From assembly GCA_963716945.1 (NCBI GenBank), contig OY970322.1, forward strand, positions 1,050,001-1,082,000: a stretch of DNA of 32,000 bases. Direction: 5' to 3'. Numbering within the stretch: position 1 is the stretch's first letter; every line of letters starts with the position of its first letter. A program made the translations under genes and the position numbers. This document shows, one piece after another, positions 1-32,000 of the stretch. This DNA is from Candidatus Saccharimonadota bacterium. GTDB lineage: Bacteria; Patescibacteriota; Saccharimonadia; Saccharimonadales; UBA4665. The notes below the pieces were generated by a model. That model ran no database searches and was not told the DNA's origin. It was given only the letters and a program-made list of their open reading frames with translations.

Positions 1-120
1 AGGCCCAGCTGCAGCAGTGATTCGTCAATCTGCTCCAGCTCGCGAATTAGCCGGCCGACGTCGGCCGGACTGGCGATTAACAGAGGCAGCTTGGGAGTCC
101 GCTCGGACTGTGGATGGGGA

Positions 121-750
121 TTATGCGCCACTGCTTATGTCCTCGATGATGGCCTTCTTGTTGGCCTCCAGTTCGCCCAGGATATATTCAAGCTGGTCGC
201 TAAGGTCGATTTGGTTGCCGACGGCGGCCAGGACGTAGTGGTTGATGATATCGGCCATGTTGGCTTCGAAGCGCTTGGCCATCTCTTGTTTTTCGAGCAG
301 GATCTGCTTCTGGACCTCTTGGCTCATCATTTCCCTTTGCTCGTCGATGGCCACATTGGTCTTTTGGATAGAATCGATGGCCAGCTGCTTGGCATCCATG
401 ATTGACTGTTCGTATTTATCGAACTCTTCCTTAAGCTTGGCCGTGATCTCGGTCTTCATGTACTCGTTGAGCTGCGAAGTCGTCAAGCGCAGGTCCTGCT
501 GCAGGAACATGGCGTTCTCACCGATGATTTTCTCGAAGTGCAGCCGGCCGCGGTTGCGCAACTCCTCGCGGAAATCGGCGTCAAAGATATGCTCGACGTC
601 GTGGTCGGCCCGGTCTTGGATGGTTTCGTCGGGATTAGCGCCGGGGCGCGCCTTGCCGTCTACGTTACCGAGCCTGACGGCTACCCAGATGAAAGCCACA
701 CCGGCGCTGCCGAGCGCTGCCAGGATTAGCAGCAGCCACCAGATTGTCAT
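121..750 (-). CDS. membrane-anchored coiled-coil protein, function unknown
   Basis: ATG at 750 and TAA at 123-121. An N-terminal hydrophobic helix (WWLLLILAALGSAGVAFIWVAV) is followed by about 170 aa of charged, heptad-like sequence. No catalytic motif recognised. Confidence 0.7.
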   Translation of the reverse strand: MTIWWLLLILAALGSAGVAFIWVAVRLGNVDGKARPGANPDETIQDRADHDVEHIFDADFREELRNRGRLHFEKIIGENAMFLQQDLRLTTSQLNEYMKTEITAKLKEEFDKYEQSIMDAKQLAIDSIQKTNVAIDEQREMMSQEVQKQILLEKQEMAKRFEANMADIINHYVLAAVGNQIDLSDQLEYILGELEANKKAIIEDISSGA

Positions 751-890
751 GTTTGTTTACCCACCGTCATCTATAAATTCTCTGCTCTAAAAGGTTAAGA
801 CACCTGATTGCGAAAATGCTCAAGCTTTCGAGAGTAATTATACTCCAGAAGCCTCTCGTCAACAAAGCCAAAAACCAAGTTCCGTGGTAC

Positions 891-906
891 CCGGTTCTAG
901 AACCGG
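891..906 (-). terminator. 16-nt perfect palindrome downstream of the cysteine desulfurase gene (weak terminator or operator)
   Basis: ccggttctagaaccgg lies 4 nt past the TAG stop (912-910). No strong U-tract follows on the minus strand, so its role is uncertain. Confidence 0.3.
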
Positions 907-909
907 TTT

Positions 910-2049
910 CTAAGCGTAACGGGCCAGGGTTGTAACGGCGGCGCGAACCGCCTTGTCGTCGGTCCCCCGGCCCATCGTGAACCGCAGGCTGGCCCGGGCA
1001 GCGGCATCGTCCAGGCCGAGAGCGTGCAGGACGTGGGAAGACTCTTGGCTGCTGGCACTGCAGGCCGAACCGGCGGCCGCCAAGACACCGGCTTGGTCGA
1101 GCTGGATCAGCAGCCGTTCGTTGTCGCCGCCGGGTATCGTCAGGTGGATATTGTTAGGCAAGCGGTGCTTGGCGGACCCGTTAATCTGCGCCGCCGGGAG
1201 CTGTTCTTCGAGCAGCTTCAAGAACAGCTGTTGCAGGGCTTGGAGGCGTTTGGCCTCTTCGCGGCGGCTGGCCTGGGCGATGTCCAAAGCCGCGGCAAAG
1301 CCGGCAATCGAGGCCACGTTTTCGGTACCCGAGCGCCACCCCCTCTCTTGGCCGCCGCCGTAGATAAGCGGCTCCAGCTCGAGGCCGGCTTTGACATACA
1401 GCGCGCCGGACTGTTTGGGCCCGTATATCTTGCCGCCATTGAGGGTCATCAGGTCGATGCCCAGCCGGGCCGCGTGCAAGTCGAGGTAGTTGGCGGCCTG
1501 GCAAGCGTCGGTGTGCAGGTACAGCGGCCGGGCGCCGGCCGGGCGCCGGCGCCTGATTTCGTCTACCAGTTTAGCGGCTTCCCGGACAGGCTGGACCGTA
1601 CCGATCTCATTATTGGCGTACATGACGCTGACCAGCACGGTATTATCATCGATTTGGCGGCGCAGGCTGTCTAAGTCGAGCCGGCCATCCGGGCGGACCG
1701 GAGCTTCGCGGCAGTCGTAGTTATGGGCCGGAGCCAGGACCGACTCGTGCTCAATCGAACTGACGACCAGGTTGGCGTCCGGGAACCGGCGCATTACGCC
1801 GTGGATAGCCAGGTTATTGGCCTCGGTGCCGCCGGCCGTGAAGATGATCTCGCTGGCGCGGGCACCGAGCCAGTGGGCGGTTTTTGAACGGGCTTCGGAG
1901 ACGGCTCTTTTGACTGCCAGTCCGGCCGAATAAGTTGCCGACGGGTTATAAAAGTTCTCGGCCAGGTAGGGCCTCATGGCTTCAATCACGGCCGGTGCCG
2001 CCGGCGTGGCGGCCGCGTAATCCAGGTAAATAATTGCCGGCTTGGCCAT
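910..2049 (-). CDS. nifS: cysteine desulfurase, NifS/IscS-type class V aminotransferase
   Basis: 379 aa. Motifs seen: IYLDYAAATP N-terminus, TAGGTEANN, HTDACQA, NGGKIYGPKQSGALYV (PLP-Lys region) and the C-terminal GSACSA active-site Cys loop. Its ATG directly abuts the tatD stop. Confidence 0.9.
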   Translation of the reverse strand: MAKPAIIYLDYAAATPAAPAVIEAMRPYLAENFYNPSATYSAGLAVKRAVSEARSKTAHWLGARASEIIFTAGGTEANNLAIHGVMRRFPDANLVVSSIEHESVLAPAHNYDCREAPVRPDGRLDLDSLRRQIDDNTVLVSVMYANNEIGTVQPVREAAKLVDEIRRRRPAGARPLYLHTDACQAANYLDLHAARLGIDLMTLNGGKIYGPKQSGALYVKAGLELEPLIYGGGQERGWRSGTENVASIAGFAAALDIAQASRREEAKRLQALQQLFLKLLEEQLPAAQINGSAKHRLPNNIHLTIPGGDNERLLIQLDQAGVLAAAGSACSASSQESSHVLHALGLDDAAARASLRFTMGRGTDDKAVRAAVTTLARYA

Positions 2050-2877
2050 TTACAGACCGAACAGCTTTCCGGCATTAGCGGTAGTGGCGGCCGCCAGCCT
2101 GTCCAAACTCTCGCCGTGCAGATCCGCCAAAAAGCCGGCGATGTCGGCAATCCGTTCAGGCGTGTTAGGGCGGCCGCGGTGGGGCTCGGGTGACAGGAAC
2201 GGCGAGTCGGTTTCCAATAACAGTTTGTCCAGTGGCACCGATTTATAAACCCCCAGCTGGGCCGGGTTTTTGGTAAAGGTAGCGATGCCGTTAACACCGA
2301 TATAAAGCCCTCTCTCCAGGGCTTTGGCCAGGTTGGCCGCCGAATCGGTATAGCTATGCAAAACGCCGCGTACCCCTTCATAGCCGTCAAAAACCGGCCA
2401 AAAATCATCAAACGCCTCGCGCACATGAAAAATCATCGGCAGCCCGTGTTCCAGCGCCAGTTCGATTTGGAATTTCAGGACGGCCGCCTGGTCGGCCTTA
2501 GGCGAGTGGTTATAGTAAAAATCATAGCCGCATTCGCCGATGGCAACGACCTTTGGCTCATCGGCGAGCTTGGCGAAGTCAGCCAGTTTTTGCCGGTCCC
2601 CGGCGTAGTGCCGCGCCTCATGGGGATGGATGCCGATTGACGCCCGGCAATTGTCACGGCCCTTCACGAATTCGGCCGCTAAACGGCTGTCCGCCAGATC
2701 GCAGCCGACGCAAATCAGCCGCGTCACGCCGCTATCCGCGGCCGCCGCGATTATGCTATCGCCGGTCATCCCGGGCGCCTTGGCCCACAGCTCGCGCGTA
2801 ACTTTCTCGCCGCGGCTGCGGCCTGGTACCTGGCCGGCCGATTGGATATGGCAGTGGGTGTCGACCAGTTCGGGCAT
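2050..2877 (-). CDS. tatD: TatD-family metal-dependent hydrolase/DNase
   Basis: 275 aa. Motifs seen: DTHCH metal site, IGECGYDFYY, HVREA, LHSY, ETDSPFL. It starts 3 nt after the metG stop. Confidence 0.9.
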   Translation of the reverse strand: MPELVDTHCHIQSAGQVPGRSRGEKVTRELWAKAPGMTGDSIIAAAADSGVTRLICVGCDLADSRLAAEFVKGRDNCRASIGIHPHEARHYAGDRQKLADFAKLADEPKVVAIGECGYDFYYNHSPKADQAAVLKFQIELALEHGLPMIFHVREAFDDFWPVFDGYEGVRGVLHSYTDSAANLAKALERGLYIGVNGIATFTKNPAQLGVYKSVPLDKLLLETDSPFLSPEPHRGRPNTPERIADIAGFLADLHGESLDRLAAATTANAGKLFGL

Positions 2878-2880
2878 GGC

Positions 2881-4329
2881 CTATTCCTCCTTGGCGGTCT
2901 CGTGCTTGGGGAAAAGCGTGCCTTCGGTGGGCTTAACTTTAGCGCCGTCGAAGACAGCCTTAATCTTGGCAGCCGTATCGGGCATGAACGGCACCAGCAG
3001 CTCGGCGATATTAAGCAACGAGCTGGCCTGGTAGGCCAGGATGTCGCGCAAGTGTTCCTTGTCGTCGGACTTGGCGACAACCCAGGGCTTCTCTTCGTCA
3101 ATATACTGGTTAAGGCCCCGGACTTGCTCCCAGACTTCGTCCAAGGCCCGGTCGAAATGGCACACCGCCAGCGCCGCTTCGTACTGGGCGATATCATGCT
3201 CGGCCGGCGGGATTTCGCCGACGACGCCGTCTTGGTAGTTCACGATCATGGCCACCGTGCGTTGGACGGCATTGCCGAGTTCATTGGCCAGCTCGTTATT
3301 GTAGGCGGCTGCCAGGCGCTGCCAGCTGAAGTCGCCGTCCTCGTAGCTGGGCACGTGGCGCAGGAAATAATAGCGGCAAGCGTCAACGCCGTACTTGCTG
3401 ACGATATCGGCCGGGTGCAGGACGTTGCCCAAGCTTTTGCTCATCTTCTTGCCTTCGACGGTGATGAAACTATGAACGTAGAGCTGCTTGGGCAGCGGCA
3501 GCTTCAGGCTCATCAGCATCGCCGGCCAGACACCGGCGTGGAAACGGATTATGTCCTTGCCGATAACCTGGACCTGGGCGGGCCAGAATTGCTTGAAGTC
3601 ATCGGCTTCCGGGTAACCCAGCACCGTTATATAGTTCATCAGCGCCTCGAACCAGACGTACATTACCTGGGTTTTGTCGCCGGGCACCGGGATACCCCAG
3701 CCGATCTTGTCCTTGGGCCGCGAAATGCTGATGTCATCGAGGCCGCCGCGGAGCAGGCTCAGGATTTCGTTGCGCCGGGTGTCGGGTACGATTTGGAACT
3801 CGCCGCTTTCGATAGCCTTGATGATTGCGGCGGCGTACTTGTCGAGTTTGAAGAAGTAGTTTTCCTCTTCGATCTTTTCGTAAGGCCGGTTATGGGCCGG
3901 GCAGATGCCGTTGTTGGCCTTGACTTCGGTCTCGGTTACGAAAGCTTCGTCGCCGGTGCAGTACCAGCCGATGTATTTGCTCTTGTAAATGTCCTTTTTG
4001 AGCTCTTTCCAAATAAGCTGGGCCCGCTGCTCGTGGCCGGGGTCGGTCGTGCGGATGAAACGGTTGTTGCTGACGTTCAACAGTTCGCCCAATTCGCGGA
4101 AACGCTGGCTGACCCGGTCGGTGAAAACTTTGACATCCAACCCCTGTTCCTCGGCTTTTTCGGCGACCTTGCCGCCGTGCTCGTCGGTGCCGGTACTGAA
4201 AATAACGTCGTCGCCCCGCTGCCGCGCCTGCCGCGCCAGGACGTCGGCGTAGAGCAGCTCCATCGCGAAACCGATATGCGGATCGCCGTTGACATAAGGA
4301 ATAGAGGTCGAGACGTAGTATTTGCTCAT
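2881..4329 (-). CDS. metG: methionyl-tRNA synthetase (short form)
   Basis: 482 aa. Class I aaRS motifs PYVNGDPHIGF (HIGH-type) and KMSKSLGN (KMSKS), with MetRS-like sequence throughout. Confidence 0.95.
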   Translation of the reverse strand: MSKYYVSTSIPYVNGDPHIGFAMELLYADVLARQARQRGDDVIFSTGTDEHGGKVAEKAEEQGLDVKVFTDRVSQRFRELGELLNVSNNRFIRTTDPGHEQRAQLIWKELKKDIYKSKYIGWYCTGDEAFVTETEVKANNGICPAHNRPYEKIEEENYFFKLDKYAAAIIKAIESGEFQIVPDTRRNEILSLLRGGLDDISISRPKDKIGWGIPVPGDKTQVMYVWFEALMNYITVLGYPEADDFKQFWPAQVQVIGKDIIRFHAGVWPAMLMSLKLPLPKQLYVHSFITVEGKKMSKSLGNVLHPADIVSKYGVDACRYYFLRHVPSYEDGDFSWQRLAAAYNNELANELGNAVQRTVAMIVNYQDGVVGEIPPAEHDIAQYEAALAVCHFDRALDEVWEQVRGLNQYIDEEKPWVVAKSDDKEHLRDILAYQASSLLNIAELLVPFMPDTAAKIKAVFDGAKVKPTEGTLFPKHETAKEE

Positions 4330-4378
4330 TAGCTATAGCTTAACTTGTTTCCGGTGGTAAATAAAACGGTCATATCTT

Positions 4379-4936
4379 TTATGCGGGTTTTCGCAGCGCG
4401 ATCCGGGCGACGGCCAGGCCCGTCCGGGCAACGCCTTGGTCGGCGACGCCCTGGTGCCACATTTCCCGGCCGCGGATAAAAGCAGTGTCGCCGGTTTCCA
4501 AGACATAGTGTCCGATGTTGATCACCCGGAAAGAAGACCGGCCTTCCAAGTTGGCGATAGCCGTGACATCCCCAAGCATCGGGCAATCCCTATGTACCCG
4601 GCCCCTGCCGCCGGCCGTCATCCTAAGCAGCTGGGCATTTATCCCCCAGCCGTTTCCCGGTTCCAGGGTAGTGCCCAGCGCGGCCGCGCCATCGCTGAGT
4701 TTCGCGAAAAGCCTGTCGAAGGCAGTCTCCCGGCCGCTCGTAAGCATGCTCTTGAGCGTGGTTATCCGCTCGCCCGCACCGCCGGCGTGGTCCCTGAACG
4801 GCCGGGCGCTGACTTCCGCCAGCACGGCTTGGGCTTCGGCGGCATCGAATAAGCCTTGTACGGCTACGTGGCCTTCGCCGTCAAATTGTTGCCGCGCGTC
4901 TTCGGCCAGGCTTGGGTAAAGATCCAGCCGCGTCAT
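4379..4936 (-). CDS. hypothetical protein; weak HxD...H pattern (VHRD ... WHQG) hints at a cupin/2OG-oxygenase-like fold
   Basis: 185-aa ORF with an ATG start. It is the first gene after the attenuator-like leader and lies 49 nt upstream of metG on the same strand. The family assignment is not secure. Confidence 0.65.
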   Translation of the reverse strand: MTRLDLYPSLAEDARQQFDGEGHVAVQGLFDAAEAQAVLAEVSARPFRDHAGGAGERITTLKSMLTSGRETAFDRLFAKLSDGAAALGTTLEPGNGWGINAQLLRMTAGGRGRVHRDCPMLGDVTAIANLEGRSSFRVINIGHYVLETGDTAFIRGREMWHQGVADQGVARTGLAVARIALRKPA

Positions 4937-4988
4937 TCCGTACTCTTATTTCTCATCATATTTTAATCCTGTAGTAAGCATATTATTT

Positions 4989-5012
4989 AAAAAAACCGGC
5001 CCTAGGCCGGTT
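4989..5012 (-). terminator. intrinsic terminator inside the 5' leader of the 4936 gene/metG operon (attenuator)
   Basis: The minus strand reads AACCGGCC-TAG-GGCCGGTT, an 8-bp GC-rich stem with a 3-nt loop. It runs straight into a run of 7 T. The hairpin sits 52 nt upstream of the ATG at 4936. Confidence 0.65.
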
Positions 5013-5034
5013 AGCTTGCTGATTGGATGGCGTA

Positions 5035-5106
5035 CTAAGAACTCGGCCTAGGGCTAAGCATGGGCATAGGCATCATGCTGGAAGCGGCTGCCGACTTAAT
5101 AAACAT
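5035..5106 (-). CDS. candidate leader peptide MFIKSAAASSMMPMPMLSPRPSS (4 Met codons within 6 codons)
   Basis: A 23-codon ORF (ATG 5106-5104, TAG 5037-5035) begins 6 nt after a -10 hexamer. Codons 17-20 (5054-5044) are perfectly complementary to the terminator core at 5009-4999. Confidence 0.4.
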   Translation of the reverse strand: MFIKSAAASSMMPMPMLSPRPSS

Positions 5107-5112
5107 TCTTTC

Positions 5113-5140
5113 ATACTACACCGATGGCCTAATTTGTCAA
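5113..5140 (-). promoter_or_regulatory. sigma70-like promoter TTGACA-16-TAGTAT
   Basis: On the minus strand TTGACA is at 5140-5135 and TAGTAT at 5118-5113. The promoter starts 3 nt after the trehalase stop codon. Confidence 0.5.
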
Positions 5141-5143
5141 TGC

Positions 5144-6424
5144 CTAAGCCGGGCGGTCGACGTAGTCGCGGCAGAGCCGTTCAAAGATAGCGTTCGTCCA
5201 GCCGAAGCCGGTTTGCGACGGGTAAAGGCCTTTGACGGGCGGTTTTTCGGGCGATACGACATTGTACTTCTCCAAGAAGACATGTTCGGCGTTAAACCAC
5301 TGCAGGTTGGCCTTAAGCCACTTCATCGCAATACGGCGGGCATCCTGGTGGTAACCGTAGCGCTCCAAGCCCTTTATGATCAGGAAGTGCAGCGGCGCCC
5401 AGCCGTTAGGGTAGGCCCATTGGGTCGGCAGGCTGCCAAGGACGAACTGGCCGAGTGGCAGCGCGTCGGTCGTCGACAGGCCGCCCTTATGTTCGAAACG
5501 CCGCAGCGACTTCACCAGGGCGGCCGCCTGCTTTTCGTTGACCATACCCGCCCATAACGGATAGTAAGACGCCAGGCTGCTGGTGCCGCCGCGTTTCTCC
5601 TTGACGTAATTGTAGTCGTAGTACAGCCCGTGCAGCCGGTCCCACATCAGCTCGTCCATGACGGCTTTACGCTGGGCGGCGGCATCATCCCAAAAAGCCG
5701 CATCGCGCTTGGAGCCGAAGATACGGGCCGCCCGGGCAAAATCGGTTTCGTACTTGTACAGCAAGGCGTTCAGGTCGACCGGCAAAAAGTTGAGGGCCCG
5801 GCGGTCGAAGCGCGGCGTCATGTCCCAGCCGCTTTCGGCTTCGGCCAGGTCGTGCAGATAGTTGATGTCATAGTGCCGGCTGAGGCCGCGGTAAACTTGC
5901 CGTTCGTTCGGCTTGTTAACGCCCATCCAGACGGTCTTGTACTCCTCCTCCGCCACTTTCATAACCGTCTTCAGCCAGGCGTCACCCATGTCATATTGCT
6001 GGTAAACGTCGAATATGAAACTGGTCAAAAACGGCGGCTGCGACCGCCCCGTCAGGTAGGTCCGCGAGGCGTTCGGGATAATCTTGAAACGTTTGAACAA
6101 CGATATAAGGTCCTCGAGAATACCGCACACCAGCTCCCGGTGCTCCTCGTCAAGCATACCCTGGATCATGAAATAGCTGTCCCAGTAATACAGTTCGTTG
6201 TAATCGAAGCCGGTCTTGGTGCGGTAGGACGGCACCAGGTAAGGTTTAGGCAAACCGAGCAGGCTTTCGTCGTCCTTGGGGTGGAAACGTTCCACCTTGG
6301 TCCAGTACTTGACGATATAGGCGCGGGCTTCGCGGACATCTTCGGGCGTCAGCTCCTTATCCGGCCGGAAGGACAGTTGGAGGGTTTGCGTGACCAGTTC
6401 TCTGGCTTTTCTCAAGGGCGGCAT
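5144..6424 (-). CDS. trehalase (glycoside hydrolase family 37), cytoplasmic type
   Basis: GH37 motifs: YWDSYF, PNASRTYLTGRSQPPF, ESGWDMTPRF, QWAYPNGWAPL, GFGWTNA. The track ORF extends to a TTG at 6460. The ATG at 6424 is preferred because a TTGACC-17-TAGTCT promoter ends 7 nt upstream of it. Confidence 0.9.
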   Translation of the reverse strand: MPPLRKARELVTQTLQLSFRPDKELTPEDVREARAYIVKYWTKVERFHPKDDESLLGLPKPYLVPSYRTKTGFDYNELYYWDSYFMIQGMLDEEHRELVCGILEDLISLFKRFKIIPNASRTYLTGRSQPPFLTSFIFDVYQQYDMGDAWLKTVMKVAEEEYKTVWMGVNKPNERQVYRGLSRHYDINYLHDLAEAESGWDMTPRFDRRALNFLPVDLNALLYKYETDFARAARIFGSKRDAAFWDDAAAQRKAVMDELMWDRLHGLYYDYNYVKEKRGGTSSLASYYPLWAGMVNEKQAAALVKSLRRFEHKGGLSTTDALPLGQFVLGSLPTQWAYPNGWAPLHFLIIKGLERYGYHQDARRIAMKWLKANLQWFNAEHVFLEKYNVVSPEKPPVKGLYPSQTGFGWTNAIFERLCRDYVDRPA

Positions 6425-6431
6425 ACTCACC

Positions 6432-6460
6432 AGACTACGGGTGTCCGCCCGGCAGGTCAA
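6432..6460 (-). promoter_or_regulatory. promoter TTGACC-17-TAGTCT, 7 nt upstream of the trehalase ATG
   Basis: Minus-strand hexamers at 6460-6455 and 6437-6432, with the ATG at 6424. Confidence 0.45.
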
Positions 6461-6537
6461 GCCAAGTTTAGGCCCTTGATTTGGCCCAGGGGGTATCGTA
6501 AAGTAAATAAAGCATAAACATTATATAAGGATTTAAC

Positions 6538-6879
6538 ATGTCTGAAATAAAAAAAGACGAGCGCGGCTTCAGCCCGGTTGAAACCGTTCTGGTCATTGTC
6601 ATCGTCGCCATCATAGGTTTTGTCGGCTGGTTCGTTTACCACGCCAAACAAAATACCGATAAGTCCCTCAACGCCGCTAACACCACCAGTAATAATGCCG
6701 GCCCGCAGTTTACTACCAGTAAGCAGGCTACGGCTTCCAACGCCGGCGACACCAGCAACGCCAGCCTCCAAAGCGACCTGCAGGGCGCGTCCAGCAGCGC
6801 CAACCAGGGCAGCAAAGACCTGACGGCCACCAATGACAGCCTGAACGACAAATCAACCCTAACTTCAGTACCCCAATAA
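6538..6879 (+). CDS. type IV pilin-like protein (prepilin-type N-terminus) with a low-complexity S/T/N/A-rich tail
   Basis: The N-terminus MSEIKKDERG|FSPVETVLVIVIVAIIGFVGW has a charged leader, G-F at the cleavage site, Glu at +5 and a hydrophobic helix. An AAGGA ribosome-binding site lies upstream. No globular pilin domain or Cys pair is present. Confidence 0.8.
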   Translation: MSEIKKDERGFSPVETVLVIVIVAIIGFVGWFVYHAKQNTDKSLNAANTTSNNAGPQFTTSKQATASNAGDTSNASLQSDLQGASSSANQGSKDLTATNDSLNDKSTLTSVPQ

Positions 6880-6906
6880 ACACGGCGGCGAAAGGAAATT
6901 AACATA

Positions 6907-7653
6907 ATGAAACTAACCACCATCAAACAAGCCGGTCTGGGCCTAAGCGCCATAATCGGCACCCTGGCCCTGGCCATCGTACCGGCCGGCGCTACGGCCG
7001 TGGCCAAGACTACCGCCTCAGCGACCGGTACCACAGCCGCCGACCAAGCCAAGCTTCAACTCATCATCAACCGCGGCAACAGCGAGATTGCCCGCCGCCT
7101 CAGCACGCTCAACACTTTGAGCAGCAAAATAAGCAGCGCCGCCAAGCTCAGCTCCGACGACCAGGCGGCACTCAGCAGCGAAGTCAGCAGCGAAATTACC
7201 AACCTGACCGCGCTTAAGACCAAGCTCGACGCCGACACTACCGTCGCCGACGCCAAAACCGACGCCCAGTCCATCATCAACGACTACCGGGTCTACGCCC
7301 TGGTTGTCCCCAAGGTTAATTTGGTCAAAACCGCCGACGACCAACAGGCCGCCGAGGCCAAGCTGACGGCCCTGGCGACCAAACTCCAGACCCGGATCAC
7401 GGCCGCCAAGACCGCCGGCAAAAACGTCACTTCCCTCCAGAACGGCCTGACGACTATGAACAGCCAGATCAGCTCGGCCCAAGCTATTTCCACGAAGATC
7501 GAGTCCGACGTAATCGGCTTGCAGCCCAGCGACTACAACAGCGACCACAGCGTCCTCAGCGGCGACCGCGACCAGCTTAAGACGGCCCAGTCCGACGTTC
7601 AGGATGCCGTTACTTCGGCGTCAACTATCGTCAGCGGTCTCAAGAACCTCTAG
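6907..7653 (+). CDS. secreted Ala/Thr/Ser-rich helical protein, function unknown
   Basis: Signal-peptide-like N-terminus (MKLTTIKQAGLGLSAIIGTLALAIVPAGATA). The remainder is predicted long helices. A terminator follows. Confidence 0.75.
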   Translation: MKLTTIKQAGLGLSAIIGTLALAIVPAGATAVAKTTASATGTTAADQAKLQLIINRGNSEIARRLSTLNTLSSKISSAAKLSSDDQAALSSEVSSEITNLTALKTKLDADTTVADAKTDAQSIINDYRVYALVVPKVNLVKTADDQQAAEAKLTALATKLQTRITAAKTAGKNVTSLQNGLTTMNSQISSAQAISTKIESDVIGLQPSDYNSDHSVLSGDRDQLKTAQSDVQDAVTSASTIVSGLKNL

Positions 7654-7680
7654 ACTGACAGCTCTGCGAGGCCCAAATAA

Positions 7681-7706
7681 AATGAGCAGGCTTTCACCTG
7701 CTCATT
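7681..7706. terminator. bidirectional intrinsic terminator between convergent genes
   Basis: aatgagcagg-ctttca-cctgctcatt forms a 10-bp stem. It is flanked by an A-run upstream and a T-rich stretch downstream, so it can work on both strands. Confidence 0.6.
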
Positions 7707-7729
7707 TGGCTTAGTCGATCCGTGAAAGA

Positions 7730-8041
<312 letters not shown>

Positions 8042-8175
8042 ACTTTACTCTCCTGCACTGTTAGAGGTAATCTGGCAAACCAGTTAGCTGCGCCTCTTAA
8101 ACACGTACTTATCTTATTTAACTTAATTTACTCTAGAACCTAACAAAAGTTATTAGCAGCTTTTCTAGCACCGTA

Positions 8176-8204
8176 AGTGTAACAGAGCTAAGTGGCTGCT
8201 GCAA
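8176..8204 (-). promoter_or_regulatory. promoter TTGCAG-17-TACACT for the RRM gene, giving an AT-rich 5' UTR of about 125 nt
   Basis: Minus-strand hexamers at 8204-8199 and 8181-8176. The leader contains the hairpin AGAGG...CTGGTTTGCCAG...CCTCT just before the ribosome-binding site. Confidence 0.4.
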
Positions 8205-8240
8205 GGGAAATGTTTTATTGATACAGCGGCCGGCCGGCTT

Positions 8241-9155
8241 TTACGCCCCGCCTTGGGCCTCAATAAATTCAGCCATCAGCCTCATCCCGACCATCCGGAA
8301 GCTGAACCCCAGATCATTATCCGGCCCAGCCGGACCCGCCATATCAGCTTCGGCCGGCTTATGGAAGGGGTAGACATACCTGTCAATAGCAAAACCGTAG
8401 GCGTCCCAAACCAAGTCGTACATCGATCCATGTTCGTCGCCAAGCGGCACGGCCTGCGGGGCGACACAAGTGCCGGCGTGGCCTTCGTTGACCATGTCGG
8501 CATTGGCAACTTCTTTGGCGACGGCCATCATTGCTTCCAAATCGGTAACTGTGGTTATCCCCAGTTCTTCGTCCAGCCGCATTAGCGACGGGTCAACGTG
8601 GGGCGTGCCGGTCCTGGCGACGACATGGTCGCCGGGATTCAAATAAGCCCTCACGTAAGCCAGCGCGTTAGAGCCGTCAAACGATAAGGCCCGGCCGAAA
8701 TTCCTGGCCTGGGAGGCGATCTTGGACCAGTCTTTCGGGTCGGTTACGCCTTCCCGGCTGGCAACCGGCGGCACGACGCCGAAGATTTCCGACATCGCCA
8801 TGATGCCGGTGCCATAACTGGGTTTGGCGGCTTCGCGTATAGCGTCACGTACTGCCACGCGTTCGTTATTGGGCAGCTGACGTTTTTCAAAAGTAGCCCC
8901 GAAGTCCAGACCGCCGTGAACTTCCCCGGACCAAGCGCTTAGCTGATCGGCCATCCACATGCCGAGGCCGAAATAGCCGTCCCCTTTTGCGACGGCTATA
9001 TGGTCCATGTGCCTGGTGGCGGCTTCCGGAATCAGAGACGGGTCCTGCAGCCAGGCGATCCGGCCGCCGAACCGGGCCATCTCTTCGCGCCTCAAGTCAC
9101 GCCTGGCTACGGCCGCTTCACCGGTAAGGTGGTCCATCGTTAACATAATCGTCAT
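8241..9155 (-). CDS. hypothetical protein (about 300 aa), no family recognised
   Basis: Clean ORF with host-like composition. A TTGACA-17-TACAAT promoter abuts the first ATG, so the true start may be the ATG at 9146. Confidence 0.7.
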   Translation of the reverse strand: MTIMLTMDHLTGEAAVARRDLRREEMARFGGRIAWLQDPSLIPEAATRHMDHIAVAKGDGYFGLGMWMADQLSAWSGEVHGGLDFGATFEKRQLPNNERVAVRDAIREAAKPSYGTGIMAMSEIFGVVPPVASREGVTDPKDWSKIASQARNFGRALSFDGSNALAYVRAYLNPGDHVVARTGTPHVDPSLMRLDEELGITTVTDLEAMMAVAKEVANADMVNEGHAGTCVAPQAVPLGDEHGSMYDLVWDAYGFAIDRYVYPFHKPAEADMAGPAGPDNDLGFSFRMVGMRLMAEFIEAQGGA

Positions 9156-9226
9156 ATTGTATAATATAGAATGCTTGGTGTCAATACTCTGTTATTTTTG
9201 TAAACTTTGTGATATAAATCAATTCT

Positions 9227-9958
9227 ATGTCAGAGCCGGAGTTGGAACGGTGTGTTGTCATGGCCGATGCCCATGGCAGCTACGAACCGGTGGCCAGGGC
9301 GCTGGACGCGCACAACCTCGACGAGGTAACGCCGGTTTTTGCCGGCGACTTCATTAACGGCGGCTACGAGAGTGCGCGGGTTCTCCAGCTAATCCAAGAT
9401 AGCGGGGCCATAGCCGTGGCCGGCAACCATGAATATGGTTTGCTCAAAGTGTTAACCGACCCTGAGAGCTGCGACGCCAGCGACTGGCGGGTCGGCACCC
9501 ACCGTACCCTGATGACCAGCTACGGCCTTAGGCCGACTCGCGATCCGCTGCGCGCCAGGGACGAGCTGCTCGAGGCCATGGGCGAACGGGGCCACCTGGC
9601 CGTCATCTACGGCTTGCGGCCATATTTGGAAACCGCCACGGCCGTTATCGTCCATGCCGGACTGGAGCCGACTTCGACCTGGGAAGAACAAAGGGCGGCG
9701 CTTGATGCCGCTTGGACCCCCGAGCGGCGGCTCGCGGAAAAACCGCCCCAGATCTTCGACCCGGACTTCAAACTGGCCAGCATGACCGAGTTGCCGGCCG
9801 GCGTCACCGACAAAGACGTTGTCAGCGGCCATTGGCATTTGCCATATAGCGCCCGCCGGGTCTATCCGCGCCGGATTCAGCTTGGCAGCGCCCCACCCTT
9901 CGAGCCGGTTTTCGCGCTCGAACTGCCGCTTCGGACTATCACCCCCTACGAGCGATAG
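9227..9958 (+). CDS. calcineurin-like metallophosphoesterase (PrpE/ApaH-like Ser/Thr phosphatase family)
   Basis: Motifs seen: VVMADAHG, FAGDFINGG, VAGNHEY, plus later His residues (VHAG, GHWH). Confidence 0.85.
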   Translation: MSEPELERCVVMADAHGSYEPVARALDAHNLDEVTPVFAGDFINGGYESARVLQLIQDSGAIAVAGNHEYGLLKVLTDPESCDASDWRVGTHRTLMTSYGLRPTRDPLRARDELLEAMGERGHLAVIYGLRPYLETATAVIVHAGLEPTSTWEEQRAALDAAWTPERRLAEKPPQIFDPDFKLASMTELPAGVTDKDVVSGHWHLPYSARRVYPRRIQLGSAPPFEPVFALELPLRTITPYER

Positions 9959-10009
9959 CCTAACCCTCGATAACTTTCATCACGCAAATTATCAAGGCCG
10001 GTATGGCAA

Positions 10010-10040
10010 AAGGCCGGCGCGAAATATGCGGTCCGGCCTT
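10010..10040 (-). terminator. possible dapA terminator hairpin overlapping its stop codon
   Basis: aaggccgg (10010-10017) pairs with ccggcctt (10033-10040), an 8-bp stem with a 15-nt loop. On the minus strand it is followed by TTGCC, so the U-tract is only short. Confidence 0.35.
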
Positions 10041-11028
10041 AAGCCGTCGCGGCATCACGGTCCATGGCGGCGGCCAGGTTTGCCAGGATCTCGGGCGCCC
10101 TGGCGCGCAGGTAGCGCATTTCAGCCGGCGAAGCTAGCATCGGCGGCAGGCAGTCGCCGACAACTTGTGAGCCCAGCAGGTGTGACATCATGACCTTGGC
10201 AGGGATGGGGTTCGGCGTATCGTGTTCCACGCCGGCTTCATCCGTATGCGTAGATTCAAATCGGGCCGAAGGCTCAAGCGCCGCCTGGATTTCCTCGGCC
10301 CTGGCCTCGTCGCCCGCGAAATGGGCTCCCAGCATTTGGCCGATCTCCCGCCCGGCCCAATGGCTGGCCACCGAAACCGCGCCGACCGCCCCGGCCCGGG
10401 CGAAGTCCAGGTTTAAGCCGTCATCACCGCTGAAGATAGCCAGATCGCCGCCGAACCGGTCATGAAGCGCGGCGGCCATATCAATATTGCCGGTAGCGTC
10501 CTTGACGGCCGCGACCACGCCATCCTCGACCAGCTGGCTGACAGTGTCCAGCTCGACCAGCCGGCCGGTGCGGCCCGGAATGTTGTAGAGCATGACCGGT
10601 CTCTCGGTAGCCGCTCCAACCTCGCGGTAGTAGTGGTCAATACCGAACTGCGACGGCCGGTTGTAATAGGGCGAAACGACCAGGAAGCCGTCGACCGACC
10701 CCCGTTCGTCCGCGGCCCTCGTAAGGGCCACGGCCTCTTCGGTACTGTTGGAACCGGTGCCCGCTATCAGCAGTACCTCTTCACCGACCGCCTCGCGCAC
10801 AACGTCAAACAAATCCAGCTGTTCGTCAGCCAACAGCGTCGGACTCTCGCCGGTCGTGCCGGCCAGCACCAGGCCGTCCGAGCCGTGGCCGACCAGCCAG
10901 GCGGCCAGCTCCTGCGCGCCGTCGCGGTTTAGTCTTCCATCGCCGCCGAACGGTGTTACCATTGCCGTTATGACTCTCTCCTGATCGGCGCCTGGTAACG
11001 GGCCGAAACCTGTTCTTAACTCTGACAT
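10039..11028 (-). CDS. dapA: 4-hydroxy-tetrahydrodipicolinate synthase (DapA family)
   Basis: Motifs seen: TAMVTPF, AGTTGES, SPYYNRP, YNIPGRTG, active-site Lys context AVKDATG. GAAGGAG ribosome-binding site. It is somewhat longer than typical DapA (329 aa). Confidence 0.88.
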   Translation of the reverse strand: MSELRTGFGPLPGADQERVITAMVTPFGGDGRLNRDGAQELAAWLVGHGSDGLVLAGTTGESPTLLADEQLDLFDVVREAVGEEVLLIAGTGSNSTEEAVALTRAADERGSVDGFLVVSPYYNRPSQFGIDHYYREVGAATERPVMLYNIPGRTGRLVELDTVSQLVEDGVVAAVKDATGNIDMAAALHDRFGGDLAIFSGDDGLNLDFARAGAVGAVSVASHWAGREIGQMLGAHFAGDEARAEEIQAALEPSARFESTHTDEAGVEHDTPNPIPAKVMMSHLLGSQVVGDCLPPMLASPAEMRYLRARAPEILANLAAAMDRDAATA

Positions 11029-11054
11029 AATTTTTCTCCTTCTTCGTAAGTATT

Positions 11055-11081
11055 AAAAAGCCCCGTGCCTTAGCGCGGGGC
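11055..11081 (-). terminator. intrinsic terminator in the dapA leader (attenuator)
   Basis: The minus strand reads GCCCCG-CGCTAAGGCA-CGGGGC followed by TTTTT. It ends 26 nt upstream of the dapA ATG, immediately before the ribosome-binding site. Confidence 0.6.
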
Positions 11082-11104
11082 CGAATCATGACGAATCAAG
11101 GGCG

Positions 11105-11164
11105 CTAAGGCAAAAGCTTCGGGCCCTTCTTCTTAGAGTCAAACACAACACCTAAAACGAACAT
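11105..11164 (-). CDS. candidate leader peptide MFVLGVVFDSKKKGPKLLP (AAG AAG AAG run)
   Basis: A 19-codon ORF (ATG 11164-11162, TAG 11107-11105) begins 7 nt after a -10 hexamer. Its last codons and stop lie inside the 11-nt arm (11112-11102), which is complementary to the terminator loop (11076-11066). Confidence 0.4.
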   Translation of the reverse strand: MFVLGVVFDSKKKGPKLLP

Positions 11165-11171
11165 AGCCCCA

Positions 11172-11200
11172 ATCCTATCATGGACACCTCTGATTAGCAA
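11172..11200 (-). promoter_or_regulatory. promoter TTGCTA-17-TAGGAT upstream of the Lys leader ORF
   Basis: Minus-strand hexamers at 11200-11195 and 11177-11172. It lies directly downstream of direct-repeat copy A. Confidence 0.4.
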
Positions 11201-11208
11201 CCCCAGTC

Positions 11209-11238
11209 AACAAAAAAGACCTCCGGTTTAGCCGAAAG
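11209..11238. repeat. 30-bp direct repeat, copy A (partial copy of the tmRNA terminator)
   Basis: aacaaaaaagacctccggtttagccgaaag is identical to 11934-11963. Confidence 0.95.
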
Positions 11239-11342
11239 ACCATTAAAAACCGATTAACACCTTAAGGTGCTACTGCTTGCATCCGTTAGGGGTTTGGTAG
11301 ATTATTGACTCATTAACTCAGTGCCGGATGTGTGAGGTTTGC

Positions 11343-11825
11343 ATGGCTTCTAATGATAGGATTGAAATTCTCAAAATTGCAATTAGGGAAATGCGTAGCA
11401 CGTTTAATCACGTGAGCAATATATATGATCAGTTAAGAATTAAAGCACTGGGTGTTTTAGCAGGTGAAGTAGCTCTTATAAGTTTTATGTTTTCTGGCAA
11501 CGGAGTTTCAATCCCCGGTGAGACATATGGAAAAATATTCTTCTTCACCGGAGTAGTATTCTTGGGAGCAGCCTTTGGCTTACTGCTTTGGACCCTTTCA
11601 CCATTGGCATGGAAAATACCCTATGACCAATTCTCGTCAGAAAATCTTAAGAAATACAAAACGGAAGAAGAGTTTTTAGAGTACTTGAACGACGACCATG
11701 TAGCTGCAACACGACACTGCACAAAATACGTTTCCTTAAGGGCAAAAAGGTTTAGCTGGACTTTATATTTGTTATCAGCCGGTGCTATAATACTAATGGT
11801 CATTAAATTTGGAGGCCAGTCATGA
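11343..11825 (+). CDS. small 3-TM membrane protein, function unknown (islet cargo)
   Basis: The track ORF starts at 11328. The ATG at 11343 is preferred because a GAGG lies 5 nt upstream. The protein has an N-terminal amphipathic helix, two adjacent TM helices, a charged segment of about 50 aa (KKYKTEEEFLEYLNDDH) and a C-terminal TM helix. Codon usage is AT-rich and unlike the neighbouring genes. Confidence 0.65.
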   Translation: MASNDRIEILKIAIREMRSTFNHVSNIYDQLRIKALGVLAGEVALISFMFSGNGVSIPGETYGKIFFFTGVVFLGAAFGLLLWTLSPLAWKIPYDQFSSENLKKYKTEEEFLEYLNDDHVAATRHCTKYVSLRAKRFSWTLYLLSAGAIILMVIKFGGQS

Positions 11826-11860
11826 GAACAACCGATTTTACTCAAGGAGCCTAGCCTTCG

Positions 11861-11880
11861 AGCCCCGAAAGGGGCTTTTT
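11861..11880 (+). terminator. intrinsic terminator of the islet ORF
   Basis: agcccc-gaaa-ggggct followed by a T-run (ttttt att). Confidence 0.6.
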
Positions 11881-11933
11881 ATTAATATAAGGTAAGTACA
11901 CTATATTTGGCATCGTTTTACAGTTTGAAGCCA

Positions 11934-11963
11934 AACAAAAAAGACCTCCGGTTTAGCCGAAAG
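11934..11963. repeat. 30-bp direct repeat, copy B (within the functional tmRNA terminator)
   Basis: Identical to 11209-11238. It starts 8 nt downstream of the tmRNA CCA end. Confidence 0.95.
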
Positions 11964-11968
11964 TCTTT
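11937..11968 (-). terminator. intrinsic terminator of ssrA
   Basis: The minus strand reads AAAGACTTTCGG-CTAAA-CCGGAGGTCTTT followed by TTT. The stem is 12 bp including two G-U pairs. Confidence 0.7.
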
Positions 11969-11970
11969 CA

Positions 11971-12369
11971 TGGAGGAGCTGGCGGGTACTGCCCCCGCGT
12001 CCGCCGGTTTATTTAGTTAGTCGTCTACAGGCTTAGTTCGTTTTAGTGTCTTAGGCAACGGGTATCAAAACGAGCAAACAATCCGTTGCCGCAGCCCAAA
12101 GTCTTAGCGCGCTGCCAGGACAGTTCAGCGCGAGCGTCCAGAAAATATGGCGTGCCTTCGCACTATCTGGCGTCGTGTTCGGCACGGTCCGAGGTTTTAG
12201 ACTCGAACTGTTGCGAAGTTCAGCTGTAGCTTAGGAACCGTGAAGTAGCTAGCTAGAGTCTTGAATCCGCGAGCAATTGGGTTTGCAATTACTGGTTTTG
12301 CCTATACGCTGACAAGCGGCCTGCTGATCTAACCGATAAAGTCCAACGTCGAGCTTAAAATTCAGCCCC
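11971..12369 (-). ncRNA. ssrA: tmRNA (transfer-messenger RNA)
   Basis: The 5' end GGGGCTGAATTTTAAGCTCGACG pairs with the 3' end CAGCTCC-T-CCA, giving a 7-bp acceptor stem with the G3:U AlaRS identity pair. The 3' part GGACGCGGG-GGCAGTA-CCCGCCAGCTCCTCCA is nearly collinear with E. coli ssrA GGACGCGGGTTCAACTCCCGCCAGCTCCACCA. A TAA (12199-12197) sits in the loop of the hairpin GTTCGAG/CTCGGAC. A TATAAT lies about 30 nt upstream of the mature 5' end (12411-12406). Confidence 0.85.
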
Positions 12370-12506
12370 GTATTCGTCACCTCAGTGACTGTCTCAATTA
12401 TAGCATTTTTGCCCTATAAACGCTAGAGCTTGGTGCTTGCGCTTGGCTATATTCTTATGACACATAGTAGACTTAATTATTAAATAATGTTAATATTATT
12501 CTCTAC

Positions 12507-13103
12507 ATGTCTGAGCATTCTCCCCTCATAGTCGGCCGTTTCATGGACGCCGAACAGCAACAAGACCTCGCCCAAAAGGTCGTCAATGCCACCGGTGTCA
12601 GCCTGGAAGAGTTGCCGCTGGGGCTGTTGGCCGCCGGCCAAGCCTATATGCCTTTGATTGACGAAGAACGCTATAGGGATGCGCTGGACCAGCCTGGTGG
12701 CGAGCTCAAGCATCTGTCGGATGACGAGAGCCAGGGCATTCTGGCCGAACAAATTCGCCAGCATCCTACCGCCTCCAAGACTCTGACCGTCGAGGTGGAT
12801 AAAACGGCCAAGCGGAGCCGGTCAAGACTGACTGTTATTTCTTACCGCTTTACGCTGCCTGAAGCCGAGAGGGAATACCAGGGGTTCGGCCGCACGATAG
12901 ACGAGCTGAACGGCACGACAACCGAGTGGAAGCCGCTTTATCCAAAACTTATCTTGGCCGTTATGCCGATGGGCGACAGACGGACCAAAATGCTGGCCGG
13001 GGCTTTCAAAGCCGCCCGGCCGGCCGATGTCATATTGACGGGCGCAAGAGTAATAAAGGCTAGCGAACTAAACCAGCCGGCGGCCGAAACCGTCGAAGCC
13101 TAG
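12507..13103 (+). CDS. hypothetical protein (198 aa), no family recognised
   Basis: ORF with host-like composition. A TATTAT hexamer lies 7 nt upstream of the ATG. The 3' end overlaps the convergent MarR gene by 4 nt. Confidence 0.7.
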   Translation: MSEHSPLIVGRFMDAEQQQDLAQKVVNATGVSLEELPLGLLAAGQAYMPLIDEERYRDALDQPGGELKHLSDDESQGILAEQIRQHPTASKTLTVEVDKTAKRSRSRLTVISYRFTLPEAEREYQGFGRTIDELNGTTTEWKPLYPKLILAVMPMGDRRTKMLAGAFKAARPADVILTGARVIKASELNQPAAETVEA

Positions 13104-13564
13104 AGTCCAAGCTGATGGTCGCAGGCCCCGGTGCGCCCGGGACGGCAAACCACCCGGTGCAGTTGTTGCAAACCGGCAGTTAGGCGGCTGAGCTGGTCGT
13201 CACCGAGACTGGCGAGGTCGGGCCCGAAACTGCGGCGCAAGATCGCCGAAGCGGCTTCGGTGATCTGCATGCCGAGGGGCGTCGGCGTGGTTATGTGCTT
13301 ACGGCGGTTGGCGGGGTCCTGCTTGGTAGCCAGGAGGTTTTTGGCTTTGAGGAGTTTAATCTGGCGGCTGACGGCGGCTTCGCTTTGGCCGAGGCTGTCG
13401 GCGATAGCCCGCTGGCCGGTGCGCGGATTCCATTCCAATACCATCAGGATCTTGAACTGGCTGAGGCCGATGCCCAGCTGTTCTTGCAAAACCTGTTCGG
13501 TCTGGCGGCCCATGACGGCGGCCAGGTGTTGGATAAGGTAATTCAGGTCATTAGTCGGGCCCAT
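13100..13564 (-). CDS. MarR-family transcriptional regulator
   Basis: Winged-helix region LSQFKILMVLEWNPRTGQRAIADSLGQSEAAVSRQIKLLKAKNLLATKQDPANRRK. Confidence 0.85.
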   Translation of the reverse strand: MGPTNDLNYLIQHLAAVMGRQTEQVLQEQLGIGLSQFKILMVLEWNPRTGQRAIADSLGQSEAAVSRQIKLLKAKNLLATKQDPANRRKHITTPTPLGMQITEAASAILRRSFGPDLASLGDDQLSRLTAGLQQLHRVVCRPGRTGACDHQLGL

Positions 13565-13571
13565 AAACTAC

Positions 13572-13600
13572 AGTTTAGTCCCCGATACTTAACACATCAA
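13572..13600 (-). promoter_or_regulatory. promoter TTGATG-17-TAAACT, 7 nt upstream of the MarR ATG
   Basis: Minus-strand hexamers at 13600-13595 and 13577-13572. The -35 overlaps the rsmA stop region. Confidence 0.4.
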
Positions 13601-14382
13601 GTATGAAGCGAGCGGTAGAGCGAATGCCACTCGTCCAGGCTCAGGGTCTGGGCCCGGCGCTTGGAGTCGATAGAAGCCCGGGCGCAGACCGCTTCGGCTT
13701 CGTCGCGGCTATATTGCAGGCCGGCGCCGAGGTTATTGAGCAATGTCTTGCGGGGCTGGGCGAAGCCGGCCTTGACGATCCGGAAAAAGTCTTTGGGCTC
13801 GACGTCATCGAATAACAGACCCGGGCGGCGAACCAGAATCAGGATTTGCGAATCGACTTTGGGCGGCGGCGTGAAAAGCCGGGCCGGCACGACCGGGCCC
13901 AAGCCGGCCTGCCAATAGAATTGGGTGGTAACGCTGAGGATTGACATGCTGCCCGGTCCGGCCGCTACCCGTTCGGCGACTTCTTTTTGGACCAGCAGCA
14001 CAGCCGTTGACGGCGGATTAGCGGTCTCGCTGAGCATCCGGATCAGGTGGCTGGTCAGGTAGTAAGGGATGTTGGCGACCAGTTTGTAGCCGGGCGGCAG
14101 GCTGCCGAAATCGAAACGCATGATGTCTTGGCTGACGACTTGCAAATTACCGGCCTTGACCCGGCCCGGCAGTTCGCGGGCCAGCTTTTCGTCGAATTCC
14201 ACGGCGATTACCTGATCCGCTCTAGCGGCTAGCAGTTCTGTCAGTGTGCCCAGTCCCGGGCCGATTTCCAGCACCGTATCGCCGGCTTGAACTTCGGCCG
14301 CGTCGCACATGGCCGCCAGGCTGGCCCCATCATAAAGCCAGTGCTGCCCCAGGGATTTCTTGGCAAACGGCTGGCCGGCCAT
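13597..14382 (-). CDS. rsmA: 16S rRNA (adenine1518/1519-N6)-dimethyltransferase
   Basis: Motifs seen: KKSLGQHWL, the SAM motif LEIGPGLGTLT, ANIPYYLTS. Confidence 0.92.
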   Translation of the reverse strand: MAGQPFAKKSLGQHWLYDGASLAAMCDAAEVQAGDTVLEIGPGLGTLTELLAARADQVIAVEFDEKLARELPGRVKAGNLQVVSQDIMRFDFGSLPPGYKLVANIPYYLTSHLIRMLSETANPPSTAVLLVQKEVAERVAAGPGSMSILSVTTQFYWQAGLGPVVPARLFTPPPKVDSQILILVRRPGLLFDDVEPKDFFRIVKAGFAQPRKTLLNNLGAGLQYSRDEAEAVCARASIDSKRRAQTLSLDEWHSLYRSLHT

Positions 14383-14390
14383 AAATCAGC

Positions 14391-15623
14391 CTACTGGCTC
14401 GGCGGGAAGGCCGAGATCCCCGTCTTGTAATAGCAGCCCGGATTCTGGCTGGCCAGGCCGCCGCTGGACCGGTTAGTATTCTCCACGATGGCCTGGTCCT
14501 GAACGGCCGGGGGCGCGCTACTGGGCAGGCCGGTGTTGCCCAGACGCTCCCAAGTCCCAAGCGAGAACTGGTAGGCGCCATAGTAGCCGTTGCCGGTATT
14601 ATCGGCGTAATTACCGCCCGATTCGCAGTCACGCAGTTTCTCAAGCCAGGTCGATAAATTGCTGCTGGCCGGTACCGGCGCCGTACCCTTGGCGATGATT
14701 TCGGTGACCGGCGGCTGGAGCTGGACCGATTGGAGCTGGGTTTGGGCGCCGGTCTTCTCGTCTACCTGGTACGTAATGAGCAGTACGCCGGGCGCGCCCT
14801 GCTGGCGGATAGCCGTCGTACCGACGGTCAGCGTGGCGTCATTAATCGTCTGGACCGGGGCCGGTATCTGCTGGGTAGCGGTGGTTATCTTGGTTCCTTT
14901 GTGCAAAATGAAAATCTGCTGATTGGCGGTTATCGGTGTAGTGGCCGCCGGCTGGACGGTGTCGCCGTTGCGCAGCACGATATGTTTCTCCTTAAGCATC
15001 TCGCCGACCGTATCGGAGTGGCTGCGGGTAACCGTCGGCGTGCCGTAGAGGATCAGGCTGATCGGCACCGAGCGCTTGATCGTGACCGTTTCGCCGATAG
15101 CCTGCTGGCCGATGAAGTTAACCGTCGGCGCCGTCGTTAATTGGTCCTCGGCATAGATATTCAGGCCGGCCTGTCTGGCAATGGCCCGGGGCGTCGTGGC
15201 CGCGCTGAACGTGAAAGTCTTCTGCGTGCCGTCGACGATCTCGACCGGCACCGCCCGGTAGATGTTAATCCGGAATTTATCCTGGTTGATGTGCGTCGCC
15301 AGGCTCGGTTCGACGACATCGCCCTGGCCCAGCGTCAGATGAAGCTTGGCCAGCAGCGTACCGACCGTCGGCTCCCGGCTAGGCACCGTCTGTTCGACGC
15401 CGTCGTGCGAAATAATAACCACGTAAACATCGCTGGCCGGTTGGACCGTCCACTTGAAGACGAAGAAGCCGGCCGCGGTCAGCACCAGCAGCACGCCAAA
15501 CGTGATAAACGGCACGGCGAAAGGATGGCGGCTCATCAGTTTGAATTTGCGGATCCGCCGCGGCAACCGCACCCGGCGGTAACGGTCGAACCTCAGATGT
15601 AGTTTCTCAAGTTTTTTGCGCAT
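14391..15623 (-). CDS. RpfB/YabE-like cell-wall protein: N-terminal TM, DUF348 repeats, G5 domain, C-terminal Rpf-type transglycosylase-like domain
   Basis: TM helix FAVPFITFGVLLVLTAAGFFVF. Repeated segments of about 50 aa resemble DUF348. The C-terminus is CESGGNYADNTGNGYYGAYQFSLGTWERLG. It lies 8 nt upstream of rsmA, as in the rpfB-ksgA arrangement of Actinobacteria and Firmicutes. Confidence 0.85.
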   Translation of the reverse strand: MRKKLEKLHLRFDRYRRVRLPRRIRKFKLMSRHPFAVPFITFGVLLVLTAAGFFVFKWTVQPASDVYVVIISHDGVEQTVPSREPTVGTLLAKLHLTLGQGDVVEPSLATHINQDKFRINIYRAVPVEIVDGTQKTFTFSAATTPRAIARQAGLNIYAEDQLTTAPTVNFIGQQAIGETVTIKRSVPISLILYGTPTVTRSHSDTVGEMLKEKHIVLRNGDTVQPAATTPITANQQIFILHKGTKITTATQQIPAPVQTINDATLTVGTTAIRQQGAPGVLLITYQVDEKTGAQTQLQSVQLQPPVTEIIAKGTAPVPASSNLSTWLEKLRDCESGGNYADNTGNGYYGAYQFSLGTWERLGNTGLPSSAPPAVQDQAIVENTNRSSGGLASQNPGCYYKTGISAFPPSQ

Positions 15624-15718
15624 AAATAGACCGGTTCAGACGATTCTCAGACAAACGGCGTAAAGCCCGAAACCGATTGCCTTATTGTAGCAAAAGCGCT
15701 TAACCGCCACTAGCGGGG

Positions 15719-17920
15719 TTAGATTTTTTCCAGGGGCGCAAAGCTGATATTAAGCTTGCGCGTACCTTTGCCCTTGAAGTAAACGACCGCCGTGTCACCC
15801 TCGATTTCCATCACCGTACCCATCCCGAACACCTGGTGCCGCACTCCATCCCCCTCGTTCAGGTCGGGTACATAGCGAGGTTCACTAGCTGTAGCTGCCT
15901 GAGACATTGTCCCCTGTAGGCCGTGACTTAGGCCGTAAGGGGATGATGTCTCATGGCCCAGCAAGACAGGCGCCTCACGGCCGGAATCCTCAAAACTATT
16001 CGCTGACTGAAACTCCCCGTCAATCTCCGACAAAAATCGCGAAGGCGGATTATGCTGCATCCCGCCATACAGCAGCCGCCCCGAAGCATAGGTCATATAC
16101 AGCTCCTGCCGCGCCCGGGTCATACCGACATAGCACAGCCGCCGCTCCTCTTCCATCTCGTTCTGGTCATACAAAGCCCGCGAATGCGGCAGGATGGACT
16201 CTTCCAGCCCGGCCATGAAGACGACGGGGAATTCCAGGCCCTTGGCGGCGTGCAAAGTCATCAGGGTCACGGCGTCGCCGCTAAAATCGGCGCCGTCCAG
16301 ATCGCTGACCAACGCCACCTCTTCCAGAAAGCCGGACAAACCGGCCTCTTGGTATTCCCGTGCTACGCTGAGCAGCTCTTTGACGTTTTCTTGGCGGGCT
16401 TCGCCCTGCAGGCTGCCATCGTCCAGGTAATGCAGGTAGTCGATCCTCCTCAGCAGCGAGTCGATCAGGCCTGACACGCTGGCGTCTTGGCTGACTTCCC
16501 GGAGCGAATCCAGGATGTCACCCAGCTCGCCGAGCGACTGGCGCGCCTTGGGCGTCAGGTCGCCGCACTCGCCGGCTTGACGCAAAGCCTGCGACAGCGA
16601 CAACCCGCCGGCCTGCTGCCACGAGAAAAAGTTCTGCAAACTTTTGGCGCCGACACCCCTGGCCGGCACATTGACCACGCGCTCGAAACTGACCCGGTCA
16701 TCCGGCTGGAAAACCAAGCGCAAGTAAGCCATGATGTCCTTGATTTCCTTGCGGTCGTAGAAGCGCACACCGCCGACCACCCGGTACGGTACGCCGTAAT
16801 GCACGAAGGCCTCTTCGATCGACCGGCTCTGGGCGTTAGTCCGGTAGAGTACGGCGTAGTCGCCGTAATGCCGGCGGCCGCTGTCGATGCCCAGGCGGAT
16901 ACGGCGGATTATGGCCTCGCCCTCGGCCCGTTCGCTGCCGACCGCCAGCAGCTGGACCGGCAGGCCGTCACCGGAGTCGGTCCAGAGCTTCTTGTCGCTG
17001 CGCTGGGCGTTCTTGGTGATGACGGCATGGGCGGCATCGAGGATGTTCTTGGTGCTGCGGTAGTTTTGTTCGAGCTTGATGATCGTACAGTCTTTATAAT
17101 CTTTTTCGAACTTCAGAATATTGCGGAAGTCGGCACCGCGCCAACTGTAGATGCTTTGCCAATCGTCACCGACGACCGCAATGTTCTTGTGCTCATTGGT
17201 TAACATGTTAACCAATTGGTATTGGGCGGCATTAGTGTCCTGGTACTCGTCAATCATGATGTATTTGAACTGCTGCTGCCATTTCTTGCGGATTTCGGGC
17301 CGGGCTTTGAGCATCTGGACCGTCCGGTTAATCAGGTCGTCAAAGTCCAGTGCCGATGCCTCGCGCAGCGACCTCTCATAAGAGGGGTAAACCTTGGCGG
17401 CAGCTTGCTGCGCCGGCGTAGATGCCGAAGCGGCGTACTCGGCCGGATCCAGCATCTCGTTCTTGGCACTGCTAATCAGGCCGCTGAGCAAACGGGCCGG
17501 GAAGGCCTTCTCGTCGATCATCAGCTCTTTGCTGGCCCGCTTGACGGCAGCTTGCCGGTCGGATTCGTCGAAGATTACGAAACTGCGCGGAATACCGACC
17601 GCTTCCCCGTCCTGCCTGAGCAGCCGCACGCAAATGCCGTGAAAAGTGCCCATATAAGGCATGAAGCCGCGATTGTCGGCGTTCTCGCCCAGCAGGCCGG
17701 CCACCCGGCTGCGCATCTCTTTGGCCGCCTTGTTGGTAAAAGTCACGGCCAAGATATTAAACGGCGTGGCCTTGTGGGTGGCAATCAGGTAGGCGATACG
17801 GTGGGTCAGGGTTTTGGTCTTGCCGGAGCCGGCGCCGGCTTGAATCAGCAGCGGCCCTTCAGTCGTTTCCACCGCCCGGCGCTGTTCCGGATTTAAGCCC
17901 TCAAAGAGTCCTTCTAACAC
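15719..17920 (-). CDS. pcrA: ATP-dependent DNA helicase PcrA/UvrD (SF1)
   Basis: Walker A AGAGSGKT, DEYQDT, YRS, TLHAAKGLEF, YVGMTRA. GTG start, with TAGAAT 6 nt upstream. Confidence 0.92.
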   Translation of the reverse strand: MLEGLFEGLNPEQRRAVETTEGPLLIQAGAGSGKTKTLTHRIAYLIATHKATPFNILAVTFTNKAAKEMRSRVAGLLGENADNRGFMPYMGTFHGICVRLLRQDGEAVGIPRSFVIFDESDRQAAVKRASKELMIDEKAFPARLLSGLISSAKNEMLDPAEYAASASTPAQQAAAKVYPSYERSLREASALDFDDLINRTVQMLKARPEIRKKWQQQFKYIMIDEYQDTNAAQYQLVNMLTNEHKNIAVVGDDWQSIYSWRGADFRNILKFEKDYKDCTIIKLEQNYRSTKNILDAAHAVITKNAQRSDKKLWTDSGDGLPVQLLAVGSERAEGEAIIRRIRLGIDSGRRHYGDYAVLYRTNAQSRSIEEAFVHYGVPYRVVGGVRFYDRKEIKDIMAYLRLVFQPDDRVSFERVVNVPARGVGAKSLQNFFSWQQAGGLSLSQALRQAGECGDLTPKARQSLGELGDILDSLREVSQDASVSGLIDSLLRRIDYLHYLDDGSLQGEARQENVKELLSVAREYQEAGLSGFLEEVALVSDLDGADFSGDAVTLMTLHAAKGLEFPVVFMAGLEESILPHSRALYDQNEMEEERRLCYVGMTRARQELYMTYASGRLLYGGMQHNPPSRFLSEIDGEFQSANSFEDSGREAPVLLGHETSSPYGLSHGLQGTMSQAATASEPRYVPDLNEGDGVRHQVFGMGTVMEIEGDTAVVYFKGKGTRKLNISFAPLEKI

Positions 17921-17959
17921 CTTACTATTCTAACAGAGAGGCCGGCCCGAAACTGTTGT

Positions 17960-18862
17960 TTAGTTTGAGAAGAAATGGGTTAGCGGCTTGATGCCGCCCA
18001 GATGGATCAGACCGGCGTCAAGGGCGATATCGGCCCAAGCCACAATTAGCAGTAAGCTCAAAATAATACCGAGTATCACGAAACGGCGCGACCGCCGCTT
18101 TTCGACGGCATTTATAGGCAGGTAATACTTCTTGCTGTCAGTCAGTTTGTCGATGGCAGCCTGCCGCTGGGCCTCTTTGGTAGTCTCAGCCTCAAGTTTT
18201 TTGGCCATATCGTTTGATTGGGCTGATTCGGCAGTACCGCCTTCGGCCGGTTTGGCATCGCCGTTATCGGGAGACGGTACTTCCGTCTGGGCGGCGGCTT
18301 CGGTCTTGCCGGCCGGCGGCTGGGCATCTTTGGTTTTGGAGACGGCGGGGCCGTCATCCGGAGCGTCCGGCGGCAGACTGTCGTTAACGTTATCATCCGG
18401 CGTCTCAGGTGGTGTTGGCGGCGCCGAAAGTCCGGACGGTTCTGCCGTTTCCGGTGCTGGGGCTTCATCGCTTGAGGAGATCGAGTCCGCCGGCGCCGGC
18501 GGCTTATCGGCTGGCGCCGTGGCCGTATCGGCCGGTTTTGTAGGCTCGGCCGGTGTTTCTGCAGGTGACGGGTCTGCTTCGGAAGCGTGGTCCGGCTTTG
18601 CGTCTGCTTCGGCCAGAGCCGGTTCTTCGGTCTTTAGCAAAGGTGCTGTCAAGGGTTGTGCACCGGATTTATTGGAAACTTTGGCCAGCGAACTGTCGGC
18701 GTCACTATCATGCGGCGCGCCCTCGTCGACTACCATCGGGTCTTTCAAAAGCGGCCGGTTGCTGAGGATAACCGATTTCGAATTCGCCGGCGGCGCCGAT
18801 TTGCCAGGGTGGGCCACGTCCATAATGGTCTTGCCGCCGTCCGGTTTTTTGGGCTTAGCCAT
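17960..18862 (-). CDS. Pro/Ala-rich low-complexity protein with a C-terminal TM anchor, function unknown
   Basis: The ATG at 18862 overlaps the tpiA 3' end by 8 nt. The protein has a long acidic P/A/E/T-rich region followed by RRFVILGIILSLLLIVAWADIAL. Confidence 0.7.
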   Translation of the reverse strand: MAKPKKPDGGKTIMDVAHPGKSAPPANSKSVILSNRPLLKDPMVVDEGAPHDSDADSSLAKVSNKSGAQPLTAPLLKTEEPALAEADAKPDHASEADPSPAETPAEPTKPADTATAPADKPPAPADSISSSDEAPAPETAEPSGLSAPPTPPETPDDNVNDSLPPDAPDDGPAVSKTKDAQPPAGKTEAAAQTEVPSPDNGDAKPAEGGTAESAQSNDMAKKLEAETTKEAQRQAAIDKLTDSKKYYLPINAVEKRRSRRFVILGIILSLLLIVAWADIALDAGLIHLGGIKPLTHFFSN

Positions 18863-19646
18863 CACCTTCCTCTTTCGGATGCCTTAGGCGTTGGGCGGCT
18901 TCGACGATGTCCGAGAACTGTTGGTAATTAAGGCTGGCGCCACCGACCAGCGTACCGTCGCAGTCTTCAAGCGCCAGATAGCCGGCGGCCGTATCGCCGT
19001 CAACGCTGCCGCCATAGAGCAGACGCAGCTTGTCGGCGGCCTCATCGCCGTATAGTTCGCCGACCTGCCGGCGGATGAATTTCAGGATTTTCTGGATGTC
19101 GTCGGGCTTGGCTATGCCGCCGCCGGACGTACTGATAGCCCAGACCGGCTCATAAGCTATGACCAGGTTCTCGACCTCTTCGGCAGTCAGGTTGGACAGG
19201 GCCGTGACGACTTGGTCATGGACCCGCTGGCGGGTTTCCCCGGCGGCCCGTTCCTGGCCGGTTTCGCCGACGCATAGTATCGGCATGACGTCGTTGCGGG
19301 CCGCGGCCTGGACCTTATCACGTACCATTTCCAGGGTTTCACCGAAGTAAATCCGCCGCTCCGAATGGCCGACGATAACGTAATGGACCATGTCGCGCAA
19401 CATCGTGAAGCTGACCTCGCCGGTATAAGCACCTTCGTCCTTATAAAAGGCGTTCTGGGCCGCCAAGCGGAATTTATGGTGGTCGATTTCCAGGCTGACC
19501 GGTTGGAGCGCCAGGAAAGCGGGCGCCAGCACGACTTCTACGTCGCGGTGCGCGTCTATGCGGCCGTCGAGGCGCTTCACCAGCAGAGTGGCCTCCTGCG
19601 GATTGAGGTGCATCTTCCAGTTACCGACGATTAGGGTACGTTTCAT
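18855..19646 (-). CDS. tpiA: triosephosphate isomerase
   Basis: Motifs seen: VGNWKMH, VIVGHSERR, AYEPVWAIST, LYGGSV. Confidence 0.92.
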   Translation of the reverse strand: MKRTLIVGNWKMHLNPQEATLLVKRLDGRIDAHRDVEVVLAPAFLALQPVSLEIDHHKFRLAAQNAFYKDEGAYTGEVSFTMLRDMVHYVIVGHSERRIYFGETLEMVRDKVQAAARNDVMPILCVGETGQERAAGETRQRVHDQVVTALSNLTAEEVENLVIAYEPVWAISTSGGGIAKPDDIQKILKFIRRQVGELYGDEAADKLRLLYGGSVDGDTAAGYLALEDCDGTLVGGASLNYQQFSDIVEAAQRLRHPKEEGDG

Positions 19647-19667
19647 ACTGCTTACGTTAATTGTACC

Positions 19668-20951
19668 CTATTTCTTGTCAAGCAGGGCTTCGACGCCGGG
19701 CAACTTATGCCCGGCCAGGACCTCTAGGCTGGCACCGCCGCCGGTTGAAACGTGATCGAAACTGGCCGTCAGCTTGCGCGACTGGACATAACCGACGGTA
19801 TCGCCGCCGCCCACCACCGTAAACGGCTTGTGGCCAAACTCGCCAAGCAGGGCTTCGATAACGGTTTGGGTACCGTGCGCGGTCGGGCCGACCGGACCCT
19901 GCAGGCTGGTTGTTTCCGTAACGCCCATCGTACCGCTCCACACGGCCGTGTTGGCCAGCTGCGCCGCGCCGGCAATGAACGCAGCGCTGACCGGTCCGAT
20001 ATCGAGAATTTTTTCATGGGCATGGACCTGGCTAGCCGCCTGCGGCACATGGCCGGGATAGTGTTCTATGCCGGCGATGACGTGATTGTTGAGCTCCACA
20101 ATCCGCGTCGGGGCCTTGTCGTCAATTTCGGCGGCGACTACTACGTCGCGCGGCACAACGAATACGAACCGCCGTTTGGCGGCCTCGGCGGACGCGCGTT
20201 TCATGATGTCTTTAGCAACTTCTACTTCGGCTTTGTCATACAGGCTATCGCCTACGGCCGCGCCGTTAGCCACCAGAAAAGTATTAGCCATCGCTCCGCC
20301 TACGGCTATAATGTCGGCGATTTCGATGAACCGCTGCATGACGTCAAGCTTATCGGCGATTTTGGCGCCGCCGATAATGGCCATAAGCGGCCGTTCGGGC
20401 TGCTGCATGACTTGGGTCAAGATGTTCATTTCTTTTTCGAGCAGCAAACCAGCGACACTCGGCAGATAATGGGTGATGCCTTCGAGGCTAGCGTCGGCCC
20501 GGTGGTCGACGCCGAACGAATCATTGACATAAACTTCGGCCAGGCCGGCCAGCTGTCTGGCGAAACCGTCGTCATTAGCTTTCTCTTCAGGATGGAAACG
20601 GACGTTTTCAAGCATTAATATGCCACCCGTTTGCAAGCCGGCCGCAGCCTGCTGCACCGCTTCGCCGACACAGTCGGCTACGAACTCCACCGGCCGGTCA
20701 AGCAGGTGGCCCAGCCGTTTGGCTACCGGCGCCAGGCTCAAGGCCGGATCATGGCCCTCCGGACGGCCCAGGTGCGAACAGATAATCAGCTTAACGTCCT
20801 GGCTTAACAGATACTGGACCGTCGGCAAGGACTGTTTGATCCGATAGTCGTCAGTGATTTTACCGTCTTCGACGGGCACGTTATAATCGGCCCTCAAGAA
20901 GACCGTTTTACCCCTTAAATCTATGTCGCGAATTGTCTGTTTGGTAAACAT
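19668..20951 (-). CDS. pgk: phosphoglycerate kinase
   Basis: Motifs seen: LRADYNVP, SHLGRP, GGAKIADK, VVGGGDT. At 427 aa it is about 25-30 aa longer than typical Pgk because of insertions in the C-terminal domain. Confidence 0.92.
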   Translation of the reverse strand: MFTKQTIRDIDLRGKTVFLRADYNVPVEDGKITDDYRIKQSLPTVQYLLSQDVKLIICSHLGRPEGHDPALSLAPVAKRLGHLLDRPVEFVADCVGEAVQQAAAGLQTGGILMLENVRFHPEEKANDDGFARQLAGLAEVYVNDSFGVDHRADASLEGITHYLPSVAGLLLEKEMNILTQVMQQPERPLMAIIGGAKIADKLDVMQRFIEIADIIAVGGAMANTFLVANGAAVGDSLYDKAEVEVAKDIMKRASAEAAKRRFVFVVPRDVVVAAEIDDKAPTRIVELNNHVIAGIEHYPGHVPQAASQVHAHEKILDIGPVSAAFIAGAAQLANTAVWSGTMGVTETTSLQGPVGPTAHGTQTVIEALLGEFGHKPFTVVGGGDTVGYVQSRKLTASFDHVSTGGGASLEVLAGHKLPGVEALLDKK

Positions 20952-20960
20952 TTATCGGTC

Positions 20961-22394
20961 TTATTCTAGCATGCGCACCTTGATCGTGTCAGTAGTGCCG
21001 ACGACGCCCGGATAGCGCCCCGAAGCCGTGACGACAATATCGCCCTTGCGCAGCACCTTGGCTTTGCGCAGCCAGTCGGTCAGCTTGACGGCCGCCAAGG
21101 CGTCGGCCGGACGGACATAGCTTTTAGTGCCATAGACGATGGCAAGTTGCTGGGCGGTGCGCTCGTCACTGGTAACCGCAATTAGCGGGATGGCCGAACG
21201 GTGAGATGCTATTTGCAAGGCCGTGGCGCCGGACTTGGTCTCGGCCACTACCGCCGAAGCGTCTATATCTTCGGCCAGGTTAAGCACGGCGGCGCTGATG
21301 GCGGCCTGGCGGCTATGGTCTTCGTTGTCGGGGAAACTGACTTTCAGCGGCAAGTGACTTTCGGTATAAAGAATCACCCGCTTCATCGTCTCGACGGCTT
21401 CCAGCGGATATTTGCCGCTGGCCGTTTCATCGCTCAACATAACGCAATCGGCCCCTACCACCACAGCCGTGGCAATATCCGAGACCTCGGCCCGGGTCGG
21501 TTCCGGGGCGTCGTTCATGCTGGCCAGCATCTGGGTAGCGACAATCGTCGGCGTAGCATGGCGCAAGCCCAAACCGATAATCTGGCGCTGGACAATCGGC
21601 ACGCTTTCGGCCGGCGTTTCGACCGCCAAGTCGCCGCGGGCGATCATCACGGCGTCGCTTTCGAGCACGATATCCTCGATATTGTCGACTGCGGCTTTGG
21701 TCTCGATTTTGGCGATGATTTTGGCGCTGCTGTTCATACCCTTCAATAAATTCCTGAGGTTGGCGATGTCTTCGGCCGTCTGCACGAAACTAAGAGCCAC
21801 GTAATCGATATCCTGTGACGAACCGTAGACCAGGTCGGTCCGGTCTTTGGCCGTAATGATGTCGCCGCCAAAGTCGGTGTCCGGCAGGTTCATGCCCTTG
21901 CGCTTGATTAGAATACCGTCATTACCGGCCTCGGCGTAAACCACTCCCTCGCGTACGCCGGTCACGGTCGTATGTATCTTGCCGTCATAGAGGTAAATCC
22001 GCTCCCCGCGCTTAACTTTCTTGCTCAGGTCATACTGCGTCGGCAAATGCCCGCTGGCCGCGTAGTCAGCCCGGTACTGAAAACTCAGCCCCTGCCCTTT
22101 CTTGACGTTAACAATGCCGTCGAAATCCCCCAGCCGGATCTTCGGCCCCTGCAAATCCTGGATAATCGCCACCGGCTTGCCGTACTCGCGGCTGGCCTTG
22201 CGGACCCACTTGATCTGCCGCGTCCGTTCCTCGGTCGTGCCGTGGCTGAAATTCAACCGGATGCCGTTAGCGCCAGCCTTAATCAGCGCCAGAATCGCCT
22301 CATAGCTATCGCACGACGGCCCGACCGTAACGATGATCTTCGTCCGTTTGAAATGTTTTAGCGGCACTTGCGGTGCCGTGTCTGCCAAAGCCAT
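20961..22394 (-). CDS. pyk: pyruvate kinase
   Basis: Motifs seen: TKIIVTVGPS, NFSHGT, IAKIETK, MIARGDL, ATQMLASM. Confidence 0.92.
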   Translation of the reverse strand: MALADTAPQVPLKHFKRTKIIVTVGPSCDSYEAILALIKAGANGIRLNFSHGTTEERTRQIKWVRKASREYGKPVAIIQDLQGPKIRLGDFDGIVNVKKGQGLSFQYRADYAASGHLPTQYDLSKKVKRGERIYLYDGKIHTTVTGVREGVVYAEAGNDGILIKRKGMNLPDTDFGGDIITAKDRTDLVYGSSQDIDYVALSFVQTAEDIANLRNLLKGMNSSAKIIAKIETKAAVDNIEDIVLESDAVMIARGDLAVETPAESVPIVQRQIIGLGLRHATPTIVATQMLASMNDAPEPTRAEVSDIATAVVVGADCVMLSDETASGKYPLEAVETMKRVILYTESHLPLKVSFPDNEDHSRQAAISAAVLNLAEDIDASAVVAETKSGATALQIASHRSAIPLIAVTSDERTAQQLAIVYGTKSYVRPADALAAVKLTDWLRKAKVLRKGDIVVTASGRYPGVVGTTDTIKVRMLE

Positions 22395-22496
22395 GAATTT
22401 TTGCCCGCCTCCGCGTAAACGTTAGTGCTTGCCTATGAGTATATAACCCCTGGCCGACTAATACAAAAAAGCGCCGAAGCGCCTGGTAATTCGTGC

Positions 22497-22571
22497 TGGT
22501 GATCCCGCGGAGAATCGAACTCCGATTGCCAGGATGAAAACCTGGTGTCCTAACCATTAGACGACGGGACC
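22497..22571 (-). tRNA. tRNA-Glu (anticodon UUC), CCA encoded
   Basis: The minus strand reads GGTCCCGTCGTCTAATGGTTAGGACACCAGGTTTTCATCCTGGCAATCGGAGTTCGATTCTCCGCGGGATCACCA. It folds into a cloverleaf with a 7-bp acceptor stem, anticodon loop TTTTCAT and T-loop TTCGATT. Confidence 0.9.
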
Positions 22572-22622
22572 TCAAAAGGGCCGAATGATCTGCTCAATCT
22601 TACCATAACAGATAAGAAATGA

Positions 22623-22653
22623 AAATCCCCCACCGCCACCAGGAGGGGGATTT
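22623..22653 (-). terminator. probable terminator of the surface-protein operon
   Basis: aaatccccc (22623-22631) pairs with gggggattt (22645-22653), a 9-bp stem with a 13-nt loop. On the minus strand TTTCATTTCTT follows. Confidence 0.45.
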
Positions 22654-22760
22654 CCGAGGATTAAATTTTTGTTTTCTAGCTAGAGCGGTCAGTCAGTGCT
22701 CTTGTAACTGTTGGTAACCTTAGCACAAACTGCGAGTTTACGCTAGTGTTTATCCACAGG

Positions 22761-23816
22761 TTACTGACGGCTCAGGCGTCGGGTAAGCATCCGGCGGTAG
22801 ATTACCGTGCCGGCTGCCGTAGCGGCTGCGAACAGGCCTGCGACACTGCCGGGGCCGGTGTTAACCAGGGCCGTAGGCGCGGCCGGAGTGGCCGGGGTAG
22901 GCGGAGTCGTCGGAGGAGGCGTTACCTTAGGCGGCGTAGTGCTGCTGAAAGTAACCTGCTTCTGGCACTGCGGGCCGCCGGCGGTTACGTCGCCCTGCCC
23001 GTTAATCGTGAAGTGGGCGGTAGCGGTAACGGTGTAGGTGCCGTCCTTGGAGTACTGGTGGCTCTGGCCGACCGGGCTGGAGCTGTTCAGCGTGCCGCCG
23101 TCACCCCAGGTGATAGCCGCGGTGCTGAAAGCGGCGCCGTTAGTGGCAGTGGTGTCGAACTTGCTAACCTTAACCGTCCGGTCGCTCTCGGCCGTCAGCT
23201 CGAGATCGTTACAAGTGTAAGCCGGCGGCGTGGGCGGCTGAGGCACAACCGTTGCTTCGAACACGATCGTACCGGCGAAGTTGTTGGAAGGCTGCTCGTT
23301 CTGGTCAACGACGACACAGCTGTTACCGTTAACTACGCTGTTGGAAATAGTAGTGGTAACCCAGTCCGGGTTGGCGTTGGTGCCAATGTCGTGCTTCCAG
23401 GTAACACCGTCACTGGGAAGGAATTGCAGCTGGGTAGCATCACTGGTCGTAACGGTCGTGCTATCGGTAACGGTGCTGAAGTTGTCGCCTGAGACCGTGG
23501 CGCCGACCGTGTGAACGGTGGTAACGGTGTCGGGGATGCTGGCGCTAATACAGACGTTGTCGGCGTCCAGACCGCTGTCCGGCGACTCCAGGTTGTGGTA
23601 GTAAACCTCGAAGGCTACGACGTCGTTGTCTTTGGCGGTTACGCCGGCGTGGGTGAAGTTTACCCCTTGGGTTACGTTGCCGGCGTAGATGGCGGCTTCT
23701 TCTTGAATGTTAGCGGCCAGGGCACTGCCGGTCGCGAGCGTCAGGACACCGGTTACGGTGAGCAAGGCTGCGGCGCCGGTGGCGCTGAGTCGTTTGATGG
23801 TTCGTGTTAGCTTCAT
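22761..23816 (-). CDS. cell-wall-sorted surface protein with a PKD-like domain and an LVNTG sorting signal
   Basis: Signal peptide MKLTRTIKRLSATGAAALLTVTGVLTLATGSALA. PKD-like ITWGDGGTLNSSSPVGQSHQYSKDGTYTVTATAHF. A Pro/Thr linker precedes the C-terminus LVNTG + GSVAGLFAAATAAGTVIY + RRMLTRRLSRQ. AAGGAGA ribosome-binding site. Confidence 0.85.
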   Translation of the reverse strand: MKLTRTIKRLSATGAAALLTVTGVLTLATGSALAANIQEEAAIYAGNVTQGVNFTHAGVTAKDNDVVAFEVYYHNLESPDSGLDADNVCISASIPDTVTTVHTVGATVSGDNFSTVTDSTTVTTSDATQLQFLPSDGVTWKHDIGTNANPDWVTTTISNSVVNGNSCVVVDQNEQPSNNFAGTIVFEATVVPQPPTPPAYTCNDLELTAESDRTVKVSKFDTTATNGAAFSTAAITWGDGGTLNSSSPVGQSHQYSKDGTYTVTATAHFTINGQGDVTAGGPQCQKQVTFSSTTPPKVTPPPTTPPTPATPAAPTALVNTGPGSVAGLFAAATAAGTVIYRRMLTRRLSRQ

Positions 23817-23851
23817 CGATTTCTCCTTATATACTCACTCTTAATGGTTGT

Positions 23852-25444
23852 TTAGCTCGTAGGCAGCGGTTGGCCGGGGCCAGTAACCGGAGGGGCCTGG
23901 TCGATACAGTCGGGGCCAGTGTTTTCTTCCTTGGTGTAAGCCTGGGCCGTAGCCGTAACGTGGTTGCCGTAAACATCCGTACCGACGACACTGATGGTGT
24001 TAACGACGTTGGTGAAACAAGGTACGTCATTGTTTTCGGTGTAGACGGTGTAGACTTCCGTGCCGCCGGCCGGCAAGGTGTCGCTGAAGTAGCCGAGGCC
24101 GTTACCGTCAACGCTGAAACCGAACGGTTGGGCCGGGTCAGCTTCACGGTCATTAATGTTCACTTCGCCTTCGGGCGGGGTGTCGGTGTACTGGTCGCTC
24201 AAGGTTTCGTTGCCAGTGTTCTTAACAGTGATCTGCCATTCGTCTGTGTCGCCATGCTTGGTGGCGAGGTCAGAGTAAAGGCTGCCGTCAGGGTTGTAAG
24301 AAGCGATGAAAGCTTTCTCGATTGCAATACCGGGGGTGCCGGGGGTGCCGGGCGTACCCGGGGTGCCGGGAGGACCCTGCGGACCCTGAGGGCCGGGGAT
24401 GCCAGGTATCTGGGGCTCTTCATCCTTGTAGACGAATTCGTTGCCGGCACGGCTAACTGTCTGGGTCTGGTTACCGGGTGAAAGCTGATCCCACTGTTCA
24501 GGGCCAAGAGGCGAAAGCTCGTTGACAATCACGGTGCTGCCGATATTACAATGTGCAAGGGGCTGAGGAGACTGATTGTAGGTAACCGTACGGTCAACTT
24601 CGTTCTTACCGTCCTTACATTTGACCTCGAAACGGAAAGTGCCGGTCGGGTCGATAGCGTGACCTTCATTGTCTACCAGCTGGCGGCCGGTGTCGTCCAA
24701 GGCAATCTTGAAGACTTCGACTTCAGCCGTCTTGGGCTTGGGCCGATTGACTACAATAGTGTTCTTGCTAAGCAGCAGGCCGTTGTTACAAGGGCCGGCT
24801 ACGGCGTCATTGATAGTTTCTTTGTACTCTCTGCCGCCCTGCATATAGGTACGGACAGCTGTTACACAGTAGCCCGGGACACCGTTAGGGTCACGCGGGT
24901 CGTCAAGTACGACGTTATGGTCAACCTCGCCATTGGCGGATACCATGCTATCCATCACTCGGCCTGCAGGAATAGTACAGCCGTGCAGTTTACCTGCCTG
25001 TACAGCCTTTTCGACTGCGTTAACTTCCGAACCGTTGAGACCCTCTCTGCTTAAAGTAGAGCGGCCTTGGCCGGACTCCAGGAAAGCCTTAGCCGCGCCA
25101 ACACTGTGGACACCGCCGGGTACCAGCGGGGCGCCGCCGACGTTGCTCCAGTCAAAAACATTGGCCGCAGTCGAAGCGCTGGCAGCGTGAGCTTCAGGAA
25201 CCTGGTTAGCGCCGGCAGTAGCTGCCAAGACGCCGGCACCAGCACCGGTAATACCAGTAGTTACAACAACGACTCTTGTTAAAACGTTGCCCAGCCGGCT
25301 GTTGCGGATACGATCAAATATACTGCTGGCACCTTCGGCCTGCGTTTGTACCGGTTCGCTGCTTATAATCCGGAGCAGCTCGTCATCAAGGTCGGGCTGG
25401 CCGGCTTCGGCGTGTTCGGCGGCGATCATGGCTTCTGCACTCAT
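23852..25444 (-). CDS. signal-anchored surface protein with a short collagen-like (G-X-Y)8 tract and a DUF11/CARDB-like repeat
   Basis: An acidic N-terminal segment of about 55 aa precedes the TM VLTRVVVVTTGITGAGAGVLAATAGA. Further features are GIPGPQGPQGPPGTPGTPGTPGTPG and IAIEKAF...GDTDEWQITVKNTGNETLSD. GAGGAG ribosome-binding site. Confidence 0.8.
   Translation of the reverse strand: MSAEAMIAAEHAEAGQPDLDDELLRIISSEPVQTQAEGASSIFDRIRNSRLGNVLTRVVVVTTGITGAGAGVLAATAGANQVPEAHAASASTAANVFDWSNVGGAPLVPGGVHSVGAAKAFLESGQGRSTLSREGLNGSEVNAVEKAVQAGKLHGCTIPAGRVMDSMVSANGEVDHNVVLDDPRDPNGVPGYCVTAVRTYMQGGREYKETINDAVAGPCNNGLLLSKNTIVVNRPKPKTAEVEVFKIALDDTGRQLVDNEGHAIDPTGTFRFEVKCKDGKNEVDRTVTYNQSPQPLAHCNIGSTVIVNELSPLGPEQWDQLSPGNQTQTVSRAGNEFVYKDEEPQIPGIPGPQGPQGPPGTPGTPGTPGTPGIAIEKAFIASYNPDGSLYSDLATKHGDTDEWQITVKNTGNETLSDQYTDTPPEGEVNINDREADPAQPFGFSVDGNGLGYFSDTLPAGGTEVYTVYTENNDVPCFTNVVNTISVVGTDVYGNHVTATAQAYTKEENTGPDCIDQAPPVTGPGQPLPTS
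24329..24403 (-). repeat. 75-nt collagen-like triplet repeat (includes near-tandem 9-nt units ccgggggtg)
   Basis: Encodes 8 consecutive G-X-Y triplets plus a closing Gly. The repetition is visible at the nucleotide level. Confidence 0.8.
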
Positions 25445-25536
25445 GCTATTTAAGTCTCCTCTTCTGCGCCAGGTTTGACGCTTACTATTCCCACACCCTT
25501 GGAGCCTTGACAGGCCACCAAATGTGTTATGACATC

Positions 25537-25565
25537 AATATATCACAAGCATTATATTATGTCAA
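25537..25565 (-). promoter_or_regulatory. strong sigma70-like promoter TTGACA-17-TATATT for the surface-protein operon, bracketed by an inverted repeat
   Basis: Minus-strand hexamers at 25565-25560 and 25542-25537. TGACAT (25530-25535) and ATGTCA (25559-25564) bracket the promoter. Confidence 0.5.
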
Positions 25566-25617
25566 GTATATTGTATGCTTAGCATACCATAAGCTCTTTA
25601 GCTGAGGTGTGAGGTTT

Positions 25618-27153
25618 TTAGGTCTCTTTAACTGGGGCGGGGGAAGATATCTGGGCAGCCTTTTTAGAGTCTGTGGCGGCAGGTACGGCGTGTTTGGCCT
25701 TGCTGAAGATGAAGCCGAACGTGCTGCCCTTGCCTTCTTTGCTCTCGAAAATAAGGGAACCGCCTTGGGCGATGATGACCTTCTTAGCCATGAAGAGGCC
25801 CAGGCCGGTGCCGTCGGGTCGGGCTTTACGGGCGTTGGCCGCCCTGTAAAACTTCGTGAACAGATGGGGGCGCTCGCTGGCCGGCACGCCGATGCCGTTG
25901 TCCTCGACCCGGAACTCGACCGTGGTCGGGTTATTGATCAGGTGGACCGTGATGGTGCCGTCCTTGGGCGTATAGTGCAGCGCATTGTCGAGAAAGTTCA
26001 TGATGACCTGGCGGGTTTTAACATCGTCAAGTGTCAGATCCGGGAAGTTCTTGGGCGGTTCGTAAATCAGCTTTTGGGAGTGGACCTTGGCGATCTCCTT
26101 GAGTTGCTCGATTTCTTCGCTGACCATCTGGGCCAGATTGACCGTCGTGGTGTCGATGACGAATTTGCCGGTCCTTAGACGGGAGACGTTTAACAGATCG
26201 GCAATCAAATAGACCATTCGTTGGGAGCTGAAGAAGGCCTGGTTCAGCATCTGGCTTTGCATAGGGGTTATCTTGCCCGCATCACCTTCTTTGATCATGC
26301 TGATGTACCCCTTGACACTGGTCAGCGGCGTGCGCAGCTGGTGGCTGGCCATGCTGATGAAGTCGTCCTTGGCTTCGTCGAGCGCCAACAGCTTGGCGTT
26401 CGATTCCTTAATCTGGCGCAGGACCCGCTGGTTTTCTTCGAACAGCAGCTTGTTATCAAGGGCCACGCCGATACTTTCGCTGAGGCGGTCCAGCAGTGCG
26501 GTATCGGTCTGGCTGAGTTGTTGGACCGGTGACAAATAACCTACGACCAGCAAACCGACTATCTGGCGGCGGGCCAGAAGCTTCACCACGTACAGGGACC
26601 TGAGGTCAACGTGGCGTTTGGCCCGTTTGATATCCCCCGCAGGGCAGTTCAAGAAATCGGCTATAACTTCGTCGGACAGGCCGTCGAGAGAGATGAGGCG
26701 GCTATCCTCGATGTCGCTAAACCAAGGGTGGCTAAGTTTGACGTAAACCGGCTTGCTAAACCCCAATGACAGCGATGACTTGTCGTTGCCCTGGCGGCCG
26801 GCGGCGCTCCAGCCGTTAAGCAGCAGCTCCTGCTTGCTATGGGCCGAACGGGTCAGCAAGCTGACGAACGGATAATCGGTTACCTGGACGATAGCCTCGG
26901 TTATGTGCTCGCTGACCGTCTTGAGCGTAGCGTGTGATTCCAGCACCAGCGCATCAATCGTCCTCAGCAGCGACAGGGTCTTGTTGGTCTCGGCCAACTC
27001 CTTGTTGCGCTTGTACATTTCGCCGGTGATGTGCTCGATGTCACGCTCCAGCTGGCGGTGCTTCTGGAAAGGCAAGGCCGCGCGCCGGCCTACGGCCGAT
27101 CGGCTGTCAGCCGGTCTATCTGTCGGCGCCTCCACCTTGACGTCTTCTGGCAT
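25618..27153 (-). CDS. soluble sensor histidine kinase (coiled coil, GAF-like domain, HisKA, HATPase_c); no TM segment
   Basis: H-box SHQLRTPLTSV, N-box NFLDNALHYT, G1 DNGIGV, G2 GTGLGL. No hydrophobic helix in the N-terminal half. Confidence 0.9.
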   Translation of the reverse strand: MPEDVKVEAPTDRPADSRSAVGRRAALPFQKHRQLERDIEHITGEMYKRNKELAETNKTLSLLRTIDALVLESHATLKTVSEHITEAIVQVTDYPFVSLLTRSAHSKQELLLNGWSAAGRQGNDKSSLSLGFSKPVYVKLSHPWFSDIEDSRLISLDGLSDEVIADFLNCPAGDIKRAKRHVDLRSLYVVKLLARRQIVGLLVVGYLSPVQQLSQTDTALLDRLSESIGVALDNKLLFEENQRVLRQIKESNAKLLALDEAKDDFISMASHQLRTPLTSVKGYISMIKEGDAGKITPMQSQMLNQAFFSSQRMVYLIADLLNVSRLRTGKFVIDTTTVNLAQMVSEEIEQLKEIAKVHSQKLIYEPPKNFPDLTLDDVKTRQVIMNFLDNALHYTPKDGTITVHLINNPTTVEFRVEDNGIGVPASERPHLFTKFYRAANARKARPDGTGLGLFMAKKVIIAQGGSLIFESKEGKGSTFGFIFSKAKHAVPAATDSKKAAQISSPAPVKET

Positions 27154-27172
27154 ACCAACCTACTTCTGGGGA

Positions 27173-27451
27173 TTACTTTAGTGCCTTGGGTAATTGCCCG
27201 GCCGGTACCTGGCTGACTAGCGGGGCGGCCGCTTCCTTGGAAACCTCGACCGAAATTTGTCCGAACAACTCCTTATAAACTTCGACCAGCGCGTCAATCA
27301 CGCCTGATTCGTCACCGTCAATATCAATCTTTTGGTTATCCCAGTCTACCTTGAGGTGCGGTACGCGCTGCGCCTGTTCGATAGCTACCGGTCCGATAAT
27401 GGCCTCTTGGCTCTTGATTATCTTGGCCACGATCTGTTCGAAGACATCCAT
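27173..27451 (-). CDS. small acidic cytoplasmic protein (92 aa), function unknown
   Basis: The track ORF starts at 27472. The ATG at 27451 is preferred because of a GGGAGG ribosome-binding site and the TGAtATG junction with the upstream membrane gene. It lies 19 nt upstream of the kinase gene. Confidence 0.6.
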   Translation of the reverse strand: MDVFEQIVAKIIKSQEAIIGPVAIEQAQRVPHLKVDWDNQKIDIDGDESGVIDALVEVYKELFGQISVEVSKEAAAPLVSQVPAGQLPKALK

Positions 27452-27452
27452 A

Positions 27453-28322
27453 TCAGGCCTCCCCGCTTTCATTGGCCGGGGCCGCCGGTTTGGGCTCCGG
27501 AGCAGGAGTTTTAACGCCGCTCTTAAGGCCTTTGTAGATAGCGTGGAACTGGATCATGGCCGTAGTCGCCACGAAGTAAGCGATCAGGTATAACAGGTCG
27601 TCTATTTGGCCCGCCAGATAAGTGCCGCGGTTACTCTGGTACAAGAAGGTAAAATCGGCGACGTACTGCAGCACCAGGGCGCAAATCAGTACCAGGATGC
27701 CCTTTCTCATGATACCGCCCAGCATCTTCCGCGATAACAGGTAAGCGACGATGGCCAGTGAAATGTAGCTGGCATCACCTAACGGGTAGCCCAGGTCAAG
27801 CAGAACCGTCAACGGCCTATGCCAGTCGTATTGGTGGTGGTACAGCAAAATCCAGTAGGACACGCTGAGGAGCACGACCGGTACCAGGATGGCGATAACC
27901 TTGTACTTGTTGTTGCGGAAAGCGAATTTGACACCGACCGCCCTGGTCAGGAAGAAAGCCCCTGTCAGATATGACAAAGTACTGCCGAAGTAAGCCACAT
28001 CGCCCCATGAGGGGTAAGGAATCTGTATCTTGGAAACGTAGATGTAATAGGTCAGGATCAGCTGGCCGGCCTCTTGCGCCAGCAAGCTGAGCGATAGGAA
28101 TAGCAGCGCCTTGCCCAGGACCGTTTTGCGGCCGCCCCACTTGCCGGCGGTGACGAAACCGATAATGGAGCCGATGAGAGCCAGGACGCCGTAAGTGCCG
28201 CCGAACCACTGGACGGCCAGGCCCTGTTTGACGACCACGTGCTGGAAAGTTATCCACCAGATTACGAAGCCCAGGAAAGCTATTGTTACGAGTAGTTGAA
28301 GTTTGTTTTTTAATAAGTTCAT
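27453..28322 (-). CDS. polytopic membrane protein (about 8 TM), function unknown; possible sensor module for the downstream kinase
   Basis: Hydrophobic helices run throughout the protein. The track ORF starts at a TTG at 28346. The ATG at 28322, preceded by AAGGGG, is preferred. Confidence 0.75.
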   Translation of the reverse strand: MNLLKNKLQLLVTIAFLGFVIWWITFQHVVVKQGLAVQWFGGTYGVLALIGSIIGFVTAGKWGGRKTVLGKALLFLSLSLLAQEAGQLILTYYIYVSKIQIPYPSWGDVAYFGSTLSYLTGAFFLTRAVGVKFAFRNNKYKVIAILVPVVLLSVSYWILLYHHQYDWHRPLTVLLDLGYPLGDASYISLAIVAYLLSRKMLGGIMRKGILVLICALVLQYVADFTFLYQSNRGTYLAGQIDDLLYLIAYFVATTAMIQFHAIYKGLKSGVKTPAPEPKPAAPANESGEA

Positions 28323-28425
28323 TCTGCCCCTTATTATCCTAGACAAGATTGGTATGTCAAGCTATAAGCGCTAGGACTTTGCTTACTTGTTCGGGCCGGG
28401 GAATTTATCTTATACTGGCCTTAAG

Positions 28426-29352
28426 ATGCTGCCAGACTTCCCCGATTTCGCGCCGTTGGCCCTGGAAGACAAAGACGAGTATAACCGGTTGGTCCAAGAT
28501 TACCTGCCGTTTTCGAATATTTCGTTCGCGTCGTTGCATATCTGGTGGAACCTCGAAGGCAAGCTGGCGATGTCGTCGCTCAACGGCAACTTGGTCATTT
28601 ACTACCATATCTCCTACGACCCCAAGAATACCGGCTACAGCCTGATTGGCCGCCACGATCCCGACAGTTCCATCGACGCCTTATTCGACTACCTGCGCGG
28701 CAAGCAGGAACCGGTCAGGCTGGTCCACGTGCCCGATTTCGTCATCGAGAAAATCGAACATAAGGATAGGTACGTCATCGAAGAGGAGCCGGACTATAAT
28801 GAATACATCCTCGATAGCCGGGCGTTGGCCAGCCTGGAGGGCAGCAACCACAGCCGTACCCGGCGCAAGGTCAAACGCTTCCTGCGGGAAGTCGAGGATA
28901 GCCGGCTGGAAATTAAAGCGTTGGATTTGTCATCCGAAGACGCCAAGCAACGGTTGTTCGAAGCTATAACCGCGTGGGAGGAGTCCCAGCCATCGCGTAA
29001 CGACCCCGGCCACACCGAACACCAGGCGCTGCGCAAAACCTTGGCCCACGCCGAAGCCCTGGACATCCGGCATCTCGGCCTTTATATAGACGGCAAACTG
29101 TCGGCGGTTATCCTCTACCACAGTTCGCCGGACAAGCAGTACTACATCTTAAACCACCTCAAAGTCGACTACAGCATCCCTTATATCTTCGATTACATGA
29201 CCCACCATATAGCCGACCGGGCCGTGCGCGACAACGTTAAATTCCTCAACATGGAAATGGACCTGGGCATTGAGAACCTGCGGCAGCACAAACTGGGCTT
29301 GAGGCCGGTAGAGTTCTTCCGGCAATACAGCGTGCGGCCGACCGGCGGCTAG
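28426..29352 (+). CDS. DUF2156 protein (homologue of the C-terminal domain of aminoacyl-phosphatidylglycerol synthase MprF; GNAT-like)
   Basis: Family-like motifs: SNISFASLHIWW, EPDYNEYILDSRALASLEGSNHSRTRRKVKRF, LNMEMDLGIENLRQHKLGLRPV. The track ORF starts at 28387. The ATG at 28426 is preferred because TTGTTC-18-TATACT ends 9 nt upstream. Confidence 0.8.
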   Translation: MLPDFPDFAPLALEDKDEYNRLVQDYLPFSNISFASLHIWWNLEGKLAMSSLNGNLVIYYHISYDPKNTGYSLIGRHDPDSSIDALFDYLRGKQEPVRLVHVPDFVIEKIEHKDRYVIEEEPDYNEYILDSRALASLEGSNHSRTRRKVKRFLREVEDSRLEIKALDLSSEDAKQRLFEAITAWEESQPSRNDPGHTEHQALRKTLAHAEALDIRHLGLYIDGKLSAVILYHSSPDKQYYILNHLKVDYSIPYIFDYMTHHIADRAVRDNVKFLNMEMDLGIENLRQHKLGLRPVEFFRQYSVRPTGG

Positions 29353-29356
29353 GACA

Positions 29357-30214
29357 CTATTCGGCCGGCGACAAAGACAGGTTATCCAGACCGGCGCCCA
29401 TGGTATAGCGGACCCTGAGCTTAACGTTGCCTTCGCAAACTTCGGCCAACGGCAGGATCTTATCGCCATTGAGGCTATTGGTCGGGCCGAGGGCCAGGTC
29501 AGCCGTCAGGTGGACGGTGCCGGATAGCCTGAGCGCGGTGGCGGTCTGGCCTGCCGGGACACTGAATGCCAGGACCTTATCGATGCCGGGTTCGACGCGG
29601 CCGGCTTGGAAATCGAAGTAACCGACCTTTTGGGGCTCGGACAGGTCCGCGACCTCTAATTGCTCCCAGCTGTCCGGGTCTTCCGAATAATAAGGCCAGT
29701 CATGTTTGGGCGCAGCTATGTGGTAGCCGTAGAAGTTGCTCTCGGTGTGGACCAGCTGCAAGAAAGTCTCGTAAGCCTGGGGTATGAGCTTGGTTTTGCC
29801 GCCGATGACGCCGCGTTCATGCAGGCCGTTCATAACGGCTACCTGCATTTCGTCAAGCAGGCCGGTATCTATCAGCTCGCCGATGACGACATCGACGTTT
29901 TCCGGCAGAGCGGCGGCCATGGCGTCGGCCTCCACCACTTCTATCTTGTCTTCAAGCTGGTTAATACGGACCGTTTGGCGCAAGCTGGCGGCCAGGACGG
30001 GGTCGATCTCCACGGCATATACGCGGGCCGCGCCGGCACCGGCCGCGAACAGGGACAAAATACCGCTGCCGGCTCCGACTTCGACCACTACGTCGCCGGG
30101 CTTGACGGTCGCCTCGATAGCTTCCTTAAAAGCCAGCGTCCGTTTCCTGTCGATTAGGCAAATATAGGGGTAGTCGGTGTTTGACCAAATAATCGCGGGG
30201 GCGGTGTCTGGCAT
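29357..30214 (-). CDS. class I SAM-dependent methyltransferase with a PRMT-like (protein arginine methyltransferase) architecture
   Basis: LIDRKRTLAFKEAI, the SAM motif VVEVGAGSGILSLFAAGAGAARVYAVEIDP, the acidic loop VVIGELIDTGLLDEMQV, and a C-terminal beta-rich domain of about 140 aa. Confidence 0.75.
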   Translation of the reverse strand: MPDTAPAIIWSNTDYPYICLIDRKRTLAFKEAIEATVKPGDVVVEVGAGSGILSLFAAGAGAARVYAVEIDPVLAASLRQTVRINQLEDKIEVVEADAMAAALPENVDVVIGELIDTGLLDEMQVAVMNGLHERGVIGGKTKLIPQAYETFLQLVHTESNFYGYHIAAPKHDWPYYSEDPDSWEQLEVADLSEPQKVGYFDFQAGRVEPGIDKVLAFSVPAGQTATALRLSGTVHLTADLALGPTNSLNGDKILPLAEVCEGNVKLRVRYTMGAGLDNLSLSPAE

Positions 30215-30264
30215 TGGTTTATTCCTTTTGTTTTATTCGTCTGACGCTCATTATACTAGAATCC

Positions 30265-31167
30265 CTAGACTTTGGCGGCCGTGCCGATGACCGCCAGGCC
30301 CGCTATGATGACCGCCATGAGGGCGAATTTGCGCAGCGGCCGGCCGGCTTCGGCTTCCCGGAAATACTTCGGCGAAACCGGGTAAAGCACCAGCGCGATC
30401 AGCAGCACCAGCATCGGCTGGATGGCCTCTATGACTTTTACCAGCGAAACCGGACCGCGGCTGATTGCCAGGTTCAGCGTAAACTCGGCGGCCAGGCCGG
30501 TTAACTCCGCGAACATGAAAATCGGCAGCAGCTTCTTGATTGTCTTGGAGATTTCACGGATACCGCGCCGGTTCTCGTTGAACCTCAAGAGGAAGAAGCC
30601 GATGCCGCCCAGTCCCATGCCGGCCGAAAAATAGAGGTAGGCCGAATAGAAATCAACCTTCTGGTAGACATATTTGGTCATGAGCGAGACCGCGTCCATG
30701 AAGGCCGCGGCGGCAACCATATATATGAGAGCCTTCGAGAATTTCAACTGTTTGAGGTCCGTAACCGCCAGTCCCAGGGAAGCCAACAGTACGATTATGA
30801 AGCCCGTTATTTCCATGGCCGCCAGGTGCTCATGGACGATGAAATGGGCCAGGAACGGGATCGTAGCCGGCGCCAAGCCGAACAGGGCAACTACGGTCGA
30901 CGGCGAATCCGATTGCAAACCTTTGAAATATAAGAAGTAATAGGCCAGGGTCAGGCCGCCCGCCAGTACCGATATAACGGCCAGTGAAACCGGTATGGCG
31001 CGGGCGTGAACGAATAGGCGGGACAGCAGCGGCAACGCCCCGTAAAACCCGGCCGAGACCGAGGCCAGGTACGGGCTTTTGTAAACGAATTGCAATAGGT
31101 TGTCATCGAGCAGGTTAACGACGGCGTATAGGAGGGGCGCCAGCAGCGCGAGGTAAAACCAGCTCAT
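30265..31167 (-). CDS. DMT-superfamily (EamA-like) transporter, about 10 TM
   Basis: 300 aa, uniformly hydrophobic, with a two-fold 5-TM organisation. Confidence 0.75.
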   Translation of the reverse strand: MSWFYLALLAPLLYAVVNLLDDNLLQFVYKSPYLASVSAGFYGALPLLSRLFVHARAIPVSLAVISVLAGGLTLAYYFLYFKGLQSDSPSTVVALFGLAPATIPFLAHFIVHEHLAAMEITGFIIVLLASLGLAVTDLKQLKFSKALIYMVAAAAFMDAVSLMTKYVYQKVDFYSAYLYFSAGMGLGGIGFFLLRFNENRRGIREISKTIKKLLPIFMFAELTGLAAEFTLNLAISRGPVSLVKVIEAIQPMLVLLIALVLYPVSPKYFREAEAGRPLRKFALMAVIIAGLAVIGTAAKV

Positions 31168-31248
31168 TACTTCAAATCATACGTCAAAGGTATTGGAAAA
31201 TAAATCTTTATGCTAAAGTAGGTCGTAGTTAAGGAAAAAATAAAAAGC

Positions 31249-31782
31249 ATGAATATCCAAATATCGGCTGGCATCGGCATAGGCCCGACTGAGCTTTCGG
31301 CCTTTGACCAGGCCTTGGTTCACGCCGGAGTTGCTAATTATAACTTGATCTATCTAAGCTCGGTTTTACCGCCCAACAGCAACGTTCAGGTGGCCGAAGA
31401 GCCTAAGCGACCTGAAGGTAAATGGGGCGACCGCCTCTATCTTGTCATGGCCCAAAAACGTATATCCCAGCGCAACCAGGAGGCTTGGGCGGGCATCGGT
31501 TGGATGCAGGACCCGAAAACCGGCCAGGGGATGCTGGTCGAGCATGAAGGCCACAGCGAAACGGAGGTCAGAGCCGATATCGAAAACACTTTGACAGCCC
31601 TGGCCCGCAACCGGAACATGGAGTTTGGGCCACACCACATGCATGTTGTCGGTACCCGGTGTATAGACCTGCCGACCTGTGCTTTGGTGGTGGCCGTATT
31701 TGAGTCCTCAAGCTGGCGCCTGGCCCGGCCCGGCAACACTAAACTGGCCGGCCTGAAGCTTTCCCGCCCGGCCCGGCCCTAA
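31249..31782 (+). CDS. pdaD: pyruvoyl-dependent arginine decarboxylase
   Basis: PvlArgDC-like N-terminus with a Ser-Ser self-cleavage context (NYNLIYLSSVLPP). The size (177 aa) is typical of the family. Confidence 0.85.
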   Translation: MNIQISAGIGIGPTELSAFDQALVHAGVANYNLIYLSSVLPPNSNVQVAEEPKRPEGKWGDRLYLVMAQKRISQRNQEAWAGIGWMQDPKTGQGMLVEHEGHSETEVRADIENTLTALARNRNMEFGPHHMHVVGTRCIDLPTCALVVAVFESSSWRLARPGNTKLAGLKLSRPARP

Positions 31783-31822
31783 GCCTTCATAAACGGCACT
31801 TGATAAAGCGTATAATGTAACC

Positions 31823-32000
31823 ATGGCCGCTATGACTAAAATCGCGATTATTGAAGATGACCAGGCAATCAGCCAGATGTACCGCTTCAAGTTCGAAGCC
31901 GAGGGCTACGAGGTAGAAACGGCCGAGAACGGCAAGCTCGGCCTGGAATTGGTCCAAAGTATGAAACCGGACATTATCCTGCTCGACCTGATGATGCCCG
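31823..32000 (+). CDS. response regulator, receiver domain (3'-truncated by the window edge)
   Basis: MAAMTKIAIIEDDQAISQMYRFKFEAEGYEVETAENGKLGLELVQSMKPDIILLDLMMP. TATAAT (31811-31816) lies 6 nt upstream of the ATG. Confidence 0.85.
   Translation, partial: MAAMTKIAIIEDDQAISQMYRFKFEAEGYEVETAENGKLGLELVQSMKPDIILLDLMMP

What the first reader, a model, noticed from the sequence alone, without database searches (positions are those of the whole stretch)
4989..5140. Met-codon-rich leader ORF with terminator/antiterminator ahead of the operon encoding methionyl-tRNA synthetase
All elements are on the minus strand, starting directly after the trehalase stop. The order is TTGACA (5140-5135), 16 nt, TAGTAT (5118-5113), 6 nt, then ATG (5106).

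The ORF has 23 codons, MFIKSAAASSMMPMPMLSPRPSS, with four Met codons packed into codons 11-16 (5076-5059). The 11 nt GCCCTAGGCCG (5054-5044, codons 17-20) are a perfect Watson-Crick complement of CGGCCTAGGGC (5009-4999). That target covers the 5' arm, the loop and part of the 3' arm of the intrinsic terminator AACCGGCC-TAG-GGCCGGTT plus a 7-T run (5012-4989). The two structures therefore cannot coexist.

The terminator lies 52 nt before the ATG at 4936, and that operon continues into metG, tatD and the cysteine desulfurase gene.

This layout matches classical ribosome-mediated attenuation (trpL, or pheM-pheST for an aaRS). A ribosome stalled at the first Met codons would leave the 11-mer free, allowing antitermination. 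A ribosome that reaches the stop would mask the 11-mer, allowing termination.

I am not aware of a described Met-leader attenuator controlling MetRS. In Firmicutes the known route for methionine and aaRS genes is T-box or S-box.
Basis: partly seen in the sequence, partly recalled or inferred. Interest (0 to 1): 0.78.

Follow-up and report, generated by a model that had tools for sequence, protein, structure and literature searches.

The report
Methionine-codon leader attenuator before metG
A short, conserved leader upstream of the methionyl-tRNA synthetase operon of a Saccharibacterium (TM7) looks like a ribosome-read switch: a 23-codon mini-gene packed with methionine codons that decides whether transcription stops or continues, a type not previously described for methionine or for this bacterial group.

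Summary
The window comes from a Saccharibacterium (TM7/CPR), not a Firmicute. I found the same about 115-nt module in 23 further loci (22 distinct full-length sequences, window included, plus one 5'-cut copy). Each full copy has a sigma-70 promoter, a start codon usually 6-7 nt after the -10 box (a leaderless mRNA) and a 20-24-codon ORF. The N-terminal part of the ORF varies freely but stays in frame. Each ORF has 3-5 Met codons in the motif M-M-(M)-P-M-(x-M), and an 11-nt box inside the ORF pairs with the 5' arm and loop of an intrinsic terminator. The stop codon lies just after that box. The antiterminator pairs in 99.6% of alignment cells and has one compensatory pair that falls in the terminator loop. 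No other conserved structure exists, and Rfam has no match. The genes behind the leader are metG operons (11-12 loci), homocysteine S-methyltransferase, a SAM-hydrolase-like protein and a Cys/Met PLP enzyme. This supports ribosome-mediated, methionine-responsive transcription attenuation. It is a new variant of a classical mechanism: new amino acid, new phylum, leaderless. There is no experimental evidence. As a side result, the first regulated gene here encodes a small prolyl-hydroxylase-like 2OG oxygenase.

The parts
5135..5140 (-). -35 hexamer TTGACA
   Evidence: Found by the promoter scan. It is conserved in relatives while the spacer sequence varies.
5113..5118 (-). -10 hexamer TAGTAT, 6 nt before the ATG
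   Evidence: In all 14 copies with a strong promoter, chosen blind to any ATG, the first ATG/GTG lies +6 or +7 after the -10 box.
5035..5106 (-). Leaderless leader ORF of 23 codons plus stop: MFIKSAAASSMMPMPMLSPRPSS*
   Evidence: An ORF of 20-24 codons is present in all 22 full copies. Its variable N-terminal part has five different lengths (18-30 nt) and is always in frame.
5059..5076 (-). Regulatory Met-codon cluster (codons 11-16: ATG ATG CCT ATG CCC ATG)
   Evidence: Every copy has 3-5 internal Met codons. The last ATG always starts 7 nt before box 2. The cluster was present in all 14 true hits of a metagenome scan whose pattern did not specify it.
5067..5071 (-). Candidate region 1 (GCCUA), which can pair with UAGGC of box 2 as a weak anti-antiterminator
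   Evidence: This 5-bp hairpin appears in 8 of 21 MFE folds of the 5' part. L087/L100 carry the matching change GCCCA:UGGGC, but L002 and L095 have a mismatch. Inferred and weak.
5044..5054 (-). Box 2: 5' strand of the antiterminator (GCCCUAGGCCG), inside codons 18-21
   Evidence: It pairs with 5009-4999. 99.6% of cells are paired across 21 sequences, against 13-64% in slid controls; one pair shows AU 15 / GC 4 / GU 2. It is the RNAalifold consensus.
4999..5009 (-). Box 3: 3' strand of the antiterminator, which is also the 5' arm, the loop and the start of the 3' arm of the terminator
   Evidence: The covarying position lies in the terminator loop, where the terminator alone imposes no constraint.
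4989..5012 (-). Intrinsic terminator: 8-bp stem, UAG loop, 7-U tract
   Evidence: Six G-C pairs are invariant in 21 sequences. Hairpin energy is -11 to -16.5 kcal/mol. The stop-to-terminator distance is 23-31 nt.
4379..4936 (-). Gene X, the first regulated gene: a 185-aa Fe(II)/2OG oxygenase-like protein (prolyl-hydroxylase-like fold)
   Evidence: No Pfam hit. It has 31 relatives in 1.84e9 representatives. H115, D117, H161 and R171 are conserved. The AF2 model has pLDDT 96.4. Foldseek top hits are PPHD, PHD2 and ALKBH7, E = 1.5e-10.
2881..4329 (-). metG (methionyl-tRNA synthetase, 482 aa)
   Evidence: Pfam tRNA-synt_1g, E = 5.6e-100.
2050..2877 (-). tatD-family hydrolase gene, same operon
   Evidence: Pfam TatD_DNase, E = 1.9e-64.
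910..2049 (-). Class-V aminotransferase (cysteine desulfurase-like) gene, same strand and abutting tatD
   Evidence: Pfam Aminotran_5, E = 2.5e-58.

Best explanation
This is a ribosome-mediated, methionine-responsive transcription attenuator that controls the gene X-metG-tatD operon. Transcription starts at or within a few nucleotides of the ATG at 5106, so the leader ORF is translated as a leaderless mRNA. When Met-tRNA(Met) is plentiful, the ribosome runs through the Met cluster to the stop codon. There it covers box 2 (5054-5044), which ends 6 nt before the stop. Box 3 is then free to form the terminator hairpin with its 3' arm, and RNA polymerase stops at the U tract, about 52 nt before gene X. 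When charged tRNA(Met) is scarce (low methionine or too little MetRS), the ribosome stalls in the Met cluster upstream of box 2. Box 2 then pairs with box 3 (11-14 bp), the terminator cannot form, and the operon is transcribed. Shown in silico: conservation of all parts, their geometry, the mutual exclusivity of the two helices, and the association with methionine genes. Inferred: the transcription start, translation of the ORF, stalling, termination, and the direction of the response.
For: 1. Family. The module occurs in the window plus 23 further loci, all Saccharibacteria or metagenomic, found by three independent routes: MetRS loci with BLAST and a CM, a DNA pattern fixing only boxes 2 and 3/4, and a gene X relative. 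A CM built before the pattern scan scores all 14 true pattern hits at 67-122 bits and none of the 9 GC-rich chance hits.
2. Translation signature. In all 14 copies with a strong promoter, picked blind to any ATG, the first ATG/GTG is +6 or +7 after the -10 box, in frame with the Met cluster and open. The N-terminal part has unrelated sequences and five lengths (18-30 nt). It has 0 stops in frame 0 against 12 and 14 in the other frames (frame 0 is partly by construction). The stop codon starts 4-10 nt (mostly 7) after box 2, and its identity varies between TAG and TAA.
3. Met cluster. There are 3-5 Met codons in every copy. The cluster was present in 14 of 14 terminator-bearing hits of a scan that did not ask for it.
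4. Switch. The antiterminator is paired in 99.6% of cells, with one compensatory pair whose 3' partner is in the terminator loop. It is the only RNAalifold consensus helix.
5. Geometry. The stop-to-terminator distance is 23-31 nt, matching the >20-nt rule for known attenuators (PMC4824070).
6. Regulon. metG follows in 11-12 loci. Other downstream genes are homocysteine S-methyltransferase in L030 (E = 4e-55) and L092, a SAM_HAT_C protein in L095, and a Cys/Met PLP enzyme in L104 (E = 2e-72).
7. Leaderless expression is plausible. In L019, L110 and L111 the same promoter drives gene X itself, with its ATG 5-8 nt after the -10 box.
8. The hairpin is not the trehalase terminator. In L030 and L101 the module follows tRNA-Val.
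Against: There is no experimental or transcript evidence. The ORF has no Shine-Dalgarno, so everything depends on leaderless initiation, which has not been shown in Saccharibacteria.

Met has a single codon, so conservation of AUG cannot separate a codon role from an RNA-motif role. The intervening CCU is also conserved at the nucleotide level.

The two best-conserved Met codons are those nearest box 2. A ribosome stalled on the last one could cover part of box 2, depending on whether the footprint reaches +11 or +15.

The antiterminator is the MFE in 19 of 21 copies, so termination needs tight ribosome-polymerase timing, and the classical 1:2 helix is only 5 bp and inconsistent.

There is only one covarying pair. 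The boxes are nearly invariant, and 13 of the 21 aligned sequences were retrieved with a pattern that fixed most box positions.

Methionine limitation would also affect initiation itself.

Several downstream genes have unknown function, and gene X has no evident methionine link.
Confidence: 0.78

Rival explanations
1. The leader ORF encodes a nascent arrest peptide. The conserved M-M-(M)-P-M-x-M peptide senses free methionine, SAM or another small molecule inside the ribosome tunnel, as TnaC senses tryptophan. Ribosome position, and therefore termination, would then depend on the ligand rather than on tRNA(Met) charging.
For: The peptide motif, including the Pro, is conserved in nearly all copies. 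Translation of the ORF is supported. Pro-containing motifs are known from general knowledge to slow peptide-bond formation.
Against: Apart from the Met codons, the peptide is poorly conserved: x is P, S, C or L; the Pro is Ala in L089; the N-terminus is unrelated between lineages; and the C-terminal PRP/PGP/PGL tracks RNA pairing rather than peptide identity. The number of Met residues varies from 3 to 5, and individual Met codons are replaced by Ile, Val or Thr codons. That pattern is typical of regulatory-codon runs and not of arrest peptides.
Confidence: 0.07
2. This is protein-mediated attenuation of the TRAP/HutP type. An oligomeric RNA-binding protein would recognise the periodic triplets (AUG..AUG..AUG..UAG..UAG..GAG..UAG, period about 6 nt) that overlap box 2 and so control the antiterminator. 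The ORF would be incidental.
For: The triplet periodicity is visible in 5076-5035. TRAP binds 11 (G/U)AG repeats and blocks an antiterminator (PMC3064811 abstract).
Against: There is no conserved candidate regulator. The gene after the leader varies (2OG oxygenase, methyltransferase, SAM_HAT-like, unknowns). This model does not explain the conserved start codon at +6/+7 from the -10 box, the maintained frame through a variable N-terminal region, or the fixed stop position. The UAG/GAG triplets are explained by box 2 pairing and the stop codon.
Confidence: 0.05
3. This is a small-molecule riboswitch (SAM, methionine or a related ligand) whose expression platform is the box 2 / box 3 / terminator switch.
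For: It has a conserved about 115-nt leader with a terminator/antiterminator ahead of methionine genes, which is where S-box and other SAM riboswitches sit in other phyla (general knowledge; PMC2965389).
Against: No Rfam family matches, even at E <= 10. RNAalifold finds no conserved helix outside the antiterminator. The 5' 30-45 nt are unconserved in sequence and in predicted structure. Too little conserved RNA remains to build an aptamer. The ORF signature is unexplained.
Confidence: 0.03
4. It is a stand-alone small gene: the promoter, 23-codon ORF and terminator form an independent unit making a small protein and/or sRNA, with no cis-regulatory role. The downstream operon would have its own promoter in the 52-nt gap.
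For: The unit has its own promoter and terminator. Attenuator RNAs and leader peptides can act in trans (rnTrpL/peTrpL, abstracts).
Against: The module is always directly upstream of, and co-oriented with, methionine-related genes, although the neighbours upstream differ (trehalase, tRNA-Val, others). The conserved 11-14-bp pairing between the ORF and the terminator has no purpose in a simple gene. No sigma-70-like promoter was detected in 4989-4937. The peptide is not conserved outside the Met cluster.
Confidence: 0.04
5. It is coincidence: the hairpin is just the terminator of the upstream trehalase gene, and the ORF and complementarity arose by chance.
For: The terminator lies 130 nt downstream of the trehalase stop codon on the same strand.
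Against: The chance statistics in the window argue against it. The module is conserved in 23 other loci, including loci where the upstream gene is a tRNA or an unrelated ORF. In L019, L110 and L111 trehalase has no such terminator.
Confidence: 0.01

Closest known systems
Classical leader-peptide transcription attenuators of Proteobacteria (trpL-trpEDCBA; pheM-pheST for an aminoacyl-tRNA synthetase)
   Same: A short ORF with a run of cognate codons, an antiterminator that excludes an intrinsic terminator, a ribosome at the stop codon that masks the antiterminator strand, and regulated genes from the cognate amino-acid or aaRS pathway. The stop-to-terminator distance exceeds 20 nt, as in known attenuators (PMC4824070).
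   Different: The amino acid is methionine; none was found described. The ORF is leaderless rather than SD-led. The 1:2 pause/anti-antiterminator hairpin is at best 5 bp. The phylum is Patescibacteria/CPR.
Polycysteine leaderless short ORFs of mycobacteria (the Cys 'ribulon'; bioRxiv 10.1101/834739)
   Same: A leaderless mRNA begins with a short sensory ORF rich in one amino acid's codons. Several operons of the same pathway each carry their own copy, and ribosome stalling relieves an inhibitory RNA structure.
   Different: [quoted passage not shown] Here the structure is a canonical intrinsic terminator with a U tract 52 nt before the next gene, so control is transcriptional.
Histidine leader peptide upstream of hisS/hisZ in Bacillus (PMC2965389), and trpS/leuS attenuators in Streptomyces (PMC1262725)
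   Same: An aminoacyl-tRNA synthetase gene controlled by a leader peptide rich in the cognate codons, found outside Proteobacteria and predicted by comparative genomics.
   Different: Different amino acid, different phylum and no sequence similarity. PMC1262725 explicitly reports that no conserved RNA element was found upstream of methionine operons in Actinobacteria.
Met-specific T-box and S-box (SAM-I) riboswitches of Firmicutes
   Same: The same physiological niche: premature termination ahead of metG or methionine metabolism genes. A T-box also senses tRNA charging.
   Different: No T-box or SAM riboswitch model matches. The leader is only about 115 nt, has no specifier-loop or T-box sequence and no aptamer, and the sensing is done by a translating ribosome.

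Membership tests
Leader-peptide (ribosome-mediated) transcription attenuator | A short ORF in the 5' leader with a usable translation start | tested here: met
   A 20-24-codon ORF is present in all 22 full copies. The start codon is +6/+7 after the -10 box in all 14 strong-promoter copies chosen blind. There is no SD, so initiation must be leaderless. In L019 a genuine protein gene uses the same arrangement. Translation itself was not observed.
Leader-peptide (ribosome-mediated) transcription attenuator | A run of codons for the amino acid that the regulated genes supply or use | tested here: met
   There are 3-5 Met codons within 5-7 codons in every copy. The cluster was found in 14 of 14 true hits of a scan that did not specify it. 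It occurs only once in the 32-kb window.
Leader-peptide (ribosome-mediated) transcription attenuator | An intrinsic terminator between the leader ORF and the structural genes | tested here: met
   An 8-bp GC-rich stem plus U7 at 5012-4989. The stem is invariant in 21 sequences.
Leader-peptide (ribosome-mediated) transcription attenuator | An antiterminator mutually exclusive with the terminator, placed where ribosome position decides its availability | tested here: met
   An 11-14-bp helix, box 2:box 3, paired in 99.6% of cells with one compensatory pair. Box 2 lies inside the ORF, 7 nt after the start of the last Met codon and ending 4-10 nt before the stop codon.
Leader-peptide (ribosome-mediated) transcription attenuator | A 1:2 (anti-antiterminator/pause) hairpin overlapping the regulatory codons | tested here: inconclusive
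   A 5-bp GCCUA:UAGGC helix appears in 8 of 21 MFE folds of the 5' part. It covaries in L087/L100 but is mismatched in L002 and L095.
Leader-peptide (ribosome-mediated) transcription attenuator | The regulated genes belong to the cognate amino-acid pathway | tested here: met
   The downstream genes include metG (11-12 loci), homocysteine S-methyltransferase, a SAM_HAT_C protein and a Cys/Met PLP enzyme. Several other downstream genes have unknown function.
Leader-peptide (ribosome-mediated) transcription attenuator | Read-through increases when the charged cognate tRNA is limiting | not testable with these tools
   This needs Term-seq, reporter assays or coupled in vitro transcription-translation.
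T-box riboswitch | Stem I with a specifier loop, and a conserved T-box sequence in the antiterminator bulge | tested here: not met
   No Rfam T-box hit at gathering score or at E <= 10. The leader is only about 115 nt and has no conserved 5' structure.
SAM riboswitches (S-box and other classes) | A conserved ligand-binding aptamer fold | tested here: not met
   No Rfam hit. No conserved helices other than the antiterminator.
Mycobacterial leaderless poly-Cys sORF attenuators | A leaderless sensory sORF as the first cistron | tested here: met
   The spacing between the -10 box and the start codon is 6-7 nt.
Mycobacterial leaderless poly-Cys sORF attenuators | The output is translational: an RNA duplex sequesters the RBS of the next gene | tested here: not met
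   The regulated structure is a terminator hairpin with a U tract. The next gene's start is 52 nt further on and outside the conserved pairing.
TRAP/HutP-type protein-mediated attenuation | Multiple evenly spaced NAG triplets bound by an oligomeric protein encoded in the genome | tested here: inconclusive
   Some triplet periodicity exists, but it is explained by the Met codons, box 2 and the stop codon. No conserved regulator gene accompanies the leader. The genome outside the 32-kb window could not be searched.

The most novel reading that the evidence does not exclude
The attenuator may be a default-ON sensor of the whole methionine branch of translation. The mini-ORF is leaderless, so its initiation depends directly on fMet-tRNA(fMet) and a 70S ribosome. 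The antiterminator is also the ground-state fold. Together these mean that failure to initiate (initiator tRNA uncharged) and stalling at the Met cluster (elongator tRNA uncharged) would both give read-through. Termination would happen only when a ribosome has initiated and has read every Met codon. That is the inverse of trp super-attenuation, and it would be a single cis element reporting on both products of MetRS. The element appears in front of several methionine-supply genes, which would make it a small 'Met ribulon' in genome-reduced CPR bacteria and would imply tight transcription-translation coupling in them.
Probability: 0.35. Interest if true: 0.8.

Novelty: new variant of a known kind. 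Interest (0 to 1): 0.7.

Why it matters
Leader-peptide attenuation is a textbook mechanism, but I found no methionine-specific example and none for metG. The check covered 4227 Rfam families and six full-text literature searches. Methionine control is otherwise attributed to S-box/SAM riboswitches, Met T-boxes or protein repressors.

Finding the attenuator in Saccharibacteria matters in three ways. First, these epibionts have genomes of about 1 Mb, and almost nothing is known about their gene regulation. A ribosome-read switch costs about 115 nt and needs no regulator gene, which suits a minimal genome. Second, it implies functional leaderless translation and close ribosome-polymerase coupling in the CPR. 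Third, the genes behind it (MetRS, homocysteine methyltransferase, a SAM-hydrolase-like protein, a Cys/Met PLP enzyme and several unknowns) outline how these organisms secure methionine, and they flag unknown proteins as candidates for methionine salvage.

The element is short and sharply defined, so it can be tested directly in reporter systems.

Tried and rejected
- Rfam at gathering score and at E <= 10 found nothing relevant. A weak P9 sRNA hit on the opposite strand is only the terminator palindrome.
- I considered TRAP/HutP-like triplet repeats with gene X as the regulator. I rejected this because gene X is replaced by unrelated genes in other loci and turned out to be a 2OG oxygenase.
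- My first ORF statistics ('no stops in frame 0', 'lengths are multiples of 3') were partly circular, because the script walked upstream in frame. I replaced them with a blind promoter-first test.
- I searched for diverged leaders (any Met-codon cluster plus a terminator) upstream of metG in the other metG loci. About 70 could be checked and none had one; the MetRS motif was not located in five loci. A CM search of 83 sources found the element in only 9.
- AF2 on gene X with a 3-sequence alignment failed (pLDDT 36). It succeeded only with 29 sequences.
- The in-frame indels (+3, -6) among close relatives are not independent evidence of coding, because they coincide with ATG and CCYATG repeat units and could be slippage.
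- The link between the L103/L083 proteins and the SAM_HAT-like protein of L095 is only a weak local match (E = 0.001 in a single comparison) and I do not rely on it.
- The exact-sequence look-up for the window's own gene X protein found no contig.
Full report
**Observation**

On the minus strand the window reads TTGACA (5140-5135), 16 nt, TAGTAT (5118-5113), 6 nt, then ATG (5106). This opens a 23-codon ORF, MFIKSAAASSMMPMPMLSPRPSS, with stop TAG at 5037-5035. An intrinsic terminator follows: AACCGGCC-TAG-GGCCGGTT plus seven T (5012-4989), 52 nt before the ATG at 4936. The consensus scans pick out exactly this promoter and this terminator. GCCCTAGGCCG (5054-5044, 'box 2') is the perfect complement of CGGCCTAGGGC (5009-4999, 'box 3'). 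The MFE fold of 5106-4985 uses that pairing (-40 kcal/mol, z = -2.98).

Chance is a poor explanation. An 11-nt complement to the hairpin arises in 5 of 20,000 dinucleotide shuffles of the upstream 94 nt. Four ATG in six consecutive codons occurs once in the whole window on both strands. CCTAGG occurs twice in 32 kb, and those two sites are the two boxes.

The flanking genes are trehalase (5144-6460), a 185-aa ORF with no Pfam hit (4379-4936, 'gene X'), MetRS (2881-4329), TatD (2050-2877) and a class-V aminotransferase (910-2049), all on the minus strand.

**Organism**

The best MetRS relatives (70-91% identity) are almost all Saccharibacteria/Saccharimonadales MAGs.

**The module is a conserved family**

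I found it by three independent routes.

- Gene X. It has only three relatives in the word-indexed database, and the two contigs carrying them hold the upstream region. There the leader is almost identical over about 110 nt, although the proteins are only 73-80% identical. The -35 and -10 hexamers are kept while the spacer between them differs.
- MetRS loci. BLAST and a covariance model (R1) over 80 MetRS loci found the leader in six more genomes: L003, L012, L015, L016, L030 and L065. About 70 further loci have neither the leader nor any other Met-cluster-plus-terminator element upstream of metG.
- Metagenome scan. The pattern fixed only boxes 2 and 3/4 (GCCCTNGGCNGNNTTN{20,45}CCGGCNNNGGGCCGG) and left the start, the Met cluster, the stop and the terminator loop free. 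It returned 23 loci. Nine lie in GC-rich coding DNA, lack a U tract and are chance hits. All 14 with a U tract carry the Met cluster and the ORF. Model R1, built before this scan, scores these 14 at 67-122 bits over its full length and scores none of the nine.
- One more copy. L106 was reached through a distant gene X relative.

In total there are 22 distinct full-length copies (window included) and one copy cut at its 5' end.

**Evidence that the mini-ORF is translated**

Every full copy has an ORF of 20-24 codons. My first statistics were partly circular, so I repeated the test blind. I picked the best -35/-10 pair without looking at any ATG, then took the first ATG/GTG downstream. In all 14 copies with a strong promoter (score >= 9), that codon lies +6 or +7 after the -10 box, is in frame with the Met cluster, and the frame is open. 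This is the spacing expected for a leaderless mRNA, and there is no Shine-Dalgarno.

The sequence between the start and the Met cluster is unrelated between lineages (MFIKSAAASS, MIFLGSQN, MIKRLSSFR, MQISKYQE, MYTVRKTALA and others). It has five different lengths, 18-30 nt. The other two frames carry 12 and 14 stops. The stop codon varies in identity (TAG or TAA) but starts 4-10 nt, mostly 7, after box 2.

Leaderless expression is credible here. In L019, L110 and L111, which lack the module, the same TTGACA promoter at the trehalase stop is followed by the ATG of gene X itself 5-8 nt after the -10 box. Several other genes in the window have the same layout.

**Met cluster**

All copies have 3-5 internal Met codons in the motif M-M-(M)-P-M-(x-M). 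Individual positions are sometimes ATA, ATT, GTG, GTA or ACA. The last ATG always starts exactly 7 nt before box 2.

Outside the Met codons the peptide is not conserved. The C-terminal PRP, PGP or PGL follows the RNA pairing rather than any peptide constraint.

**The switch**

- Antiterminator. On the 21-sequence alignment A5, the 11-bp antiterminator is paired in 99.6% of cells, against 13-64% when the partner is slid by 1-3 columns. One pair shows A-U 15, G-C 4 and G-U 2. Its 3' partner is the middle nucleotide of the terminator loop, which the terminator alone would leave free to vary.
- Terminator. The stem has six invariant G-C pairs.
- No aptamer. RNAalifold returns only the antiterminator, extended to 14 pairs, and nothing in the 5' half. 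Rfam has no match even at E <= 10. This argues against a ligand-binding aptamer.
- Energies. The antiterminator conformation is the MFE in 19 of 21 copies and is 2-11 kcal/mol better than the terminator-forced fold. The terminator hairpin alone is -11 to -16.5 kcal/mol.
- Possible 1:2 helix. A weak hairpin, GCCUA inside AUG-CCU-AUG pairing with UAGGC of box 2, appears in 8 of 21 folds of the 5' part. It covaries in L087/L100 (GCCCA:UGGGC) but is mismatched in L002 and L095. I treat it as possible but unproven.

**Geometry**

In the window, the first nucleotides of the Met codons are at ORF positions 31, 34, 40 and 46. Box 2 is at 53-63, the stop codon at 70-72 and the terminator stem at 95-113.

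From general knowledge of ribosome footprints (about 12-15 nt either side of the P site), a ribosome with the stop codon in its A site covers most or all of box 2, and its front edge stays more than 10 nt short of the terminator stem. A ribosome stalled on the first Met codons ends 5-10 nt before box 2 and leaves it free.

The stop-to-terminator distance is 23-31 nt in all copies. This fits the observation that terminators of amino-acid attenuators lie more than 20 nt from the leader stop codon, and that termination was maximal beyond about 27 nt in an E. coli test system (PMC4824070).

**What the module controls**

- metG follows, after one intervening gene, in the window, L003/L102, L012, L015, L016, L030, L065, L091, L095, L101 and L106.
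- The intervening or first gene is gene X in most of these. In L030 it is homocysteine S-methyltransferase (Pfam E = 4e-55), and L092 has an N-terminal fragment of the same enzyme. In L095 it is a protein with a SAM hydroxide adenosyltransferase C-terminal domain. In L104 it is a Cys/Met-metabolism PLP enzyme (E = 2e-72). In L012, L083, L086, L089, L091, L093, L101 and L103 it is a protein of unknown function.
- From general knowledge, homocysteine methyltransferase makes methionine, and SAM hydroxide adenosyltransferases release methionine from SAM.
- The upstream neighbour is not constant: trehalase in many loci, tRNA-Val(CAC) in L030 and L101, and other ORFs elsewhere. The module therefore travels with methionine-related genes and is not the trehalase terminator.

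**Mechanism**

Completed translation masks box 2 and allows termination. Stalling in the Met cluster frees box 2, which captures box 3 and prevents termination. I put this at about 0.78.

It differs from the trp paradigm in three ways: leaderless initiation, a very weak or absent 1:2 helix, and an antiterminator that is the ground state. An untranslated leader would therefore probably read through rather than super-attenuate. Because leaderless initiation itself needs fMet-tRNA(fMet), the element may report on both the initiator and the elongator products of MetRS. This is inference (probability about 0.35).

The rivals each explain less:
- An arrest peptide sensing a ligand (0.07).
- TRAP-like protein binding (0.05).
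- A stand-alone small gene (0.04).
- A riboswitch (0.03).
- Coincidence (0.01).

The main weaknesses are these. There are no experimental data. A codon role cannot be separated from an RNA-motif role for AUG. Only one pair covaries, in boxes that are otherwise invariant, and the retrieval pattern contributes to that invariance. It is uncertain whether a ribosome stalled on the last Met codon would occlude box 2.

**Comparison with known systems**

It works like trpL or pheM-pheST, and it meets the defining features that I could test. The exceptions are the 1:2 hairpin (inconclusive) and the physiological response (untestable here).

It shares the leaderless sensory ORF and the multi-operon 'ribulon' logic of the mycobacterial poly-Cys sORFs (bioRxiv 10.1101/834739). 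Its output differs, though: a terminator rather than RBS sequestration.

aaRS genes under leader-peptide control are known for pheST (general knowledge), for hisS in Bacillus (PMC2965389), and for trpS and leuS in Streptomyces (PMC1262725).

I found no report of a methionine leader peptide or of any attenuator in Saccharibacteria. PMC1262725 states that no conserved RNA structure was found upstream of methionine operons in Actinobacteria. The search covers open-access papers only, so a description in a subscription journal cannot be excluded.

**Side result: gene X**

Gene X belongs to a family of only 31 detectable relatives among 1.84 billion representatives. H115, D117, H161 and R171 are invariant or nearly so. 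With the 29-sequence alignment AlphaFold gives pLDDT 96.4.

The nearest solved folds are Fe(II)/2OG prolyl hydroxylases: P. putida PPHD, including its EF-Tu complex (E = 1.5e-10, TM 0.67), a B. pseudomallei 2OG oxygenase, PHD2, ALKBH7 and a viral collagen prolyl hydroxylase. By sequence profile the best PDB hit is the amino-acid halogenase BesD (E = 0.0015). Its substrate is unknown. Its position beside metG under a translation-sensing leader is suggestive but unexplained.

**Verdict**

It is a new variant of a known kind: methionine-specific, leaderless and from the CPR. Interest 0.7.

Noticed in passing
window 4379-4936 (-): The unannotatable 185-aa 'gene X' is a compact Fe(II)/2OG oxygenase with a conserved HxD...H...R pattern. 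The AF2 model has pLDDT 96.4. The closest folds are prolyl-4-hydroxylases (P. putida PPHD, which was crystallised with EF-Tu; PHD2; ALKBH7). The family has only 31 detectable relatives in 1.84e9 representative proteins. The substrate is unknown.
   Followed up: yes
L019 3348-3387; L110 and L111 1174-1201: These are natural variants without the attenuator: trehalase, then the same TTGACA promoter, then gene X starting 5-8 nt after the -10 box (L019) or after a 26-nt gap (L110, L111), then metG. The leader is therefore an inserted or lost module, and gene X itself is expressed leaderless where the leader is absent.
   Followed up: partly
window 17920 (-), 12507 (+), 13564 (-), 9155 (-): Several other long ORFs in the window have a -10-like hexamer 5-8 nt before the start codon and no Shine-Dalgarno. 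Leaderless mRNAs may therefore be common in this genome. Many other genes do have AGGAG-like SD sequences.
   Followed up: partly
window 11971-12369 (-): Rfam finds a full-length tmRNA (67.6 bits), but ARAGORN reports no tmRNA in the window and lists only tRNA-Glu(UUC) at 22497-22571 (-). The two tools disagree.
   Followed up: no
L092 720-1055: The homocysteine S-methyltransferase ORF behind the leader stops after 111 codons, whereas the domain is about 283 residues long. This could be a frameshift, a pseudogene or an assembly error in a 1.5-kb contig.
   Followed up: no
L089 479-919 and L093 3579-4028; L091 3937-4296 and L101 5240-5509; L012 3495-3977: Three further small protein families with no Pfam or NCBIfam match sit directly behind the leader. 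The first has 146-149 aa and is followed in L089 by a thymidylate-synthase-like gene. The second has 89-119 aa and lies before metG. The third is a 160-aa protein before metG. Their placement makes them candidates for methionine-related functions.
   Followed up: partly
window 2842-4332 (+): A 496-codon ORF runs antisense across the whole of metG. It is most likely a spurious open frame opposite a GC-rich gene.
   Followed up: no
L003 (DASRLG010000001.1), L035, L047: Contigs whose MetRS is 71-91% identical to this Saccharibacteria protein are labelled Dormiibacterota or Verrucomicrobiia in their record titles. This is probably mis-binning or mislabelling of the MAGs.
   Followed up: no
window 4955-5014 (+): There is a weak sub-threshold Rfam match to Pseudomonas sRNA P9 (21.4 bits against a gathering score of 43) on the opposite strand. 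It is just the palindromic terminator read backwards.
   Followed up: yes
L030 2778-2854; L101 4962-5038: In two unrelated contigs the leader promoter starts within about 10-40 nt of the end of a tRNA-Val(CAC) gene on the same strand. This is a second recurring upstream context besides trehalase.
   Followed up: partly

Follow-up and report, generated by a model that had tools for sequence, protein, structure and literature searches.

Introduction

In textbooks, lysine genes are controlled by the L-box riboswitch or by regulatory proteins. The L-box (RF00168) makes a lysine-responsive decision between terminator and antiterminator upstream of lysine and DAP genes, using an aptamer of ~180 nt that binds free lysine directly and contains no open reading frame (ORF). 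The leader-peptide attenuators of E. coli (trpL and the his, leu, thr and phe leaders) are built around a short ORF, which has its regulatory codons in region 1 and a stop codon so placed that the terminating ribosome masks region 2. Three helices (1:2, 2:3 and 3:4) exclude one another, and the biosynthetic gene is directly preceded by an intrinsic terminator. In trpL, a pair of regulatory codons suffices. For lysine, the one earlier Lys-codon leader known to us is that of Thermus thermophilus, where the lysine (alpha-aminoadipate, AAA) genes reportedly respond to lysine through a short ORF carrying tandem Lys codons, together with alternative leader structures. The general view of Saccharimonadales is that they have small genomes and depend on a host; to our knowledge, hardly anything has been learned about their nutrient sensing.

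Two further systems bear on how such an ORF may be translated and how widely it may be deployed. In Sinorhizobium meliloti, the mini-ORF of the attenuator trpL/rnTrpL starts at the 5' end of the transcript with a leaderless AUG (PMC10117765), and in mycobacteria, leaderless small ORFs (sORFs) encoding polycysteine stand before several operons of related metabolism and form a 'Cys ribulon' (10.1101/834739). Leader peptides have been noted mainly in Proteobacteria, Actinobacteria and some Firmicutes (PMC2965389). Neither that survey nor one of Actinobacteria (PMC1262725) lists a leader peptide that regulates lysine genes at the RNA level.

Here we describe a leader of ~110 nt that precedes dapA in the window, by which we mean the whole 32-kb stretch of DNA that was analysed. 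It is likely that this leader acts as a ribosome-mediated transcription attenuator, which would sense charged tRNA-Lys and control read-through into dapA. By mechanism it belongs with the leader-peptide attenuators, and it matches none of their Rfam families. With the E. coli leaders it shares the short ORF, the regulatory codons, the placement of the stop codon, the exclusive helices and the terminator position. Unlike them, it uses lysine, has no Shine-Dalgarno (SD) motif, appears to be leaderless, shows no similarity to the Rfam leader families, and is a module that stands ahead of many unrelated operons, in a lineage that is neither proteobacterial nor actinobacterial. Compared with what is said of the Thermus thermophilus leader, it stands on the DAP rather than the AAA pathway, in another phylum and with another sequence. 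It would occupy the same niche as the L-box and differs from it in being shorter and in containing an ORF. A leaderless AUG, which is predicted for its mini-ORF, would link it to S. meliloti trpL, from which it differs in codon identity (Trp there), phylum and sequence; a trans-acting sRNA/peptide role is also known for the S. meliloti element (PMC10117765). The mycobacterial poly-Cys sORFs (10.1101/834739) would resemble it at the level of a regulon, as leaderless sensory mini-ORFs with codons for a single amino acid that stand before several operons of related metabolism and constitute a ribosome-directed regulon. The output of the dapA leader is an intrinsic terminator upstream of the ribosome-binding site, and its amino acid is Lys, not Cys. 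In our literature search, no report of a Lys leader surfaced for dapA or for Saccharibacteria. A codon-reading attenuator has apparently not been described before for dapA or in Saccharimonadales. As control by the L-box or by proteins is usual for lysine genes, such an attenuator on dapA would be unusual, and it belongs to none of the phyla that supplied the first catalogues of leader peptides.

A Lys-codon leader precedes dapA

A sequence-only reading of this DNA had described the hexamers TTGCTA and TAGGAT, a leader ORF with a run of Lys codons, two complementary 11-mers and a terminator separated by 26 nt from the dapA ATG (11028). All of these were reproduced, with their coordinates and sequences, on the minus strand (Table 1). 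The downstream gene, which had been called dapA, scored 233 bits on the NCBIfam equivalog TIGR00674 (cutoff 206), indicating a true dapA, and this agrees with its Pfam match. No other DAP-pathway genes were found in the 32-kb window. The ribosome-binding site of dapA lies downstream of the terminator and is thus not a component of the switch.

Table 1. Positions of the dapA leader elements and of dapA in the window
Feature	Position	Strand	Remarks
-35-like hexamer TTGCTA	11195..11200	minus	17-nt spacer to TAGGAT (11177-11172); TTGCnA kept in closest relatives
Extended -10 box TG-A-TAGGAT	11172..11180	minus	hexamer ends 7 nt upstream of leader ATG
Leader ORF MFVLGVVFDSKKKGPKLLP, 19 codons followed by TAG	11105..11164	minus	ATG at 11164; fourth AAG codon at 11119-11117; stop TAG at 11107-11105
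Regulatory Lys codons AAG AAG AAG, AAGAAGAAG	11126..11134	minus	region 1; family keeps two adjacent
Helix 1:2 (anti-antiterminator hairpin)	11099..11127	minus	AGGGCC (11127-11122) with G.GCCCU (11105-11099); stop region in loop
Antiterminator 5' arm GAAGCUUUUGCCUUAGCGC	11102..11120	minus	region 2; holds fourth Lys codon and stop TAG
Antiterminator 3' arm GCGCUAAGGCA-C-GGGGCUUU	11057..11076	minus	region 3; terminator loop, 3' stem arm and first U's
Intrinsic terminator GCCCCG-CGCTAAGGCA-CGGGGC-TTTTT	11055..11081	minus	regions 3:4; 10-nt loop, then UUUUU
dapA ribosome-binding site AAGGAG	11036..11041	minus	7 nt before dapA ATG
dapA (4-hydroxy-tetrahydrodipicolinate synthase), 329 aa	10039..11028	minus	Pfam DHDPS 5.5e-71

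At the gathering threshold, tmRNA (11971-12369, minus) and tRNA-Glu were the only Rfam families detected in the window. Among the 4227 families searched, neither the L-box, whose failure to match had been suggested as a check, nor another riboswitch, the T-box or the His, Leu, Thr, Trp and Phe leader families matched when the window was scanned at the gathering threshold, or when 10900-11450 was scanned with relaxed filters at E <= 10. Weak matches with E = 0.7-8 (a Betaproteobacteria toxic sRNA, anti-hemB and Spot 42) covered the terminator hairpin only and were discarded. The leader and the tmRNA gene shared short stretches of similarity or complementarity (D2, I2 and I4), which fell on inconsistent strands; they were judged to be chance, and the idea that the leader is a tmRNA fragment was dropped.

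The distance between the -10 hexamer and the leader ATG was 6-8 nt in 19 of the 25 scored leaders of the family described below, being exactly 7 nt in 14 of them, and an SD-like motif upstream of the ATG was absent in 25 of 26 leaders. From a -10 box about 7 nt from the ATG and the missing SD, we infer a leaderless transcript. The leader ORF is thus probably translated from a leaderless mRNA whose start would lie at or adjoining the A of the ATG, and it is this promoter geometry that makes the mini-ORF a plausible substrate for translation.

The leader is conserved in relatives

A scan for DapA with one genome per species yielded two close relatives, at 80% (L001) and 72% identity (L002, labelled Candidatus Saccharimonadales), both with the leader, while the remaining matches came from Acidimicrobiales and other Actinobacteria at 39-49% identity. 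A protein search then gave a DapA clade at 54-100% identity, and the DNA around twelve of its members was examined. The leader lay upstream of dapA in every examined member with at least 67% identity (L023, L026-L030 and L056-L059), and the two members at ~65% identity (L024 and L025) had a short promoter region only, without the leader. A covariance model built from the leaders (model R1) found none upstream of the actinobacterial dapA genes (L003-L022) and no second copy in the 32-kb window.

The metagenome scan used a pattern in which the antiterminator core was fixed and the upstream codons were free. It returned 25 loci, of which 23 were real and encoded 18 distinct peptides; the other two (L048 and L050) had 64-72% GC and no mini-ORF and were excluded as chance pattern matches. 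About half of the metagenome loci precede dapA and the others precede different genes, indicating that the leader is a module not confined to dapA. Genes shared at 57-96% identity link several of the leader-bearing contigs to the lineage of the window, and on the basis of contig labels and synteny, the organisms that carry the leader are probably Saccharimonadales. As the metagenome set was picked by its fixed core, the independent evidence consists of the protein-derived set and the free positions, and related leader sequences do not count as independent observations.

In total, 30 distinct leaders were obtained from related DNA. The sequence-only reading had expected the KKK ORF to be conserved. 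A Lys mini-ORF was indeed present in all 12 dapA upstream regions found by protein similarity alone (67-100% identity), with KK in 11 and KRK in one (L058), while the conserved signal turned out to be KK rather than KKK. Two adjacent Lys codons occurred in 28 of the 30 distinct leaders, a feature that the search pattern did not require; the exceptions were L058 and L053, which reads SKRLK. In 17 of the 18 metagenome peptides, all except that of L053, KK stood 2-3 codons before the K-L-x-P-stop block. Synonymous AAA/AAG variants were observed at the Lys codons of L035 and L031.

Across the 30 leaders, the ORF was 17-20 codons long. Its length and its C-terminal half were conserved, while the first 9-11 residues of the peptide varied freely. 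The peptides end in sequences such as ...DSKKKGPKLLP, ...GLKKKVRKLTP, ...NVKKRGKLLP, ...DSKKKSTKLRP and ...SSKKQNVKLRP, and further ends are ...NKKESSKLRP, ...SLKKPDKLLS, ...VVKKSSKL and ...GDKRKTLS.

Such a conserved C-terminus could also belong to an arrest peptide. In this explanation, the KK..KL[LR]P-stop peptide would halt the ribosome on the stop codon or close to it, with free lysine or a ribosome-targeting antibiotic (through a basic +x+ motif) as the signal, in the way of the TnaC and erm leaders. Most leaders end in Pro-stop, and a Pro-stop context is known to slow termination. However, Pro-stop is not invariant in the protein-derived set, since L056 and L058 have Ser-stop and L057 has Leu-stop two codons earlier, and a TnaC-type arrest was set aside because its C-terminal Pro should be invariant. 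A macrolide-type arrest was set aside as well, as most leaders lack the +x+ motif, many of them reading KKQ, KKS, KKE or KKH. In addition, the K-L-x-P-stop codons double as an arm of the antiterminator, which explains their conservation without a role for the peptide, and the regulated genes are not resistance genes. We consider peptide arrest very unlikely.

Two copies of a terminator already belong to the tmRNA gene that, together with a small inserted ORF, lies upstream of the leader. This upstream neighbourhood, and a fold of the single sequence that reaches z = -1.9 only, would suit a chance ORF followed by an ordinary terminator of the upstream genes (the tmRNA or the inserted ORF), with no regulatory role. 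However, the tmRNA is served by a terminator of its own. The leader element stays with the downstream gene across many unrelated upstream contexts and exists in 30 distinct conserved versions with covariation. Chance is effectively refuted by these comparative data, and we give it almost no weight.

Three alternative helices are predicted in the leader

The sequence-only reading had paired TGCCTTAGCGC (11112-11102), which includes the leader stop, with GCGCTAAGGCA (11076-11066), and had supposed that this pairing stiffens the terminator loop. The two 11-mers are indeed exact reverse complements and their pairing excludes the terminator. The supposed local effect on the loop was too narrow a description, as they belong to a helix of 19 bp between 11120-11102 and 11076-11057, which takes up the terminator's 3' stem arm and some of its U-tract as well. 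The minimum free energy (MFE) fold of 11170-11029 is the long hairpin of this antiterminator. Its z value relative to shuffled sequences, the modest figure quoted above, means that the case against chance rests on conservation. RNAalifold independently predicted the antiterminator as the consensus structure.

The terminator was paired in 84% of the cells of alignment A1, and three of its pairs had changed on both sides (e.g. GC to CG and CG to UA). It was absent from the output of a simple terminator scan, whose loop limit was 3-8 nt against a loop of 10 nt here. The antiterminator was paired in 91.6% of the cells, compared with at most 51% when the partners were slid along each other. Covariation was observed at two antiterminator pairs (GC in 23 and UA in 3; GC in 8, UA in 7 and GU in 4), which are the only positions that the metagenome search pattern left free. 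The leader in the window carries the rarer U:A version at the first of these pairs.

The core of the antiterminator, GCCGUAGCGC / GCGCUACGGC, was nearly invariant, beyond the need of pairing, with the reservation that the pattern imposed this core on the metagenome set. Since the core is kept in this way among leaders whose flanks have completely diverged, it might be read as the binding site of a trans-acting factor or metabolite, which would recognise the near-invariant 10-nt core and its complement and leave the ORF a secondary role. Against this, no match was found among the 4227 Rfam families, the element is short and has no conserved unpaired pocket, and the length, start geometry and stop position of the ORF are all conserved. 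Much of the invariance is explained by the dual constraint of coding and pairing on the 5' copy, together with ascertainment by the search pattern. A protein- or ligand-binding switch of this kind is, in our estimate, slightly less probable even than peptide arrest.

The terminator and antiterminator that the sequence-only reading had described held up, in that both structures are conserved with covariation. A third helix, 1:2, had been overlooked, in which the segment that directly follows the stop codon is paired with the Lys codons and the codon after them. When the nascent RNA from the ATG to just before region 3 was folded, this helix formed in 24 of 25 leaders, that of the window included. 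It falls into the covariation classes AAG-GGC:GCCCUU, AAG-AGC:GCUCUU, AAG-CGC:GCGCUU and AAG-CAG:CUGCUU. Duplexes between own partners had a mean energy of -10.1 kcal/mol versus -8.6 kcal/mol for cross-partners, and none of 5000 permutations reached the own-partner mean, although shared ancestry inflates this test. As modelled, the helices 1:2, 2:3 and 3:4 together are the classical layout of a trp-type attenuator. Taken with the conserved Lys mini-ORF, the terminator and the competing antiterminator with its compensatory changes support the proposal of leader-peptide attenuation made from the sequence.

Because the AAG codons belong to helix 1:2, they could be conserved to some extent for structural reasons. 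The codon beside KK, which belongs to the same helix, varies with compensation while KK stays fixed apart from synonymous AAA/AAG variants, indicating that more than base pairing holds the Lys codons in place.

The energies of the global folds with the terminator and with the antiterminator were nearly equal, with a mean difference of 1.7 kcal/mol (range -5.9 to +8.4), and a switch governed by where the ribosome sits would require such bistability. In the free RNA of the window, the antiterminator fold was lower by 3.9 kcal/mol. As the antiterminator is thus the minimum there, termination at this locus would depend on kinetics or on the ribosome.

Placement of the ribosome was simulated in 26 leaders by blocking the bases underneath it and refolding the remainder. 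With the ribosome at the stop codon, refolding gave the terminator in all 26 leaders. With the A site on the second Lys codon, it gave the antiterminator in 22 of 26. L029 and L038 still formed the terminator, L053 was uninformative because it has no KK, and in L043 and L049 the core was kept while the outer helix was weakened.

Proposed mechanism of the leader

In the mechanism that we propose for a lysine-sensing attenuator, transcription would begin at or adjoining the A of the leader ATG, and 70S ribosomes would load on the leaderless mini-mRNA. When Lys-tRNA is plentiful, the ribosome would reach the stop codon inside region 2 and mask the 5' arm of the antiterminator, or would already have left, so that hairpin 1:2 could form. 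By either route, terminator 3:4 would then form and transcription would halt 26 nt before dapA. When Lys-tRNA is scarce, the ribosome would stall on the adjacent AAG codons and cover the 5' strand of helix 1:2, leaving region 2 free. The free region 2 could then pair with the emerging terminator loop, 3' arm and U-tract, with the result that no terminator forms and dapA is transcribed.

Several observations weigh against lysine attenuation, among them the lower energy of the antiterminator in the free RNA of the window and the lack of a further DAP-pathway gene there. The number of Lys codons is low, with 2-3 per leader, and in two leaders they are not adjacent. AAG is commoner than AAA among the Lys codons of the window (238 versus 188), making it neither a rare nor a slow codon. 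If the mechanism is nevertheless true, cells with this leader would monitor the charging of lysyl-tRNA directly.

Genes behind the leader and a candidate lysine regulon

Besides dapA, several kinds of genes stood behind the leader on related metagenome contigs. One encodes an M20 deacylase of the ArgE/DapE family. Another encodes a protein of ~325 aa whose C-terminus is GNAT-like and which weakly matches (8.7e-7) the putative beta-lysine N-acetyltransferase AblB; the gene behind it encodes an M23-like protein. In a third case, murD (TIGR01087, 325 bits) comes after the gene for an uncharacterised protein of 101 aa. The remaining products are a HAD hydrolase, a GGACT/AIG2-like protein, a second uncharacterised protein of ~100 aa and an M23-like protein on its own. 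The genes that fit lysine include dapA, the ArgE/DapE-family deacylase, the GNAT protein weakly matching AblB, and the GGACT protein. No established connection with lysine exists for the murD operon, the HAD and M23-like proteins and the two proteins of ~100 aa, and these weigh against the lysine model.

Since the same module stands ahead of several operons in relatives, it probably defines a lysine-responsive, ribosome-directed regulon. More specifically, we tentatively propose, at somewhat less than even chances, a lysine 'ribulon' in Saccharimonadales, in which one leaderless Lys-codon attenuator would have been copied before at least six kinds of operon (dapA, the ArgE/DapE-like deacylase, the AblB-like GNAT with the M23-like protein, the 101-aa protein with murD, GGACT and HAD). 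In that case, no cis-regulator that senses an amino acid would have been described earlier in these reduced-genome bacteria of the candidate phyla radiation, and the uncharacterised genes would be marked as belonging to a pathway of lysine/DAP acquisition or cell-wall salvage. If the proposed mechanism is right, the genes behind the leader, several of them uncharacterised, would provide a testable map of the response to lysine shortage, and model R1 could chart the regulon across genomes.

The heterogeneity of these genes may also be accounted for by a translation-coupled attenuator without specificity for lysine. The mini-ORF and its helices would then report general translational capacity (ribosome availability or global amino-acid starvation), with KK being incidental or serving as a strand of helix 1:2. 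The pairing of the AAG codons with the segment after the stop codon fits such a sensor, as do the two leaders without adjacent Lys codons. However, KK is fixed in 28 of 30 leaders while the neighbouring codon of helix 1:2 changes with compensation, and the gene controlled in the window, dapA, is the committed step of lysine/DAP synthesis. Overall, a general sensor seems unlikely to us, though it is the foremost of the alternatives to lysine attenuation.

Codon choice also appears to be meaningful from a second, separate attenuator of similar build in the same window (5106-4989), whose codons are for Met; this argues against a general sensor, and the lineage appears to use the attenuator design for more than one amino acid.

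A second predicted attenuator with Met codons

The dapA leader appears to have a counterpart in the window, another attenuator predicted from the sequence that is built in the same way but carries Met codons. In this element, the TAGTAT hexamer is followed 6 nt further on by the ATG at 5106 (minus strand), and GCCCTAGGCCG (5054-5044) is exactly complementary to CGGCCTAGGGC (5009-4999), which is located inside the terminator. The ORF downstream of the element encodes 185 aa, for which searches of Pfam, PHROG and PADLOC returned zero matches.

Coordinates of features in the window
Feature	Position	Strand	Basis
Met element, whole (predicted)	4989-5138	-	sequence
Met element promoter, TTGACA + TAGTAT	TTGACA at 5138-5133	-	sequence
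Met leader ORF, MFIKSAAASSMMPMPMLSPRPSS*	5106-5035	-	sequence
Met-element terminator, CCGGCC-UAG-GGCCGG + U-tract	5010-4989	-	sequence
185-aa ORF	4379-4936		
dapA	10039-11028	-	
30-nt direct repeat, two copies	11209-11238; 11934-11963		
165-aa ORF in the insert	11328-11825	+	
Own terminator of the 165-aa ORF	11860-11877		terminator scan
FemAB-like ORF	28387-29352	+	

Insertions upstream of the dapA leader

A low-GC insert (~40%) separates the dapA leader from the tmRNA gene; it is flanked by a perfect direct repeat of 30 nt with a spacing of 725 nt, and the repeated sequence is the tmRNA terminator hairpin with its U-tract. In two other loci with the Lys-codon leader (L029 and L057), the leader promoter directly adjoins the tmRNA terminator; in a third (L038), a different insertion occupies this position. 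Because the window has a repeat-flanked insert, L029 and L057 have none and L038 has another, the position immediately 3ʹ of the tmRNA terminator seems to be a hot spot for insertions. The single ORF in the 725-bp insert encodes a predicted membrane protein of 165 aa. This protein had no match in Pfam or PHROG and a weak PADLOC match (E = 6.2e-5) to PycTM, the Pycsar effector transmembrane protein; no gene for a cyclase was found nearby.

Two loci obtained through DapA similarity carry toxin-antitoxin genes in the interval that separates the dapA leader from the conserved neighbours, namely BrnT/CopG in L056 (665-1232) and HicA in L057 (627-860). These genes, too, suggest that small mobile cassettes tend to land in the region upstream of the leader.

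Genes associated with the leaders

The GC content of dapA is 65%, compared with ~58% for the whole window, and the closest DapA relatives outside its own clade are from Acidimicrobiales/Actinobacteria (39-53% identity). Both observations would be compatible with an ancient transfer of the gene from Actinobacteria.

In three metagenome loci (L033, L036 and L041), the gene predicted to be controlled by the leader is GNAT-like (~325 aa) and is followed by one for a 227-aa M23-like protein. In the metagenome locus L053, the M23-like gene comes directly after the leader. The 227-aa protein contains the HxxxD and HxH motifs, and its best NCBIfam match is the middle of PRK06148 (E = 1.7e-19), a 1015-aa multidomain 'hypothetical protein'.

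Elsewhere in the window, an ORF carries LPG_synthase_C and Acetyltransf_6 (FemAB-like) domains. Aminoacyl-tRNA, for instance Lys-tRNA, serves as the donor for this kind of enzyme. Homologues with 25-30% identity were found in L053 and another compared locus (L049), 1-2 kb from the respective leader on its upstream-side flank.
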